Source of the DNA: Microthyrium microscopicum
Lineage: Eukaryota
Reading direction: 5' to 3'
Assembly: GCA_010405405.1 (NCBI GenBank)
Contig: MU004235.1
Location: 572,538-636,537 of the forward strand
DNA: 64,000 nt
Part shown: positions 1 through 64,000 of the stretch, piece by piece
Position numbering within the stretch: position 1 is the first letter of the stretch
How the letters are laid out: every line of letters starts with the position of its first letter
Translations under genes and position numbers: made by a program
The notes under the pieces: generated by a model
The model's database searches: none
The model's input: only the letters and a program-made list of their open reading frames with translations
Told to the model about the DNA's origin: nothing

Positions 1-404
1 TCCGGAACGCCACAACGATTCGACAGGGTAACATATCAGCAGAGCAGGTGGAAGAAGATCCCAAAAATCGATTGCCACATTCTGCAACAAGTGAAGAAAT
101 CACTTTGGGGTGTCACAAGTACCTGCGGGACCATCAATAGGTGTGACGCCTGTCAACTTTCCCAAGCAGCTGTGCTGCAGATTTAGCGTGGATTCGGGGA
201 CACACTTGAAACGACACAGAACAACCAGTCTTCAGATCCGATACCATCGTATATAGAAAGACGCAGGTCTCGTTGGATTTCACCAAACATAGGCGACTTT
301 TGAGAGCCTTGTTTCCTATACTCCGTTCATTGTTCAATCATTTTGGAAACCTATCCTTCACCACAAGTCTTTCACTGGTTCTTTTTCATACATTGGACAT
401 ATGA

Positions 405-2258
405 ATGCCTACATCAGACGACACAAAAGGTAACCGGCGCTTACCCGCCGCGCTGGCGAATACCAAACATGCCGAAAATACTCTTGGTTCGTGGAAGAGT
501 GCCTACATTCGTACGGAGCGTAGCTCAGACGACATTCCAGCCTCGGCCTCAACATTATACACTCCGGAAAATGAAAAGTTCGATATACCGCCGCCTGATG
601 GAGGCACAAAGGCATATCTTTTCATGCTTACTGCTTTCATTATCGAGGCTGTTATGTGGGGTAAGTCCACTGCTTTCATATCATACTTTCGTCACTCTCG
701 ACCAAGGAAATGTTTTCTTTGCCTTTTCCTTCCTTTCGTTAATTCCTTGCTCTTTCGGACTTGAGAATTATGCATGCTCCCTGAGTCTATCTTACCCCGG
801 AAAACGTTGGGGCCGTACGCACCCTTCTGCATGTTCAGTCTGGAGTTGTTACAGGACCCTAGCCCATGAATCGCAACACCATGCTAATGCAGGATATACA
901 GGATTTCCACTTACCTCAAGTGGAGTTTTTACCTCATACTACAACAAGCAAGACAACTTTGCTAGCAATGCATACATTGCTGTGATCGGTACTCTCGGAA
1001 CCGTAAGTTGCAACTCTGGTCAACCAGAACACTCAGCCTTGTACTAAGGTACCCACCAAAGCACAAGGCTGACCAATCCCGGTCGAATCCAAAACCTCTT
1101 AGCCTCACCATGCTGACTCTTTTGCCCTAGGGAATCCCATTCCTTGGTGCGCCAATCATCACTCCATTTTGTGCCAGATTCCACAGGTACCAAAGGCAAA
1201 TGATATGGACCGGATGGATTATGTGCATGGCGTCCCTGACCGCCGCCAGCTTTTCAACTACCATCTGGCAGCTCATCATCACACAGGGCCTAGGCTATGG
1301 AGCGGGATTTCTCATTCTCTACTACGCCCTACTGAGCATGCTCAATGAGTGGTTTGTTGAGCGTCGTGGTCTTGCATATGGCGCTTTGTTTGCGGCAGCC
1401 GGTCTTAGTGGAACCGGTCTGCCCTTTCTCATCGACGTCTGTCTAAACCGATTTGGCTATCCATTGACGCTACGAGGCTATGCAGTTGCAATACTCGTTC
1501 TGGTTGGACCAACGCTACCGTTTTGTCGTGGAAGACTACCCTCGCCTTCGAATCCCCAGTTCAGCAAGATCCAGTTTTTGAGCGTGTTCAAGAACCCGAT
1601 TTTTTATTTCTTTTCGCTGTCAAACATCTTTCAGGGACTTGCCTTTTACCTGCCTGGTCTTTTTCTCACGATCTACGCTGAAACACTCGGCATCAGCCCC
1701 CTCAATGGCGTAGTACTGCTATGCGTACTCAACCTCGCCATGGTCGTCGGCCAAATTGCGACCGGTTGGTTGTCTGACTGTGCCAACATATTCATTCTGC
1801 TCCTCGTCTCTACGCTTGGCTCCGCAGTGCTTGGATGCGTTCTCTGGTACATCGCCAAGGACATGCTGTACCTCATCTTCTTCGCCATACTTTTCGGTGT
1901 CTTTGCCGGCGGATACACAGTCATGTACACGCGATTCTGCTCGGCATGTACCGACGATCCAGCAACAACACTTTGGCTCTACGGCATCTTCGCATTTGAG
2001 CGAGGCATAGGCATCGTCGCCGCAGGACCTTTGGCAGCTGAGCTCTTGCATTTCATCGACCGCAAGCTGCACGTAGAAGCATCTCCGCAAGGATACCGAA
2101 CTCTGATACTGTTCGTTGGCGTGTGTCTACTTGTGAGTGCTGTCGGCAGTTTTGGATACTTCTGGCGCCATCGTGCACTCGGATTAGCCAACAAGCCGTG
2201 CAAAATACGCCCCAGGAAAAGTCAGATCCGACTGCAAGCGCAGGCGCAGACATTCTGA
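405..2258 (+). CDS. MFS transporter, monocarboxylate porter (Mch/MCT-like); exons 405-660, 902-1002, 1131-2258
   Basis: N-terminal PPPDGG motif, many hydrophobic segments, EWFVERRGLAYG motif. Two GTAAGT..AG introns join the ORF pieces in frame (AVMW|GFPLTSSGVF..GTLGT|GIPFLGAP). Confidence 0.85.
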
Positions 2259-5200
2259 TACCAGTGCGCTGACCATGATATACCCACGGCTGTTTCCTGA
2301 CGATTATTTTTAGTAATGTTTTATATTTGGCTTGCTTCCTCCTCTTCTTTTCACCCCTCAGCTATCCTTACCCGAACATCTTTTGTTGCTTAGCGGGAGT
2401 AAGCTTGGGCTTTGTTGGGTAGATTTAACCCCTTTGATTTACCGTCAAAATGGGCTGGAGTTGCGTGATCAGTCTCGTCCAGTTTGTCGAGGCTAGATGA
2501 TTTTGCTTTTCAAGTCGTTCATGTATTGACATGTTGGGTGGCTTGCATTTCGATGAGGATCCAGGATGGCGGTAAAAGTCATGAATCACACATACATTAG
2601 AGTAGAAATTCATAATGAACCTTAGATCTCGAATTTCTTGACAGCCTTGACGATCGCACGTGCAGTTTTGCCTTGACAGCAACTAAACTTCTTCCAATGG
2701 CTCGGATGATACAAGCAGAGGGCTATTGGGATGCTCGCCCTTTCGTGTAACTGCAGTTCAACGAGCGCGAAGACTTTCGAAACGCCTTTCTCCTTTTCTA
2801 CCAACCTTGGAAGATAGTCGCTGGGACTTACACAGTGTAGAGCTCTGGGTTTAGTCCTACTAGCAGATATGACGAAAAAGTGGCTTGAATTTGGTGGTTG
2901 AGTTGCCATATCTTGCTCGTCTCTAGAGTTCCAGACTGATGCTGTGGTTGACAACTTGCTTTTTAGTTCTCGATCGGTCTTGACGAGCTGAGCAGTCAGA
3001 AGAGGGATCGTACCGTTGAGATGGGTGCAAACCACATTGCAACTAGTGAAAAGGCCGGAGTTCGCATCAGCCTCTGCGAGCACGAAAAGAGAAGCGACAA
3101 TTACGATTCTGTTGAAAGACCGCGCTAAGTCTCTAGCTCTTCAACTCCAACCGTTGTTGTGTCCGAGGAGATTGGGAAAAGATGAGCCAAAGATCACCTC
3201 AACTAATGCTCTTCGGATCGTGATGGTGCGCGTGCTGATAATCGGTCGTGACAGATCCATCAAGCACCTTCATCATAGCCGCGCGGTCCTGGTAACGATG
3301 TAAATAAAGGCATGAGGGTGACGTTAGAGGTAAAAGAAAAATCAACAGGATCTTGGCACGTCAAACGAAATGTTCTAGAAAGAACTTGGCGTTTTGCCAA
3401 AGTAGGCAGTGGAGGCATTGTCCCAGCCACATCGGGAAGCTTCCCCACGTGTTGAGCTAAATGCGGAGGAATCAAGTTCAGGGAAAAGATCAAAGTCTAG
3501 ATCTCCTTAGCCAGGAACCTGCATCCATTTCCATCGCTACAGCTTCCCATCCATATGCAGGTCCGCAGATCTGATTTATGTTCTTTTTGGATTGTACGTC
3601 TTATGAGCTCATTTGGGTCACTGAATGCCTGCTATTCGCTCAATCTGACAATTGCGCCAAATGAGATTTTTGAAAGGCGTCCGCCACGACTAGGCCATAA
3701 TCAGCAGGACCCGGGGATGGAAGCTTGACGATAATAAAGTCAGACACGCGCAGGGACGACTCAGGGTAGGGATTTCCAAGTTCCATGGCAAGGTATTCAT
3801 GCAGATAGTATCAATACAGATCGCTCATCGAGATCACAGAATAGAAGCTCGCACAAGTCGGCAATTCCCAATTGTGTTACATACTGCGGATGATCTGGAG
3901 TCTGAATGCCGCATCCTGTAGGGAGTGGTGTAGGTACGGATATCCAATGATTGGAGGCCCAACGGGAAACCAACAAACACAGCCTCAATTGGAAGAATCC
4001 AACCTACGGCACAGAAGTCGAGAGCTTGAAGCTGCGGCTCCTTGGCGCGGCATTGCATGGAGTTGAATATTTCAACCTTGGTCATGTAAAGTGACGATAC
4101 AAGTATTGCCGCTATTAAATTGCAATATATTGTTCATGACGCCAAAAGATAGTTGCGCCCCTGTCTTGAAAGGGGATCCAAGCAAGGACTAGCGTGTGAA
4201 ACGCCAAAAGCTTGTTCGTCTTGGTCCGCTGTTGAGGCGTTCGATCTCGACTCCAATGGTTGTTTCTTTTTGCAAAGCGTTATTTCCAGCAGGTTTGACT
4301 CCTGAGGGTACAGCAACAATGCGCTTGTGATGGTGAACGGTGGAGGTATCGTCCAATGTAATGCCTTGTACCGTTGAATTTTGTTTGTTTCTTTTACACA
4401 CCACTCAGATGTTTAAATCATCTCAACCAATGTTTTGTGGCTTAAGTTTTGCATGATATTCACGCGCAATTCAGACTAAAACCAGGTTGTTCTTAACCTG
4501 TTCCCACTGTCTTTATCTTAAGGTCTAGATTTATGTTGTGTTATTCTGCGCAGTATTAAACTTCATCAGTTGTCTCTCTCGTTTTTGTTTTGGAAGTCAA
4601 AACTGTTATACATTAATTGCCCATCAAATCGTGCTGCGCCAGCAATCCTGCCTTATAGCATACCTTGTCGACCTATTCAATCCAAGGCTCCAAGCGCAGC
4701 TACTACTGGGGAATATCTTTGGTATATACGAAGGAACATGATCTAATACTGGATTAACCCTGAGGTTGCAAATCCTGTTGGCGGCGCTGTCACTTGGTGT
4801 CTAGACTCTAGAGCATCGCTCCTTCCAAATCGTCCCCGTGGCACTTGCCTCCCAGGTTGGAGGCTGAACAGGGCAAGCACTGCTCTGTGCCTCCCTTTTG
4901 ATCGTCCATCACCCAATCACCGCCTATCGTCAACGTCCGCCCTGTTGTACTTTCCCTGCTACAAATATATTACTCTCCCCACAGAATAGACACACTGGTC
5001 GCCCACCTGGCTACTCTATCCTCTTCATATAATCACCAACATCCTCACCCTCCCTTTCGCCCGTCTCACTGGCTCTATATTCCCATCCCCTTCCATCGAA
5101 GCCATCGCACCCTTCCATCCCGTTGGTACTACGCCGCTATCTTCAACTTGTCCGACAGTTCACCGCCTCGACTAAACCGATTGTTATCTTCGCAACTCCG

Positions 5201-5311
5201 ATTGCTGAAACGCTCATACAGTCCCATCTCTAGTCCCGAGGTTGCCATCAGCTGTTCCTGGATTCATCACACATTCGTCTGGCCTGAGCGTGTTCAGGCT
5301 TGCTCAACATC

Positions 5312-6409
5312 ATGTCAAACTTTCCGTCTACTGTAACACTATCTTCGCCGCCTCACAATGGAACCGCCAAACCACATCATCGTGTTCCACACTTTGCTGC
5401 GATACCCAACGAAGCCATTTCTTTCCTCACACCATACTCAGGCCTTCTCCTGACGTTATGGCTCATAATTCTCTATGCCATCAAGCGATATTTCCTGGAA
5501 ATGTTCCTCTTCCCCAGATGCTATAAACAGCTGTACAAATCGATGGAGGATTCAGTACGGCGTGGTTTTTTGGTGCACCATATCTCGGCTGGAACGAAGG
5601 TTGTACTATTGATCGTGGGAGCAAAACCATTCTCTGATGTCGTGTTTGGCAAATCGAGCCTTCACGACCGGTACTCCAAATACACTGCCAGGCCAACCAT
5701 GGGCGACATGCTGTTGGTTCTTACACAACTGTTCGTTGCGTTATATCTGTTTGAGCTCATGATAAGAAAGTCACCGTCACCGATTGCAGTGTCTCATCAT
5801 GTGGGTGCGGTTGTTATTGCCCAGGCAGCCGTCGCACTCAGCCTTCAACTTGACAAGGAAGCCAATGCCACAATGGAATACGTCTTGTGTCTTGTTTGGG
5901 CAGCCTTTGACGTTCTGGCCGAACTTTGGCTCAACGTGGCTTTTATCTTGTACCGCATTTATCCGAAAAACTACGCTCTTATGGCCTACGTCTTTGGTAG
6001 TACCGGCATAATATCGATCATGGGAACTGTCGCCGAGACTGTTATGGTCATGACTTTGTTCGGCCAAAGTTGGGACCAGTGGGATATGAGCTTCAAAGTG
6101 GTGACCCCAATTCTTCACGTGCTCTTCACCATTGCCCAGATCCACGCTGCAAGGATTCTTTTCCACTTTTGGATGAAGTACAAGAAACTTTTGGCGGAAG
6201 AAGAACGCGACCTAATGGATCCGGAAGGCCGTATGCCAAAACAGAAAGATGGCACTAAGGCTGGTACCATATTGACGGAGGAACCGATCCTAGGGGAGTC
6301 ATCCAGTACTACACCACGGGAAGCCAGCTTGGATGTTTCGCAAAATGAAAAGCCAAAGAAGTTGTCGGTTGTTGGACATATCAACAAGTTTTTCACCGGG
6401 AGATCATGA
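5312..6409 (+). CDS. Multi-pass membrane protein, possibly TLC-domain-like
   Basis: Intronless 365-aa ORF from ATG 5312 with about 6-7 hydrophobic helices and paired His motifs (LVHHIS, SHHVG). Family assignment is tentative. Confidence 0.65.
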   Translation: MSNFPSTVTLSSPPHNGTAKPHHRVPHFAAIPNEAISFLTPYSGLLLTLWLIILYAIKRYFLEMFLFPRCYKQLYKSMEDSVRRGFLVHHISAGTKVVLLIVGAKPFSDVVFGKSSLHDRYSKYTARPTMGDMLLVLTQLFVALYLFELMIRKSPSPIAVSHHVGAVVIAQAAVALSLQLDKEANATMEYVLCLVWAAFDVLAELWLNVAFILYRIYPKNYALMAYVFGSTGIISIMGTVAETVMVMTLFGQSWDQWDMSFKVVTPILHVLFTIAQIHAARILFHFWMKYKKLLAEEERDLMDPEGRMPKQKDGTKAGTILTEEPILGESSSTTPREASLDVSQNEKPKKLSVVGHINKFFTGRS

Positions 6410-8092
6410 TGAAGAAACAGTCCTAGGAGGCGCGCGTTATATCCTTTTCTGCTATTCCTCAGTTTGCATTCGTATACCCAGCGAGGAGTTTGGCAGGTTG
6501 AAACTTGAAAAGCATATATAGAAACTAATTACTCAATTTCACCATTTTACCACACGATTTGATACTCTCATCCGGATGAAGGCGGGTCGATGAAGAAGAC
6601 ATAAGCCAGAATGCAGTCCGGCATAGTCATGGTGATAGCAACGACGTTTCAACGAGTAGATAGCAAAGAACAACGAGAAGCTTCTTCCCATTATTAGGAT
6701 GAGGAGGTTGAAGTGTCGTTAGATCTCCGCATTCTTCATGGCACACTAACGCTGGTCATTGTTCTTGGCATCCTCGATTACTAAATGGGACTAGCTTGAT
6801 CTCCATATCAACTTCTCTACATAACCTCTATCTCCCGGCACTGTACCTCTTGACTGACATGTTCTGAATTGTCGTTCTTGGTCTGGGACTTCTTCTGAGC
6901 TACACCCTAAAATAGCCTGTCAGGCGATCTCTTTAGACCTAGAAACTTGTGGCTTCAAGCCGCGAGGCAGACCTGAGCGGTTTCGAGCATTTGTGTTTCA
7001 TTGTTGTATCATCTACTTCCACAATCTGGCCCCAAGCCGGTGGCTTACCTTCAAGTCCTCCGGCTTGCTTCGCAAAGTTCGCATGGCCACAAACCGTGTA
7101 TGAACTCCGAAAAATTCTGGTGGCTCTGAAATCATCTATGCGAGTCGACATACCATCACTTGGGGGCGCCGAGCACCTCCCCTTGACTATATGGGGATTG
7201 ATGCAATGTCAACTAATGTAACAGCTTCTTCGACTAGACATGAACTAATCGTTCGTGCTGCATGCAGCGCGAGTCCCATTCCTTCCTGTCAGCTGGGGCT
7301 TCTGGCTCGTGCAGTATCAGGTTTATAGTGTTCTAGGGTCAATTCCCACTACACGAGACAGTTTCCAAGCCGATCTTCGCCCAATCACTCAAGCTGTAGC
7401 TGTATGCTAGCTAGACCTTTGTATCTGGCTTTCGGATATGCACATCATTAATTGAAGAATGTTCGGGTTCATATTACTCTCCACAGATAATCAATGAAAA
7501 GAGCAAGGATGGTTTTACCAAGAAGAATCAAGAGTTCAAAGATTTTTGACAGGCATTTTCCAACCCCGGAGACTAATTCGACATTCCATTGGGCTGTTGT
7601 CGAAACTCTGCAGCTACTTTTCTAAACCAAACACGCTCCACGTCTAGCCTGGCCTATCCTGCGACGTCCTTGAGGTATGTCTGGCAAGATTGAAGGAAAC
7701 ATACTTACCAACAGACATCTATTTGAAAGACATTGTCTGTGTGAGCTTCATTCTCACCCTCTGCAAGATCAGCATGGACATATTCTGCCATCGGAGTTTA
7801 CAGCCCCGGGCACAGTTCGTCGGTTCTCTGCTTCAATATATGGAATGTTAACCCAGCCTTGTCCAACATTGCTACTGGTTGGCCAAGAGGATGATTTGTT
7901 AACTGCTTTAAGGCGAATTTCAATGACACCTTATTGTTTTTGAATCGTGTTCTTGTTGCTTTTGTGGTAACTTCGTCTCTCGAGCGTTCCAAAACCATTG
8001 TGATTCGCATATACCAATTCCTTTATATAAATTTTGATTTTTAGAGCTCCTTTGCTTTCACATGAACCATTGAGTTCATAGCCAACAGGAAG

Positions 8093-9548
8093 ATGGCGTT
8101 CACAAAGAGCCTCATCGCACTACTACCACTCTTCAATCTATTCCTCCAATCATCAGCCATAGCCATCGTAGCTGATAGCATATGTCCAATTCCCTACATC
8201 GTCCCGCGAGCTTTCTCCTACTTCTCCGACCCCACAGACGAATTCCTCGACGAAGATGACCTCCCAATAACCGTCAAGCTCGCTTCTCCCAGCGCAGGCC
8301 ACCCACAATGGATCTCGAGCATGCTTCTCCGCACCCGGCCTAACATTTGGACTCTCGAACCATACTGCATGCGCAGCCTCGAAGCACGCCAGGACATCTG
8401 CGTTTATACATCCACCTGGTTCGCCCAAGGTCGCGGTATCTCGTTCGTCGCCATACCGTCTGAAGGTCCACTCGTCGCCACAGCTCCCGTTTTGAAGAAT
8501 CAGATGACGCATCAATTCGACACTTGGGTCAATCCAGAGAACGACCAGCGCATCGAGCGTGTGCCGATTCCGAACAAGGGCTTGGGAACACTTTCAAGAC
8601 ATCACTTCGAGAGGGGTGATGCAGCGCAGAGCTTTACGCCGGTCCTGTGCATCCAGGACGGTGTGATGCAGATGAAGCTAGGCAGCTATGAGCAGAACAC
8701 AACACTGAATCGTGGGGCGGCAAATCTGCCGCCTAAGAGCAGGACGTTAATGCTGGAGCTGCATGGGCAGTTTGGCGGAAATCCGGTATATGATAAGGTT
8801 AATACCAATGCGTTCAACGCGGCCATTGGAAGTAGTCAGCAGGCGTATTGGAGCGTATATCCAGAGACAGCAGTAAGTGTCAACCCGAATACATAAAAAA
8901 CGAGGCTGACATAATGTACAGCGATATAACCATGATTGCCGACCAAATACCATGTACTCCATCGACGAGCGCGATCTTCTCCACAACCTAAGAGTTGGCC
9001 GCAAAATCATCCCCGGCGAAGAAATCACCCTCTCCTGTAAGTCTTCAATTAGCACTTCCACTTTCCCTACTAACCGTCTAGATCTCGCACCAAACATGAT
9101 GTCCGAAGAACGCAAACAGCGCATCCACGCCCAATGGGGCTTCAGCTGCTCCTGCCCCTCCTGCACCGCCCCCAAAGACGTCAAAGAGCTCTCCGACTAC
9201 CGCATCGGCATGATCGAGACGCTCGAAACCGAGCTCAACGACCTCAGCCTCGACCGCAACGCCTCCATTTCCACCGCCGAGATGTTGATCTCACTCCACC
9301 AACAGGAGCGACTAGACGGCGTTGTCGGCGATGCGTACATGTATGCTGCATTTGAGCATGCGTATATTGGCGATAAACGGGGCACGCAGATGAATGCGGC
9401 GCTGGCGTGTGAGCATATGGCGATTTGGAGGGGCACGAATCATCAGTATTATCAGGCGATGCAGAGGTTGCTGGTGAATCCAGAGGCGGAGAGGAGTTGG
9501 CAGTACTTTGCGAGGGTGAAGAGGGGAGAGGTGCTGCCGCTTGGTTAA
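8093..9548 (+). CDS. SET-domain (SMYD/Set5-like) lysine methyltransferase with signal-peptide-like N-terminus; introns 8873-8921, 9037-9081
   Basis: Spliced product contains NKGLG, NTNAF, RYNHDCRPN, GEEITLSY and the post-SET WGFSCSCPSC. N-terminus MAFTKSLIALLPLFNLFLQSSAIA is hydrophobic. Confidence 0.85.
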
Positions 9549-9914
9549 AGGTACTGTGTATGTTAGCAGGCAACGGTTAGTGATTTGCTCTCATTTTGGC
9601 TGGGGATATCTGGTTAACATCGAAGGCGTTGGAGGCGACACCAGGGGTCCATATGGTGCTGCAGAACGATATAAATATACCGCGTAGATTTAAAAAAGAA
9701 TTTCTGCCTCGCTCATGATATGCTCCAGCGTCTTTTCTGTGAAAAGCCATGAAAGTGGTCAGCACAAAACTCGGAGTGTTGGTGAAACAAGGGATCTCAA
9801 TTGACAGTTTTCATTGAGCTATTCTTCCGCTTCATGCAATGACAGGACGGTATATCCCATGAATTTTTACTGAAACCGTGCAGACCCGAACTCCCACCAT
9901 TCCCATGTTCACGT

Positions 9915-10477
9915 CTATGATCGCTTCTTGCTGCTGCTTTGTTGATTCTCCTTGAGCACCTTCTTGACAATCTTCTGCTCCTCGATGAGGAAGGCTCGGA
10001 CGACACGCTCGCGCACACAGTTGGCGCATCTTGATCCACCATAGGCGCGCTGAACGGTCTTGTTTGGGCGGGAGATGGTAGCGTATTGACGGGGTCGGAG
10101 GGCGGGAATCTATTGTTACTTGTCAGTTATGTTCGACTGTGGCTTGCTGCTGTGATATTCGAGGGAGGAGTTGTGGTCGTGGATGTTTTGTAGAAGAACG
10201 TACGCCTTGAAGCTTGTTGCCGCAATCACCGCCTATTGAAAACCATTAGCACCACTATTCTGCCGATCTGTTCTTTGAGATCGTACATTTCTGGGGAGTT
10301 CCGCGCTTCTTGATGTGAAGATACCGCAATTTACCACCTGGAGTCTTGATGATGCGGGTCTTGAGGGAGGTGGTATTGTAAGTGTGGCGGCGACGCTGTT
10401 TATCGGATGTTAGCCCAGACTCCTAGTTTTCTAAGTGATTGATAATTGCGTACGTATGTCAATCGAGTGTCCGGCAT
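9915..10477 (-). CDS. RPL34: 60S ribosomal protein eL34; exons 10477-10454, 10395-10287, 10232-10204, 10109-9915
   Basis: Spliced translation [108 protein letters not shown]. Three GTACG..AG introns. Not represented correctly in the ORF track. Confidence 0.95.
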
Positions 10478-10813
10478 TTTGGCTGTAGAGAATGTGGAGA
10501 TATGGTGGTTGACTTGTCGCGAAAATTGACTTGGTGATAGTTTTGGGAGGTTGTGTTTGCTTGGGGCTACTACAGCGGAGAAAGGTTGTTGCGGACTCCG
10601 AGATCTCGAATGCCAAGCCCTGGCTGTTTTGAAAGCTACAATTTTCGTAACGCTAGCTCCAAACAGGCAGCTCCTCGATCATAAAAAACGTGATTGTGCA
10701 TTGACCATCCCAGCCTGAGAACTCGCCTCGCATATTCATGCATTAAGATCAAAAAGTTCGTTCACCCACTTCTCCACCATCATCAACTTCTCTACCATCA
10801 CCCCACAACCATC
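10478..10813. promoter_or_regulatory. Compact bidirectional promoter region between RPL34 and PRP8
   Basis: Only 336 bp separate the two divergent ATGs (10477 and 10814). Confidence 0.6.
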
Positions 10814-13800
10814 ATGGCACCGCTACCGCCTCCTCCAGGCTGGGCAGTGCCTCCACGGGGTATTCCTCCTCCACCTCCCCCGGGGTCAGCTCCCCCTCCT
10901 CCTGGCTATCAACCAATCGCCAATCCACAACTTGCAAAGTTCGCGCAAAAGAAGAAAGAATGGCTGCGGATGCAACGACAGCGTTTTGGCGAGAAGCGCA
11001 AGGCCGGCTTCGTCGAGACGCAAAAGTCGGACATGCCTCCTGAACATTTGCGCAAGATTGTACGCGACATTGGAGATGTTTCCCAGAAAAAGTTCAGCAG
11101 CGACAAGCGAAGCTATCTCGGTGCGCTCAAGTTTATGCCACATGCCGTGCTGAAGCTTCTCGAAAATATGCCGATGCCTTGGGAGTCCGCTCGCGAGGTC
11201 AAGGTGCTATATCACGTCAACGGTTGCTTGACAATTGTCAATGAGAGTCCTCGAGTTATCGAACCGATCTTTTTCGCGCAGTGGGCCACAATGTGGACGG
11301 TCATGAGGCGAGAAAAGAGCGATAGGCGATTGTTCAAGCGTATGCGGTTCCCACCGTTCGATGACGAAGAACCACCACTGTCCTGGTCGGAGAATATCGA
11401 GGATGTTGAACCGTTGGAACCCATTCAGATGGATCTCGATGACGAAGAAGATGCAGCCGTCATTGAGTGGTTTTATGATCATCGGCCGTTGTTGGACGAT
11501 TCAGATGAGACGAAGCAGGTTACTCCTGGCTATAGAAAGTGGAACCTCACATTACCTCAAATGGCAACACTACACCGGCTCAGTACTCAACTACTTAGCG
11601 AAGTTGTTGATCAGAACTATTACCACATGTTTGATACCAACAGCTTCTTCACAGCAAAGGCCCTCAATGTCGCCATTCCAGGTGGACCGCGCTTCGAGCC
11701 TTTGTACAAAGATATTGATCCCAATGATGAAGATTTCGGCGAGTTCAATGCTATTGATCGCATCATTTTCCGAGCACCTGTCAAAACCGAATACCGCGTT
11801 GCTTTCCCTCATTTATACAACTCTCTTCCCCGAAGCGTCAAGATGTCTTGGTACTCTCACCCGCCTGTAGTGTATCAGGAAGCGAAAGATCCAAGCCTCC
11901 CCGCCTTCTACTTCGATCCCAATATCAACCCTATCTCTTCCCGATCCGTTGCACCAAAGAATCTTACTCGCAGCCACGAAGATGAAATATTCGAAAATGG
12001 CGAAGACGAATTTGAGATGCCTCCTGAAGTGGAGCCTTATCTCGGAGACGAAGAGCTGTATGATACTGAGACTTCCGCTGCAATCGCCCTCTGGTGGGCA
12101 CCACATCCATTCAATCGACGCTCCGGACATACAGTGCGAGCTCAAGACGTACCACTCGTTAAACACTGGTATCTCGAGCATGTTCCCGAAGGTCAACCAG
12201 TCAAGGTTAGGGTCTCATATCAGAAGCTGCTCAAGAACTATGTTCTGAACGAATTACACAAGCGACCAGCAAAAGCACAGAACAAGCAAAACTTGATAAG
12301 AACCTTGAAGGGAACGAAGTTTTTCCAACAAACTTCCATTGACTGGGTCGAGGCTGGTCTTCAAGTCTGCCGGCAAGGTTTCAACATGTTAAATCTTCTC
12401 ATCCATCGCAAGAACTTGACGTATCTTCACTTGGATTACAACTTCAACTTAAAACCTATCAAGACCTTGACGACAAAAGAGCGCAAGAAGTCACGTTTTG
12501 GAAACGCTTTTCATCTCATGCGTGAAATTCTGAGACTGACAAAGTTGATTGTGGATGCTCAAGTTCAATACCGTCTAGGCAATATTGATGCTTTCCAATT
12601 GGCAGATGGCATTCTTTATGCTTTCAACCACGTTGGTCAACTTACAGGCATGTACCGGTACAAGTACAAGCTCATGCATCAGATTAGATCCTGCAAAGAT
12701 TTGAAGCATTTGATCTATTATCGTTTTAACACCGGCTCGGTCGGCAAAGGTCCCGGATGTGGTTTCTGGGCACCAGCGTGGCGAGTCTGGCTATTCTTCA
12801 TGCGAGGTATCATTCCTCTCCTAGAGCGATGGCTTGGAAACTTGCTGTCTCGTCAGTTCGAAGGTCGTCACAGCAAGGGTGTTGCAAAAACCGTCACCAA
12901 ACAGCGAGTAGAATCTCATTTCGATTTGGAACTGCGAGCATCCGTCATGGCAGATCTCATGGACATGATGCCGGAAGGAATCAAGCAGAACAAGGTCAAC
13001 ACTGTTCTACAACATCTCTCAGAAGCATGGCGATGCTGGAAGAGCAACATCCCGTGGAAGGTGCCCGGTTTGCCTGCTCCAATTGAGAATATTATTTTGA
13101 GATACGTCAAGAGCAAGGCCGATTGGTGGATTTCTGTCGCCCACTACAACCGTGAGCGTATTCGGAGAGGTGCAACTGTTGACAAGACTGTGGCGAAGAA
13201 GAACCTTGGGCGACTTACTCGGCTTTGGTTGAAGGCTGAACAAGAGCGACAGCACAATTACATGAAAGACGGTCCATACGTGTCCTCTGAAGAGGCTGTC
13301 GCAATTTACACAACGACTGTCCATTGGCTCGAGTCGCGGAAGTTCCAACCTATTCCATTCCCAAGTGTTTCGTACAAGCACGACACCAAGATTCTCATTC
13401 TAGCACTCGAGCGTCTACGAGAAGCTTACTCGGTGAAAGGACGACTCAACCAGAGTCAACGTGAGGAACTGGCACTTATTGAACAGGCCTATGATTCTCC
13501 ACAACAGACATTGACCCGCATCAAGCGTTTCTTGCTTACACAACGAGCTTTCAAGGAAGTCGGCATCGATATGAACGACAACTACAGCTCCATCAATCCC
13601 GTCTATGACATTGAGCCCATCGAGAAAATCACCGATGCCTACCTGGATCAGTATCTATGGTATCAAGCAGATCAACGCAATCTTTTCCCAGCTTGGATCA
13701 AACCTTCAGACTCAGAAGTTCCACCACTTCTGGTCTACAAGTGGTGTCAAGGTATCAACAACCTGGACAAGGTATGGGAGTATGAAAATGGTGAATGTGG

Positions 13801-16800
13801 TGTCATGATTGAGACGCAGCTCTCCAAGGTGTACGAAAAGATCGACCTCACCCTTCTCAATCGTCTGCTACGACTAATCATGGACCACAACCTGGCTGAT
13901 TACATTACTTCCAAGAACAATGTGCAGCTCAACTACAAAGACATGAACCATATCAACAGCTATGGTTTGATTCGGGGTCTACAATTCTCAGCCTTTGTTT
14001 TCCAATTCTACGGTTTGGTTATTGATCTACTGCTACTTGGTCTGCAACGAGCTACTGATATTGCTGGTCCACCCTCGCCACAAACTCCAAACGACTTCCT
14101 TCAATTCCGTGATCGGGCAACAGAAACTCGACACCCCATCCGTCTCTATACTCGATACATAGATCGCATCTGGATCTTCTTCAGATTTACGGCGGAAGAG
14201 TCAAGAGACCTCATCCAGCGTTTCCTAACCGAACAACCGGATCCAAATTTCGAGAACGTTATTGGTTACCGCAACAAGAAATGCTGGCCACGAGACTCGC
14301 GAATGCGTCTTATGAGACACGATGTCAATCTGGGGCGTGCAGTCTTCTGGGACTTGAAGAACCGCCTGCCACGATCCGTGACCACGATCGATTGGGATGA
14401 TACCTACGCTAGTGTGTACAGTCGAGACAATCCCAACCTGCTATTCTCCATGAGCGGTTTCGAAGTCCGCATCCTGCCCAAAAATCGTAATCAGAATGAA
14501 GAGTTCACGACCAAAGACAGCGTATGGTCTCTTGTTGACAACGCTACCAAAGAGCGTACGGCACACGCCTTTTTGCAAGTGACTGAGGAGCACATTCAAC
14601 AGTTTAACAACCGCATTCGCCAAATCCTCATGTCTTCAGGCTCTACTACGTTCACGAAGATTGCGAATAAGTGGAATACAACCTTGATTGCACTCTTCAC
14701 ATATTACCGTGAAGCTGCTGTTTCTACAGTCAACCTTCTCGACACAATCGTCAAATGCGAGACCAAGATTCAAACTCGTGTCAAGATCGGTCTCAATTCA
14801 AAGATGCCTTCTCGTTTCCCTCCCGCCGTCTTCTATACTCCCAAGGAACTGGGTGGCCTCGGTATGATTTCCGGATCGCACATTCTCATTCCTGCTAGTG
14901 ACAAGAGATGGTCCAAGCAAACGGATACCGGTGTTACCCATTATCGTGCTGGCATGACACACGACGAAGAAACACTGATCCCCAACATTTTCCGATACAT
15001 TATTCCCTGGGAGTCGGAATTCATTGACTCTCAACGTGTCTGGACAGAATATTCCCAGAAGCGTCTCGAAGCTCAACAGCAGAATCGTCGTCTTACTTTG
15101 GAGGATCTGGAAGATAGCTGGGACCGTGGTCTACCTCGTATCAATACCCTGTTCCAGAAGGATCGTAGCACTTTAAGCTTTGACAAAGGTTTCCGTACGC
15201 GAACGGAATTTAAAACATATCAACTCATGAAGAGCAATCCTTTCTGGTGGACCAGCCAGCGTCATGACGGTAAACTTTGGAACTTGAACGCCTACCGTAC
15301 GGATGTTATTCAGGCATTGGGCGGTGTGGAGACCATCCTTGAACATACGCTCTTCAAGGCCACCGCATTCCCATCTTGGGAAGGTCTCTTCTGGGAGAAG
15401 GTAAGCAAAATCCCTTTCAGTGCCATCCTAAACCCTTGGCGGCATCTGAGGTCTTGCTGGGCTGCCATCGAATGGTATCTCAGCAGGATGATCTACAGCT
15501 CGCATTGTGTTAAAACAATGCTTTTATATTACATCACGCTAACATGTTCCAGGCATCCGGTTTCGAAGAATCCATGAAGTTCAAGAAGTTGACGAACGCA
15601 CAACGATCTGGTTTGAACCAGATCCCCAATCGTCGCTTTACTCTGTGGTGGTCACCAACAATCAATCGTGCTAACGTTTACGTTGGCTTTCAGGTCCAGC
15701 TCGATCTTACTGGTATCTTCCTTCACGGCAAGATCCCGACCCTCAAGATATCTCTCATCCAAATCTTCCGTGCCCATTTGTGGCAGAAGATTCACGAATC
15801 GGTTGTCATGGATTTGTGCCAAGTTTTTGATCAGGAACTCGAGGCGCTTGGAATTGAGACTGTGCAGAAAGAGACGATTCATCCTCGAAAATCATACAAG
15901 ATGAACAGCTCTTGCGCAGACATTCTTCTTTTCGCAAGCCACAAGTGGAGCGTAACTCCTCCATCACTATTGTATGACACTAAGGACCAAATGTCTTCCA
16001 CTAGCACCAACAAATTCTGGATAGATGTACAACTGCGGTATGGCGATTACGACTCTCACGACATCGAGCGATATGTCAGAGCCAAGTATCTTGACTACAC
16101 AACTGATTCGATGAGTATCTATCCCTCTGCCACAGGTCTAATGATTGGTATCGATCTTGCATACAACCTCTACTCGGCTTACGGACAATACTTCCCAGGT
16201 CTCAAGCAGCTTGTCCAACAAGCCATGGCCAAGATCATGAAGGCTAATCCTGCGCTATACGTTCTTCGTGAGCGCATACGGAAGGGTCTTCAGCTTTATG
16301 CATCAGAGAGCAACCAAGAGTTCTTAAACTCTCAAAACTACTCTGAGTTGTTCAGTAACCAGATCCAGCTGTTCATTGATGATACCAACGTCTATCGTGT
16401 CACTATCCACAAGACATTCGAAGGTAATTTGACAACCAAGCCAATCAACGGTGCCATTTTCATCTTCAACCCTCGAACTGGCCAACTGTTCCTCAAGATC
16501 ATTCATACAAGTGTCTGGGCAGGTCAGAAGCGTCTTGGGCAGCTCGCCAAATGGAAAACGGCAGAAGAAGTGGCAGCTCTTATCCGGTCATTGCCTGTAG
16601 AAGAACAACCCAAGCAACTCATTGTCACTCGAAAGGGTCTTCTTGATCCTCTAGAAGTCCATTTGCTTGACTTCCCCAACATCTCGATTCGAGCCTCTGA
16701 GCTTCAGTTGCCATTCCAGGCTGCTATGAAGGTCGAGAAACTCGCAGACATGATTTTGAAAGCCACCGAGCCTCAGATGGTGCTGTACAATCTTTATGAC

Positions 16801-18045
16801 GAGTGGCTTAAGACCATCTCATCATACACAGCCTTCTCTCGACTTGTGCTCATTCTCAGAGCTCTTCATGTCAACATTGACAAGACCAAGTTGATCTTGC
16901 GCCCAGATAGAACAGTCATTACTCAAGCTCATCACATCTGGCCTACACTGTCAGATGAAGATTGGATGAAGGTCGAGAAATCTCTGCAAGATCTAATCCT
17001 TAATGACTATGCTCGCAAGAACAACGTCAATACTTCAAGTTTGACGAACAGCGAAATCCGAGATATCATTCTTGGTATGGAAATTAGCGCACCTTCTCTC
17101 CAGCGTCAACAGGCTGCCGAAATTGATGCGCAGCAACAAGAACAGGCACAATTGACTGCTGTGACCACCAAGACTACCAACGCGGCTGGAGAAGAGCTGA
17201 TCGTCACAACTACGTCTCAGTACGAGCAACAATCATTTGCCTCGAAAACCGAATGGCGAACTCGAGCGATCGCTACTTCCAATCTTCGAACTCGTGCCAA
17301 CAATATCTATATCTCCTCAGATGATATCAAGGAGGACGGCAATTTTACCTATGTCATGCCCAAGAATGTGCTTAAACGATTCATCATGATTGCGGATCTC
17401 CGTATTCAAGTTGCAGGCTATCTCTACGGATGCTCCCCTCCGGATAACTCTCAAGTCAAAGAGGTCCGCACCATTGTCATGGTTCCTCAAGTTGGTAATA
17501 CTCGAGACGTGCAGCTTCCTCGTGAATTGCCTCAGCACGAATACCTCAGCAATCTTGAGCCACTCGGCATCATTCACACTGTCTCCGGCACCGAGCCATC
17601 GTATATGACATCTCAAGATGTTACTCAGCAAGCGCGCCTCCGTGAACATCATCCCTCATGGAAGAACACAGTAACAATGACTGTCTCCTTCATGCCAGGC
17701 TCTGTCTCTCTATCCGCATGGTCAATCACACCTGGCGGCTACAAGTGGGGTGCTGACAACAAGGACCTTGGCAGTGATCAACCCGCCGGATTCAGCACGT
17801 CCTTCGGAGACAAGTGCCAGCTACTGCTGAGCGACAAAATCCGGGGCTACTTCCTCGTACCTGAGCATAATTCCTGGAATTACAGCTTCATGGGAAGCAC
17901 CTTTGGCAGTGTTGAGAAGCGGCCTGTTTATGTCAAGATTGATACTCCTCTTCGGTTCTACGATGATCAGCATCGGCCGCTGCATTTCCAGAACTTTGCA
18001 GAGCTCGAGGATGTTTGGGTGGATCGGGACAATCATTTCGATTAG
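10814..18045 (+). CDS. PRP8: Pre-mRNA splicing factor Prp8 (U5 snRNP), about 2359 aa, intein-free; exons 10814-15400, 15553-18045
   Basis: Pro-rich N-terminus, [50 protein letters not shown], RNaseH-like and Jab1/MPN regions. The two long ORFs are joined by a GTAAGC..GCTAAC..CAG intron. Confidence 0.98.
15401..15552 (+). other. Structured 152-nt spliceosomal intron of PRP8
   Basis: Donor GTAAGC, branch GCTAAC (15538-15543), acceptor CAG. Hairpins at 15451-15489 and 15502-15521. Confidence 0.9.
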
Positions 18046-18487
18046 AGCAAGATATTGGGAGCTTTGTATGACTGGTACTGTCAGGTAAATCGGTTAGGGT
18101 AGCGCAAGGGAGCCTGGTGTCTGGTTGTATATCGCATATAGGGGACCTGGCTAGTTGCTTTGACTTGGTCTTGTAATTATACTGTAGCGGAGCGATAGCG
18201 TATGACATTTCTGTCTGTATAACTTCTAGTCACCGGTGGCGAAATGGTTATAATGTGACTTAACTATGAAAAGGATAGGCTTTCCCGTTCTCCTGGTTAT
18301 ATTAAATGCCTCTAATGTGGCATGAATCTGCAAGCAATATATCTCGTAAGGCTTTTGCCTAATGAATATATACATTAAGTCACATATGCTAGGCTTCTGA
18401 GACCTGTCATCTCCCCATTGCATACACGAATGCTTGTTGGACCGTAATTAGACAACATCTTTGATTTTCACACCGTTGATATCTCAC

Positions 18488-19843
18488 TTAGACAAGCATA
18501 GCAGCAAATCCGGCAAGAACAGCCAAGGCGCCACTCACTTCATAAGTAGACGCACCAGCTTTTGAAGATGAAGCCGCAGGAGAAGACGAAGTTGACGTGC
18601 CATTGGAAGCACTTGGAACGACGCTGGTATAGTTGTACGTCTGTGTCTGATTTCCCCAAGTTTTGACCACAGCAGGTAACACACCCTGTCCAGAAGCACA
18701 TTTGGCACTTGTATTTGGTACGGGCCAGACAGGAATATATGATGTGTCGGATAGTGGACCTGGGTACGACTGGTTGTTATAAAGGCTGGTTGTGCTCACA
18801 TTCTGGTTGGTATAGCCCGTCTTGTTGGCAACAACTGCGAAGACATTTGCATTGCAGTCCCAGCGTCCAAGGGATGGAAGACCCCAATTCACAGCGACGG
18901 ATGATATGGTGGAGTAATGGTCGTAGAAGGTGTTGTCCGTGGTTCCTACCAGGCTGGATGGTATGACATCTGGGCCACCGATGAGGATAGAGAAAACTTT
19001 GTTCTGCTGTGTGTATGTTTCATCTTCGTCAAAGGTGAGTAGTAGGAGCGTGCCGTTCATGAATGATGTGTTGTTGATGAGGGCTCCAATTGCACTAGAC
19101 TCCCACTTGGAGGCAAATGTAACGTTTGTGTCGTGGCCATCGTTTGTCATATTTGGAGTTATGAATGCCCACTGAGGCAAAGTATTGGCGGCAACGTCAC
19201 TCGCAAGGCTTGTGAAATTCTTGATCTGAGATATTCGAGTCGCGTTTGAAGTGACACTTTGGAAAATGATGAGCGGATTATGCTTGCGCACATAATTGTT
19301 GGCAAACGTTTTCTGGTTCGAGTAGTTGAAGCCCTGGAAGCCGGCATATGGCGCGCCTTCCTGATATTCAGCCCAAGATATCCCCTTGGTGTCTAGTAGA
19401 TCAACAACGGTGGAAATGTTGCTGGGTATGGCGTGGAAATCGTCATTATCCATGCCAAAGTAATCACTGAAATCCTAATTAGCAACTGCTTTATGAAATA
19501 TCAACAATACTTACCCTGCCACAGAAGCTACATAATTCGGTTCTGATGGATGAGTTACAGCCCAGTAATTGGTCAGAGTGATTCCCAGTTTTGAAAGGGC
19601 GATTTGATTCGGATCACCCGCTGCAGCGCTGTAATCTGTATTCTCTAGCCAAACTTGGTAGAAGCGCTGGAATGATTTGCCTTGCACATTGGAGACTGGG
19701 GATATTGCCTTCGCAGTGGCCTGAGCAGCAGCAATGGCAGAGCTTGATGGCAGAAGGGTAGACTCTGGAGCTTCAGCGACGGAAGAAGCAGCCAGTACAA
19801 CTGATGAGGCTCCAAGGAGGAGCGAGACGCAGATGGACTTCAT
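18488..19843 (-). CDS. Secreted, probably GPI-anchored acid phosphatase (phosphoesterase family); intron 19514-19467
   Basis: Signal peptide, WLENTDY, THPSEPNY, YVRKHNP, TPNMTNDGHDT, LLLTFDE, YDHYS motifs. Ser-rich tail ending in a hydrophobic C-terminus. Confidence 0.9.
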
Positions 19844-20993
19844 GACAATGGCGGTGATCAGTAACAGAAATGGAAATATCAATGTCACCTCAAGGTTCGT
19901 CGTACAGTCCTGATTATGATATTGTCAAGGTGCAGTTGGATGTACAGATTTATAGGTCAAATAGTGCTATCACCCTACGATACGATTCACAAAACGCAAG
20001 CTCCGAGAGTCTGGTTTGAGTGCATGGAAGTTCAATTGTTGCCTACCTACATCAAGCACGCTTCCTTGTTGACGATCGCTATTGGTTTTTGATGGTATGA
20101 TCAGTGCGGAGGTTGCAACATGCAAACAGGTTGTACCTAAAAGAAGCAACGCCATGCGTGCCTCCTTACCCGTTAGCCGTTTGACCCAACCGCGTTCTGT
20201 GTCTTGCGAGATTTTGAAGTAGTTGGAAGGTAACTTTTCAAAGAGCTAGCCATGCTTTTGACTGGATTTGAAGCGCCACAAGGGCACGGCACATACTAGG
20301 AAAGTTTTCCTGCATGGCCCTGCATATAATGACCAATACCCAGATGCCTATTGGTCCCAAAATTATCTTGTAATGTGCCAGAGATTCAATGTTTGCACCT
20401 TTTGGCCAATTAGCCAATCTCTAGCTGGCGCATGCAACAAACTGCCTGTCTCAATGGCCTCCCAGAGCTGTGAGGCTGAGAGCACAAGACATGACAATGC
20501 AGGGTCCCATCATCCCACAGCTTGTAATTGATAAGGTATACACTATGTAACAATGCTTATTATTGCTACCCGGTTCGGGGTAGCATCAATACCATCTATC
20601 GCTTGAGACTTGATGGGTGTATTCACGAATCAAACCCCACTCAAGCCGCTTTCGCAAGTCGACAAGCAATTCCCTTCTTTCTCTTGCAAGTTGCAGGGGT
20701 TGGTAAACTGCTGTTTCTGGCATAAGAATATGGTTCATATCTGGGACAGCCTCCTATCTTTAGCATTGATCTTATCTTGGGGAAAGTACTCAATCTTTGA
20801 TCGTTGAGCGACTTGGAAAACTTCTAGCATTACTGAGAAATTGCTTCCTCCCTTGGAGCCAGCATTTGCAATAAGCTCCCACTACTCCATATTTCTGTCC
20901 CGGCCTACTTCAAAATCTGATAGAGGATCTAAATGGAATTCGTGTGGTAAACAACCGCAAGACAGTCCTCACTTCAAGGAAGCTGTAAATGAA

Positions 20994-22923
20994 ATGTCCG
21001 ATACTACTGATATCAAAGCATCGACACTACCAACAGCTCGCAAATCCCGATTCTCTAGGTTATGTTGCTGTATACTACTGGTTGCAGCTTTTATTGTAGT
21101 TCTTGGTCTCGCACTTGGCCTTGGGTTGGGACTTGGCTTGAAACATCGCACTTCAACGACTGAAAGTTCACCAGCTACTGGTTCCTCTCAAGCATCAAAT
21201 CAAATTCAGTCATGGAGGAGAAGTACGCTTGATTACGCTCTTGATCTCAGTGGTTGGGATTTCAATGCGCCACCAACTACTCGAGTCTACAACTTTACTG
21301 CGTCTGAAATTGCCGCATATCCAGATGGTGAGAGCGCAGGATTTCCAAACTGGGCATCTTACTGACAGGAAAACAGGAGTAAATCGCACCGTACTTGCGA
21401 TCAATGGCCAGTTTCCAGGACCATTGATCCGCATTAACCAAGGCGACCGACTGGTAGTGCATCTCACCAATCATTTGCCTAATGCAACAACTCTTCATTG
21501 GCATGGAATGTTCCAAAACGACACAAACTGGATGGATGGAACCACTGGAATAACCCAATGTCCCATACCGTCTGGCCAAACTTTCACTTACAATTTCACC
21601 GTGCCTACTCAATCAGGCACGTATTGGTATCATGCACATCAATCCACCCAGTATATTGATGGTCTAGTTGGGCCACTGATTGTTCACTCCCCTGAAGAAG
21701 TTCAATTACAAAAACAGTATTACGACTTCGACCAAGTCATACTAGTCCAAGACTGGTACCATGGCTTGAGTGCTGGGCTTCTAGATGGATTCCTCGCGAG
21801 TGGCAATGAAAATGCAGAGCCCGTTCCGGACAACGGATTGATACAAGGTACAAACTATTTCAACTGCTCCTCCTACGATGAAGGCAGTGGATACACTTGC
21901 TATGATAATTCGACACGAGCTACTTTCGCCGTTGAAAATAACCACCGCTACCGTTTGAGATTTATAAACACAGGGGCTTTCACGACATTCCAAATTTCAA
22001 TTGACAATCACACTTTGAACGTCATTGAAGCCGACTCGACCATTGTCGAGCCACTGCCCGTCCATCGCTTTGAGATTGCCACCGCCCAACGCGTTTCGGT
22101 TATTCTGAACGCAAACCAAAGCTCCACGACAAACTACTGGATGCGAATGGAGATGAATACCGATTGTTACGCAGCCGATAACCCCGTCTTGGATACTAGT
22201 GTGCTCTCTCTCATCAGTTATACGAATAGCACAGCGGAACCAACCAGTTCTGTGGACTGGAAGGATGCATATGACTTGATCTGTCAAGATATGAACAACA
22301 CACTTCTAGTTCCTGTTGCAGAACAACAAGCTCCGCCAGCGGATATATTCTACCAGCTCTCATTTTCATTTGCAATTGGAGACTATGCGCTCGACCGAGC
22401 GGTGATCAACGGCTCTACCTGGGTGCCCAACAAAAGTGATCCTACACTAAACCAAGCAATAGCCGGAATACATGCTTCCAACATATCGGAAACAGCTGGA
22501 GTTAGCACTGGATTTTCTCCAAATCAATATGTGATCTCTCTACCGACCATCCAAGTAGTAGATCTGCTAGTTCAGAATTTCGACGATGGCTCGCATCCAT
22601 TTCATTTTCACGGTCATGTCTTTTGGGTAATGGCTACTTCCACAGAACAATACTTTCCGTGGAGTAGCGACCTCTACTCTCAGCTGAATTCTACATCCTC
22701 AAACGATTACACTAAAAATCCGATGCGCAGAGATACCATTACAGTTGAAGGATATAGTTGGGTTTTGTTGCGATTTCGTAACGACAATCCTGGTGTGTGG
22801 GCTTTTCACTGTCACAATATCTGGCATATGGAAGCAGGATTAATGGCGCAGTTCATGTCGTTACCAGACGTTATCAAATCGTGGGAGATTCCTGCAGATG
22901 TTGCAAATTTGTGTATTGTATAA
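20994..22923 (+). CDS. Multicopper oxidase (laccase-like, AA1) with N-terminal membrane anchor; intron 21328-21376; start codon uncertain
   Basis: Copper motifs HWHG, WYHAH, HPFHFHGH and HCHNIWHMEAGL. Transmembrane segment ILLVAAFIVVLGLALGLGLGLGL in exon 1. Confidence 0.9.
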
Positions 22924-23325
22924 TTGACGATAACTGCCATATTCAAAAATATATCAAAGTTTGGCCTTGAAAAGTCTCAAGTCCGTATTTCAATAGCCAT
23001 CTTTGGTTGCTATTCACTTCTTTGAATCCCGCTTCGTCAATCCCTGCTCTTGGTGGTTTATTACCCCAGACTTCGAATATCTTAATTGCTTTTTTTTTGG
23101 TGACAGGGTTGCATCACCACATCCTGCGGCCTCCTTGGCCACCTCAAGCAACAAATTCTTCTCCGCTCATTGAACATCGCCGAGAATCAAATACACAAAA
23201 TGGAAGCCAGACCGATATGCAACCGATCAAACAAGGTGTTACAGGAGATCTCGGTGTCCAGCATTACAGCGCAAGGCTTGTAGACACTAGACCATGAAGT
23301 CTCTGATTAGACCCCTGACTCCACC

Positions 23326-26310
23326 ATGCCCGGAAGGCGAACAAACAACAGACGTCGTCCCAAAAAGCGAGGAAGCGATGTATCTTCCATCGACAGGTCC
23401 CATGAGAGCATCAGCGACTTGACAGCGTTAAGTAGTGAGCCCGAAGGACTTACGTCTTCACCAGTGGAAGAAGTCAATGGCGCATTTCCTTCTCTGAGAC
23501 TGCAAAATGTGTGCAGGGCCTGTGAGAAGCTCTATGACCAAGAAATTGCCAATCTCCAATTCAGCTCCAACTCCAATAGCTCGATCTATCTGGGCAATCT
23601 GCAACATATCAGTCCTGATACAGGATGCATAATGTGCCTATTCTTCCACGGCATGAAATCCGATTATTCAGAGACAAATGATTACCACCTTCATGCCTTT
23701 TCCGCAGCTACTTCACTTTTCGCAACACCCATGAGAGATCTCATCGATGAGAGTGTTATCACTAGCAAGACATCATACAAGGATGCGCCTTTGTTTGGGG
23801 TGATTGCTGGCGCTCCTAACCAAATTTCTGTTACCGATGCGTACGAGATTCTAAAGCACAGAGGCTGCTTTCTGTCTTGCAACTTGGATTATTTTGGACG
23901 CGAAATTCCCCATAGACACAATGAGTCTGGCATCTATTCTGGATCCGCAGAAGATGAGAAGCATCTGAGCATTATTAGATGGCGACCAAATGTGACCAAA
24001 TATCAAAGTTTCATCTATCCACTTCCGGAAACCGTTTCGATCGAAGATGCGATAGACTTATCGAGGGCAAAAGGGTTTGTGACCATCAGCAATAATCGAG
24101 CTTTACCAGAGCATTTGACGACCAAGGATCTTGAAAAGCGCCAAAAATCGTCCAGTGGTTTGGGAGGGCCTATCACTTTATGGCCAGTGCGAATTGCCAC
24201 TACGGAGGATAATGATACACCAGGCCAACGAGGCTATGTTCCGCATTCGATTCGAAGGAAACTATATATCAGATCCTTATATGGTCGGACCATTGATGTC
24301 GACCGAGTCGATTTCAATCTCATCAGAACATGGATCGACGAGTGCCTGAATCGACAAAAACGTCCCAATCGATGCGAGGAGTTCACTGGTCAACGTACTA
24401 GGCTCAAGAAGCTAGATTTGTATCTCTTAGATTGCAAAACCCGTCGTGTTATTCAACCAGAATCGAAGAAAAACCTCGAATATGTAGCTCTAAGCTACGT
24501 TTGGGGAAACATTTCTCGAGACCTGAAACCTATGGTCCATAAAATCCCCTACAGTATTCCTGATAGCTGTTGCGCTGTCATTGAGGATGCCATCAGTGTT
24601 GCTCTTCGATTGGGTTTCCGCTATTTATGGATTGACATGCTTTGCATTTCCTCGGCCTCATCACTACGGCACGATCAGATTGGCCATATGGACACAGTCT
24701 ACAAGAACGCAGCCCTCACCATTGTTGCCGCAGCAGGATTTAATGCTGAGTATGGGCTTCCTGGTGTGGGCCAGCGACCTCGCATAAAACAAAGCAAAAT
24801 TTATATCAAAAACCACCGATTTGTGTCAACGTTGCCACACCCGGAGCATACTTTGGATCGGTCTGTGTACCAAACAAGAGCATGGACATATCAAGAATTC
24901 TTCTTCTCTACTCGACGACTTATCTTCACTGATCATCAAGTCCATTTTCAATGCCAGTCCCGCTGCCGATCAAATTTTCGCTGCGAATCGCTTTCTTTTC
25001 CTCCTTTCAGCGAACTATATTTTAAAAGCTTGGGGAACGATGGGAGATACCAAGATCATCTTCCAAAAGACAAATACTTACAAGGAGTGCATGCTCTCAT
25101 AAAGGATACTCGCTACTTCATTGATGGTACACTACATGTCGCCAATAATTCTGGCATCAGGAAATTGTCCACTCTGGCGATATTTGAGCATCACATTAAT
25201 CAGTTCAGCAACCGAAAGCTTTCATTTGACTCAGACGCTTTGGCAGCAATTGTTAGTGTGCTCGATCGTTTCCCTCATGAGATTCATTCGATCCAGCATC
25301 TCGCTGGTATTCCTTTCATGTCTTATGCAAAGACATACACTGTCGTCCCTTGGCCAAACGCTTCTCCGATATCTCACAAATTCAACTTTGCTTATGGTAA
25401 GGTCCCCATTGTGAAAGCGCCTGCACCGATACTTCGTCGAAAGCAAATACTAAGTTCGAGCTACTTTTACTTCGGCATTTCAGACACAATCTTCATGTTG
25501 GCCTTCATATTTTACCATCCTAGATCAAAGGTTTCCAGATTGTATATTTTTATTCGCCACGTAACACGTTACTTGGTTTGGCGAAAGCCAGTAATGTCGG
25601 GCTCTTCTGGCTTGCTTTAATTACTTGCAGGACTGTATGAGATTACAAGCACTTTCTGAGAACCTCCGCAGTGCGTATCAACTAAATACTGATTATATGT
25701 AGGTCTTGCTTGGACTCACGGTGCTCACAAGCAACCTCTCCGAAGACGTGCAAAATTCGCATCCTGGACCTGGGCTGGCTGGGAAGGCCAAGTAGACTGG
25801 CTGATCGGCTCGACCAATTTAGACGACTTTCAAAATGCAGAAGAAGACGTGACCAAATTCGAGTACGTGGAAACCAAAAACCAAACAGAATCACTCCGGA
25901 GTACCGACAAATGGCGAGCTGGTGAAAAGCGAGAACCGCCAAACAAATTGCTATTGACAGCTAGTGTTGTCAAAATCAAAATCGAATGGCAAGATACAAG
26001 AAAGCGATCCGACAAGGACCACTATCCTAGCGGCTACTACCTAGTAGACTCGTACGCTGATCTAACATGTCCTCTCCATGTTACACATCTGGGGATGGCT
26101 GAGATTGCTGCTGAACAGAAGCATTTATACGGTGTCTGTCTTGGTTCGAACACTAACGAAAATGCTGTTTACCTCTTGATTATCAGGAGAATACCTCGAA
26201 ATGATCACTCCGACGATCATTCCGATTACTTTGAGAGGATAGGAGTAATGGTTGCACCAATTCATCGCTTTGATACCCACCGGATGAGCATTACTGGCTG
26301 GCTTGTTTAA
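23326..26310 (+). CDS. HET-domain (heterokaryon incompatibility, PF06985-type) protein, about 892 aa; intron 25397-25702
   Basis: YVALSYVWG, RYLWIDMLCI, QIGHMDTVYKNAALTIVAAAG, RAWTYQE. Splicing restores GLAW..RRRAKFASWTWAGWEG and the C-terminal YFERIG typical of these proteins. Confidence 0.9.
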
Positions 26311-26839
26311 GGCAATCTCCGTGCGACAGATGAATAATGGTTTTGTTCATATCATCGACTATATAAAAGGCTGCCGTTTGGTCTATCAATCTTTTCATGA
26401 TTGATAATCTATCAATAGCATTCTCTGCCATATAGGTGACCCTGAACCGAGAGACAATGGATTTCTTAAAGAGTGGTTTCACTGTTCTCACTACGACGCG
26501 TAGCTCTTGTAGCGAATGTTACAAAATACAGCGCCAGCAATTTCAGTCACCCAGTCAAGAGACTGGAATCGACCTATGACTTTCCCCATCAATACCCAGT
26601 GTGTCATACAATGTCAACTAATGCTCAATATAAAGTCTTGCTTATCACTGATCAGTACAAGCCAGGCACTGGCCTACGGTGAAATCAAGGCTATGAAGGC
26701 AAACACATGGCTATAAATTTTCCATAGCTATCATAAACTGCTCTAGCATACAGCAATTCAAAAAGCTCTATCCTCAAGGTAAAATCGCAACCAACGCCAC
26801 TTGACTGTGCAACAAGTCATCTGAAATTCATCTTCCAGT

Positions 26840-27553
26840 ATGTCTAGTTCAAAAGAACAGCTACCCTTGACACCATCAGATTCAGACGTGGCTCAAAAAC
26901 CCTCCACTCAACCACCAAGTCCAAATCTAGCAGCGCATACAGCTCAGCCATCGCCTCCTCCTCGGCCAGCACAACCACCTCGAACAGTGACTCCGTCACC
27001 GCAAGCGCATCCCATACAACCCCCAGGCTCAACTCAGCTTCCGCGTTCAATATCTGCAACACTAACGCCATCGGGTTCTGGAACTGTTACAGTACCTGGA
27101 CGAGATGAAGTTCTTACATTTAACCTATTTTCGCGTAGGAGCTCCAGTATCAATCTCGTGAAAGCAAGACTAACACCACTGGTAGTACCGGCAAGCAGCC
27201 CAGTAGACCCATCTACACCCGGTCTTGACCCTTCTAGCCAGCGAGCCCTTGAGCGCCTAGCAAAGCTAGAGTTCGAATTGGAGGACGTCCAACTCCAGAT
27301 GAACGAAATGGAACACGACTCTCGTGCATCTTACCAATTCCTTCGACGTGAAAGAGCCGAAGTACGGCGGGACATTGAAGCAGCAGCTGAACGTGTCGCG
27401 CAAGCGGTTAGTATGAACTTCCAAGGCATGGATCACTATGTCAAGATCACTCCTCGAGGTCTTGAAGTGCGCTATGTTCTGGACGGAGTGGAACATAACC
27501 GGTTGTATCGGCGTAGAGAGTTTGAGAACCATGATTACCCATGGGATCTTTGA
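26840..27553 (+). CDS. Hypothetical protein (orphan A): Pro/Ser-rich N-terminus, coiled coil, C-terminal VRY..DG..H motif
   Basis: 237-aa ATG ORF, TATAAA upstream, motif shared with two downstream genes. Confidence 0.7.
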   Translation: MSSSKEQLPLTPSDSDVAQKPSTQPPSPNLAAHTAQPSPPPRPAQPPRTVTPSPQAHPIQPPGSTQLPRSISATLTPSGSGTVTVPGRDEVLTFNLFSRRSSSINLVKARLTPLVVPASSPVDPSTPGLDPSSQRALERLAKLEFELEDVQLQMNEMEHDSRASYQFLRRERAEVRRDIEAAAERVAQAVSMNFQGMDHYVKITPRGLEVRYVLDGVEHNRLYRRREFENHDYPWDL

Positions 27554-28500
27554 TGCCAGGTCAATGTTCCAGATTAGATAGCCTGGCTGGTTAGAAACAA
27601 TGAAATATGCTATAAGTGAATTGATTTTCTCTTGACGCGATAACCATAGAATTTCATTCGTCAGCATTACAATGTGAGGTCAAAAAGATCAGTCACTGTC
27701 TTCAGTGATCAGCATCAACTTGTGGCAAAAATCTCAAGAACACTCTGACTACAAAATATTTCAAACGAATTCTTCAGAGCTCTTCTGTTCTACAGGAGCC
27801 TCAGCACTAGCTAACTTTACCATGTAATCAATTATGATTTACTTTCGAGGCTCAGTGCCTACTCAATCCCGTTTTTGTAAAAGTCAATGTCTAAGGGATC
27901 TGAAAAGCACCCGTGAAAACGCAAAGGACAAGAGATAGCTCTGATCAGATTAGTGACATACGCACGTCTTGCTCGAGGAACACGTTTTTTGTGACATATT
28001 CCAACACAACCTTTGCTGAATTGCTTGTTAACGCTGGGCCGCTGGCCTCCTCGCTGTTTGAACCGTCGTCAACGCATCAAGGCACAGACAATATCTCATT
28101 ATCTTAGGTAGGTACCTTTAACACGGTCAAATCCAAATCTGGGATGTTTATTCCAATTCGTAACCTCATCGAAGAGGTTCAGATACCGGCTATTTTAGAA
28201 AGTGACAGCAGCGGCTTGCAAGAATCTTTCCACCTCAACAACGGAGGTAAGATCTTTCACTTTCAATATATTTGCTCAGACTTCACTTATCAAGTTGCAC
28301 AAGTCAATTTTGGATAAGCAATTACCTATGAAAGCTATCTTCTAAGATCCTAAGCTGCTTTGTTCCATAACACAAGCTCCCACCAATTCCATGCACAACA
28401 CTGCGGTCCATTTTTGCCAACATTCACAAAGTCAATAGATTTGGCCGTCTCCTATCTTCAAATCGCCCAAAGAAAACCCCTCTCATTCTCAAAAAACATC

Positions 28501-28863
28501 ATGGGTTTCAACCCCGACGACCCAGTCCATCGCGTCCACGATACCGACCCAAACCGCTTTCGAGCCCTTTTCCATCACTCAGAGACCGTCGTCCACTTCG
28601 ACGACCAGAACATTCTAATTGATGGAACAGAAATTAGCAACAAGGTTGTGGGCCATGCTCATGCCGAAAAAGCGAACGTATGTGTAAGCTACTATCCGAG
28701 CATGGTCTCTTTGAGATACATGTGCGGAGGGCAAGATCATGGTTACTTCTTCCTGAACCCATGCGCTTATATCTCTCAAGACATGGCACAGGGTGATTGG
28801 CAGGTGGAAGTCGCAAGTTCCTCCAGTGCAACGTGTGTGGAAGAAACTCCTGATAGGGTGTGA
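28501..28863 (+). CDS. Hypothetical protein (orphan B), 120 aa, with LRY..GG..H motif
   Basis: ATG at 28501 after an A/C-rich leader. Segment EISNKVVG..VSLRYMCGGQDHGYFF aligns by eye with orphans A and C. Confidence 0.6.
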   Translation: MGFNPDDPVHRVHDTDPNRFRALFHHSETVVHFDDQNILIDGTEISNKVVGHAHAEKANVCVSYYPSMVSLRYMCGGQDHGYFFLNPCAYISQDMAQGDWQVEVASSSSATCVEETPDRV

Positions 28864-29187
28864 TATCAGATCTCAGTGTGGATGCTGTCCATCAGGAGTA
28901 GGATCTTCTAGGTGACTATGATTACATGATACCCAGGTATCGAACGGTCATTGATCTAGAATGGAAGAGTGTCATGATGTTATGTGGTTCTCGTGAACCA
29001 TTGCGCTCAGAATATCAGCGACCAGTTATTGACAAATATATTCCATTCACTCTTATACAAACGAACCAAAAATTCAGTGGCGTTTAAATTCGTCTTTATC
29101 TAGCTTGCAATACAGATGTTCAGCCTATTCCATGCGTATACAAAGCCAAACCAAAAGATCTGTGAGTCGTTCGAACCAGTTTCAAAC

Positions 29188-30369
29188 ATGGGAAACGAAT
29201 CTTCCACATTGCGCAGACGCTTTGGAGAAGATAGCACTATTCCAGTTGGACTTGTAAACCCATCTCCTCTACCGAATCGACGACCTGTTTCCGAAGCCGA
29301 AGATACAATCCCAAGACGTAGAGACATCTCTGATGTACCAAGGCGAAGACGCAATGGAAATCCGGACCTCCTCCGCGCTTTACTAAACCGAAGGCGGGCA
29401 TTACGATCTGAGAATACGTCTTCGACGCAACAGGAGCCTACTCATCAGGAATCCCCTAGGCACGAGCATAGTGCAGAGTCTGAGGCTACACGCGTGTTCG
29501 GGCTTGCTCCTGACGATGATGCACCATTCCTCAGACCCGAAATGGAAATCAGCAACGAAGGAGTTAATCCTGCGCACCGCAGACGCTACGAGGAAGATTT
29601 CAGTGATGTACACCGGCGAATACAACGACTAGTTGTCTCGATGAGTACTCCCACAGTACGACTTCATAGTTCTGGTCGAGTGCACGCGATGGGGCACTGG
29701 TATGAACCAGATGATCCACGAATACGGTATTGGAAACTTTGTATATCATTCAAAAGCTCTGAAAAAGAAAGTATCTAAAGCGCGATAGGCCGCCGCTACT
29801 GGGAATTCCCCGACGAAGATCGCGAAGAATTCGTTTATGGTATGCCATCAACCCCATAACACCCAACCAAATCTAATGTCCAATTAGGCCGTCGCAGAAC
29901 CGCTCCTAACCTAACAGAGAACGACGCAACCTTCCCACTGACTGACAGCATAACAAGAAACTACTGGTTACTGCATGGTTTCGAACAAGGCCATTTAACC
30001 ATGACAAACATGCTATTAGCATGTATTCCTCAACAGCAACAAGCTGAGCGCAACGTAAATGCCGCCGTAGACAGAAGCGCCGCTGCTCACGTTATACTCC
30101 CGTTGATAGCAGAAGTCTACATACGTGACATTCAGATAGGGGCAGCCTTTGATTGCCAGCACGAGATGGAAGATTTCATGAAGTCCGCGTGTGAGGAATT
30201 CGATATGGAGATATCGCGAGCCACGAATGGTAAGATACCAGAGGAGTCCATTGTGAACATAGACATGGAAGTGACGGGAGGAATGCATGTGAGGTATAAA
30301 GTTGATGGTCAAGTGTTCCATGCGTACTTTGGAAACACTGAAGCGCCGAAGCCAGCTACTGGCCCTTGA
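29188..30369 (+). CDS. Hypothetical protein (orphan C), MGNESS myristoylation-like start; predicted introns 29741-29788, 29840-29887
   Basis: Two 48-nt GT..CTAA..AG introns join ORFs 29116 and 30001 in frame. C-terminal GMHVRYKVDGQVFHAYF motif. Confidence 0.6.
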
Positions 30370-30663
30370 CATCTCAATGCAACGAGTTGAGGAGCGTAAC
30401 TATATTTGCTCTGGAAAGCTACAAATCGGGATTTGGGTTTTCCTCGTACAATTGATCAAAAGAACAATGTGAAATCCATTCCCATGCTCTTCAACAAAGA
30501 GCCATCATGGGATTGAGAGCACTCGATGTTGTATGGACGTTTGCTATAAGAGATAATGATCTTACTATAATGACTTTTTGAAAACCAGTCTCGCCAGACG
30601 CTTTACCATTTTTCAATGCCTTGCTATTGATCCACGGCCCTCATGAGATTTCTTTGGCGGCCT

Positions 30664-32459
30664 CTAGCATACGGAGCGATGAACGCCGCCCGTCATATCA
30701 CTGTTGTTCTTTTCCTTTCCATCATCGCCTCCCTGGTTTGACTTTGACTTCGTCGAGCTTCCCTTCTTGGGGAACGGGTTCCAGGACGCGATATCAAAAT
30801 CGTCCTCGATCTCAATCAAGCTCTCCGTGACCTGGGCGAGATCACTGATCAGTTTGTCCATGAGGTCAAGAGCCATCGATTCGCGGACTACAACACGAAG
30901 AATCTCAATGCTCTCGCCATCTGGTGGAAGAGGATAGTCTATGGTCAAGTTAGTGATATTCCAATTGATGGTCACAGATGGGTGAAGACTCACTTGGAAT
31001 GATATATCCCTTCATACGCATCATCTTGCTCACAGCTTCCTGTCCGATACGTGGATGCTCTTTTTTGAAGTTATCGGTGAAGCGGAACGCCACAACGGGC
31101 AACCCAGCGTTGTATGCCTCGCTTGTTTCGCTGTCTTCGCAAGGACCTTGGCCTTCGACGAATTTGTAGTCGCCCTTTTTGCGATGAATATCGCTCACGC
31201 ACTGATACCAGCCGGTAGCTTCCAAAGTATTGCTGAGCAGACGGGCGTTAGATAGAACATGCTCCATGATTTCTTGGTAGCCTTTGTAGCCGAGATGAAC
31301 CAAGTTGTAGTATTGACCAATGATTTGAGCTCCAGGACGTGAGAAGTTGAGTGTAAATGACTCTTCTGTGCCGCCGAGGTAATGTAGCTCGAAAATCAAG
31401 TGCTTTGGTAGATATTTCTCGTCGCGCCAGACGATCCATCCAACACCAGCATAGACGAGACCGAATTTGTGGCCAGAAACGTTGATACTATGGACACGAG
31501 GAAGTTCAAAGTTCCAAGGAACGCCAGCATGTGCGTGAGTAAATGGGGCCACAAAACCACCGCTGGCAGCATCCACATGAATTGGAATGTAATTGCCAGA
31601 TTTCTCTTCGTACTCGTCCAAGACTTTGGACACCGCCTCGACGTCTTCGTACACACCAGTGTAAGTAGAGCCAAGAATGACAAAGACACCAATGGTGTTT
31701 TCGTCAACATTCTCGCGTACAGTTTCAGGATCCAAGACCCATCGACTCTTTTCGCTGACGGGGAGAATGCGTGCCTCAACATCGAAATAACGTGCAAACT
31801 TTTCCAGAGCAACTTGAGCATTGGCACCCATGAGGATGTTTGGCTTTGAGATGTCCTTGCCAGCGGCTTGTCTCTTTTCTTTCCATAACTGCTTCATAGC
31901 AAGTCCTCCGAGATGAATTGCTTCTGAAGAGCCAGTAGTGGCTGAACCAATGGCCTGTTCTCCTTTTTGAACTCCCCACATGTGGGCAATCATGCTGATG
32001 CAACGCGAATGAATGTCCATCATGGCAGGATACTCATCGGCATCAGACATGTTTTTTGATAGATTCTCTACCATCAATTGCTCGGCCTTTCCTACAATCA
32101 GCATAAGTTTTGTGCGGAAGTCCACGAAGAATATACCTCTTTCTCCATATAAGTTCCGACGAAGCTTGCAAGGTTGAGATTGGGTCTGCCATCAAGGTCG
32201 AGCTCATCACGAATCATCTGGGCCACAGCTCCCGCAGGGGCACCCTCCTTGGGTAGCTTGTGTTTGGCGAGCTCTGTGACGGAGTATTTGTTGGAGTATG
32301 GGGTCAAAGATGACTCCGCAAGCTTGTATGTGTGCTTTCCAGGAGCACTATGAGCACTTTCTTGGAGCTTCTGGACCAGCGCTTCTGGGTCGACCTATGC
32401 GAATTAGCAATTGAAATAGCCTAGGGGTTTCTTTTCCATACATGTCGAGCGAGAGGCAT
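30664..32459 (-). CDS. GAD1: Glutamate decarboxylase (PLP-dependent); introns 32441-32395, 32136-32087, 30993-30939
   Basis: LDGRPNLNLASFVGTYME, ATTGSSEAI, IHVDAASGGF, SINVSGHKFGL (PLP lysine), FTLNFSRPG. Confidence 0.93.
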
Positions 32460-33029
32460 GATGAGAGCTGGGAGAAAAGGGTTCTTCTTGTATGTGTATG
32501 TCTGTTCTGTACGCTGAAGCTGGGAATAGGCCAAGAAGATGTTTCAGTGCAATTGAAGATTGAGTGAGTTTTTGAAGCAAAGAGACGAAAACAAAGTGGG
32601 CTTGACCGATTATTTAAAAGCTTAAGAGCTACGCTGTTGTTGGTGTCCAGCTCCAAGGCAAAGTAAAACATTACATCATCGTCATTGACCACCCCACTTA
32701 TCGAGCGAATGCTTTTTATTGTCCGTGTTGCCTGGAAGGTCTCAAAATTAGTTCCATGAGGACCAGCTTGCTTTGTTATGATTTTAGACACTTTATATTC
32801 CAACAAAGATTTGTGTCATCAGTCGATATTGAATGCCCAGAGAAATTTCAGCCTTCTCATCAGCCTTGTCAGCTCAAGATCAGCCCGCCAAGAAACGCTA
32901 AACTTTTAGGGCCTTGGCATGCGCGGTTCTTCCCAGTTTTCGCGTGCTCTTCACTCTTTCTTTCCTACTTTAGTTCCTCCATCATGAGGGATTCAGTGGG
33001 ATTAGGTGTTCTGCCACACTACATTCACC

Positions 33030-33400
33030 CCTTAGTTTAGATTACGCTATGACAACGCTATTAAAACGTTTGACAAATGCTTTATAATTTTACGTGTTTC
33101 CCTCTTAGTTTAATTAATAAGCCGTCGCAGTGGTCGTACTTTGTTAAGTAATGAAAGATTAGGAACCTATATTTATAAGTAAGATTACGAACCCTAAATT
33201 CTAAAGGGAGAGGGACTAAGCGTTCTTGAAGATAAGCTCTTTAAGCCTAGGATAGATATAAAATTTCTTTAGAGCGAGCTTGTGAGCGTAAGAGTTACGA
33301 TTAAAGAGAGGATAAGAATAATAGAGGAGGATAGGTGACCTTTGCTTACTTAAACGCGTAAAGAACCCTTTGGACTTAGTGTTAAGGGGGCTAAGACCAT
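33030..33400. repeat. AT/TpA-rich relic, probably a RIP-mutated repeat fragment
   Basis: Abrupt excess of TA, TAA and TAG with few CA/TG, similar to the MULE interior. Boundaries are approximate. Confidence 0.45.
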
Positions 33401-33774
33401 AATTTTGCGCCACTTTGGCGTAACCCCTGAGCTCAGGTATATACCCATCCATCATGTACCTGGTAGTGCAAATGCATGTTCTCCGTAAGGCGTATACTAT
33501 ACGATTGACCTGACCCCCAAGTACGGTTCCCATACATAAAACATGGCTTCTAGTGCCTTAGTATCCGGTCAACTCCAATTGCTCCTTACGATAAGCTGGT
33601 GTCATTTCAGAAGCAGCCTAGCAGGCAACCCCCAAAACGGTTTCGGCTTCGACATCGAATTTACCGCAGTAACCAGATTTCTAGATATATCCAACTTTGA
33701 GAATTGCTAGCTTGTCTACGTACAGTACCTTCGTCCACAGCAACCCCTGCCCTTGGTCAAACAGTTGAAAGAGC

Positions 33775-34482
33775 ATGGAAAAACCACAGATCAAAGCCGT
33801 CTTCTTTGACTTCATGGGGACATGCCTCGACTGGCACAACGGCACCATCAAAGCGCTACCACAAGCCATTCCTGAGAGCGAGCGCTCCAAACTAGCCTTG
33901 GAGTGGCGTCAGGACTACTTTGATTCCAACGCCGCACGTCTAGCTGCAAAAGAGCCCCCAGAAAACATCGACATAACCATGCGAAACACCCTAGATGCTC
34001 TCCTGGAGAAACACACAGCTCATAAACCACTTTTTGGCGAGCAAACAAAGCAGCAGTGTGTAGGAGCATGGCACTCGATGCCCGCCTGGCCCGAAGTACG
34101 CCAAGCCATCGAAGATGTAAAGGCCGCCGGCTACGAAGTATTTGTGTACGCGAATGGTACTACGCGACTCCAGCTCGATCTTTGCAAATCTTCAGGGCTA
34201 TCGTTCAATATGTTGTTCTCGAGTGAGCTCTTGGGTGTATACAAGCCTGCTCCAGAGAGCTACACGAAGGTTTTGGACTTGGTCAGTGTGAAGCCGGAGG
34301 AGACTGTAATGGTGGCTGCCCACGCATATGACACCAGAGGTGGAATGAAGGCTGGTATGAGGACTGTTTATATCCACAGGTGGACGGACGATATCAACGA
34401 AGATATGGAGGTTGTCAAAAAAGAACATGATTTCTTCCTGGAAGACATGACTGGCCTAGTTGAGGTTATCAACCAGTTCTAG
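33775..34482 (+). CDS. HAD-superfamily hydrolase, 2-haloacid dehalogenase type II-like, intronless
   Basis: FFDFMGTCLDW (motif I), YANG, YKPAPESY, MVAAHAYD..G. Confidence 0.88.
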   Translation: MEKPQIKAVFFDFMGTCLDWHNGTIKALPQAIPESERSKLALEWRQDYFDSNAARLAAKEPPENIDITMRNTLDALLEKHTAHKPLFGEQTKQQCVGAWHSMPAWPEVRQAIEDVKAAGYEVFVYANGTTRLQLDLCKSSGLSFNMLFSSELLGVYKPAPESYTKVLDLVSVKPEETVMVAAHAYDTRGGMKAGMRTVYIHRWTDDINEDMEVVKKEHDFFLEDMTGLVEVINQF

Positions 34483-34956
34483 ATTCACCGATCCAGCAAA
34501 AGTCGTTGAGAAAGTATCCCTGCAAGATCAATGTGGTCTAGCCGCAAAACACCCTCGTAAGATCTCGCCGCACGAAATTCTTGTTTGGAAGGTCGCAGCG
34601 AAGTCTCTATGATATAGATCATGAATAAAGTCATCAAACTGTCTTGTCGCATCCTACAGCGATCATACCATCACACTTGCGAAAGTCGACAGCTACGTTC
34701 AGCCGGCCTAGAAATTCTTGTGAGTCCAGGCAAGACGTGAAGTTGGAGTTGAGTTCAAGCTGGGCACAGCGCGGTCCCATTTATCTTGTTGCGAGAAGCA
34801 TATTTTTAGCCAATAAGCAGGTATGAAACCCTGCTCAGTAAGATATCAATTCGTCTGCCTTGCTCCATATATAAAATAGCTTCGATCTTCTTACGTCCAA
34901 CCTGCTCTTTGGATTTCTTTGCCTATCTTCGAGCGAGAGCCTCCTCACGCTAAATA

Positions 34957-35684
34957 ATGCCGCGGCCAAATCTTCCTGCGCTGGATTTCAGCGTTGTTCA
35001 ACGTACGCCAACAACAACGCAATACCTGCCCACACATGGTGGAACAGCCTTCTGGGGGTGGGTCATTTAGCGCACAGTGTACACTCCGGAGTTCAAACAG
35101 CATTGGGACAGCGTACTGAAGAACATAGACAAGCTGATGCTTGCAGACTTCGAATACGCTCATTTCGGTGAAGAGCCCGGCGCAGTGAACGTTGCTCGAG
35201 ACCAGTATCGTAACTTCGTGCTAGAGGATGAGGAGAAATACAACAACGCGACCCCGAAAACCTTGAAATTCATTTCCGGGACTGGACTGCCAGCGTTCTA
35301 GAAATTGAAGACCATGGATATCGCTCGGCAAGTTGGAAAGCGTTTTTAGTCCTCGACGCAAAAGCATTTGCAAATATCCACAATGCGGTGCTTCGTGACA
35401 GGGAAATGATGCTCACGGCGAAATCGGAAGATCTCCTATAAGGAATTATTGCTGTATCACGGCAGCCAGACGGGGACCATTATGAATTTGACTATGAAAC
35501 CGGGGAGGAACACTGGTAAGATGAGGAGGAACCCGACTTTGAACATACTCGGCATGCGCCATCGTGGCCAGGGCAATTTTCGGTCTCAATATTTGCTCTT
35601 TATCGCTTTTGGCAGGAACTTACAGGGTATGAGATCGACATGGAAGAGTATGTCATCGCATTTACGAATATAGACCACGGCTGA
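34957..35684 (+). pseudogene. Disrupted fungal hypothetical gene
   Basis: Reads MPRPNLP..WGWVI*RTVYTPEF..NNATP, then a 1-nt frameshift near 35252 to ENLEIHFRDW..FLVLDAKA, with two further in-frame TAA stops. TATATAAA upstream near 34868. Confidence 0.6.
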
Positions 35685-36041
35685 TTCACACTTTACAGTT
35701 TATACAGAACCAAATCTCGCTTTCAGGAAGGAATGTGGACGGACGCTCGCTACTAATTTGGCTACCTAGTTTTATCCCAGCCGATTACCAAGTTACGTAT
35801 GACGGCTTTGATATACCGTCATTGACGAAGACAAAATAGTGTTAACTGCTGTTTTCGAGGTCTAGGAGTCTGAATATGAAAGCTCGCTCAACCTCAGATA
35901 TAATTGTCGTACAGATCTCAGCAAGCAAAAGTTTTGGAATGCATGCAATCTCTTCAATTTGAATTGTGAACATGATGGCCTCGCTTCTATGCTCTCGAGG
36001 TCCTTGATATATCTCGTCAGCTTGAACGACTTTCAATGTGT

Positions 36042-37385
36042 TCACGTGGGAGGTCGAGAAATCCAGCCTTTTGCGCCTCCCCATGTTCCTTTCACCATCG
36101 ACTTGTAGTAAACCCACGGGAAGAAATCCTTTTTCAGATAGTAGAAAGCACGTCGTGGCGTTCCTTGGTCAATGCCCAACATGCTGAAAGTTTCCTTTGG
36201 TTCCCCTCCATACTTGAACTCTGCAAGCATGAGTTTGCCATACTCAGTAGGAATTGGGCAAGACGTGTAGCCATCATAGATGGCGGTTGGATCTTTGCCT
36301 TCCATGGCCTGTAATAAGTTGTGCACCATGACAGGTGTTTCTGCGGTAATTGCTGCAGCAGTCTTTGAGGTTGGCAGGCTGGAGGCATCGCCTATTGACC
36401 ATATATTCGGATATTTCTTGTGGCGGGTTGTAGATTCGTCGACATCAACCAGTCCGGCTTCGTTGGCAAGCTCGCTGTTTTCAACAAAGGCATGGGGACC
36501 CATTTTCGGTACAACGTGCAAAAAGTCGAAATGTTTCTGGACCTTCTCCTTAGTGTCGAGACGGATAAAAGTCGCAGTGTTGCCTTCAATAGCGGAAAGG
36601 TCATGCTGGAAGAGTCCTTCCACACCTCGTTCTTCGCGAAGTTTCTCAAGGCGCTTGCTGTATTTGGGCGCGCCGAACATAGTGGGGAGAGCAGTGGCAA
36701 AACTGATCCCTATCGGAGACTGAGGATCGCGTGCTTTGTATGTCCCGATCGTTTTCCAGTGATCTAATGCTAGCCACATGATCTTCTGAGGTGCGCCAGC
36801 GCATTTGACGATTCCAGAGGGCTGTGTAAATATTGCTTTTCCTTTGTCGAATTTCTTCATATTCTGGAAAACCTTTTCGCAAGTTTCGTAGCCATAGATG
36901 GAGGACACCATGGCATCAGGATTATCAAGAGATTCTGGGAGCCCTTTAATGCTACCATAGTTAATGCCAATGCCAGGGCATACGATTAGTTGCTCGTAGG
37001 AAATCTTGTCGCCATTTTTGAGGGTGATATGGTTGTCTTTGGGAGAGAAGCTTTCCACGCTACTGTCATAGTATTTGAGATCTGAGGCGATCAACGATTG
37101 TGTCGGTCGTCGGAGTTCTTCTTTCGTTTTTAAGCCAGCACCGACTAAAGTCCAACCAGGTTGATAATGATGCCAATTTGAAGGATCGACGATTGCAATG
37201 TCGTTTGGCTTAAATTTACCGGATCGCAAAAGCTGATGGCTGGCGTTCAAGCCGGCGCTGCCGGCACCGATCACAACGATTTTATGATTTTGGCCGGTCA
37301 AAACTGCTGACCCCACAGTTGCGAGGTTTCTGATACTGTTTGATTTTACTGTATTCAAGAATGACATGGAGGGAAGGCGAATCAT
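36042..37385 (-). CDS. Sulfide:quinone oxidoreductase (type II, SQOR/Hmt2-like), intronless, probably mitochondrial
   Basis: FAD-binding VVIGAGSAG, HYQPGWTLVGAG, catalytic cysteine motifs KCAGAPQK and YDGYTSCP, LAEF. Basic, Ser-rich presequence. Confidence 0.93.
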   Translation of the reverse strand: MIRLPSMSFLNTVKSNSIRNLATVGSAVLTGQNHKIVVIGAGSAGLNASHQLLRSGKFKPNDIAIVDPSNWHHYQPGWTLVGAGLKTKEELRRPTQSLIASDLKYYDSSVESFSPKDNHITLKNGDKISYEQLIVCPGIGINYGSIKGLPESLDNPDAMVSSIYGYETCEKVFQNMKKFDKGKAIFTQPSGIVKCAGAPQKIMWLALDHWKTIGTYKARDPQSPIGISFATALPTMFGAPKYSKRLEKLREERGVEGLFQHDLSAIEGNTATFIRLDTKEKVQKHFDFLHVVPKMGPHAFVENSELANEAGLVDVDESTTRHKKYPNIWSIGDASSLPTSKTAAAITAETPVMVHNLLQAMEGKDPTAIYDGYTSCPIPTEYGKLMLAEFKYGGEPKETFSMLGIDQGTPRRAFYYLKKDFFPWVYYKSMVKGTWGGAKGWISRPPT

Positions 37386-37673
37386 CTTTGCTGGCAACAA
37401 CTTTGACGGAGGATATTCCTCATTTTAAGGTTTTCTTGAAGCGAGAGTGAGCGATAGGGAAAAGTGTCAGGGTGTGTGGAGAGACGGGAGTGACGGGTTT
37501 CAAGGGTATGAAAGATCTGACTGATAAACCCTGAAGGCTGATTGAGGTCGCCGAAGGGGCATGCCTCTACAGAAAAAGGGTAGCACTAGAGTCTCCTCTA
37601 GAATAATAGGTAAATAACTTAACTGCTTCCTCAATAATCATTCTTCCACATACACAACCAATCCACATTCACA

Positions 37674-38865
37674 ATGAGGCGCTTAATCCATCTTAAAAGC
37701 AACAAACCTTTTCGAAGGCTCCTCCAATACCAACCAGATGTCAGCGAAGTTCCCCGGGTTCAAGGTTGCTCAACTAGAGCATATCTAGCTACTTCAAGCA
37801 ACATGCAGGCGCGCAATCTCTTCACTGCTCGCAAGCGATATTCTCTGAAGCTTGGAGCAATCTCTCCGAAATCTGAATTCTCAAGCAATCAAAGATTATG
37901 GTACAAGAAACAAGTAGGCAATGTGCGCGAGCCCATTGTTCACGACGTATTCGAAAGCAAAACCGGTTCATGGCAGTATGTAGTAGTGGACAGAGCAACC
38001 TCAGTCGCAGTCATTATTGACCCGGTTCTTGACTACGACCCGATCACACAGAAGATCACCACGACCAGTGCCGATTCATTGCTGGCTCTCATCGGTAAGA
38101 AAGAGTACAAAGTAGATATGATTCTGGAAACGCATGCACACGCAGATCATCTCTCTGCAGCCTCTTATTTACAACACCGTTTGACTCAAGAGCAAGAGTA
38201 TCGTCCAAGTATCGGTATAGGCAAGCGTATTGAGCAGGTTCAACGTCGGTTTGGGGAGCGATATGGTATTCCGGCAAAAGAATACGACAGTGTCTTTGAC
38301 AAGGCTTTCGAGGATGACGAGGAGTTCGCTGTTGGGAGTCTCAAGGCAATAGCGATTCACATACCCGGACACACACCCGATCATATGGGTTATAAGATTG
38401 GAGGTAATGCTTCCCGCACATCGTTCTTGAGTGGTACCCTGATATGAAGATCTAGACAACATTTTTTGCGGCGATTCCATTTTTCATATAGACATCGGCT
38501 CCGCGCGAGCAGATTTCCCCGATGGCAGTGCGACAGATCTTTTCAAGTCCGGTCGGAAGCTCCTTACATTTCCGGATCATGTCAAGATTTGGACGGGTCA
38601 TGATTACCCTCCTAAAGGAAGACTAGATCCCGTGCCATATATGACTGTGGCAGAACATCGCAGGCTGAACAAGCACCTCATGGATGGGATGACTGAAGAG
38701 GAATTTGTGAAGATGCGTCAGGCTCGCGATAAGACACTAGCGGCCCCAAAACTAATACATCAGTCGTTGCAGATGAATATCAGAGGTGGAAAGCTACCGG
38801 CAGTCAGTAATACTGGACAGTTTATGCTGCACCTGCCATTAAAGTTGGGCGATTTGAGGTGGTAG
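37674..38865 (+). CDS. Persulfide dioxygenase-like metallo-beta-lactamase-fold protein; intron 38404-38455
   Basis: IIDPVLDYDP, ILETHAHADHLSAA, PGHTPDH, GDSIF..DIGSARADFPDG, GHDYPP, LQMNIRGGKLP. Arg/Lys-rich N-terminal extension. Confidence 0.88.
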
Positions 38866-40119
38866 AGTAGTAAAACCCTGCGCTACCTTGGCTACCTACA
38901 GAATCATGTTGTTAACTTATCGGCATGCTTACAAGAAATCTTAGATAATTATTTATTGGAGGGCACGATGATTGGTCAATCACTCAAGTACCGCAGCCTT
39001 GCTTTTTCCGCCATGGTGCAGTAGTGATGTTTTGAAGACAACTGACCCTTTCTTGACTCTTATTTCTTGACAAGCTTCCGAAATCTCACGATCCTTTTGA
39101 GAACAAAGAAGCTTCCCAGGACTAGAGGATTGAAAGAGAAATATCTGGAGGCGAAACCTTACGTGGGGTGGTTCGTGCCCACGAGGTCGGCGTTCATAAG
39201 CAAGGTATACCAGGTATGTACGTCGGCGATTACGAAAAAGTGAGCACATTTCATAGAATACTAGGACGAAGGTTGACAGTACCAGGACTTTCAACAGACC
39301 ATTAGGGGTAAACAGACGAAGGCAAGTGCAAAACTGCAAACTCTCTACTCCTTTTCGCACCGCCATTCTATGACTCCTGTCTGCCTTTCCTAGTACGTAC
39401 CTCAGTACTTCATTATTAGGGTTCAAATCGCCGGTGGCTAATGAAGAGGAAGAACAGGTGTTGCGAAGGCAAGCTTGAGCGTTGTTACAGGTTTTCAAGT
39501 ATGTGGTCGAAATGAGCAATTCTACGCCAAAGTTGAGCATGATTATGACATTGTTACCTTATACTTGTTATGAGAGAGACTTTAATGATACCAGCCATGT
39601 CGCCTAAACCTTGCTGTACGACAGGGGCTTAACCTTCCTTCAACATCACCTCGTCCACATGTCCATAAATTTCTATCTTCTAGAAGTCAAAATTGTGAGC
39701 CAGCATCTCTATCTAGAAATACCGATTGGCGGTGACCAGAATGGACTGACGAAGGATATAATCAACGATCAAGCCGCCAAAAGAGTATTTCCTACACCGA
39801 ATCATTTCGAGAAAAGTAGAAGAAACGATGTTGAAAGAATGTCTCACATGCGGAGAATTATCAAACTGATGCCAGCGATTTAGACGCCACTCAGATCCAA
39901 TCATCCAACCACCGAATTACCCTCAGCTGTGATGAAAAGCTCGCAAGGCGTTGCCTGTTCAAATTTGGTTGGAAGAAAACAGGAGTATCACTCCTTCTAG
40001 TCTCACCTTCAAATGTTCGAAATACAACTCACAAGTCTGCTCAAAACTAAAATCGTGCCATCTAAATTCATTGAATGATCTTGGTATCGAAAATAATCTC
40101 CGTGATGCGGCTGTTTTAT

Positions 40120-43100
40120 GGGACTTGCTAAACGGCCCCTACTTTCCAGCTAATCTGCCCATGGTTTCCAGCTAATCTGCCCCTATAGTATCCGAAGCCG
40201 AGATATTCTGAAGCTATTCCTAAATAGGAAGTCCGTGATAAAATTCATAGTGTTGTAGTAGTACTAGAGTATAATTTTGGTGTCTAAAGATCTAATATTT
40301 TAGAAGCTAAAATACTAAAACTACGCTAGTAGCTTTAAAGCTATAATCCTAAGAATTTTATAATTTTAGGCGTGAAACTATAAGATCTGTAGAATTCTAA
40401 CTATATAATATCTCTTTATCGTTTTTAAAGCATAAAACAATCATTCCGTAACGTATCTTGATCTTGTTTTTGGTATAGTAATAAATTAAGTATTCTACAT
40501 CTAATCCTAACCCCGTTTTTGGTATAGCAATATTGTAATTACTTGCCACGAGCTCGTCCTCCTTGTCCTCTATGAGATCTGCGCCCTCCGCGCCCTCCGC
40601 GTTGTGGTGTTGGTTAAGCTAAAGTGGCCTGAAGAGCTGTGATTTGGTGGCGTAATTCTGCTATCTTGAGATCTTTATCTGCTGTAATATTCTCGTGAAC
40701 GCGCGTTAAAGGCTTAATAACGCGCTTCTTACGTTGTAGAGCTTTAGTCTGATTGGTGTCTTTAGCCTAATTGGTGTCTTTAGCTAAGTTGACGGCCTAA
40801 ATAGCATTTAGTAGAGCTTTAAGAATCGCGTTAATGTCCTTAAAATCCTTGTTGGAGTCCTCCTTAATTACTATGAGCGCTAATAAAGTTATTATACCTA
40901 AACTGCTACTATTTAATGCCGCTAGAGTCACAATCTTATAAGGGCGTCCTTATTTACGTTTTAGAGGTACTGTTAAAGGTGCTATTAAAGGTGTTAGCGC
41001 TGTTAAAGATGCTGAAGCTATTAAAGTAGCATTTATCTCCTAAAATAAGAGATCTTAACGAGTAGAGGTAATTGTTTTGTTAGCTCGTGGATAACTACTA
41101 CTACGTACGTTATTTAGTAGTAGAACTCGTAGAATTTGAGGATGCTTAGGCTCTAGTAGGAATCTTAAAGTAGGAATAGTATTTTATAATTCTTCTTAAG
41201 GTCGTTTATAGTACTAGTATAAATTAACGTTAGATCTATTAATAGTCTACTTAGAATTCTATATATAGTAATCTTGAATATAATAGCAATAAGGTAGCCT
41301 AAATACTAAGGTAAAGACGCTACTATAGGGATTAGAATAGGTTAGATTTTTAGCTAGAAGATACTAATTAGCGATTATATTAAGGGCATAGTTTAAGATA
41401 GCTTAGTAAATGTGTGGTAGTAATATTAGAATAACTAAAGGTTAAAGTTAAGAAGGGATTTAAAGTGCGTCTTTTACTATAGCTTTTTAAATAGCATTAA
41501 TAGCTAAATATATCTATTTCTTACAAATATTAATAATAATATTAAGATTAGCTTGTAAGCTAACTAACTAAAATTTAATTACGCTATAAAGACCCTTAAG
41601 TAATAATGTAGTAATAATACCAAAATAGTAAGAATCTTTAAGCTAGGCCTTATAGAAGTCTTCTTTAATAATTAACTAAGTATCGCGAAGATAGGATAAT
41701 AACTCCTATTAGTTACTAAACTTACTAATAAAGCTTAACTATATAGTATTATGCGCTTCTATAGAGTACGCACTTATAATATCTTACTATATTAATATTA
41801 TAGTATTTTGGTCCTAAATTATAGTATTAAAAGCTATTAAACTTAATAGACAACTAATAGTACTAAATATAGTTCGTAATTAAGCTTTAACTACGCAATT
41901 AATATAAAAAAGGCATAAAATCTATTAAACTTCTAGGAATTTAATATTAATAGCGGTCTTTAAAGCAGGGCATTTATTAGTTAGAATAATATTTAGTAGT
42001 TTTAACTTATCGTATTAAATATACTAGTTAAATATATAAAGAGCTTATATATATTTAGGAATCCCTTTGCTAGAAAGAAAGGTAAATCCTATAGAGAAGT
42101 ATTAATTAGTTAGTATAGTACTAGTAAGGTAAAATAATAGTATATTATATTAGTTTATATAGTATGTTAAGTCTATTAATAAGATATCTAAATAGGATTA
42201 AAATATCTTAATTTACTTCGCTATTACAAAGAATATAGCTTTTAACATACTATTAATAATAAGTGCTTTAGCGATTTACTTTTCTTCCTCTTTAAAGGTG
42301 TCTATTATAGCTTCTAATAGGGTACGTCCGTAAAGGTATAGATTCTTCTCTTTTTAAAGAAGATTAGAGAGATCTTTTGTTTTAAATACGATTCTTCTCT
42401 TATTATTAATTAAGCCTATTAAATAGCAAGTTAGAATACTATTCTTTATAGAATTTAGGATTTATTACTTAGTGTCATTCTTCTTTAAATTTACGCAATA
42501 GTTTGATATGTGTATAGAAAGACTATATAAGGGATTATAATTATGTCGTTTAGAATAAATATTAAAGGACTATTAGTATATTATATTATCTTTATAGATA
42601 TTATATCTTTAAGGGTAATCTCGCTTCTTTAAGCCTATATTCTTTTAGATTCTAGTAGAGGTAGAAGTATACTTATAAGTAAGGTTGCATTCTAAGTAAT
42701 ATGTATATTTTTTAGTAATAATATTTAGTATAGTACTATTAGGCTTTAATTAATAATAATTAATAGCGTATCTATACAATTAGTTATAATTTTATATTGC
42801 TTTAATTATAGCTTTAGAGGTTAGCTAAATATTATCTAGAGAATTAGGGATAGGAATTAGCATTATATATAGTTATAATATTATAGTATTGTTATAGTGT
42901 TATTATAGTGTTAAGGAATTTTGTTGTAATAACGTAAAGTAAACCTTGAAGTTAGGACTTAAGGAATTATTATGTAGGTCTTAACGCTAGTAGTTGACCC
43001 CACTATAATATAGCTTAGACTAAGCTTAATATAGATAGGACTAGTCTACTTTTGGTTAGTATTAGGGTATCTTACCCTAAGATCTCGGCTTTGGATACTA

Positions 43101-43166
43101 TAGGGGCAGATTAGCTAGAAACCATGGGCAGATTAGCTGGAAGCCAGGGGCCGTTTAGCAAGTCCC
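40120..43166 (-). mobile_element. Mutator-like (MULE) DNA transposon, 3047 bp, RIP-inactivated
   Basis: 85-bp TIRs (40120-40204 and 43082-43166), perfect 9-bp TSD CTGTTTTAT (40111-40119 and 43167-43175). Minus-strand relic DILLIDLTYYIN*YNILLFYLTS..YFSIGFTFLS (about 42190-42070) resembles the MULE transposase core. Interior is very TpA-rich. Confidence 0.93.
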
Positions 43167-44161
43167 CTGTTTTATTGTCCGAGCCGCCGAGCGCCACAGG
43201 CGGTCGTCCAGCCACCCAATTCCCTAAACAAGTCAAGCGGCCAGTCTATCTTCAACACTACGCTCTTGACGACGAACGACAGTCCAGAGAAAACGCCAAA
43301 AGGCGCATCAAGCAGGCGCACCGCCTCATGTTTACATTCATCCTGTGGAATTGAATTTTTCTGGACAGCGCACAATGATGCCACTGGCAAAGCAACCGTC
43401 TTCAAATGTCGCGCAAGAAGCTGCGCGCAACGGAATCAATAGTCAGTCACTGCGCAATTGCGAGCTGACAAGAAAGCGTATTGAGCTGAGATATATCTCA
43501 TTTTGTTACTGTAGAATTTGTCATCTTTGGCTTCGAACAGAAGGTGTTCCGAGGGAGGGTTTACCATTTCCGCAGCGACAATCCTTTGCAGATGCCAGAA
43601 GCTAGTGAATAAGTTAGCAAGCCACAAAACGTTATACGTGGAGCAGAAATTCGCTGACCAACCTCTCAGAAACAACGTTTTAATTCCCGAAAGAAGGCTT
43701 CTACGTTATTATTCTTGAAGATAGCTAAATGTCCTATAATGAGGCTGGAATGCAGAAACCGTACCTGCATTGTGCCTTGCAGCTGACAAGTATCCACGAT
43801 CTGACGCGTTTCGCTTAGCCTTATTCTCCGTGTACGATGAACCAATCCAGCCTCGTTCTCAAACTCCCAAAGCCTTGAAGGCCAGTCGATTGTTGTGAGT
43901 TGCAGCCCAAACTTGCAGGTTCTGTCAGTGGCGTTCTTCTGCCCCCAAAGTGCCGCTCTACTTTGTACCTGAATACTCCGCTGTCCAGCCTTCGAAACCT
44001 TCTTGCAACTTCTTCAACATCCACCTCCTGCCTCCCTTATTGTGAATGTACAATGCTGCTCAATATGGTTGAGAATATAAGGATGCAAGACCGGGTCCGT
44101 ATTCGGGCTTGGTCTTGGTATACCATTCTTTCAGGAACACCACCAATCCTTGCTCTTCAAC

Positions 44162-45661
44162 ATGTTTTCTCACTATTCCGCTATACTTCTTGGCCTATCT
44201 CTCCTATGGGGAACCCACGCACATATGGAGATGTCTGACCCGCTCCCAATAAGGAGCTCACTGGATCCCTCAGTACCAGAACTACTAAAGGATTACAACC
44301 TCAAATCACCACTTACTGCCAATGGCAGCAATTATCCTTGCCATGGGTAAGCAATCTCCTCTGAGGTTACATCCACTCGTTCTAACTTATAACCCAGATA
44401 TCAAAACGAGAGACCTATCGCCATCAAGCAAACATACAAAGCTGGAAGCCAATACAGCATGAGCATAGCAGGCACCGTAAACCATGGAGGAGGATCATGT
44501 CAGCTCAGTCTTAGTTACGACAACGGCGCAACTTTCAAAGTCATCCAGAGTATGATCGGTGGCTGCCCGGTAACAACTACCTATCCTTTCACGATTCCCT
44601 CCTTTGCTCCCACTGGAAACGCTCTCTTTGCTTGGACTTGGTTCAACGAAATTGGAAACCGCGAAATGTACATGAATTGCGCTTGGGTGTCAATACAAGG
44701 CTCAAGCTCGAAGCGGCGATCGAAGCGGCAAAGCACCTTCACCAGCATGGCCTCTCTTCCAAACATAGTGCGAGCCAACATTGACGGACTCAATACATGC
44801 GCGACTACTGAGGGTGTCGACCCACACTTTGCAAATCTAGGACCTGATGTCCTCTACGGCCCAGGCAAAACTGCTTCCGACCCAGTTACCAACCTCGGCG
44901 CCAATTGCGACAGCTCTACGCCAAGCGGCCAAACCTACGAGAATGTTGGCGACACCGGATTCCCTTCCTCAGCAACTACCACAGCCACTGCTGGTGCCGC
45001 ATCAACTACTGCTGGCGTGTTCGCAGAAGGTGGATCGACTCTTCCCAACGTCCCTTCTGGCACTACAGCTGTCCCAGCAGTTAGCGTGCTTACCAACTAC
45101 AATACAGGCAGCACGTTTTCCACTGTGGTCTCAAGCAGCACCTCATCCAGCTCCAGCTTCGTTCCCATTCCTGTAACAGTCCTCAGTCCCACCGAGTGGG
45201 CACTAGTTACCAGTACCTTGACTGCAACTGTACCACCCACCTCCTCCGCATCATCAGCTTCGCAACTCTCCCAATCCGTTCCATCAATATCATCGCCCTC
45301 TGCCCCATCAGTATCATCACCTTCATCCGCCGCCTCTGCAACACCTTCTCCTGCAGCGACAGGCCCCGGCCTCGCCTTCGCCTCCGAAAGCACTCTCAGC
45401 GCCTATCTGCCCTGCGTTCCCGGCTCATTCCTCTGCCTCTCCGCAACTAGCTATGTCATATGCGATCAATCAGTGCAAGGAATTCCATTCACACCTTCCA
45501 TGCAATGGATTGGCGCGCCTCAAGCGGTGGCCGCCGGCATGCAATGCCAACCATATCTCGCGCCTATCCCCAGTTCGCTCGCCGGACAAGTGAACAATGG
45601 GTCCGCGACTGCTGCGACGCCGAATGGCTTTTTCCGCAGTGATCGCTATGTTGAGCTATAA
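44162..45661 (+). CDS. AA11-type lytic polysaccharide monooxygenase with Ser/Thr linker and Cys-rich C-terminal module; intron 44347-44397
   Basis: Signal peptide ending before His1 (HMEMSDPLP), HGGGSCQ, WTWFNEIGNREMYMNCA. Confidence 0.88.
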
Positions 45662-46620
45662 TCGTCCCTCGCTGTTGCTCGCACGCTTTCCATCATACGC
45701 TTTTGCGCACTTTCTTGAACAACCCCCTTTACAGCATTATTTTAGCGGTTTATGATACTTGGATTCTGATAATGTGTATGACTAATGGTTCTCATGTTTA
45801 TATGGGCTACAAAAGTATTTAATGAGTTGGATGAGATAAATATGGCGGTTATGTATTATAAATATTTTGGATTAGGGCCCAGGTGGGAAATGAACATATT
45901 GATACTATCCTATCTTCGAATTTTGCCAGTGACAATAAGTTTTTCAGACTTACTCTACCCATTGCCACCAAAGACTGGTGGTAAGGGGACAGGTTTTGTT
46001 CTATCCAAGCTTTCACACGAGTTATGTACCGGTACTACTTTCAATCCTGGAGTCTGATCTCTTTACCTTACTCTGAGCAAATAGAAGATACCAAAGGTTC
46101 TAGTCAATTGAAAGCTCCGAAATACAATTTGCCACATTGTCAATCCCGCTCGTGTTCTGGAGAGCATACTTTCGCTCATCGGTATTCACTTTGAATCCCT
46201 GCTCAGGACAATTCCAGCTAGACCATAGATCACACATGCATACCTCAACGATCATGCGATTCGACAGGATTCAACGTGCTTCAACACGCCAATCCGCCTC
46301 TTCTCCTGAAAGCCAATCTAATTCACAACAAGTATACATTCGCCTCCATGCCCCTCACGTACTCCCAAATATCAGCGTGGGGACATTTCTGCGCCCATAC
46401 TTATGACGGAATCCCGGTCCTATTATCCCAAACAGCCCTGTCATACACGGTCCATCTACAACCGAGATCTTTCATCGCGCCAATGACATGACCTTGCTAT
46501 TTCTGTTCAATTAGATCATTAATGAAAGCAATATACGATCACGATGTTTAGCGTTTCTGGTGTCTTGAACACGATCCGCTGTGCGCATAATTATCAGTAT
46601 GAAGCTTTCTTGTCAACAAT

Positions 46621-49600
46621 ATGAAATTTCTTCAGAAGTTGGCTTTTGGGTTAGTCGCTTGGCTACAGTTTGTTGTTCTTGTGCTTGGGAAAGAGAGAGC
46701 TCCGTCTGCGCTGCCTGTGCATGATAATGGGTTGAATAAAGTTGTACAGTGGTAAATATTACTCTAGGCTGTTGTTTTCTGCTGGAAGGATTGACTAATC
46801 TTTTGGATAGGGATCGTCATAGTTTCTTGATCAAGGGAGAAAGAGTGTTCTTCTTCGGCGGAGAGTTCCATTATTGGAGATATCCAGTGTAAGTCACGAC
46901 TGACGTGTGTGAAGCGTTTTCTAATAAGAAGCAAGACCTGAATTATGGCGCGACGTACTGGAGAAGATTAAAGCAGCTGGGTAAGCTTTCAGTTTCACTT
47001 CACAGAAACACAATGTTGAAGATAAGTCTCAGCTTCAACGCATTCTCCATATACAACCACTGGGGATATCACAATCCAGCACCGGGAGTTCTCAACTTTA
47101 AAGATGGAGCGCACAACTTCACTTCAATCATGACCATGGCCAAAGAGCTTGGGCTGTACATGTTCATTCGACCAGGACCATATATCAATGCCGAAGCCAA
47201 TGCTGGTGGCTTTCCCCTATGGTTGACTAACGGCGCCTATGGAAGTCTCCGAAACGATGATCCGAGATATACAGCCGCGTGGACACCATATATGGAAGCC
47301 ATTTCCAAAATCATCAAACCACATCTCATTACTAATGGCGGGAATGTTGTATTCTTCCAAATCGAAAATGAGTTGGAAGGACAGTGGAAAGGCAATCCGA
47401 TGGCCAAAATAGATAATCCTTCGGTTGAAAATTATATGGATTTGCTGGAAAAGAATGCTAGGGCGAATGGGATTGATGTTCCGTTAACTCATAACTCTCC
47501 TAATATGGTAGGCGAAAGATACTGGTTTTGCAATGGAACTGGACACTAACTCTCGCAGCAAAGCCACTCCTGGTCCAAAGATTTCTCCAATAGTAAAGGG
47601 AACGTTGATGTAAGTGGTAAGTCACCGGCTGCGTCTAATGTCTGCCTGGGGTACAGAAAACTTAGAATGCTAATCATCATTACAGGTCTTGATAGCTATC
47701 CGTCGTGTTGGAGCTGTAATCTCACGGAATGTACTGAGACGAATGGAGAATACAAGGCTTATTCGACAGCAAATTACTATGAGTGAGTGCCACATATCTG
47801 TCTTGCAAAACTGTTTCCAAATCATTGAGTCGCAACATGCGAGCTAACCATGAGACAGTTACTTTCAAGTTGATTCGCCGTGAGTGCTTTTGATCTAGCC
47901 ACCGACCAATGTGATCTAATATGGAAATAGTACTCAGCCGAATTTCATGCCCGAGTTTCAAGGAGGTTCTTACAATCCCTGGGGCGGTCCCCAAGGTGGC
48001 TGTTCAGCCGACATTTGGACCGATTTTGCAAACTTGTTTTACCGCGACTTGATTGCCCAGCGAGTCACTGGAATCTCTCTATACATGGTTTTCGGTGGAA
48101 CTTCATGGGGGTGGCATGCTGCGCCAGTGACAGGTAAGGCCTCAAATGCGCCTTCCACAAAGCTATAGATCTAACAACAATTTTCAATAGGTACAAGTTA
48201 TGATTATGCGTCTCCAATTCAAGAGAATCGGACTATTGGAGACAAATATTACGAGACCAAACTGCTCGCTCAATTTACAAGAGGTTTGTTTGGATTGAAA
48301 ATGATTAATGCTGCGGCTAACGCCCTGTAGCTGCTAAGGATTTGTCTTTTACTGACCGGATTGGAAATGTTAGTGATTACCTGTGTTCCAAACGTGACAA
48401 CTGATATTGTGAAAGGGCACCAGCTATACGACTAATGCCGCCATCATGGCATCAGAACTACGAAATCCGGACACCAACGCAGGGTTCTATGTAACGAGAC
48501 ACCGGGACTCAACATCAAGCACTGTGGAAACGTTTAAGCTCAAAGCTAACATTTCTGGCAGCATCTGTATGTACATTCATATTCTTACTGACGAGAAAAT
48601 CTCATAGTCTCTAGTGACGATACCACAATATGATAGTGGAATCAAACTCAACGGACACCAGTCCAAGATTCTCGTCACCGAGTTCGAATTCGGGAATAAG
48701 CTATTATTATACTCCACCGCGGAGGTCCTGACCTACTCTGTTCAAGACAAGAAGGGAACTCTGGTACTATGGGTACCTACTGGCGAGTCGGGCGAGTTTG
48801 CCATTGATGGAGTGAAAAATGGCAGGGTAATCTCAAGGGACGGGTCCACGAGTATTGGTATATACTCTGGACAATCCAACGTCACAATCACGTTCCAGCA
48901 GACAAGAGGCTCAAGCTTGGTTGAACTTGATGATGGCACTCGTGTTATCTTGCTAGATCGCTCTGCAGCTTATCGCCTATGGTCTCCTGTTCTCGGGAAT
49001 AACCCGAGCGCTGATGCTGATGATACAAGTATAGTCTCTTAACAATATCGAGCGACTTCAACTAACTGATAGCAGTTCTTGTTCAAGGACCGTATCTAGT
49101 ACGTAGCGCGAAGCTTGAGGACGATGAATTGCACCTTGAAGGCGATCTTGACGACGTAACGATGATCACAGTCTACGCCCCAAAGCTCGTTCAGACTATC
49201 AAATGGAATGGGAAAGAAATCAGTACGGAGCGAATAAAGCCAGGAATATTCAATGGTAAAATCGGAAGCAAGGTCGAATACAAACTACCAGAACTAGGAG
49301 AATGGATCTTCTCAGACAGCCTGCCAGAGATTCGTAATGATTATCAGGCTGGTAGCGAGGCCTGGATCATTGCTGGCAACAAAGCAACACAGAATCCAAA
49401 CAAACCAGCGTCGAATAATCCAGTCCTATACGTGGACGACTACAACATCCACAACGGTTATCATGTCTTCCGCGCTACCTTCCCGACGACATCACTGCCT
49501 CCTTCTGGTGTCTACCTCAACGTCAGAGGTGGTACTGCTTTTGGCTATTCTACCTGGTTGAATGGGAAGTTCATCGGGTCCTGGCTCGGATCACCGTCGC

Positions 49601-50304
49601 TCAGTCTTCACGGTATCGACTTTTCATTCGCCAACGCAACTTTGAGACCACAAGGAGATAACACTCTCGTGGTGGTCATGGACAACTCTGGCCATGACCA
49701 AAGATCCGCTGCCTTGAACCCAAGAGGAATCGTGAACGCCACACTATTGGGGACAGGAAACTACACTTTCAAGGAGTGGAAGATTGCAGGAACAGCAGGC
49801 CGAGAGAAAGCACTAGATCAATTCCGCGGTCCATTGAACGAAGGCGGATTGTGGGCTGAACGCATAGGAGCTCACTTGCCAGATTGTCCAGACAAGTACT
49901 GGCGAAGCGCAACAAATCTGACAGTACCAGGACCCGGAGTGCGTGTCTTCAGGACGTATATGCCTCTCCAGATACCACAAGGACTAGATGTATCAGTGTC
50001 CTTTAGACTCACAGCACCACCAGAGAAGAACAAGTTCCGTGCCCTGCTATTCGTAAATGGATATCAGTACGCCCGATTCAATCCTTATATTGGCCATCAG
50101 ATCGACTTCCCAGTGCCTCCGGGAATTCTGAACTACAAGGGCGATAATGTCATTGCAGTGACGATGTTCAGTCAGAGCGTGGACGAGGCTGAACTGAAGC
50201 TTACTTGGAATACCGATTATGTCCATTCTTCAAGCTATAACTTTGCCTTTGACTCTCAGCATTTGCATGCGAATTGGACAGAAGCTAGACTGATGTATTC
50301 ATAA
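46621..50304 (+). CDS. Secreted GH35 beta-galactosidase, about 12 introns
   Basis: Spliced product has [28 protein letters not shown] (acid/base), GLDSYP, MPEFQGG (nucleophile), [15 protein letters not shown] and C-terminal jelly-roll domains. Confidence 0.92.
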
Positions 50305-50578
50305 AAGTTGGGAAGATTTGCTAGTAGGTACCATCTATACGTTACGCACTGCGCAAAAAGTACCTTTAGTCATATACAAAAATACAACTTCACAGAGCTG
50401 CAAGCAATACCGCCTGACAGACAACAATGATCTCCTGGCCGTCTACTTTCCAGACTGGTTAGCTTTCAACTAAGTTGAAGTAAGCAGCCGAACAAACCGC
50501 CAGACTCGATCTTTGGTTCATGCTTAGCGTGATATACAGAAATTTGGTCCACATCTCCAACTGAACCATGGATCAATT

Positions 50579-51121
50579 ATGCGCCTTCCAAGAACAAAAT
50601 CCTTCAAAGACTATAAAGACCAACATGACCGCTTCCTGGATCAATCTGATTTCCAACCATCTCACCCACACAGCCAACTCTTTCCCAAACCACCAGTCCG
50701 CAACTATCCCAACGCAACCCAACAGTCTCCAGTCACAAGCATCATGAGACCAATATTCTTCCCGCGAGCCTTCACTATTTCATCAAGCATCCCTCGAGTC
50801 TTTACTCCTCTAATGGCCAAAACACTCCAGCGAAACCACCAAATCTTCACTATACAACCACCAAATATGCGAACACGACATGCTGCAATCTCACAGCCAC
50901 AACAGCGGTCTCCAAATTGGCTCGGCATGCGCTTGCTGCAGGAATCACAGGCCGTTGGCCCGGGAGGCTTTTTGAATGCTGCTATGGTCGTTAATATGGC
51001 ACGGAATGAACGCAATGCGGAGAATATGAAGATTTTTGGAGCAAGGTTGGATGGATGGCGGCTTCGCTTCCGTAGGGCGGAGGGAAGGAAGTTGATGATG
51101 GATGCCGACAATCGAGTTTGA
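50579..51121 (+). CDS. Hypothetical protein, 180 aa
   Basis: ATG-initiated ORF filling the gap between two genes. No recognisable motif. Confidence 0.35.
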   Translation: MRLPRTKSFKDYKDQHDRFLDQSDFQPSHPHSQLFPKPPVRNYPNATQQSPVTSIMRPIFFPRAFTISSSIPRVFTPLMAKTLQRNHQIFTIQPPNMRTRHAAISQPQQRSPNWLGMRLLQESQAVGPGGFLNAAMVVNMARNERNAENMKIFGARLDGWRLRFRRAEGRKLMMDADNRV

Positions 51122-51448
51122 GTAGAGCAATCTCGTGGGTTTGTTGGACTGGCTACCTTATATACTGTCGGTTGAACTGCTGAGTAGGATAGGCAAGTAT
51201 GAACAGGGCCGGCAACTATGGAGTTTAGCAGGAAGAATGGAAACCATGATATTTAGTGCAAATACAATACAGTTATGCCTCTAGCTTCACGCTCAAGCGA
51301 GACTTTGAAATCGCCAACAAGCCAAAAACTGTCCTGACCTGTGTCTAAAACGCCATACATGCTATGAACGCCAGCAGCTCCATCGCTGAATCCCAAATAT
51401 CGGGCGCTCGCTTTCTATCAATTATACACACTCTTCTTAACCCTCAAC

Positions 51449-52610
51449 TCACCGCTGCGGCTGGGCGTTATATCCATAAGGAGTTTGTGGGTAAGGCTCC
51501 GTCTCGTGAGGACTATATCCCGTCGTCGGGCTCAACGCACTTGGGGCATGATACGCGCCCCCACCATACGAAGTATCCTCGTCCCGCACATCGCCAGATT
51601 CTGGTCGGCCATATCGCGATTCTTCCCAGGGACGACCTGGATGCGCACCAGCCTGTGGATCGCGGTGGATGCTGTCTGATGACGAGCCGTGTAGGAGTTG
51701 AAATTCATCTTCCTCCTTGTCGCCGCCGTGCTCGGTTCCTGCGCTGCCAGTTCTATTGTGCTGCGCATCGTAGCCGCCGCCGTAGCCAGTGTCATCGTGC
51801 ATGTCGGTGCTCCAGGCGGGGTCTTTGTTGGCATCTTCTGCGCCGCCCGGTACGGCGTAGGCGTTTTTGCCAAGCCATGGTTCTGTGACGGAGGAGTCTT
51901 TTTGGATTTTGCGGAGGTAGAGGTAGGAGATGACAGCCGTGGGAATGAAGAGGACACTGCGGGACATTGTCAGCGCTTGTATGTGAATGATTTCGGTCGA
52001 ACAGTTGCTTACAAGAGGACTACGCCAAAGCCGACGCAATCGTTGGCCAAGTCACATTTTTTCGGGGTTCCGAAGTCCTTGAGCTCGAAAGTGGTGCAAT
52101 TCTGACTTCCACCTGGTAGCTTCATCTCAGCCGCACCAGCTGCTTGACCAGCACGAACCCAAGAGACCATGGACGCCCATGCAGCTAGCCAGAGAATCTA
52201 TTGCATATTCGTTAGTTTATAGTTCGTGTGTTTATGATGTGCAGGTTTGATGTTCTCGAGGGTCTGCAGGACAGGGGCGCGTACAGCTAGAATAGCATCA
52301 ATGGCCAGGAAAGCGAAGACGTTTGCGAATCTTTGTGTGCGTTCCCACATGGGAATGCTAGCGAGATAAATGAGGAACGGAATGGTAAGAAAGCTCTGTG
52401 CAATAATGTTAGCCAAATTGGTGTGTATGCAGGTTGCCGTCGCCAACGAACCATTATGCCATAAAAGCGTCCTCGACCGTCGGTTTTGCCTGTTTGAGCG
52501 GCCATAGCAATGAATAGAATGATAGCTACTAGCAGAACCAAGGCCTGAAGCGTATGCAAGGCCAATTTGACCTTGCCTAGCATGCTGAGGTTCAGCTTGG
52601 AGACGCCCAT
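51449..52610 (-). CDS. MARVEL-like four-transmembrane protein with Gly/Pro/Tyr-rich tail, three introns
   Basis: Spliced TM segments LHTLQALVLLVAIILFIAM, FLTIPFLIYL, AFLAIDAILAILWLAAWASM and VGFGVVLFVLFIPTAVISYLY, with a Cys pair in the loop. Confidence 0.75.
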
Positions 52611-53715
52611 GGTGGGATTTTGCCAATGTAAGCGTATATTAGGGGGTGGAGATAGAATTGAACGTAAGGAATAGAAGGAGAGCGTCTAACGGAGGTGAAA
52701 GAGCGACAGGACCAACAGTAAAAAGGAAGGAGAGTGAAGGAGAGTAAGCAAACAGCGCGATAGCAGCCAGGAGATATTGGGTGGTGAGAGCTGAGGGAGT
52801 CGTGAACTTGTTCGCGAAGTGATACGAATTGAGGCTGAATGCTGGGGGCTGAGTTTAGAAGCCTCCACTCTCCCGCTCCCCATGCTCCTTCTTGTAGGAT
52901 CCATCAGCCCAAACCTTTATTGTAATTGAGACAACCCATTTTAAAGTACTACAAATGTCTCTACTGCACTATTGTCAGTTGAATAGGAAAGACGGTGGTG
53001 AATTGAACGCATTGCAAATACCAACACTTTAACCCCAAGACATAGCGGTGTCATTTACAACATGATACTCAGCAGAACGTGAAAGTTTGAGAACTACAGG
53101 ATGCATACATAGTTATATCAATGCTCCTCACAAATCGAAAGCGGATCTGTATACAGAGATTTTGCATCCCGTCTTTCAGGAAACGTGTAATGGCTTCTGA
53201 GCGTTGCCAGCAGGTTTAATTCCAGATTTACCTATTTCGATACAGTACCACCTGGTAGCCGCTACCTGTACCATTTATTGCTTTGTGTAAAATGAAAGCC
53301 AATAATTCCGCTATTCTTTGGTTTGTGACTTGAGGTTACAAATCCAGGAAAGTTCCACGGACTGTGAAAATAAAAGACCGTGTTTAGATATCAGACTCCC
53401 CTGTCCATACTTATTATGGATACTGATGGTTAATATGGATTGCAAGAAGGCACTGACAGTAGTCTTTCCACATCAAATTCGATGCAGTGCAAGCAAGACA
53501 TTTAATACCATTCTTTATACACTTAAATCGCTCGGCTCTCAAGTTATGAAGCTTTACCTTAAGGCGTCGTGAACGGTCAATTAATATCACCGGGAATATT
53601 TGACCAAGCACACTAGTAGTAGTAGGGGCTGAGCATCGACTTGGACCCTGAAAAACGCTCAAGCTTGGGAATCAGCCTTACGGTACCAAATAATCTGAAC
53701 ACCGTTTAAGTCATA

Positions 53716-53929
53716 CCTCTGTCTTGCATTCTGTGCTTTCAGGGTGCAGGAATATTTTTGTTGAGTTCAGCTTCATACACCACTCTCATTGGTTGAGCAT
53801 CAGGGCTTTTGGACTCTTGGCCTGATCTAGTCACGTGATATGCTTCTGTGACCAATCAGAGTAGAGAAATCTAGCAAAATCAGAAAAAACTGATCTGGCA
53901 CCCTGAAAGCACAGAATGCAAGACAGAGG
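53716..53929. mobile_element. MITE 1 (Tc1/mariner-type), 214 bp
   Basis: Perfect 32-bp TIR CCTCTGTCTTGCATTCTGTGCTTTCAGGGTGC (53716-53747 and 53898-53929), TA on both flanks. Confidence 0.88.
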
Positions 53930-54006
53930 TAAAAAAGTCCGGAGGTACAGACGAGATTATAACATATCAACGGCCATGCAGTTCATTTCGACTTCTACTC
54001 GAACTA

Positions 54007-54481
54007 CAGTGTCATCAGGGTTCTCTTACCCTCCCCCTTGAAAACGTAAAATGGGGCTTCAGGCCGTGATTGGGTGGATCTTCGGGGCGAGATGGGCGTT
54101 ACAGTGCAAATTTGTAGGGCGCCTCCCGGTCGCGGCCCATTAGCAGCCCTTGAAAATCATCCTTCCTAAATACCACATCTTGGGTCGCTTTTGAAGCCAT
54201 ATTCGCGACGCAAAGAGCAAGATTCTAGTACTAAAAACTACTCGCTACTAGCTTTAACATATGTTAGAACACTAAAATTCAAGATATCCAACAAAGATTT
54301 GGCTTTAGAATTAATAATATTGTTGTTTGGGAAGATGATGGAGTTGGTAAGATTGATCTAAGGGGCTACGCCGCTAAATTTGCATACTAACGTACTCTTC
54401 AGATCCTTCCGCCCTCCAATCAGGCCCTGAAGCGCCATTTTATAAATTCAGGGGGAGGGTAAGAGAACCCTGATGACACTG
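54007..54481. mobile_element. MITE 2 (Tc1/mariner-type), 475 bp
   Basis: CAGTG..CACTG termini, perfect 32-bp TIR extending imperfectly to about 120 bp, TA on both flanks. Confidence 0.88.
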
Positions 54482-55290
54482 TAGAAATTAAATATAAAAT
54501 ATCAACTTCTTGCGATTGTGTTTCATTTTTCCACGTTCTAGCCAGACGCACCAATCATGAGAGGGCTTCAAAGCAATAAGGCTGAGTGGCAAACATTGTG
54601 GTGGAAGAAGTTGTTGGACCTAGACGTTAAACTCGATGATACATTTATGCCAGCTCTATATCGTCATATATACACAGTTTAGGCCATTAGGCTTTACAGT
54701 GCAGTTTGTTATGCAGTATTACGTCTAGGATGTTGATCAAGTTATTTCCGTACACGGGCAAGGTTGGTTGTTCATCAAGATCGACACTGCAAACTTGGGG
54801 CAAAGCAACGCATTAGCGGAGAGTTGAGGCACTCGATGTTGAGTAGGAAAAAATCAACTCTTTTGGAGATCGTGAGTATTGCAAATTTATGAATCACAAG
54901 TTTCGCGGTGTGTACTTGATGCTAGCCATCGCACGTATGCATTGAGCACGAAAGGAGTTGGCTGTACGAAGAGTGGTGTTGGCACAGTCACGACATAATG
55001 CACAAAGAAAGAAACGAAGATTTAAGTGATAAAAATTTCATTATGCTGCTTTGTGCTCCAGGAAATGCCGCGGGTACTATGTCTATCCCAGACAAACGGC
55101 TTCCGTTGTCCGCAGACTTATGTGAATAACGCCATGCAATGCAGTTGTTGTTGATGATGCTGAATGAAAATGCTTTGACCCAGATACTCCGATTGATCAT
55201 TTTTTGGTCATATGCAGATCGTAAGGTGTGGTTTATTGTTTGATCCCGATGCCTGCAAGGAGACTAACTCGTCTTGCGGAAGCGATCCTT

Positions 55291-55503
55291 CTAAGATCCG
55301 CTTGAGCTTTGAGACTCGCGACGCTTCATGTCGTTGGTGAGGAGTTCTTTCCAATGCTCCATGCGGCCTTCTTCGACGGCACGCTCGTAGGCGCGTTGGT
55401 CGCGTTGCTTCATCTCATCGGAGCGAAGATCTGGGATTTTGCTGAGGAGGCGTTTGCTGAAGGACTTTTTGTCGGACATGTTGTTTTCGGTGGAGAATGG
55501 CAT
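55291..55503 (-). CDS. Small charged hypothetical protein, 70 aa
   Basis: ATG 55503 after a CA-rich leader (..atcaatcattATG), coding-like codon use, MPFSTENNMSDKKSFSKRLLSKIPDLRS... Confidence 0.55.
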   Translation of the reverse strand: MPFSTENNMSDKKSFSKRLLSKIPDLRSDEMKQRDQRAYERAVEEGRMEHWKELLTNDMKRRESQSSSGS

Positions 55504-56804
55504 AATGATTGATGTGTGATGTGTACCAAGATGTTGCGTTGTATGTTTGTAAAGTGTGGTGCGATGAGAAAACTCTTTGTGTGGAAGGAGTAAAGTTTGT
55601 TGATGTGGCAAGTGACCCTTCTGAAGCAGTAAGGGGTAAGCGGTTTCTGGCAGATTCTTTGTTCGTAAGGTGGAAAGTAATAATGGATTATCGTGACTTC
55701 CGGACCCAGGGTTTTATACCAGAGCCAAAGGCAAAAGGCCCATGGGAGAGCACAGCTTTACCGCCTCACATTCTGGCGTCAACCATGAAGCAAATTTTAC
55801 AATTTAGCAATAATGCAGGATTCCTTGTCCGGTCCGAGACGTTTGGTTGCACATCGCGCGAAAAGTCTGGAGAAAACGTGCAAAGAGATGGTCCGAGATG
55901 GCCAAATTTGCAGTGCAAGACGTAAAGGAAACCACGAGAGCCAATGGAAAGAAGGTCGATTACGTTGTAAAATCAAAGTCTTTCAGGGCCAGGTGATGGA
56001 CCTTTGGTCAGGCTGCGGATGGCTACCGCCGCTCAGGTACGTCACATTGGCATGCGGGGAAAGCCACTCACAGCCCGGAGCTGCTTCAATATTCATCGAC
56101 AATTGTTTTCGATGGTGTTCTGAATGATTGTTCGTTGTTGTCATTGTCTGCTGATCAGCTCGCTCTCGCTGTTGTCGGCTGCAATATGACGATACTTCGT
56201 ACTTCGTAGAGAAGAGCCGCGGTGCGCTGGTTTCGAACACGCTTCCCCTGAGTACAAAGAGAAATATCTTTCGTAGTGGCCCAGACAGTCGGTGAATCAG
56301 ACCAAGCTTCGGCTGGACATAGCTTTAGAGGTCGTGGTTCACGACAAAGCTAAAAAGGAGGCTGAAAATCACTGTTTTGTCACCGGTTCAGATCTGACCA
56401 CGTGAAGTCCTCAATTCCACCATTGGCTCATGAATTCGTCGCCACGATTTCCATATGTCACGAAATCCAATCTCATTGGTCTAGATCATTATACATACTG
56501 CAGAAAGTACACATAAAAACTGGGGTAATAAAACTGTAAACATCTTCCATCAGTATCTTCAATGACTTCAATCTACTCTTCTAAATGATACAAAACAATA
56601 TGGACTTGATTAGATATCTATCTCATTGCTGCCAACCGTTTATCTGACTAATACTATTGTCTCCAGCCATTAATCAAGACGAAGAAATAAGTAGACTCGA
56701 AGTATAGCGGTACTACCGTACGGTACCTAAGTCATAGCCGCTAATGAGAGGGAGCCATTTATCCATCTTGTCACCTCATTGAATGTTTCCTCCTCTTCAA
56801 TCTT

Positions 56805-58358
56805 CTAATAATTGAACTTACCTCCATTACCTCGCGGACCATCCGGCGCAGTCGCTGGGCGAAGATAAGCCGGTGGCTTAAGAATCTTGGGCTGTTTAGC
56901 AACCAGCCTTCCACCCTGAAGTTCAATCTTAGGAGGAGTGAATGAAAGTCGTCGTTTGACCTTCTGCACAGTCCTCTTCATAGCATCACTGCTCCGTCTT
57001 ACCAATTTTTGAAAGGGCGCAGGCTGCTTCTTCTTGATCTCAATGAGTGGATCAGTTGGAACTTGTGGAATAGCAATCGGTGGTCCGGCAGGTAGTCCAT
57101 CGCGCGGCAGATCCGGGAACAAGCTCACGATATCATCCCACTCTCTCTGCTCAATGCTCTGTTTATCATATATGCGTTTCTTGAGTAATAGCTTTGCAGA
57201 GGATTTCAGAAATTCGGTATTTACCGTCTTCTCTCGCATTTTCTCGTCAGGATTTAGCAGGAATATGAGGAGCTGTCCCCACTTTCTGGCCAAACCTGAG
57301 GATTTCAGCATATCTTTGATTTCGGCATAATCGTATTTCATGGCCTTTTCACCAGTGACGAACTCGAAGATGGTGGCGCCAAGTTGCCATTTGTTCACGC
57401 TTAGTAGGGCGTGGACAATGTACTGCTCATGCTCACCATTGGCGTACTCTGGCGGAATATACTCCTGGTCTGTCGCCTTGCTCTTGTTGAACGTACTTGA
57501 TGTTGCAATTGGCACTTCTTGGCCATTAACGGTAGTGGTCATGTTGATCAGAGCCCATTCTACAGGAAGCAGCATCTTTTGCTCTGGTATCAGCGAGTTC
57601 AGACTGCCCAGAATTGGGCGCGGAAGACCAGTATTATCTCTCGCCGAGGCGTAGCGGAAGAAGACGTTTTCTGGTTTAATTTCTCGATGAACGAGAGGAA
57701 TCCAAGCGTCGTCGCTATTACTTCCTTGGTAAGGAATGAAGTCTCCAGCTTGAAAGTTGTATTGATCGCCGGATTCTAGGTAGATCACTACAAGTATCAA
57801 GTGCAACGCAATATGTTCGACGAGCAAATGGGGCAGACCTTTTGTACCAAGTGCGCGTTGGCAACGTTCAATAAGCCGTTGGCCATCCTCACCTTCACAC
57901 CACTCGTAGTTCGTGTAGGAGCGGTCACCCTTGTTGATGTCGAATTGATAGACGTGGGGAATGGCAAGTTCTGTGCGTCTGTTTTCATCTAGAGCTTTGT
58001 CAAAAACGAGCGCGCGAAAGAGAAATTCGGGTGGGAAATGGTTTAGGGAGCCTGGGACACCTCTCAAAGCAGGGACATGATATCCTCGAGGTGTATAATG
58101 AGGCTGTAGCTTTCTTGACTTCAAGAATCTGAAGACTCCAGGCCGCTGTTTGTCTTCGTATTTCCCTATATCGATTCCAAGATAAAAAGGGTCATCTAGG
58201 ACATCGGTGTTTCGCTGTCTTCCGTCTCTGTCGTATTCATTGTTGGCTTTTTCATATGCCATGGAAAGTTGCTCTTCAAGGTCATGTAGACCGAATTCGC
58301 GGTTTTCCAGCTTGCCAGCATTCCTGAAGTTGACCTCAAACTCCGGAATTTCTGCCAT
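56805..58358 (-). CDS. Protein-kinase-like protein, probable pseudokinase, 517 aa
   Basis: LVHREIKPENVFF (subdomain VIb), YIPPEY (VIII), VNKWQLGATIFEFVTG (IX). No DFG motif. Confidence 0.75.
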   Translation of the reverse strand: MAEIPEFEVNFRNAGKLENREFGLHDLEEQLSMAYEKANNEYDRDGRQRNTDVLDDPFYLGIDIGKYEDKQRPGVFRFLKSRKLQPHYTPRGYHVPALRGVPGSLNHFPPEFLFRALVFDKALDENRRTELAIPHVYQFDINKGDRSYTNYEWCEGEDGQRLIERCQRALGTKGLPHLLVEHIALHLILVVIYLESGDQYNFQAGDFIPYQGSNSDDAWIPLVHREIKPENVFFRYASARDNTGLPRPILGSLNSLIPEQKMLLPVEWALINMTTTVNGQEVPIATSSTFNKSKATDQEYIPPEYANGEHEQYIVHALLSVNKWQLGATIFEFVTGEKAMKYDYAEIKDMLKSSGLARKWGQLLIFLLNPDEKMREKTVNTEFLKSSAKLLLKKRIYDKQSIEQREWDDIVSLFPDLPRDGLPAGPPIAIPQVPTDPLIEIKKKQPAPFQKLVRRSSDAMKRTVQKVKRRLSFTPPKIELQGGRLVAKQPKILKPPAYLRPATAPDGPRGNGGKFNY

Positions 58359-60944
58359 GATTAGAATGTAATGAATGAGTGGAGTTGTTGTCTTGCGTAG
58401 TGTTTGTAGTCCTCGTGTGTAAGGTTTTTTCTGATCGAGCCATTACATGGCTGCTGACTCTATAAATTGCTCGGTAAGACGTTACGGCTGTGAAAGAAAC
58501 TTGATATCCCCTTGTTCATTGACAAAGACATGAGATTTTTAGCGAGGCTTACAATAGAAGCATAAAGCCAAAGGAATCTTTGAAGCTTCGAATGACAAAG
58601 CTTTGTACACGCATGACCTGGACGATGTTCGTGAGAACATGATGATATACTTGTGGCAAGACACTGTTCGGTATAGCGTATCAGATCACAGTCCTCGGCG
58701 ACTGGTAAAATATACTGACTGGTATTTCTCAAACGATCGGTATCGTGGTCTAGCATCAACAACACCTTATTTGGACTGCTTTCGTTGCTATCGAAGGTGT
58801 AAACCTTGACATTTCTCAGTGTCGAGTGCGATGAAAGGATAAGCACAATCTCGATGAAAATTGTGATCCATCTCTCTTGTGGACGCGCTGTCAATCGAGA
58901 GCCATGTGGCCACTGGCTGGTGATTTCTAAGAGTCCATCATTCGAGAAGAGCTTGAAGAAACTCAGGGGCCGATATTGCGCAAGTGACTGTGACACAGGC
59001 TAATTATAGGGGAATTGACAGAATGTGGATACAAAACGTGGCGCGCAGCTAAATAGCCTGGAGGTAAAATAGGCTGTTTGGAGGAGCGCAGTTCGAAAGA
59101 GTCAATCACTAATTTGCCAAGTCAATAGCAAGGAATTTTCAAAGAGTAGAGCTTTCCATTTCTGACAAAGTCCATGGTTCAGCAATTCTCCTGGATCTCT
59201 CGAGACTTCATGTCCTGATATTTTGCAAGGAGGCGAGATTTAGAGAAAAATCAAAGCTAAATGAGCCGCACAAGGATTAGTGGAAGGTTCACAGTGCATG
59301 TACACAGTACAATTAAATTTGACCATGCAGTATTGGTGCTATTGGAGAGTTATATTGCCAGGATGTGCTTGCAAGGCATCAAGAAAGCTTGTTTACTTGA
59401 AACAAAGCCGCCAAATAATGTCCTGTTCCTGTTGGCCAAGACGTGTACCGCTCTACGGCACTGTGATGGTAATATTGAATAAAAAGAGAAAGATGCTAGA
59501 AGTGATGACGGTCAAAGATTCGACAGCCTCGATATTGCTTTTATGCGTAATATGGCTACTCTAAATGATATAGGTAATATGCCCATTACTTGCTGAGTAC
59601 AGAGTACAACATGTACCATTACATCAATTTGATTTAAGCTTTACTGTCCAGCAATCGCGAAGGAGAAAGAAAACGGACCTACCTTTTCAAATCTAGCACA
59701 AATACATAAAAGACACCGAGTCTCAAGCGCCTTTAAGGAACCTCGAGGACTGTGATTAGTTTGCGATCATTGCAGCAGCGCAAAGTCACCGTTATCATTT
59801 CTTGTCTCCTGAGGGGCTTGATTGGAGGAGGGTTCTGTTCAGGAATCAGGATCCTGCTTTGGTCGCTTGCAATCTTGCAATTGACCCCGTCGTGCGTCTG
59901 CCTGCCATCATACATACCTACATTTACTAATTCATGTCCAAGGTGTCAGGGTACTTGAGATAATAATTGTTGGATATTCTTTATTGTAAAGGAGACCTTC
60001 CACAAGCCTTCCAGACTCTTTTCGATCCTTTCAAGGTTTAGGTGCCAGGCGGCTGAATTTAGGGTGTCGCGGGCTCCGGGTGGCTGTGAAGCACCCACAA
60101 AAAGACTGGATAGGCTTCTAACCCAGCCTATTGGACGTGTCATTTCAACAGCCATTGCGGCAAAAGCACGACGACATCCTTGACGTGTAGAATTGGTAGT
60201 CGGCTAGTCAGCCACAGGCGTGGTTGCTCACGTTCTGACGCTTGGATTCGTTGAGGCGGACAAGGAGGCGTCCCAGTTTGGCAGAGAAACGCAGAAACGG
60301 AGAATCCAAGGAACACGGCATTCCAGAACTTGACAACGGCTCTATCTCAACGTCCGTCGACTTGACGTGACTAACTGTCTTCATTCCACACACGCTTTCG
60401 CTTCCTTTACGCAAGATCTCGGCCTGATCAAGTCAGTCTGATAGTTCGCCGAACCTCAGTAGAGTCTGTTTGTTTGCTTGGTTCAAACGACATCACGGCT
60501 CCACACCCGTTACCTGCAGCAACACCCCAATCAATTGCATCACCTATCAACATCAACACCGTCTACCGGTGCAACTGGCAACACTGGCTGCTGCTGCTAC
60601 TGTCATCGGTACGTTCCCCTCGTGTTCAACACCTCCACTTTGGTAATACGCAAAATTGGCGCATATCTCCTTGTCAACAAGGCGCGAAATGCGGAAGAGA
60701 AATCTCAGGAGGTTCACCGACTGGAAGTTATCATTTGCGATAACCTTTTGATAAAAGAAAATTCATAATTGACAAACTAACCAAGTCACTAGGTCGCTCC
60801 TCCTCCTTTAATGCTCACGCGAGCCGTAGCTCCTTCTCAATAATCGCGCCGGGGCCATCGCACCTGCCTCCGCTGTCATCGGATTCATCATCGTACCTTC
60901 CCCCGTTGCCAGACGGCAAAACAACACTTGCAGCAACACCCACA

Positions 60945-62773
60945 ATGCCTCCCTCAGCAAATTTGTGCGTATTTCCAACCATATCTCCTCTTGATCCTTT
61001 TCACCTCCCCGCCGTCTCCGTCTCCGTCCCCGTCTCCTTTATTAACACAACGCCATGAATAGGTTTGCTGATACATGGAATTCCTTTTGGCACGCCGTCA
61101 CCTCCAATGACCGGCATGCCACATACGACTCTCCCTATCGAGCGAGCCAACACGTCCCTCTCCCTCAATCCCGCCATGCCCCTCTTACTTCCGTCGCTAC
61201 CAGCGCTATCGAGTCCCGTGTCGACCTCAGCACCGATGCTGCTCCTCCTAGTGCTATCGATTCGAAAGCACCCTCCATCAATGGCCGCGCCATGTCCCCC
61301 TCCTCTCCATACTCGCCAGGCATGCGGTCTGCCCAGCGTGTTGTTTCCAACACAGATCTACAGCGAGCATCGATAGACAAATCACCCGCGGCAGATATAC
61401 AGATGCAGAATTTTGCTGATGGCCTTCCACCACCACCTCCTGTCAGTCATTCGTGGAAAAGAATAGAGCGATGGCTAGACGATAACTACCATGAGCTGAG
61501 CGTCAATCTTTGCGAGCCTGCTACAATCAATGACGTCAATGAGTTGGAACATGAGCTAGACTGCACTTTGCCAGCCGATGTCCGAGAATCAATTCAGGTT
61601 CACGATGGACAAGAACGTGGAGGTCGACCTGCTGGTGTGATCTTTGGCTGCATGTTATTGGATTGCGAGGAGATTGTTGAAGAATGGGGAAACTGGCGGG
61701 CTGTAAACGAGCAGTACTTGATCAATCAGCCAGAGCAAGTTGGAACACCACAAATTCCTGTAAAAGCATTTGCAGGGCCTTCTTCGTCAACCAGTACAGC
61801 AGTGCCAATGGCACAATCTCCGAGATCTAGTGGACAATGGCGGGACGATCTTCTCGGAAAGCAAGATTCGCAACCACCAAACGCAGTGCAAAAGGCTTAC
61901 GCTCACCCCTCTTGGATTCCTATGGCTCGCGACTGGGGTGGAAATTGCCTCGCTGTGGATCTTCTCCCTGGCACAACTGGCAAATGGGGTCAGGTCATTC
62001 TTTTTGGTCGTGATTACGATTGCAAATTCGTTGTCGCGAGGTCATGGGCTTCCTTCTTGGCTATGCTTGCAGATGATCTGACCAGTGGGTCTGACAAAGT
62101 CATTGTCGATGAGGAAACCGGTGAACTGAGTTTCAATTTGTTCAAGAAACAAGGTGTCAGTCCACCATACCTGGAAATCCTGCGATGGCGTTGTGATCAG
62201 AAATACGGCCGACGTACCGTACGCAAGCGACATAGTGGTCCCGGAAGTCCAGGTCTTCGAATCAATCCCAACGTTCAAGGACCCGCTTTCAACAATGTCT
62301 CTTCCTCTTCACCATATGCGAGCCCAACCTCAGGCTCTTCGGAACGTGGACGATCACCTCATCGCGTGAATGGAAAATCGCCCGTGGTTAATAGTCCTAT
62401 GCGGCCCCATATATCTAGTCCTCTTGCTCGAGTGGCTGAAGAGGCTCCGGGTATACAACCTCTAAGCGTTCGAACCGACACAGACACTTTGAAAGGAATT
62501 CCATCGAGAAAGGTGGACAAACTGATCTCTGTTGATACGCCACGTCACAGTGGAGATTTTCCAGCTCTCCCAGCTCTCCGAATCGGCTCGCCTGGACCGA
62601 ATAAGGAGAATCAAGAACCGGCGAAGAAGGCCTCGTTACCTGCAACGGCAGCACCTACTTCAGCACCAGCGGAGACTATCGGGAAGCCAGAGCAGCAAGA
62701 AGAGGCTACTGCTGGAGCTCCAAAGTCAGAGACTGATCCCTTGGCGGATGAAATGAAGACTGTCGCCATATAG
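60945..62773 (+). CDS. SMI1: Smi1/Knr4 glucan synthesis regulatory protein; exon 1 60945-60964, intron 60965-61062; likely 5' UTR intron about 60609-60792
   Basis: SFWHAVTSNDRHA, SWKRIERWL, HDGQERGGRPAG, YAHPSWIPMARDWGGNCLAVDL.PG..GKWGQVILFGRDYD. Confidence 0.92.
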
Positions 62774-64000
62774 CAGGCCCTTCAATCTGTGGCTTTTTTC
62801 AACAGCTGTCCGGGCACAAGAACAAACCATTCTGATTCAAAAAGCGAGTGGCTTATACGCGAGAAAAACGGTTAACATTTGTCGACCAACACGCTTTGGC
62901 CGTTCGAGCAAGCAATAGAGCGAGTATTCATATTGGTTCTTCGATGTCATTGTTTCATATCCACGACTTCGGCCATCACTTCGATAATAGGCATGGCCCA
63001 ATAGCCTTCCCCAAGCACATCAAGCAGCTCCCTCGCGTGGATTAATGCTTTGTTTCTTTCCCCATTATAATTTGTACGACTAGATCGTCCGCACGCCAAT
63101 AATTTTCCTGTTCGAGTAGCAAAAAAGAGAGGTTGTTCAGGAGTATTTGGAATCCTTGATCCTTATCCGATCAAGTCGATGCATTTGCAAGGCGTTTTTG
63201 ATCAAAGTGGCTTCTCCCATTGGAAAGAGATTACGGACTACTACAAGTGGTATGCATGTACGATAGAGAATTATAAGCGAGTTGAGCATTTTGACGGCTG
63301 GGGTTCTATGTACTTGGGCAGAGCAGCAATTTTGTGGAACGGCTCTAATTAAGTCTTTAGGCTCATATTTCCCTGATGTTCTTGCGTGAATTGGGATTGT
63401 CTCCTTGCTGCTGAGATACATTAAATTGGACGGCAATGATTGCACACTTGACTCATTTGTCTGGACACGATCACTACGGATTCTTTCCACGATTGAGAAA
63501 CGAGGACGGTAGATGTCGCATAGCGGATCAGATGTTTGACATGCTCTTCATTAATGATATCTTACATCGTAGCGTATAAATGGCGTATGCTCTCTACTGC
63601 CCATCATGACTCTCTTCACCGAAGCACGCTTATTTGTTTGATTCATTGATGAGTATCGTACAACTAATGTAAACAATCATGCAGCATATCAGGGGTGATA
63701 AATCTCAAAGCTCCGAGGCCTGCTGGTATCAAAGCAAGATAAGTATTCTCATTGACAGCGATGTCTGCTATTTGACTCATTGAGCAAGAAACGCTTTTAT
63801 CGAGTGCATATACTGCATGTCAAATCTTTGAATGCCATGGGATTTAGAGTAGTGACTCTTTAAGAAGTGTTATGGCAGACATGGCAGTTGATGGGAGTAG
63901 ATATCCCCGGCAGTAGCCGAAACTCGGGTATGTAGGTTTGAAGCTCTTGGGTGCCGAGGTCGGTTTTGACAGGTCAGACTCGCAAAGGCTTAAAAAGGAT

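Follow-up and report, generated by a model that had tools for sequence, protein, structure and literature searches.

It has long been an open question how new spliceosomal introns originate and whether selection ever acts on them. The PRP8 gene of Microthyrium microscopicum brings it to a single point, since the only intron of this gene lies beside site a, the place at which fungal PRP8 inteins are inserted. Homing endonucleases are natural gene drives, and an intron in such a place may keep the intein out, may have been left behind by one, or may lie there incidentally. In this study, PRP8 was examined in the window, i.e., the whole 64-kb stretch of DNA that was analysed, and was compared with PRP8 proteins and loci from databases.

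The PRP8 gene and its intron

By ORF translation and Pfam, the PRP8 gene in the window is free of inteins; its ATG is at 10814 and its stop codon at 18043-18045 (Table 1). The two joined exons encode 2359 aa, and the spliced product is identical over 2359/2359 residues to the NCBI protein P0005, named pre-mRNA processing splicing factor 8 (Microthyrium microscopicum). Comparison of the spliced exons with this protein gives exactly one intron in the coding sequence. The Pfam matches to the PRP8 domains are all far above cut-offs; no Hint or endonuclease domain was found by Pfam in the PRP8 product of the window.

Table 1. Coordinates of PRP8, its intron and the surroundings of intein site a in the window.
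Feature	Position	Strand	Description
PRP8 exon 1	10814..15400	+	1529 codons, ATG to ...SWEGLFWEK; PRO8NT, PROCN, RRM_4, U5_2-snRNA_bdg and the start of U6-snRNA_bdg
Exon 1, final 10 nt (C TGG GAG AAG)	15391..15400	+	Putative upstream half of the homing site, 152 nt from the rest
PRP8 intron	15401..15552	+	152 nt in phase 0, Lys1529/Ala1530 boundary
Two hairpins in the intron	15451..15521	+	15451-15488 and 15502-15521 (inverted repeat at 15502-15521)
Ala-Ser codons GCA TCC	15553..15558	+	Empty intein site a between 15555 and 15556, 3 nt into exon 2
PRP8 exon 2	15553..18045	+	830 codons and stop; rest of U6-snRNA_bdg, PRP8_domainIV, PROCT

Exon 1 ends at 15400 with TGG GAG AAG, and exon 2 opens at 15553 with GCA TCC GGT TTC GAA GAA; the intron starts with GTAAGC (15401-15406) and closes with CAG (15550-15552). 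The motif CTAAC, which is the fungal branch-point consensus, is found at 15539-15543; its branch A precedes the intron 3' end by 10 nt. The unspliced reading frame runs into a stop, the ORF ending at 15577; removal of the intron restores an open frame together with the conserved peptide WEK/ASGFEE, an invariant U6-snRNA-binding segment. Judged by these features, the element is almost certainly a genuine, canonical U2-type GT-AG spliceosomal intron in an intein-free PRP8. An artefact of annotation or assembly is extremely improbable in view of the canonical splice signals, the presence of homologous introns at the identical position in four other loci, and the exact recovery by splicing of both an invariant peptide and an independent database model where the unspliced frame meets a stop. 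The single phase 0 intron between WEK and ASGFEE that the preliminary description had reported is thus borne out by the sequence, its translations and the identity to P0005.

The two hairpins make the intron approximately 90 nt longer than the introns found at the same position elsewhere (152 vs 57-68 nt). Its MFE is -47.2 kcal/mol, compared with -33.7 for shuffles (z = -3.62), and 0/200 shuffles were as stable. Introner-like elements are long and structured, and elements of this kind have been described in Dothideomycetes. A length two to three times that of the same-position introns and a fold far better than that of shuffles would suit a recent introner-like or small palindromic multi-copy element that landed here by chance, whether it supplied the whole intron or its extra ~90 nt. 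Such an origin is unlikely, since neither the 64-kb window nor the 80 sampled loci yielded a second copy of the structured segment. Moreover, the start GTAAGCA is common to the short introns at this position, which suggests that the intron is old and that the insert was acquired later.

Site a and the position of the intron

Database proteins agree with the preliminary description in placing the intein insertion at WEKA/SGFEE, here between 15555 and 15556. Inserts that begin with C[LF] and end with HN lie exactly between WEKA and SGFEE in 136 of the 345 database proteins listed, and inserts at WEKA/SGFEE were present in 17 of the 120 matches listed in the first protein search. Those of seven metagenome loci match Hom_end_hint in Pfam, and the long ones match Hom_end as well. 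WEKA and SGFEE are contiguous in the window protein, which is therefore the product of an empty site-a allele. Its intron lies 3 nt upstream of site a; for a single intron in a coding sequence of 7080 nt, so close a placement (3 nt or less from a chosen point) has a chance of p ~0.001. The intron also splits the DNA around site a and leaves the peptide unaltered, as had been claimed: everything upstream of -3 is replaced by intron sequence. In a yeast assay, the target of the Botrytis cinerea PRP8 endonuclease was reported to extend upstream approximately to the Trp codon of FWEK (PMC3159444).

Introns around site a in other PRP8 genes

Intron positions are given as offsets in nt from the Lys codon, such that the K/A boundary of the window intron is 0 and site a is +3; iN denotes an intron at offset N. 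Core introns are those at -8 to +13 from the Lys codon, which corresponds to -11 to +10 of the insertion point. Positions were read in DNA from 43 Pezizomycotina-like loci covering ~aa 528-2359. The locus sample comprises 80 of at least 549 loci and disfavours downstream introns; one of the protein listings comprises 120 of 3323 proteins and disfavours ORFs ending just after an intein.

Near site a, introns were found in the DNA at offsets 0, 7, 8, 15, 17, 18 and 20 (16 of the 43 Pezizomycotina-like loci), that at +20 being a 60-nt in-frame intron in locus L041. Read-through ORFs added offsets -8, -5, 5, 6, 13, 16 and 21, inferred from the ORF tails. At least 14 intron positions of Pezizomycotina PRP8, seven of them seen in DNA and seven inferred, thus lie inside 30 nt around site a; the total near site a is 16 with non-Pezizomycotina included. 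Among the inferred positions the weakest is offset -8 (P0286), where the ORF tail partly resembles the downstream exon. Elsewhere in the same 43 loci only three positions were found (~aa 1472, ~-108 nt and ~aa 2330), and Pezizomycotina PRP8 as sampled there is otherwise almost without introns. No Pezizomycotina intron position was found between +22 and +91 in the sampled loci and read-through ORFs. A second hot spot, with six positions, extends from +92 to +108, a stretch from which inteins of Pezizomycotina are not known. The non-fungal proteins P0351 and P0353 have an intein at SPTINR/SN (offset +117).

Positional scatter of this kind is not the norm in PRP8, since the intron at ~aa 2330, which served as a control, has the identical codon boundary in 5/5 loci possessing it. 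Around site a, identical offsets recur across different classes, where the taxa of large ORF clusters (e.g., P0249, i0, 340 members) rest on FastTree placement with branch support not assessed. Close relatives differ in state. Three Penicillium-like loci carry i8 (L031), i15 (L034) and i20 (L041), respectively, and the neighbours of L007 (i0) include L018, which has an intein, L003/L004, which have i7, and L001, which has neither. No census of intron positions around site a was found in the literature searched, the coverage of which leaves out Poulter 2007, Bokor 2010/2012 and Elleuche 2009.

The K/A intron itself was found in at least four other lineages among the sampled loci and ORFs; in loci L005, L006 and L007/L008 it is a GT..AG intron of 57-68 nt. 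The four Dothideomycete K/A introns all begin with GTAAGCA, and L009 represents a clade with intron loss rather than gain. The common start and this loss indicate that the K/A intron may be old in Dothideomycetes.

Distribution of introns and inteins

None of the nine intein loci (0/9) has an intron at -8 to +13, nor has any of the intein-bearing ORF-type proteins examined; the sample is small and biased. Counted by distinct loci, exclusivity of inteins and core introns gives 0/7 vs 13/28 (p = 0.031, not corrected for ancestry), or p = 0.07 if L041 is counted as intron-free. Farther out, inteins and introns do occur together: with an intron at +16 in P0410, which has both LAGLIDADG motifs, and at +17 in P0406, both downstream of the insertion point by 13-14 nt; in six intein-bearing ORFs, with introns at +92 to +101; and with an intron at ~-108 in L016. 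This distribution suggests that the introns found together with inteins are those at +16/+17, ~+30 or ~+100. A 'C-terminal intron' has been listed in intein-bearing Aspergillus, Botrytis and Cryptococcus (Butler 2006, PMC1508164). The expectation that intron and intein exclude each other at this codon, with repeated intron gains near it, is therefore supported in part. Many alternative intron positions exist near site a, but the apparent exclusivity in this sample is confined to the core, inteins being found with +16/+17 introns.

The nearest sampled relatives of the window PRP8 carry inteins, which in P0010 and P0012 have both LAGLIDADG motifs. Penicillium proteins with mini-inteins were likewise seen alongside Penicillium-like intron loci. 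The serine codon that follows the insertion point is AGY in 6/7 intein loci, whereas TCC is typical of never-occupied alleles and is the codon of the window allele. Among cluster-A intron alleles, AGY was found in 6/14 vs 1/18 (p = 0.027).

Origin of the introns at site a

The intein of site a would spread by means of a LAGLIDADG endonuclease, the target of which, ~20-30 bp across the empty site, must be uninterrupted. Because the encoded peptide cannot change, insertion of an intron would be one of the few ways to destroy this DNA target. Alleles with a core intron would then escape conversion and survive intein sweeps, and some introns may have arisen during the repair of endonuclease breaks. 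Since its intron leaves no target base in place upstream of -3, the window allele should be refractory to homing. The site-a endonuclease of B. cinerea is reported to home at 100% in crosses (PMC3158057) and to cut the coding target in yeast (PMC3159444). Intron-mediated immunity to the intein is plausible for the window allele; we infer that its site is not cut by the endonuclease, and that the intron exists or persists for this reason. For the hot spot as a whole, the window intron included, a link to the endonuclease in the form of a homing barrier is our preferred explanation, quite possible although it falls just short of being probable. The pile-up of Pezizomycotina intron positions in the 30 nt around site a speaks for the barrier, as do the steady control intron, the sampled intein alleles being free of core introns, the AGY enrichment and the inteins of close relatives; the co-occurrence of inteins with introns at +16/+17, ~+100 and ~-108 speaks against it, as do the second hot spot, the animal introns and the possible age of the K/A intron.

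Alternatively, the intron may be neutral, in which case the WEKASGFEE region would be intron-prone for other reasons and the closeness to site a incidental. An ancient intron could have slid, introns could have been gained repeatedly at protosplice-like AAG/G and GAG/G sequences, or a mid-gene intron could have been retained after others were lost. Such an explanation is possible, if on the whole rather doubtful. To our knowledge, animals are without inteins. Introns are present in them at ~-7 (P0302; PMC3159444) and, in bird partial proteins, at +75; introns of non-fungal eukaryotes as sampled lie at -7 (in part from PMC3159444), +1, +69, +75 and +180. The animal introns nearby and the second hot spot weaken the link to inteins. 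Intron turnover extends beyond the homing site, as this hot spot (+92 to +108) and further, scattered positions (-170, -155, -108, -72 and -53) show, and inteins coexist with the +16/+17 introns. The apparent age of the K/A intron in Dothideomycetes, with four GTAAGCA starts and the loss in L009, also suits an ordinary intron. A neutral origin does not, however, readily account for a 30-nt stretch, centred on the insertion point, that holds 14 positions while the next 70 nt hold none and the remaining ~2.4 kb downstream, in the sampled loci, a single one, or for a control intron at ~aa 2330 that does not wander. Introns 1-7 nt apart are impossible in one ancestor and therefore imply many independent events at one spot. 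The sample, moreover, holds no allele with both an intein and a core intron, and intron alleles are enriched for the intein-type AGY codon.

That codon, present in 6/14 intron alleles, would also be expected if the introns had replaced inteins, and a precise loss of the intein, with a footprint left, is reported for S. sclerotiorum (PMC3158057). The preliminary description had accordingly offered the window intron as a scar of intein loss, either a remnant of a former site-a intein or a product of its deletion. This proposal did not hold up and is very unlikely to be correct. The window intron is upstream of the Ala codon and inteins lie downstream of it, so that GCA could not have ended up on the 3' side if an intein had decayed there. 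Exactly +3 is not among the 16 intron positions (0/16), blastx revealed no intein similarity in the intron (E > 1), and the serine codon of the window allele is TCC, not AGY. Decay of an intein into an intron was rejected for this allele because of the wrong side of the Ala codon and the lack of intein similarity.

If the homing barrier is the right explanation, site a may be an arena of drive resistance. Intein sweeps would have selected, and endonuclease breaks perhaps seeded, dozens of independent intron gains at at least 14 positions in a site of ~30 bp; core introns (-11 to +10 of the insertion point) would confer immunity and outer ones would not, and the K/A intron of the window would be one resistance allele among them. 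This broader proposal is tentative and, taken in full, more doubtful than not. Were it true, intron gain would be a recurrent and selectable defence against a selfish nuclease where the protein cannot change, introns at site a would clearly be of selective advantage from the moment they arose, and the hot spot would amount to a series of intron births that can be dated. An essential, invariant target could then still escape a nuclease drive, which bears on synthetic drives aimed at conserved sites. The phenomenon may span the whole subphylum and is testable with existing genomes and the existing yeast cleavage assay. The hot spot is a more interesting result than the window intron itself; if the link to inteins is spurious, it is still an unusual turnover of intron positions that needs another explanation.

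Comparison with known systems

Occupied homing sites have target-site immunity, and synthetic gene drives meet resistance alleles. A nuclease target split by an insertion is an uncuttable allele, and under constraint on the coding sequence only changes that keep the protein intact can give resistance. The window allele would differ from both occupied-site immunity and drive resistance in that the protecting insert is an unrelated spliceosomal intron, rather than a mobile element or a point mutation.

The idea that an intron blocks homing is not new and is already in print for PRP8 and site a. In Eupenicillium PRP8, intron gain was proposed to keep the intein from homing by breaking up the endonuclease's recognition site (Elleuche 2009, as cited in PMC10710043). 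The original paper, on introns versus inteins in Eupenicillium prp8, is by Elleuche, Pelikan, Nolting and Poggeler (2009, J Basic Microbiol 49:52; cited in PMC10710043). The barrier idea has been echoed for Bathycoccus (PMC3749507) and Anaeramoeba (PMC10710043).

In Bathycoccus, intein and intron are mutually exclusive at one codon of PRP8 site d (Monier 2013, PMC3749507), and the authors propose intein-primed intron gain. As in the window, the gene is PRP8 and a spliceosomal intron lies at or next to the codon of intein insertion. Bathycoccus, unlike the window organism, is a green alga, and its phase 1 introns at site d are polymorphic within populations (PMC3749507), whereas the window intron is in phase 0, 3 nt upstream of its intein site, and apparently fixed or old. 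In Anaeramoeba, paralogs that are free of inteins have introns at the intein sites or close to them (Gallot-Lavallee 2023, PMC10710043). This organism is a metamonad, the genes are DNA polymerases, MCM and Msh, and paralogs rather than orthologs are compared. The 'C-terminal intron' of Butler adjoins site a on its downstream side, unlike the window intron, which is upstream; it is scored as present or absent, without exact positions or a barrier reading (PMC1508164).

Eupenicillium is a close parallel in that gene, intein site and subphylum are shared with the window, and its description is fitted by the Penicillium-like loci L031 (i8), L034 (i15) and L041 (i20) taken with the Penicillium proteins that have mini-inteins. 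It differs in order, the window being from a Dothideomycete, and the upstream K/A position and the census of many positions come from the present analysis. What this study adds is the recurrence of the K/A intron, a bounded hot spot of multiple positions around site a, a clean example of an intron upstream of it, and a control intron that stays fixed in the same gene.

Results

The PRP8 intron and the intein insertion point

In the window, two long reading frames (10694–15577 and 15514–18045) overlap at the PRP8 intron. A base-by-base reading ends exon 1 with TGG GAG AAG at 15400 (translated, ...SWEGLFWEK); the intron begins with GTAAGC, carries CTAAC at 15539–15543 and closes with CAG at 15552, and exon 2 starts with GCA TCC GGT TTC GAA GAA. 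Joined from the ATG at 10814, the exons give 2359 residues, the same as P0005 (NCBI: PRP8, Microthyrium microscopicum), in which Pfam found every PRP8 domain and no intein domain. The preliminary description of a single coding intron, in phase 0 at FWEK/ASGFEE, is, judged from the sequence, correct in all details.

A metagenome scan was performed with the first 200 residues of exon 2 as query, and the best 80 of at least 549 loci were kept; 43 of the 80 (L001–L042, L044) were Pezizomycotina-like by appearance. Exon ends were placed by tblastn, and GT..AG introns restoring the peptide were then sought. Inserts of 171–827 codons occupied the Ala|Ser boundary of WEKA|SGFEE (site a) in 9 of these best 80 loci. 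Of 345 proteins gathered from hit lists, 136 had an insert running from C[LF] to HN at precisely this point, between WEKA and SGFEE, as did 17 of 120 among the matches listed in the first protein search. All seven distinct intein loci matched Hom_end_hint in Pfam, and the four long ones also matched Hom_end. The placement of these inserts bears out the statement that the Ala|Ser boundary, 15555|15556 in the window, is the intein site.

PRP8 features in the window, and states around site a (offsets in nt from the end of the Lys codon of WEK; site a at +3)
Feature	Position	Strand	Detail, or loci read from DNA	Proteins, inferred from ORF tails
PRP8 coding region	10814–18045	+	reading frames, translation, protein identity	
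PRP8 CDS intron	15401–15552	+	152 nt, phase 0, Lys1529/Ala1530	
Intron	-8			P0286, tentative
Intron	-5			P0289
Intron, as in window	0		L005, L006, L007/L008	P0249 (340-member cluster), P0398
Intron	+5			P0285 (named Pyrenophora teres)
Intron	+6			P0268
Intron	+7		L003, L004, L017	four proteins
Intron	+8		L031	
Intron	+13			P0027
Intron	+15		L034, L042/L044	
Intron	+16			four proteins
Intron	+17		L039/L040	five proteins
Intron	+18		L037, L038	P0257
Intron	+20		L041	P0270
Intron	+21			P0248
Intein	site a		9 loci	
Neither intron nor intein			18 loci	

Intron positions in PRP8

The Logan, ENA and IMG proteins appear to be prokaryote-style gene calls, in which exon 1 reads into the intron and then stops. 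Donor positions were taken from the residues beyond the last conserved residue of each ORF, a reading-frame inference and not DNA, among the matches listed (120 of 3301, 120 of 549 and 150 of 2651). Together with the DNA loci, these tails give 14 Pezizomycotina positions from -8 to +21, or 16 when -7 and +1 of other eukaryotes are included (+1 in three non-fungal loci). No intron position from +22 to +91 was found among the loci and listed proteins. The only other introns over about aa 528–2359 were at about aa 1472 (L035, L036), about -108 nt (L016) and about aa 2330; the last, a control, lay at the identical codon boundary, after ..DTP[LM], in all five loci. With site a taken as given, the chance that 6 of 8 positions would share one 19-nt stretch out of 5.5 kb is roughly 5e-14 if they are independent, an assumption that is the least secure part of the estimate. 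At L010:2485–2502 (about aa 1847), query residues overlap around a 16-nt gap that resembles a frameshift or an error of assembly more than an intron.

A second cluster of tail-derived positions (+92, +98, +101, +104, +105 and +108) falls in the codons for TLWWSPT, equivalent to 15644–15660, where the window PRP8 has no intron. It often occurs together with site-a inteins. The nearest intein site found, SPTINR/SN at +117, is 9–25 nt downstream and was present only in non-fungal proteins: P0351 and P0353 carry an intein at SPTINR/[C...HN]/SNVY, 39 residues past site a (window equivalent about 15669|15670). Positions from tails at +249 (P0024) and +282 (P0278) flank intein site b, VMDL/CQVF (named in PMC10710043); with P0297, whose tail ends at about +264, introns flank this site or coincide with it. 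An intron beside an intein site may therefore be a pattern at more than one PRP8 site. P0439 and P0444 hold PRP8 inteins at further points, which shows that inteins densely use that part of the protein.

Introns and inteins in the same gene

In the nine intein loci, neither the K|A junction nor the 200 codons downstream held an intron. With duplicates collapsed, introns around site a occurred in 0 of 7 intein loci versus 13 of 28 intein-free ones (Fisher p = 0.031, kinship ignored). All intein-bearing ORF-type proteins examined read without a break from exon 1 past the Ala codon and on into the intein. In the small sample, drawn from biased top-N lists, no intein was seen with an intron from -11 to +10 of the insertion point, the pattern to be expected if the endonuclease recognized a core of about 20 bp. 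Co-occurrence from 13 nt downstream outward is real: a representatives search yielded intein-bearing ORFs that break off just past the intein, among them P0406, which ends ...HN SGFEE (offset +17), and P0410, which reads ...HN SGFE and then through (offset +16) and has both LAGLIDADG motifs. Two non-Pezizomycotina intein ORFs break at about +30, and six intein ORFs carry an intron at +92 to +101. Intron and intein thus appear to exclude each other only in part. The "C-terminal intron" of Butler 2006 was recorded alongside inteins in Aspergillus nidulans, A. fumigatus, Botrytis cinerea and Cryptococcus, scored without exact positions (PMC1508164).

The Ser codon after site a was AGY in 6 of 7 intein loci (p = 0.00026) and 6 of 14 intron alleles (p = 0.027), against 1 of 18 loci with neither, a group in which duplicates were left uncollapsed. 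Two mutations separate TCN from AGY, so AGY may be a footprint that co-conversion left where an intein once sat. The window codon (15556–15558) is TCC, so this allele bears no sign of a former intein; with no similarity of the intron to inteins found either, the suggestion of a scar of intein loss gains no support here. The window intron is 2–3 times as long as introns at the same position elsewhere, and 15451–15521 forms two stable hairpins without counterpart in those shorter introns (folding versus shuffles, z = -3.62). No second copy was found within the 64-kb window or the 80 metagenome loci. A small structured insert, palindromic or introner-like, may have been gained.

Phylogenetic distribution

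In FastTree trees from query-anchored alignments, where branch support was not part of the placement, +7 occurred in Pleosporales-like, Leotiomycete-like and Sordariomycete-like sequences, +17 was spread over four groups, and offset 0 was shared by the window, a Capnodiales-like group, a Pleosporales-like locus and a Leotiomycete-like ORF. Close relatives differed in state (L031, +8; L034, +15; L041, +20), and L007 (0) stood beside L018 (intein), L003/L004 (+7) and L001 (none). L005, L006 and L009 represent related species, all three from a single metagenome series. Because intron-free L009 is nested between L005 and L006 (both offset 0; 90% and 88% nt identity), its loss of the intron looks clean and precise. 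GTAAGCA begins all four Dothideomycete K|A introns, and this common start, with the L009 loss, makes an early origin of the intron probable for part of the class. It is absent from all of the window's nearest sampled sequences: P0007, P0008 and P0010 (intein plus intron at +92 or +98) and P0027 (+13).

Discussion

We tentatively link the intron hot spot to the homing endonuclease, a reading to which we give not quite an even chance. The insertion point lies at the centre of the hot spot, which ends at a gap beyond +21 and is close in width to the 31 bp quoted for the site of the related VMA1 endonuclease (PMC5056185). The stable control intron, the zero core co-occurrences in the sample, the AGY enrichment among intron alleles and the endonuclease-bearing inteins of the window's own clade also favour the link. 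The B. cinerea PRP8 endonuclease is active, with 100% homing in crosses (PMC3158057), and in yeast its activity was about 1800-fold on the native target and about 50-fold on the human genomic one; a figure legend implies a human intron within the Trp codon of FWEK, about where the tested target starts (PMC3159444).

Several points count against the link: the second hot spot, where no Pezizomycotina intein site is known; positions scattered further upstream; introns that animals carry at -7 and +75; a K|A intron that is probably old; and weak statistics. A neutral, intron-prone region is a serious possibility, though clearly short of an even chance, and minor rivals share the remaining weight.

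The density and sharp limits of the hot spot across Pezizomycotina may be new: no census of intron positions around site a was found in the open literature searched, key subscription papers being outside its scope. To read the window intron as a barrier to the intein, as the preliminary description did, is reasonable but unproven. The idea is not new here, since an intron disrupting the homing site has been proposed as such a barrier for PRP8 at the same site, in Eupenicillium (Elleuche 2009, as cited in PMC10710043). In Bathycoccus, Monier 2013 (PMC3749507) reports intron and intein as mutually exclusive at one PRP8 codon and puts forward intein-primed intron gain. The window intron is a further example of this known kind of case.
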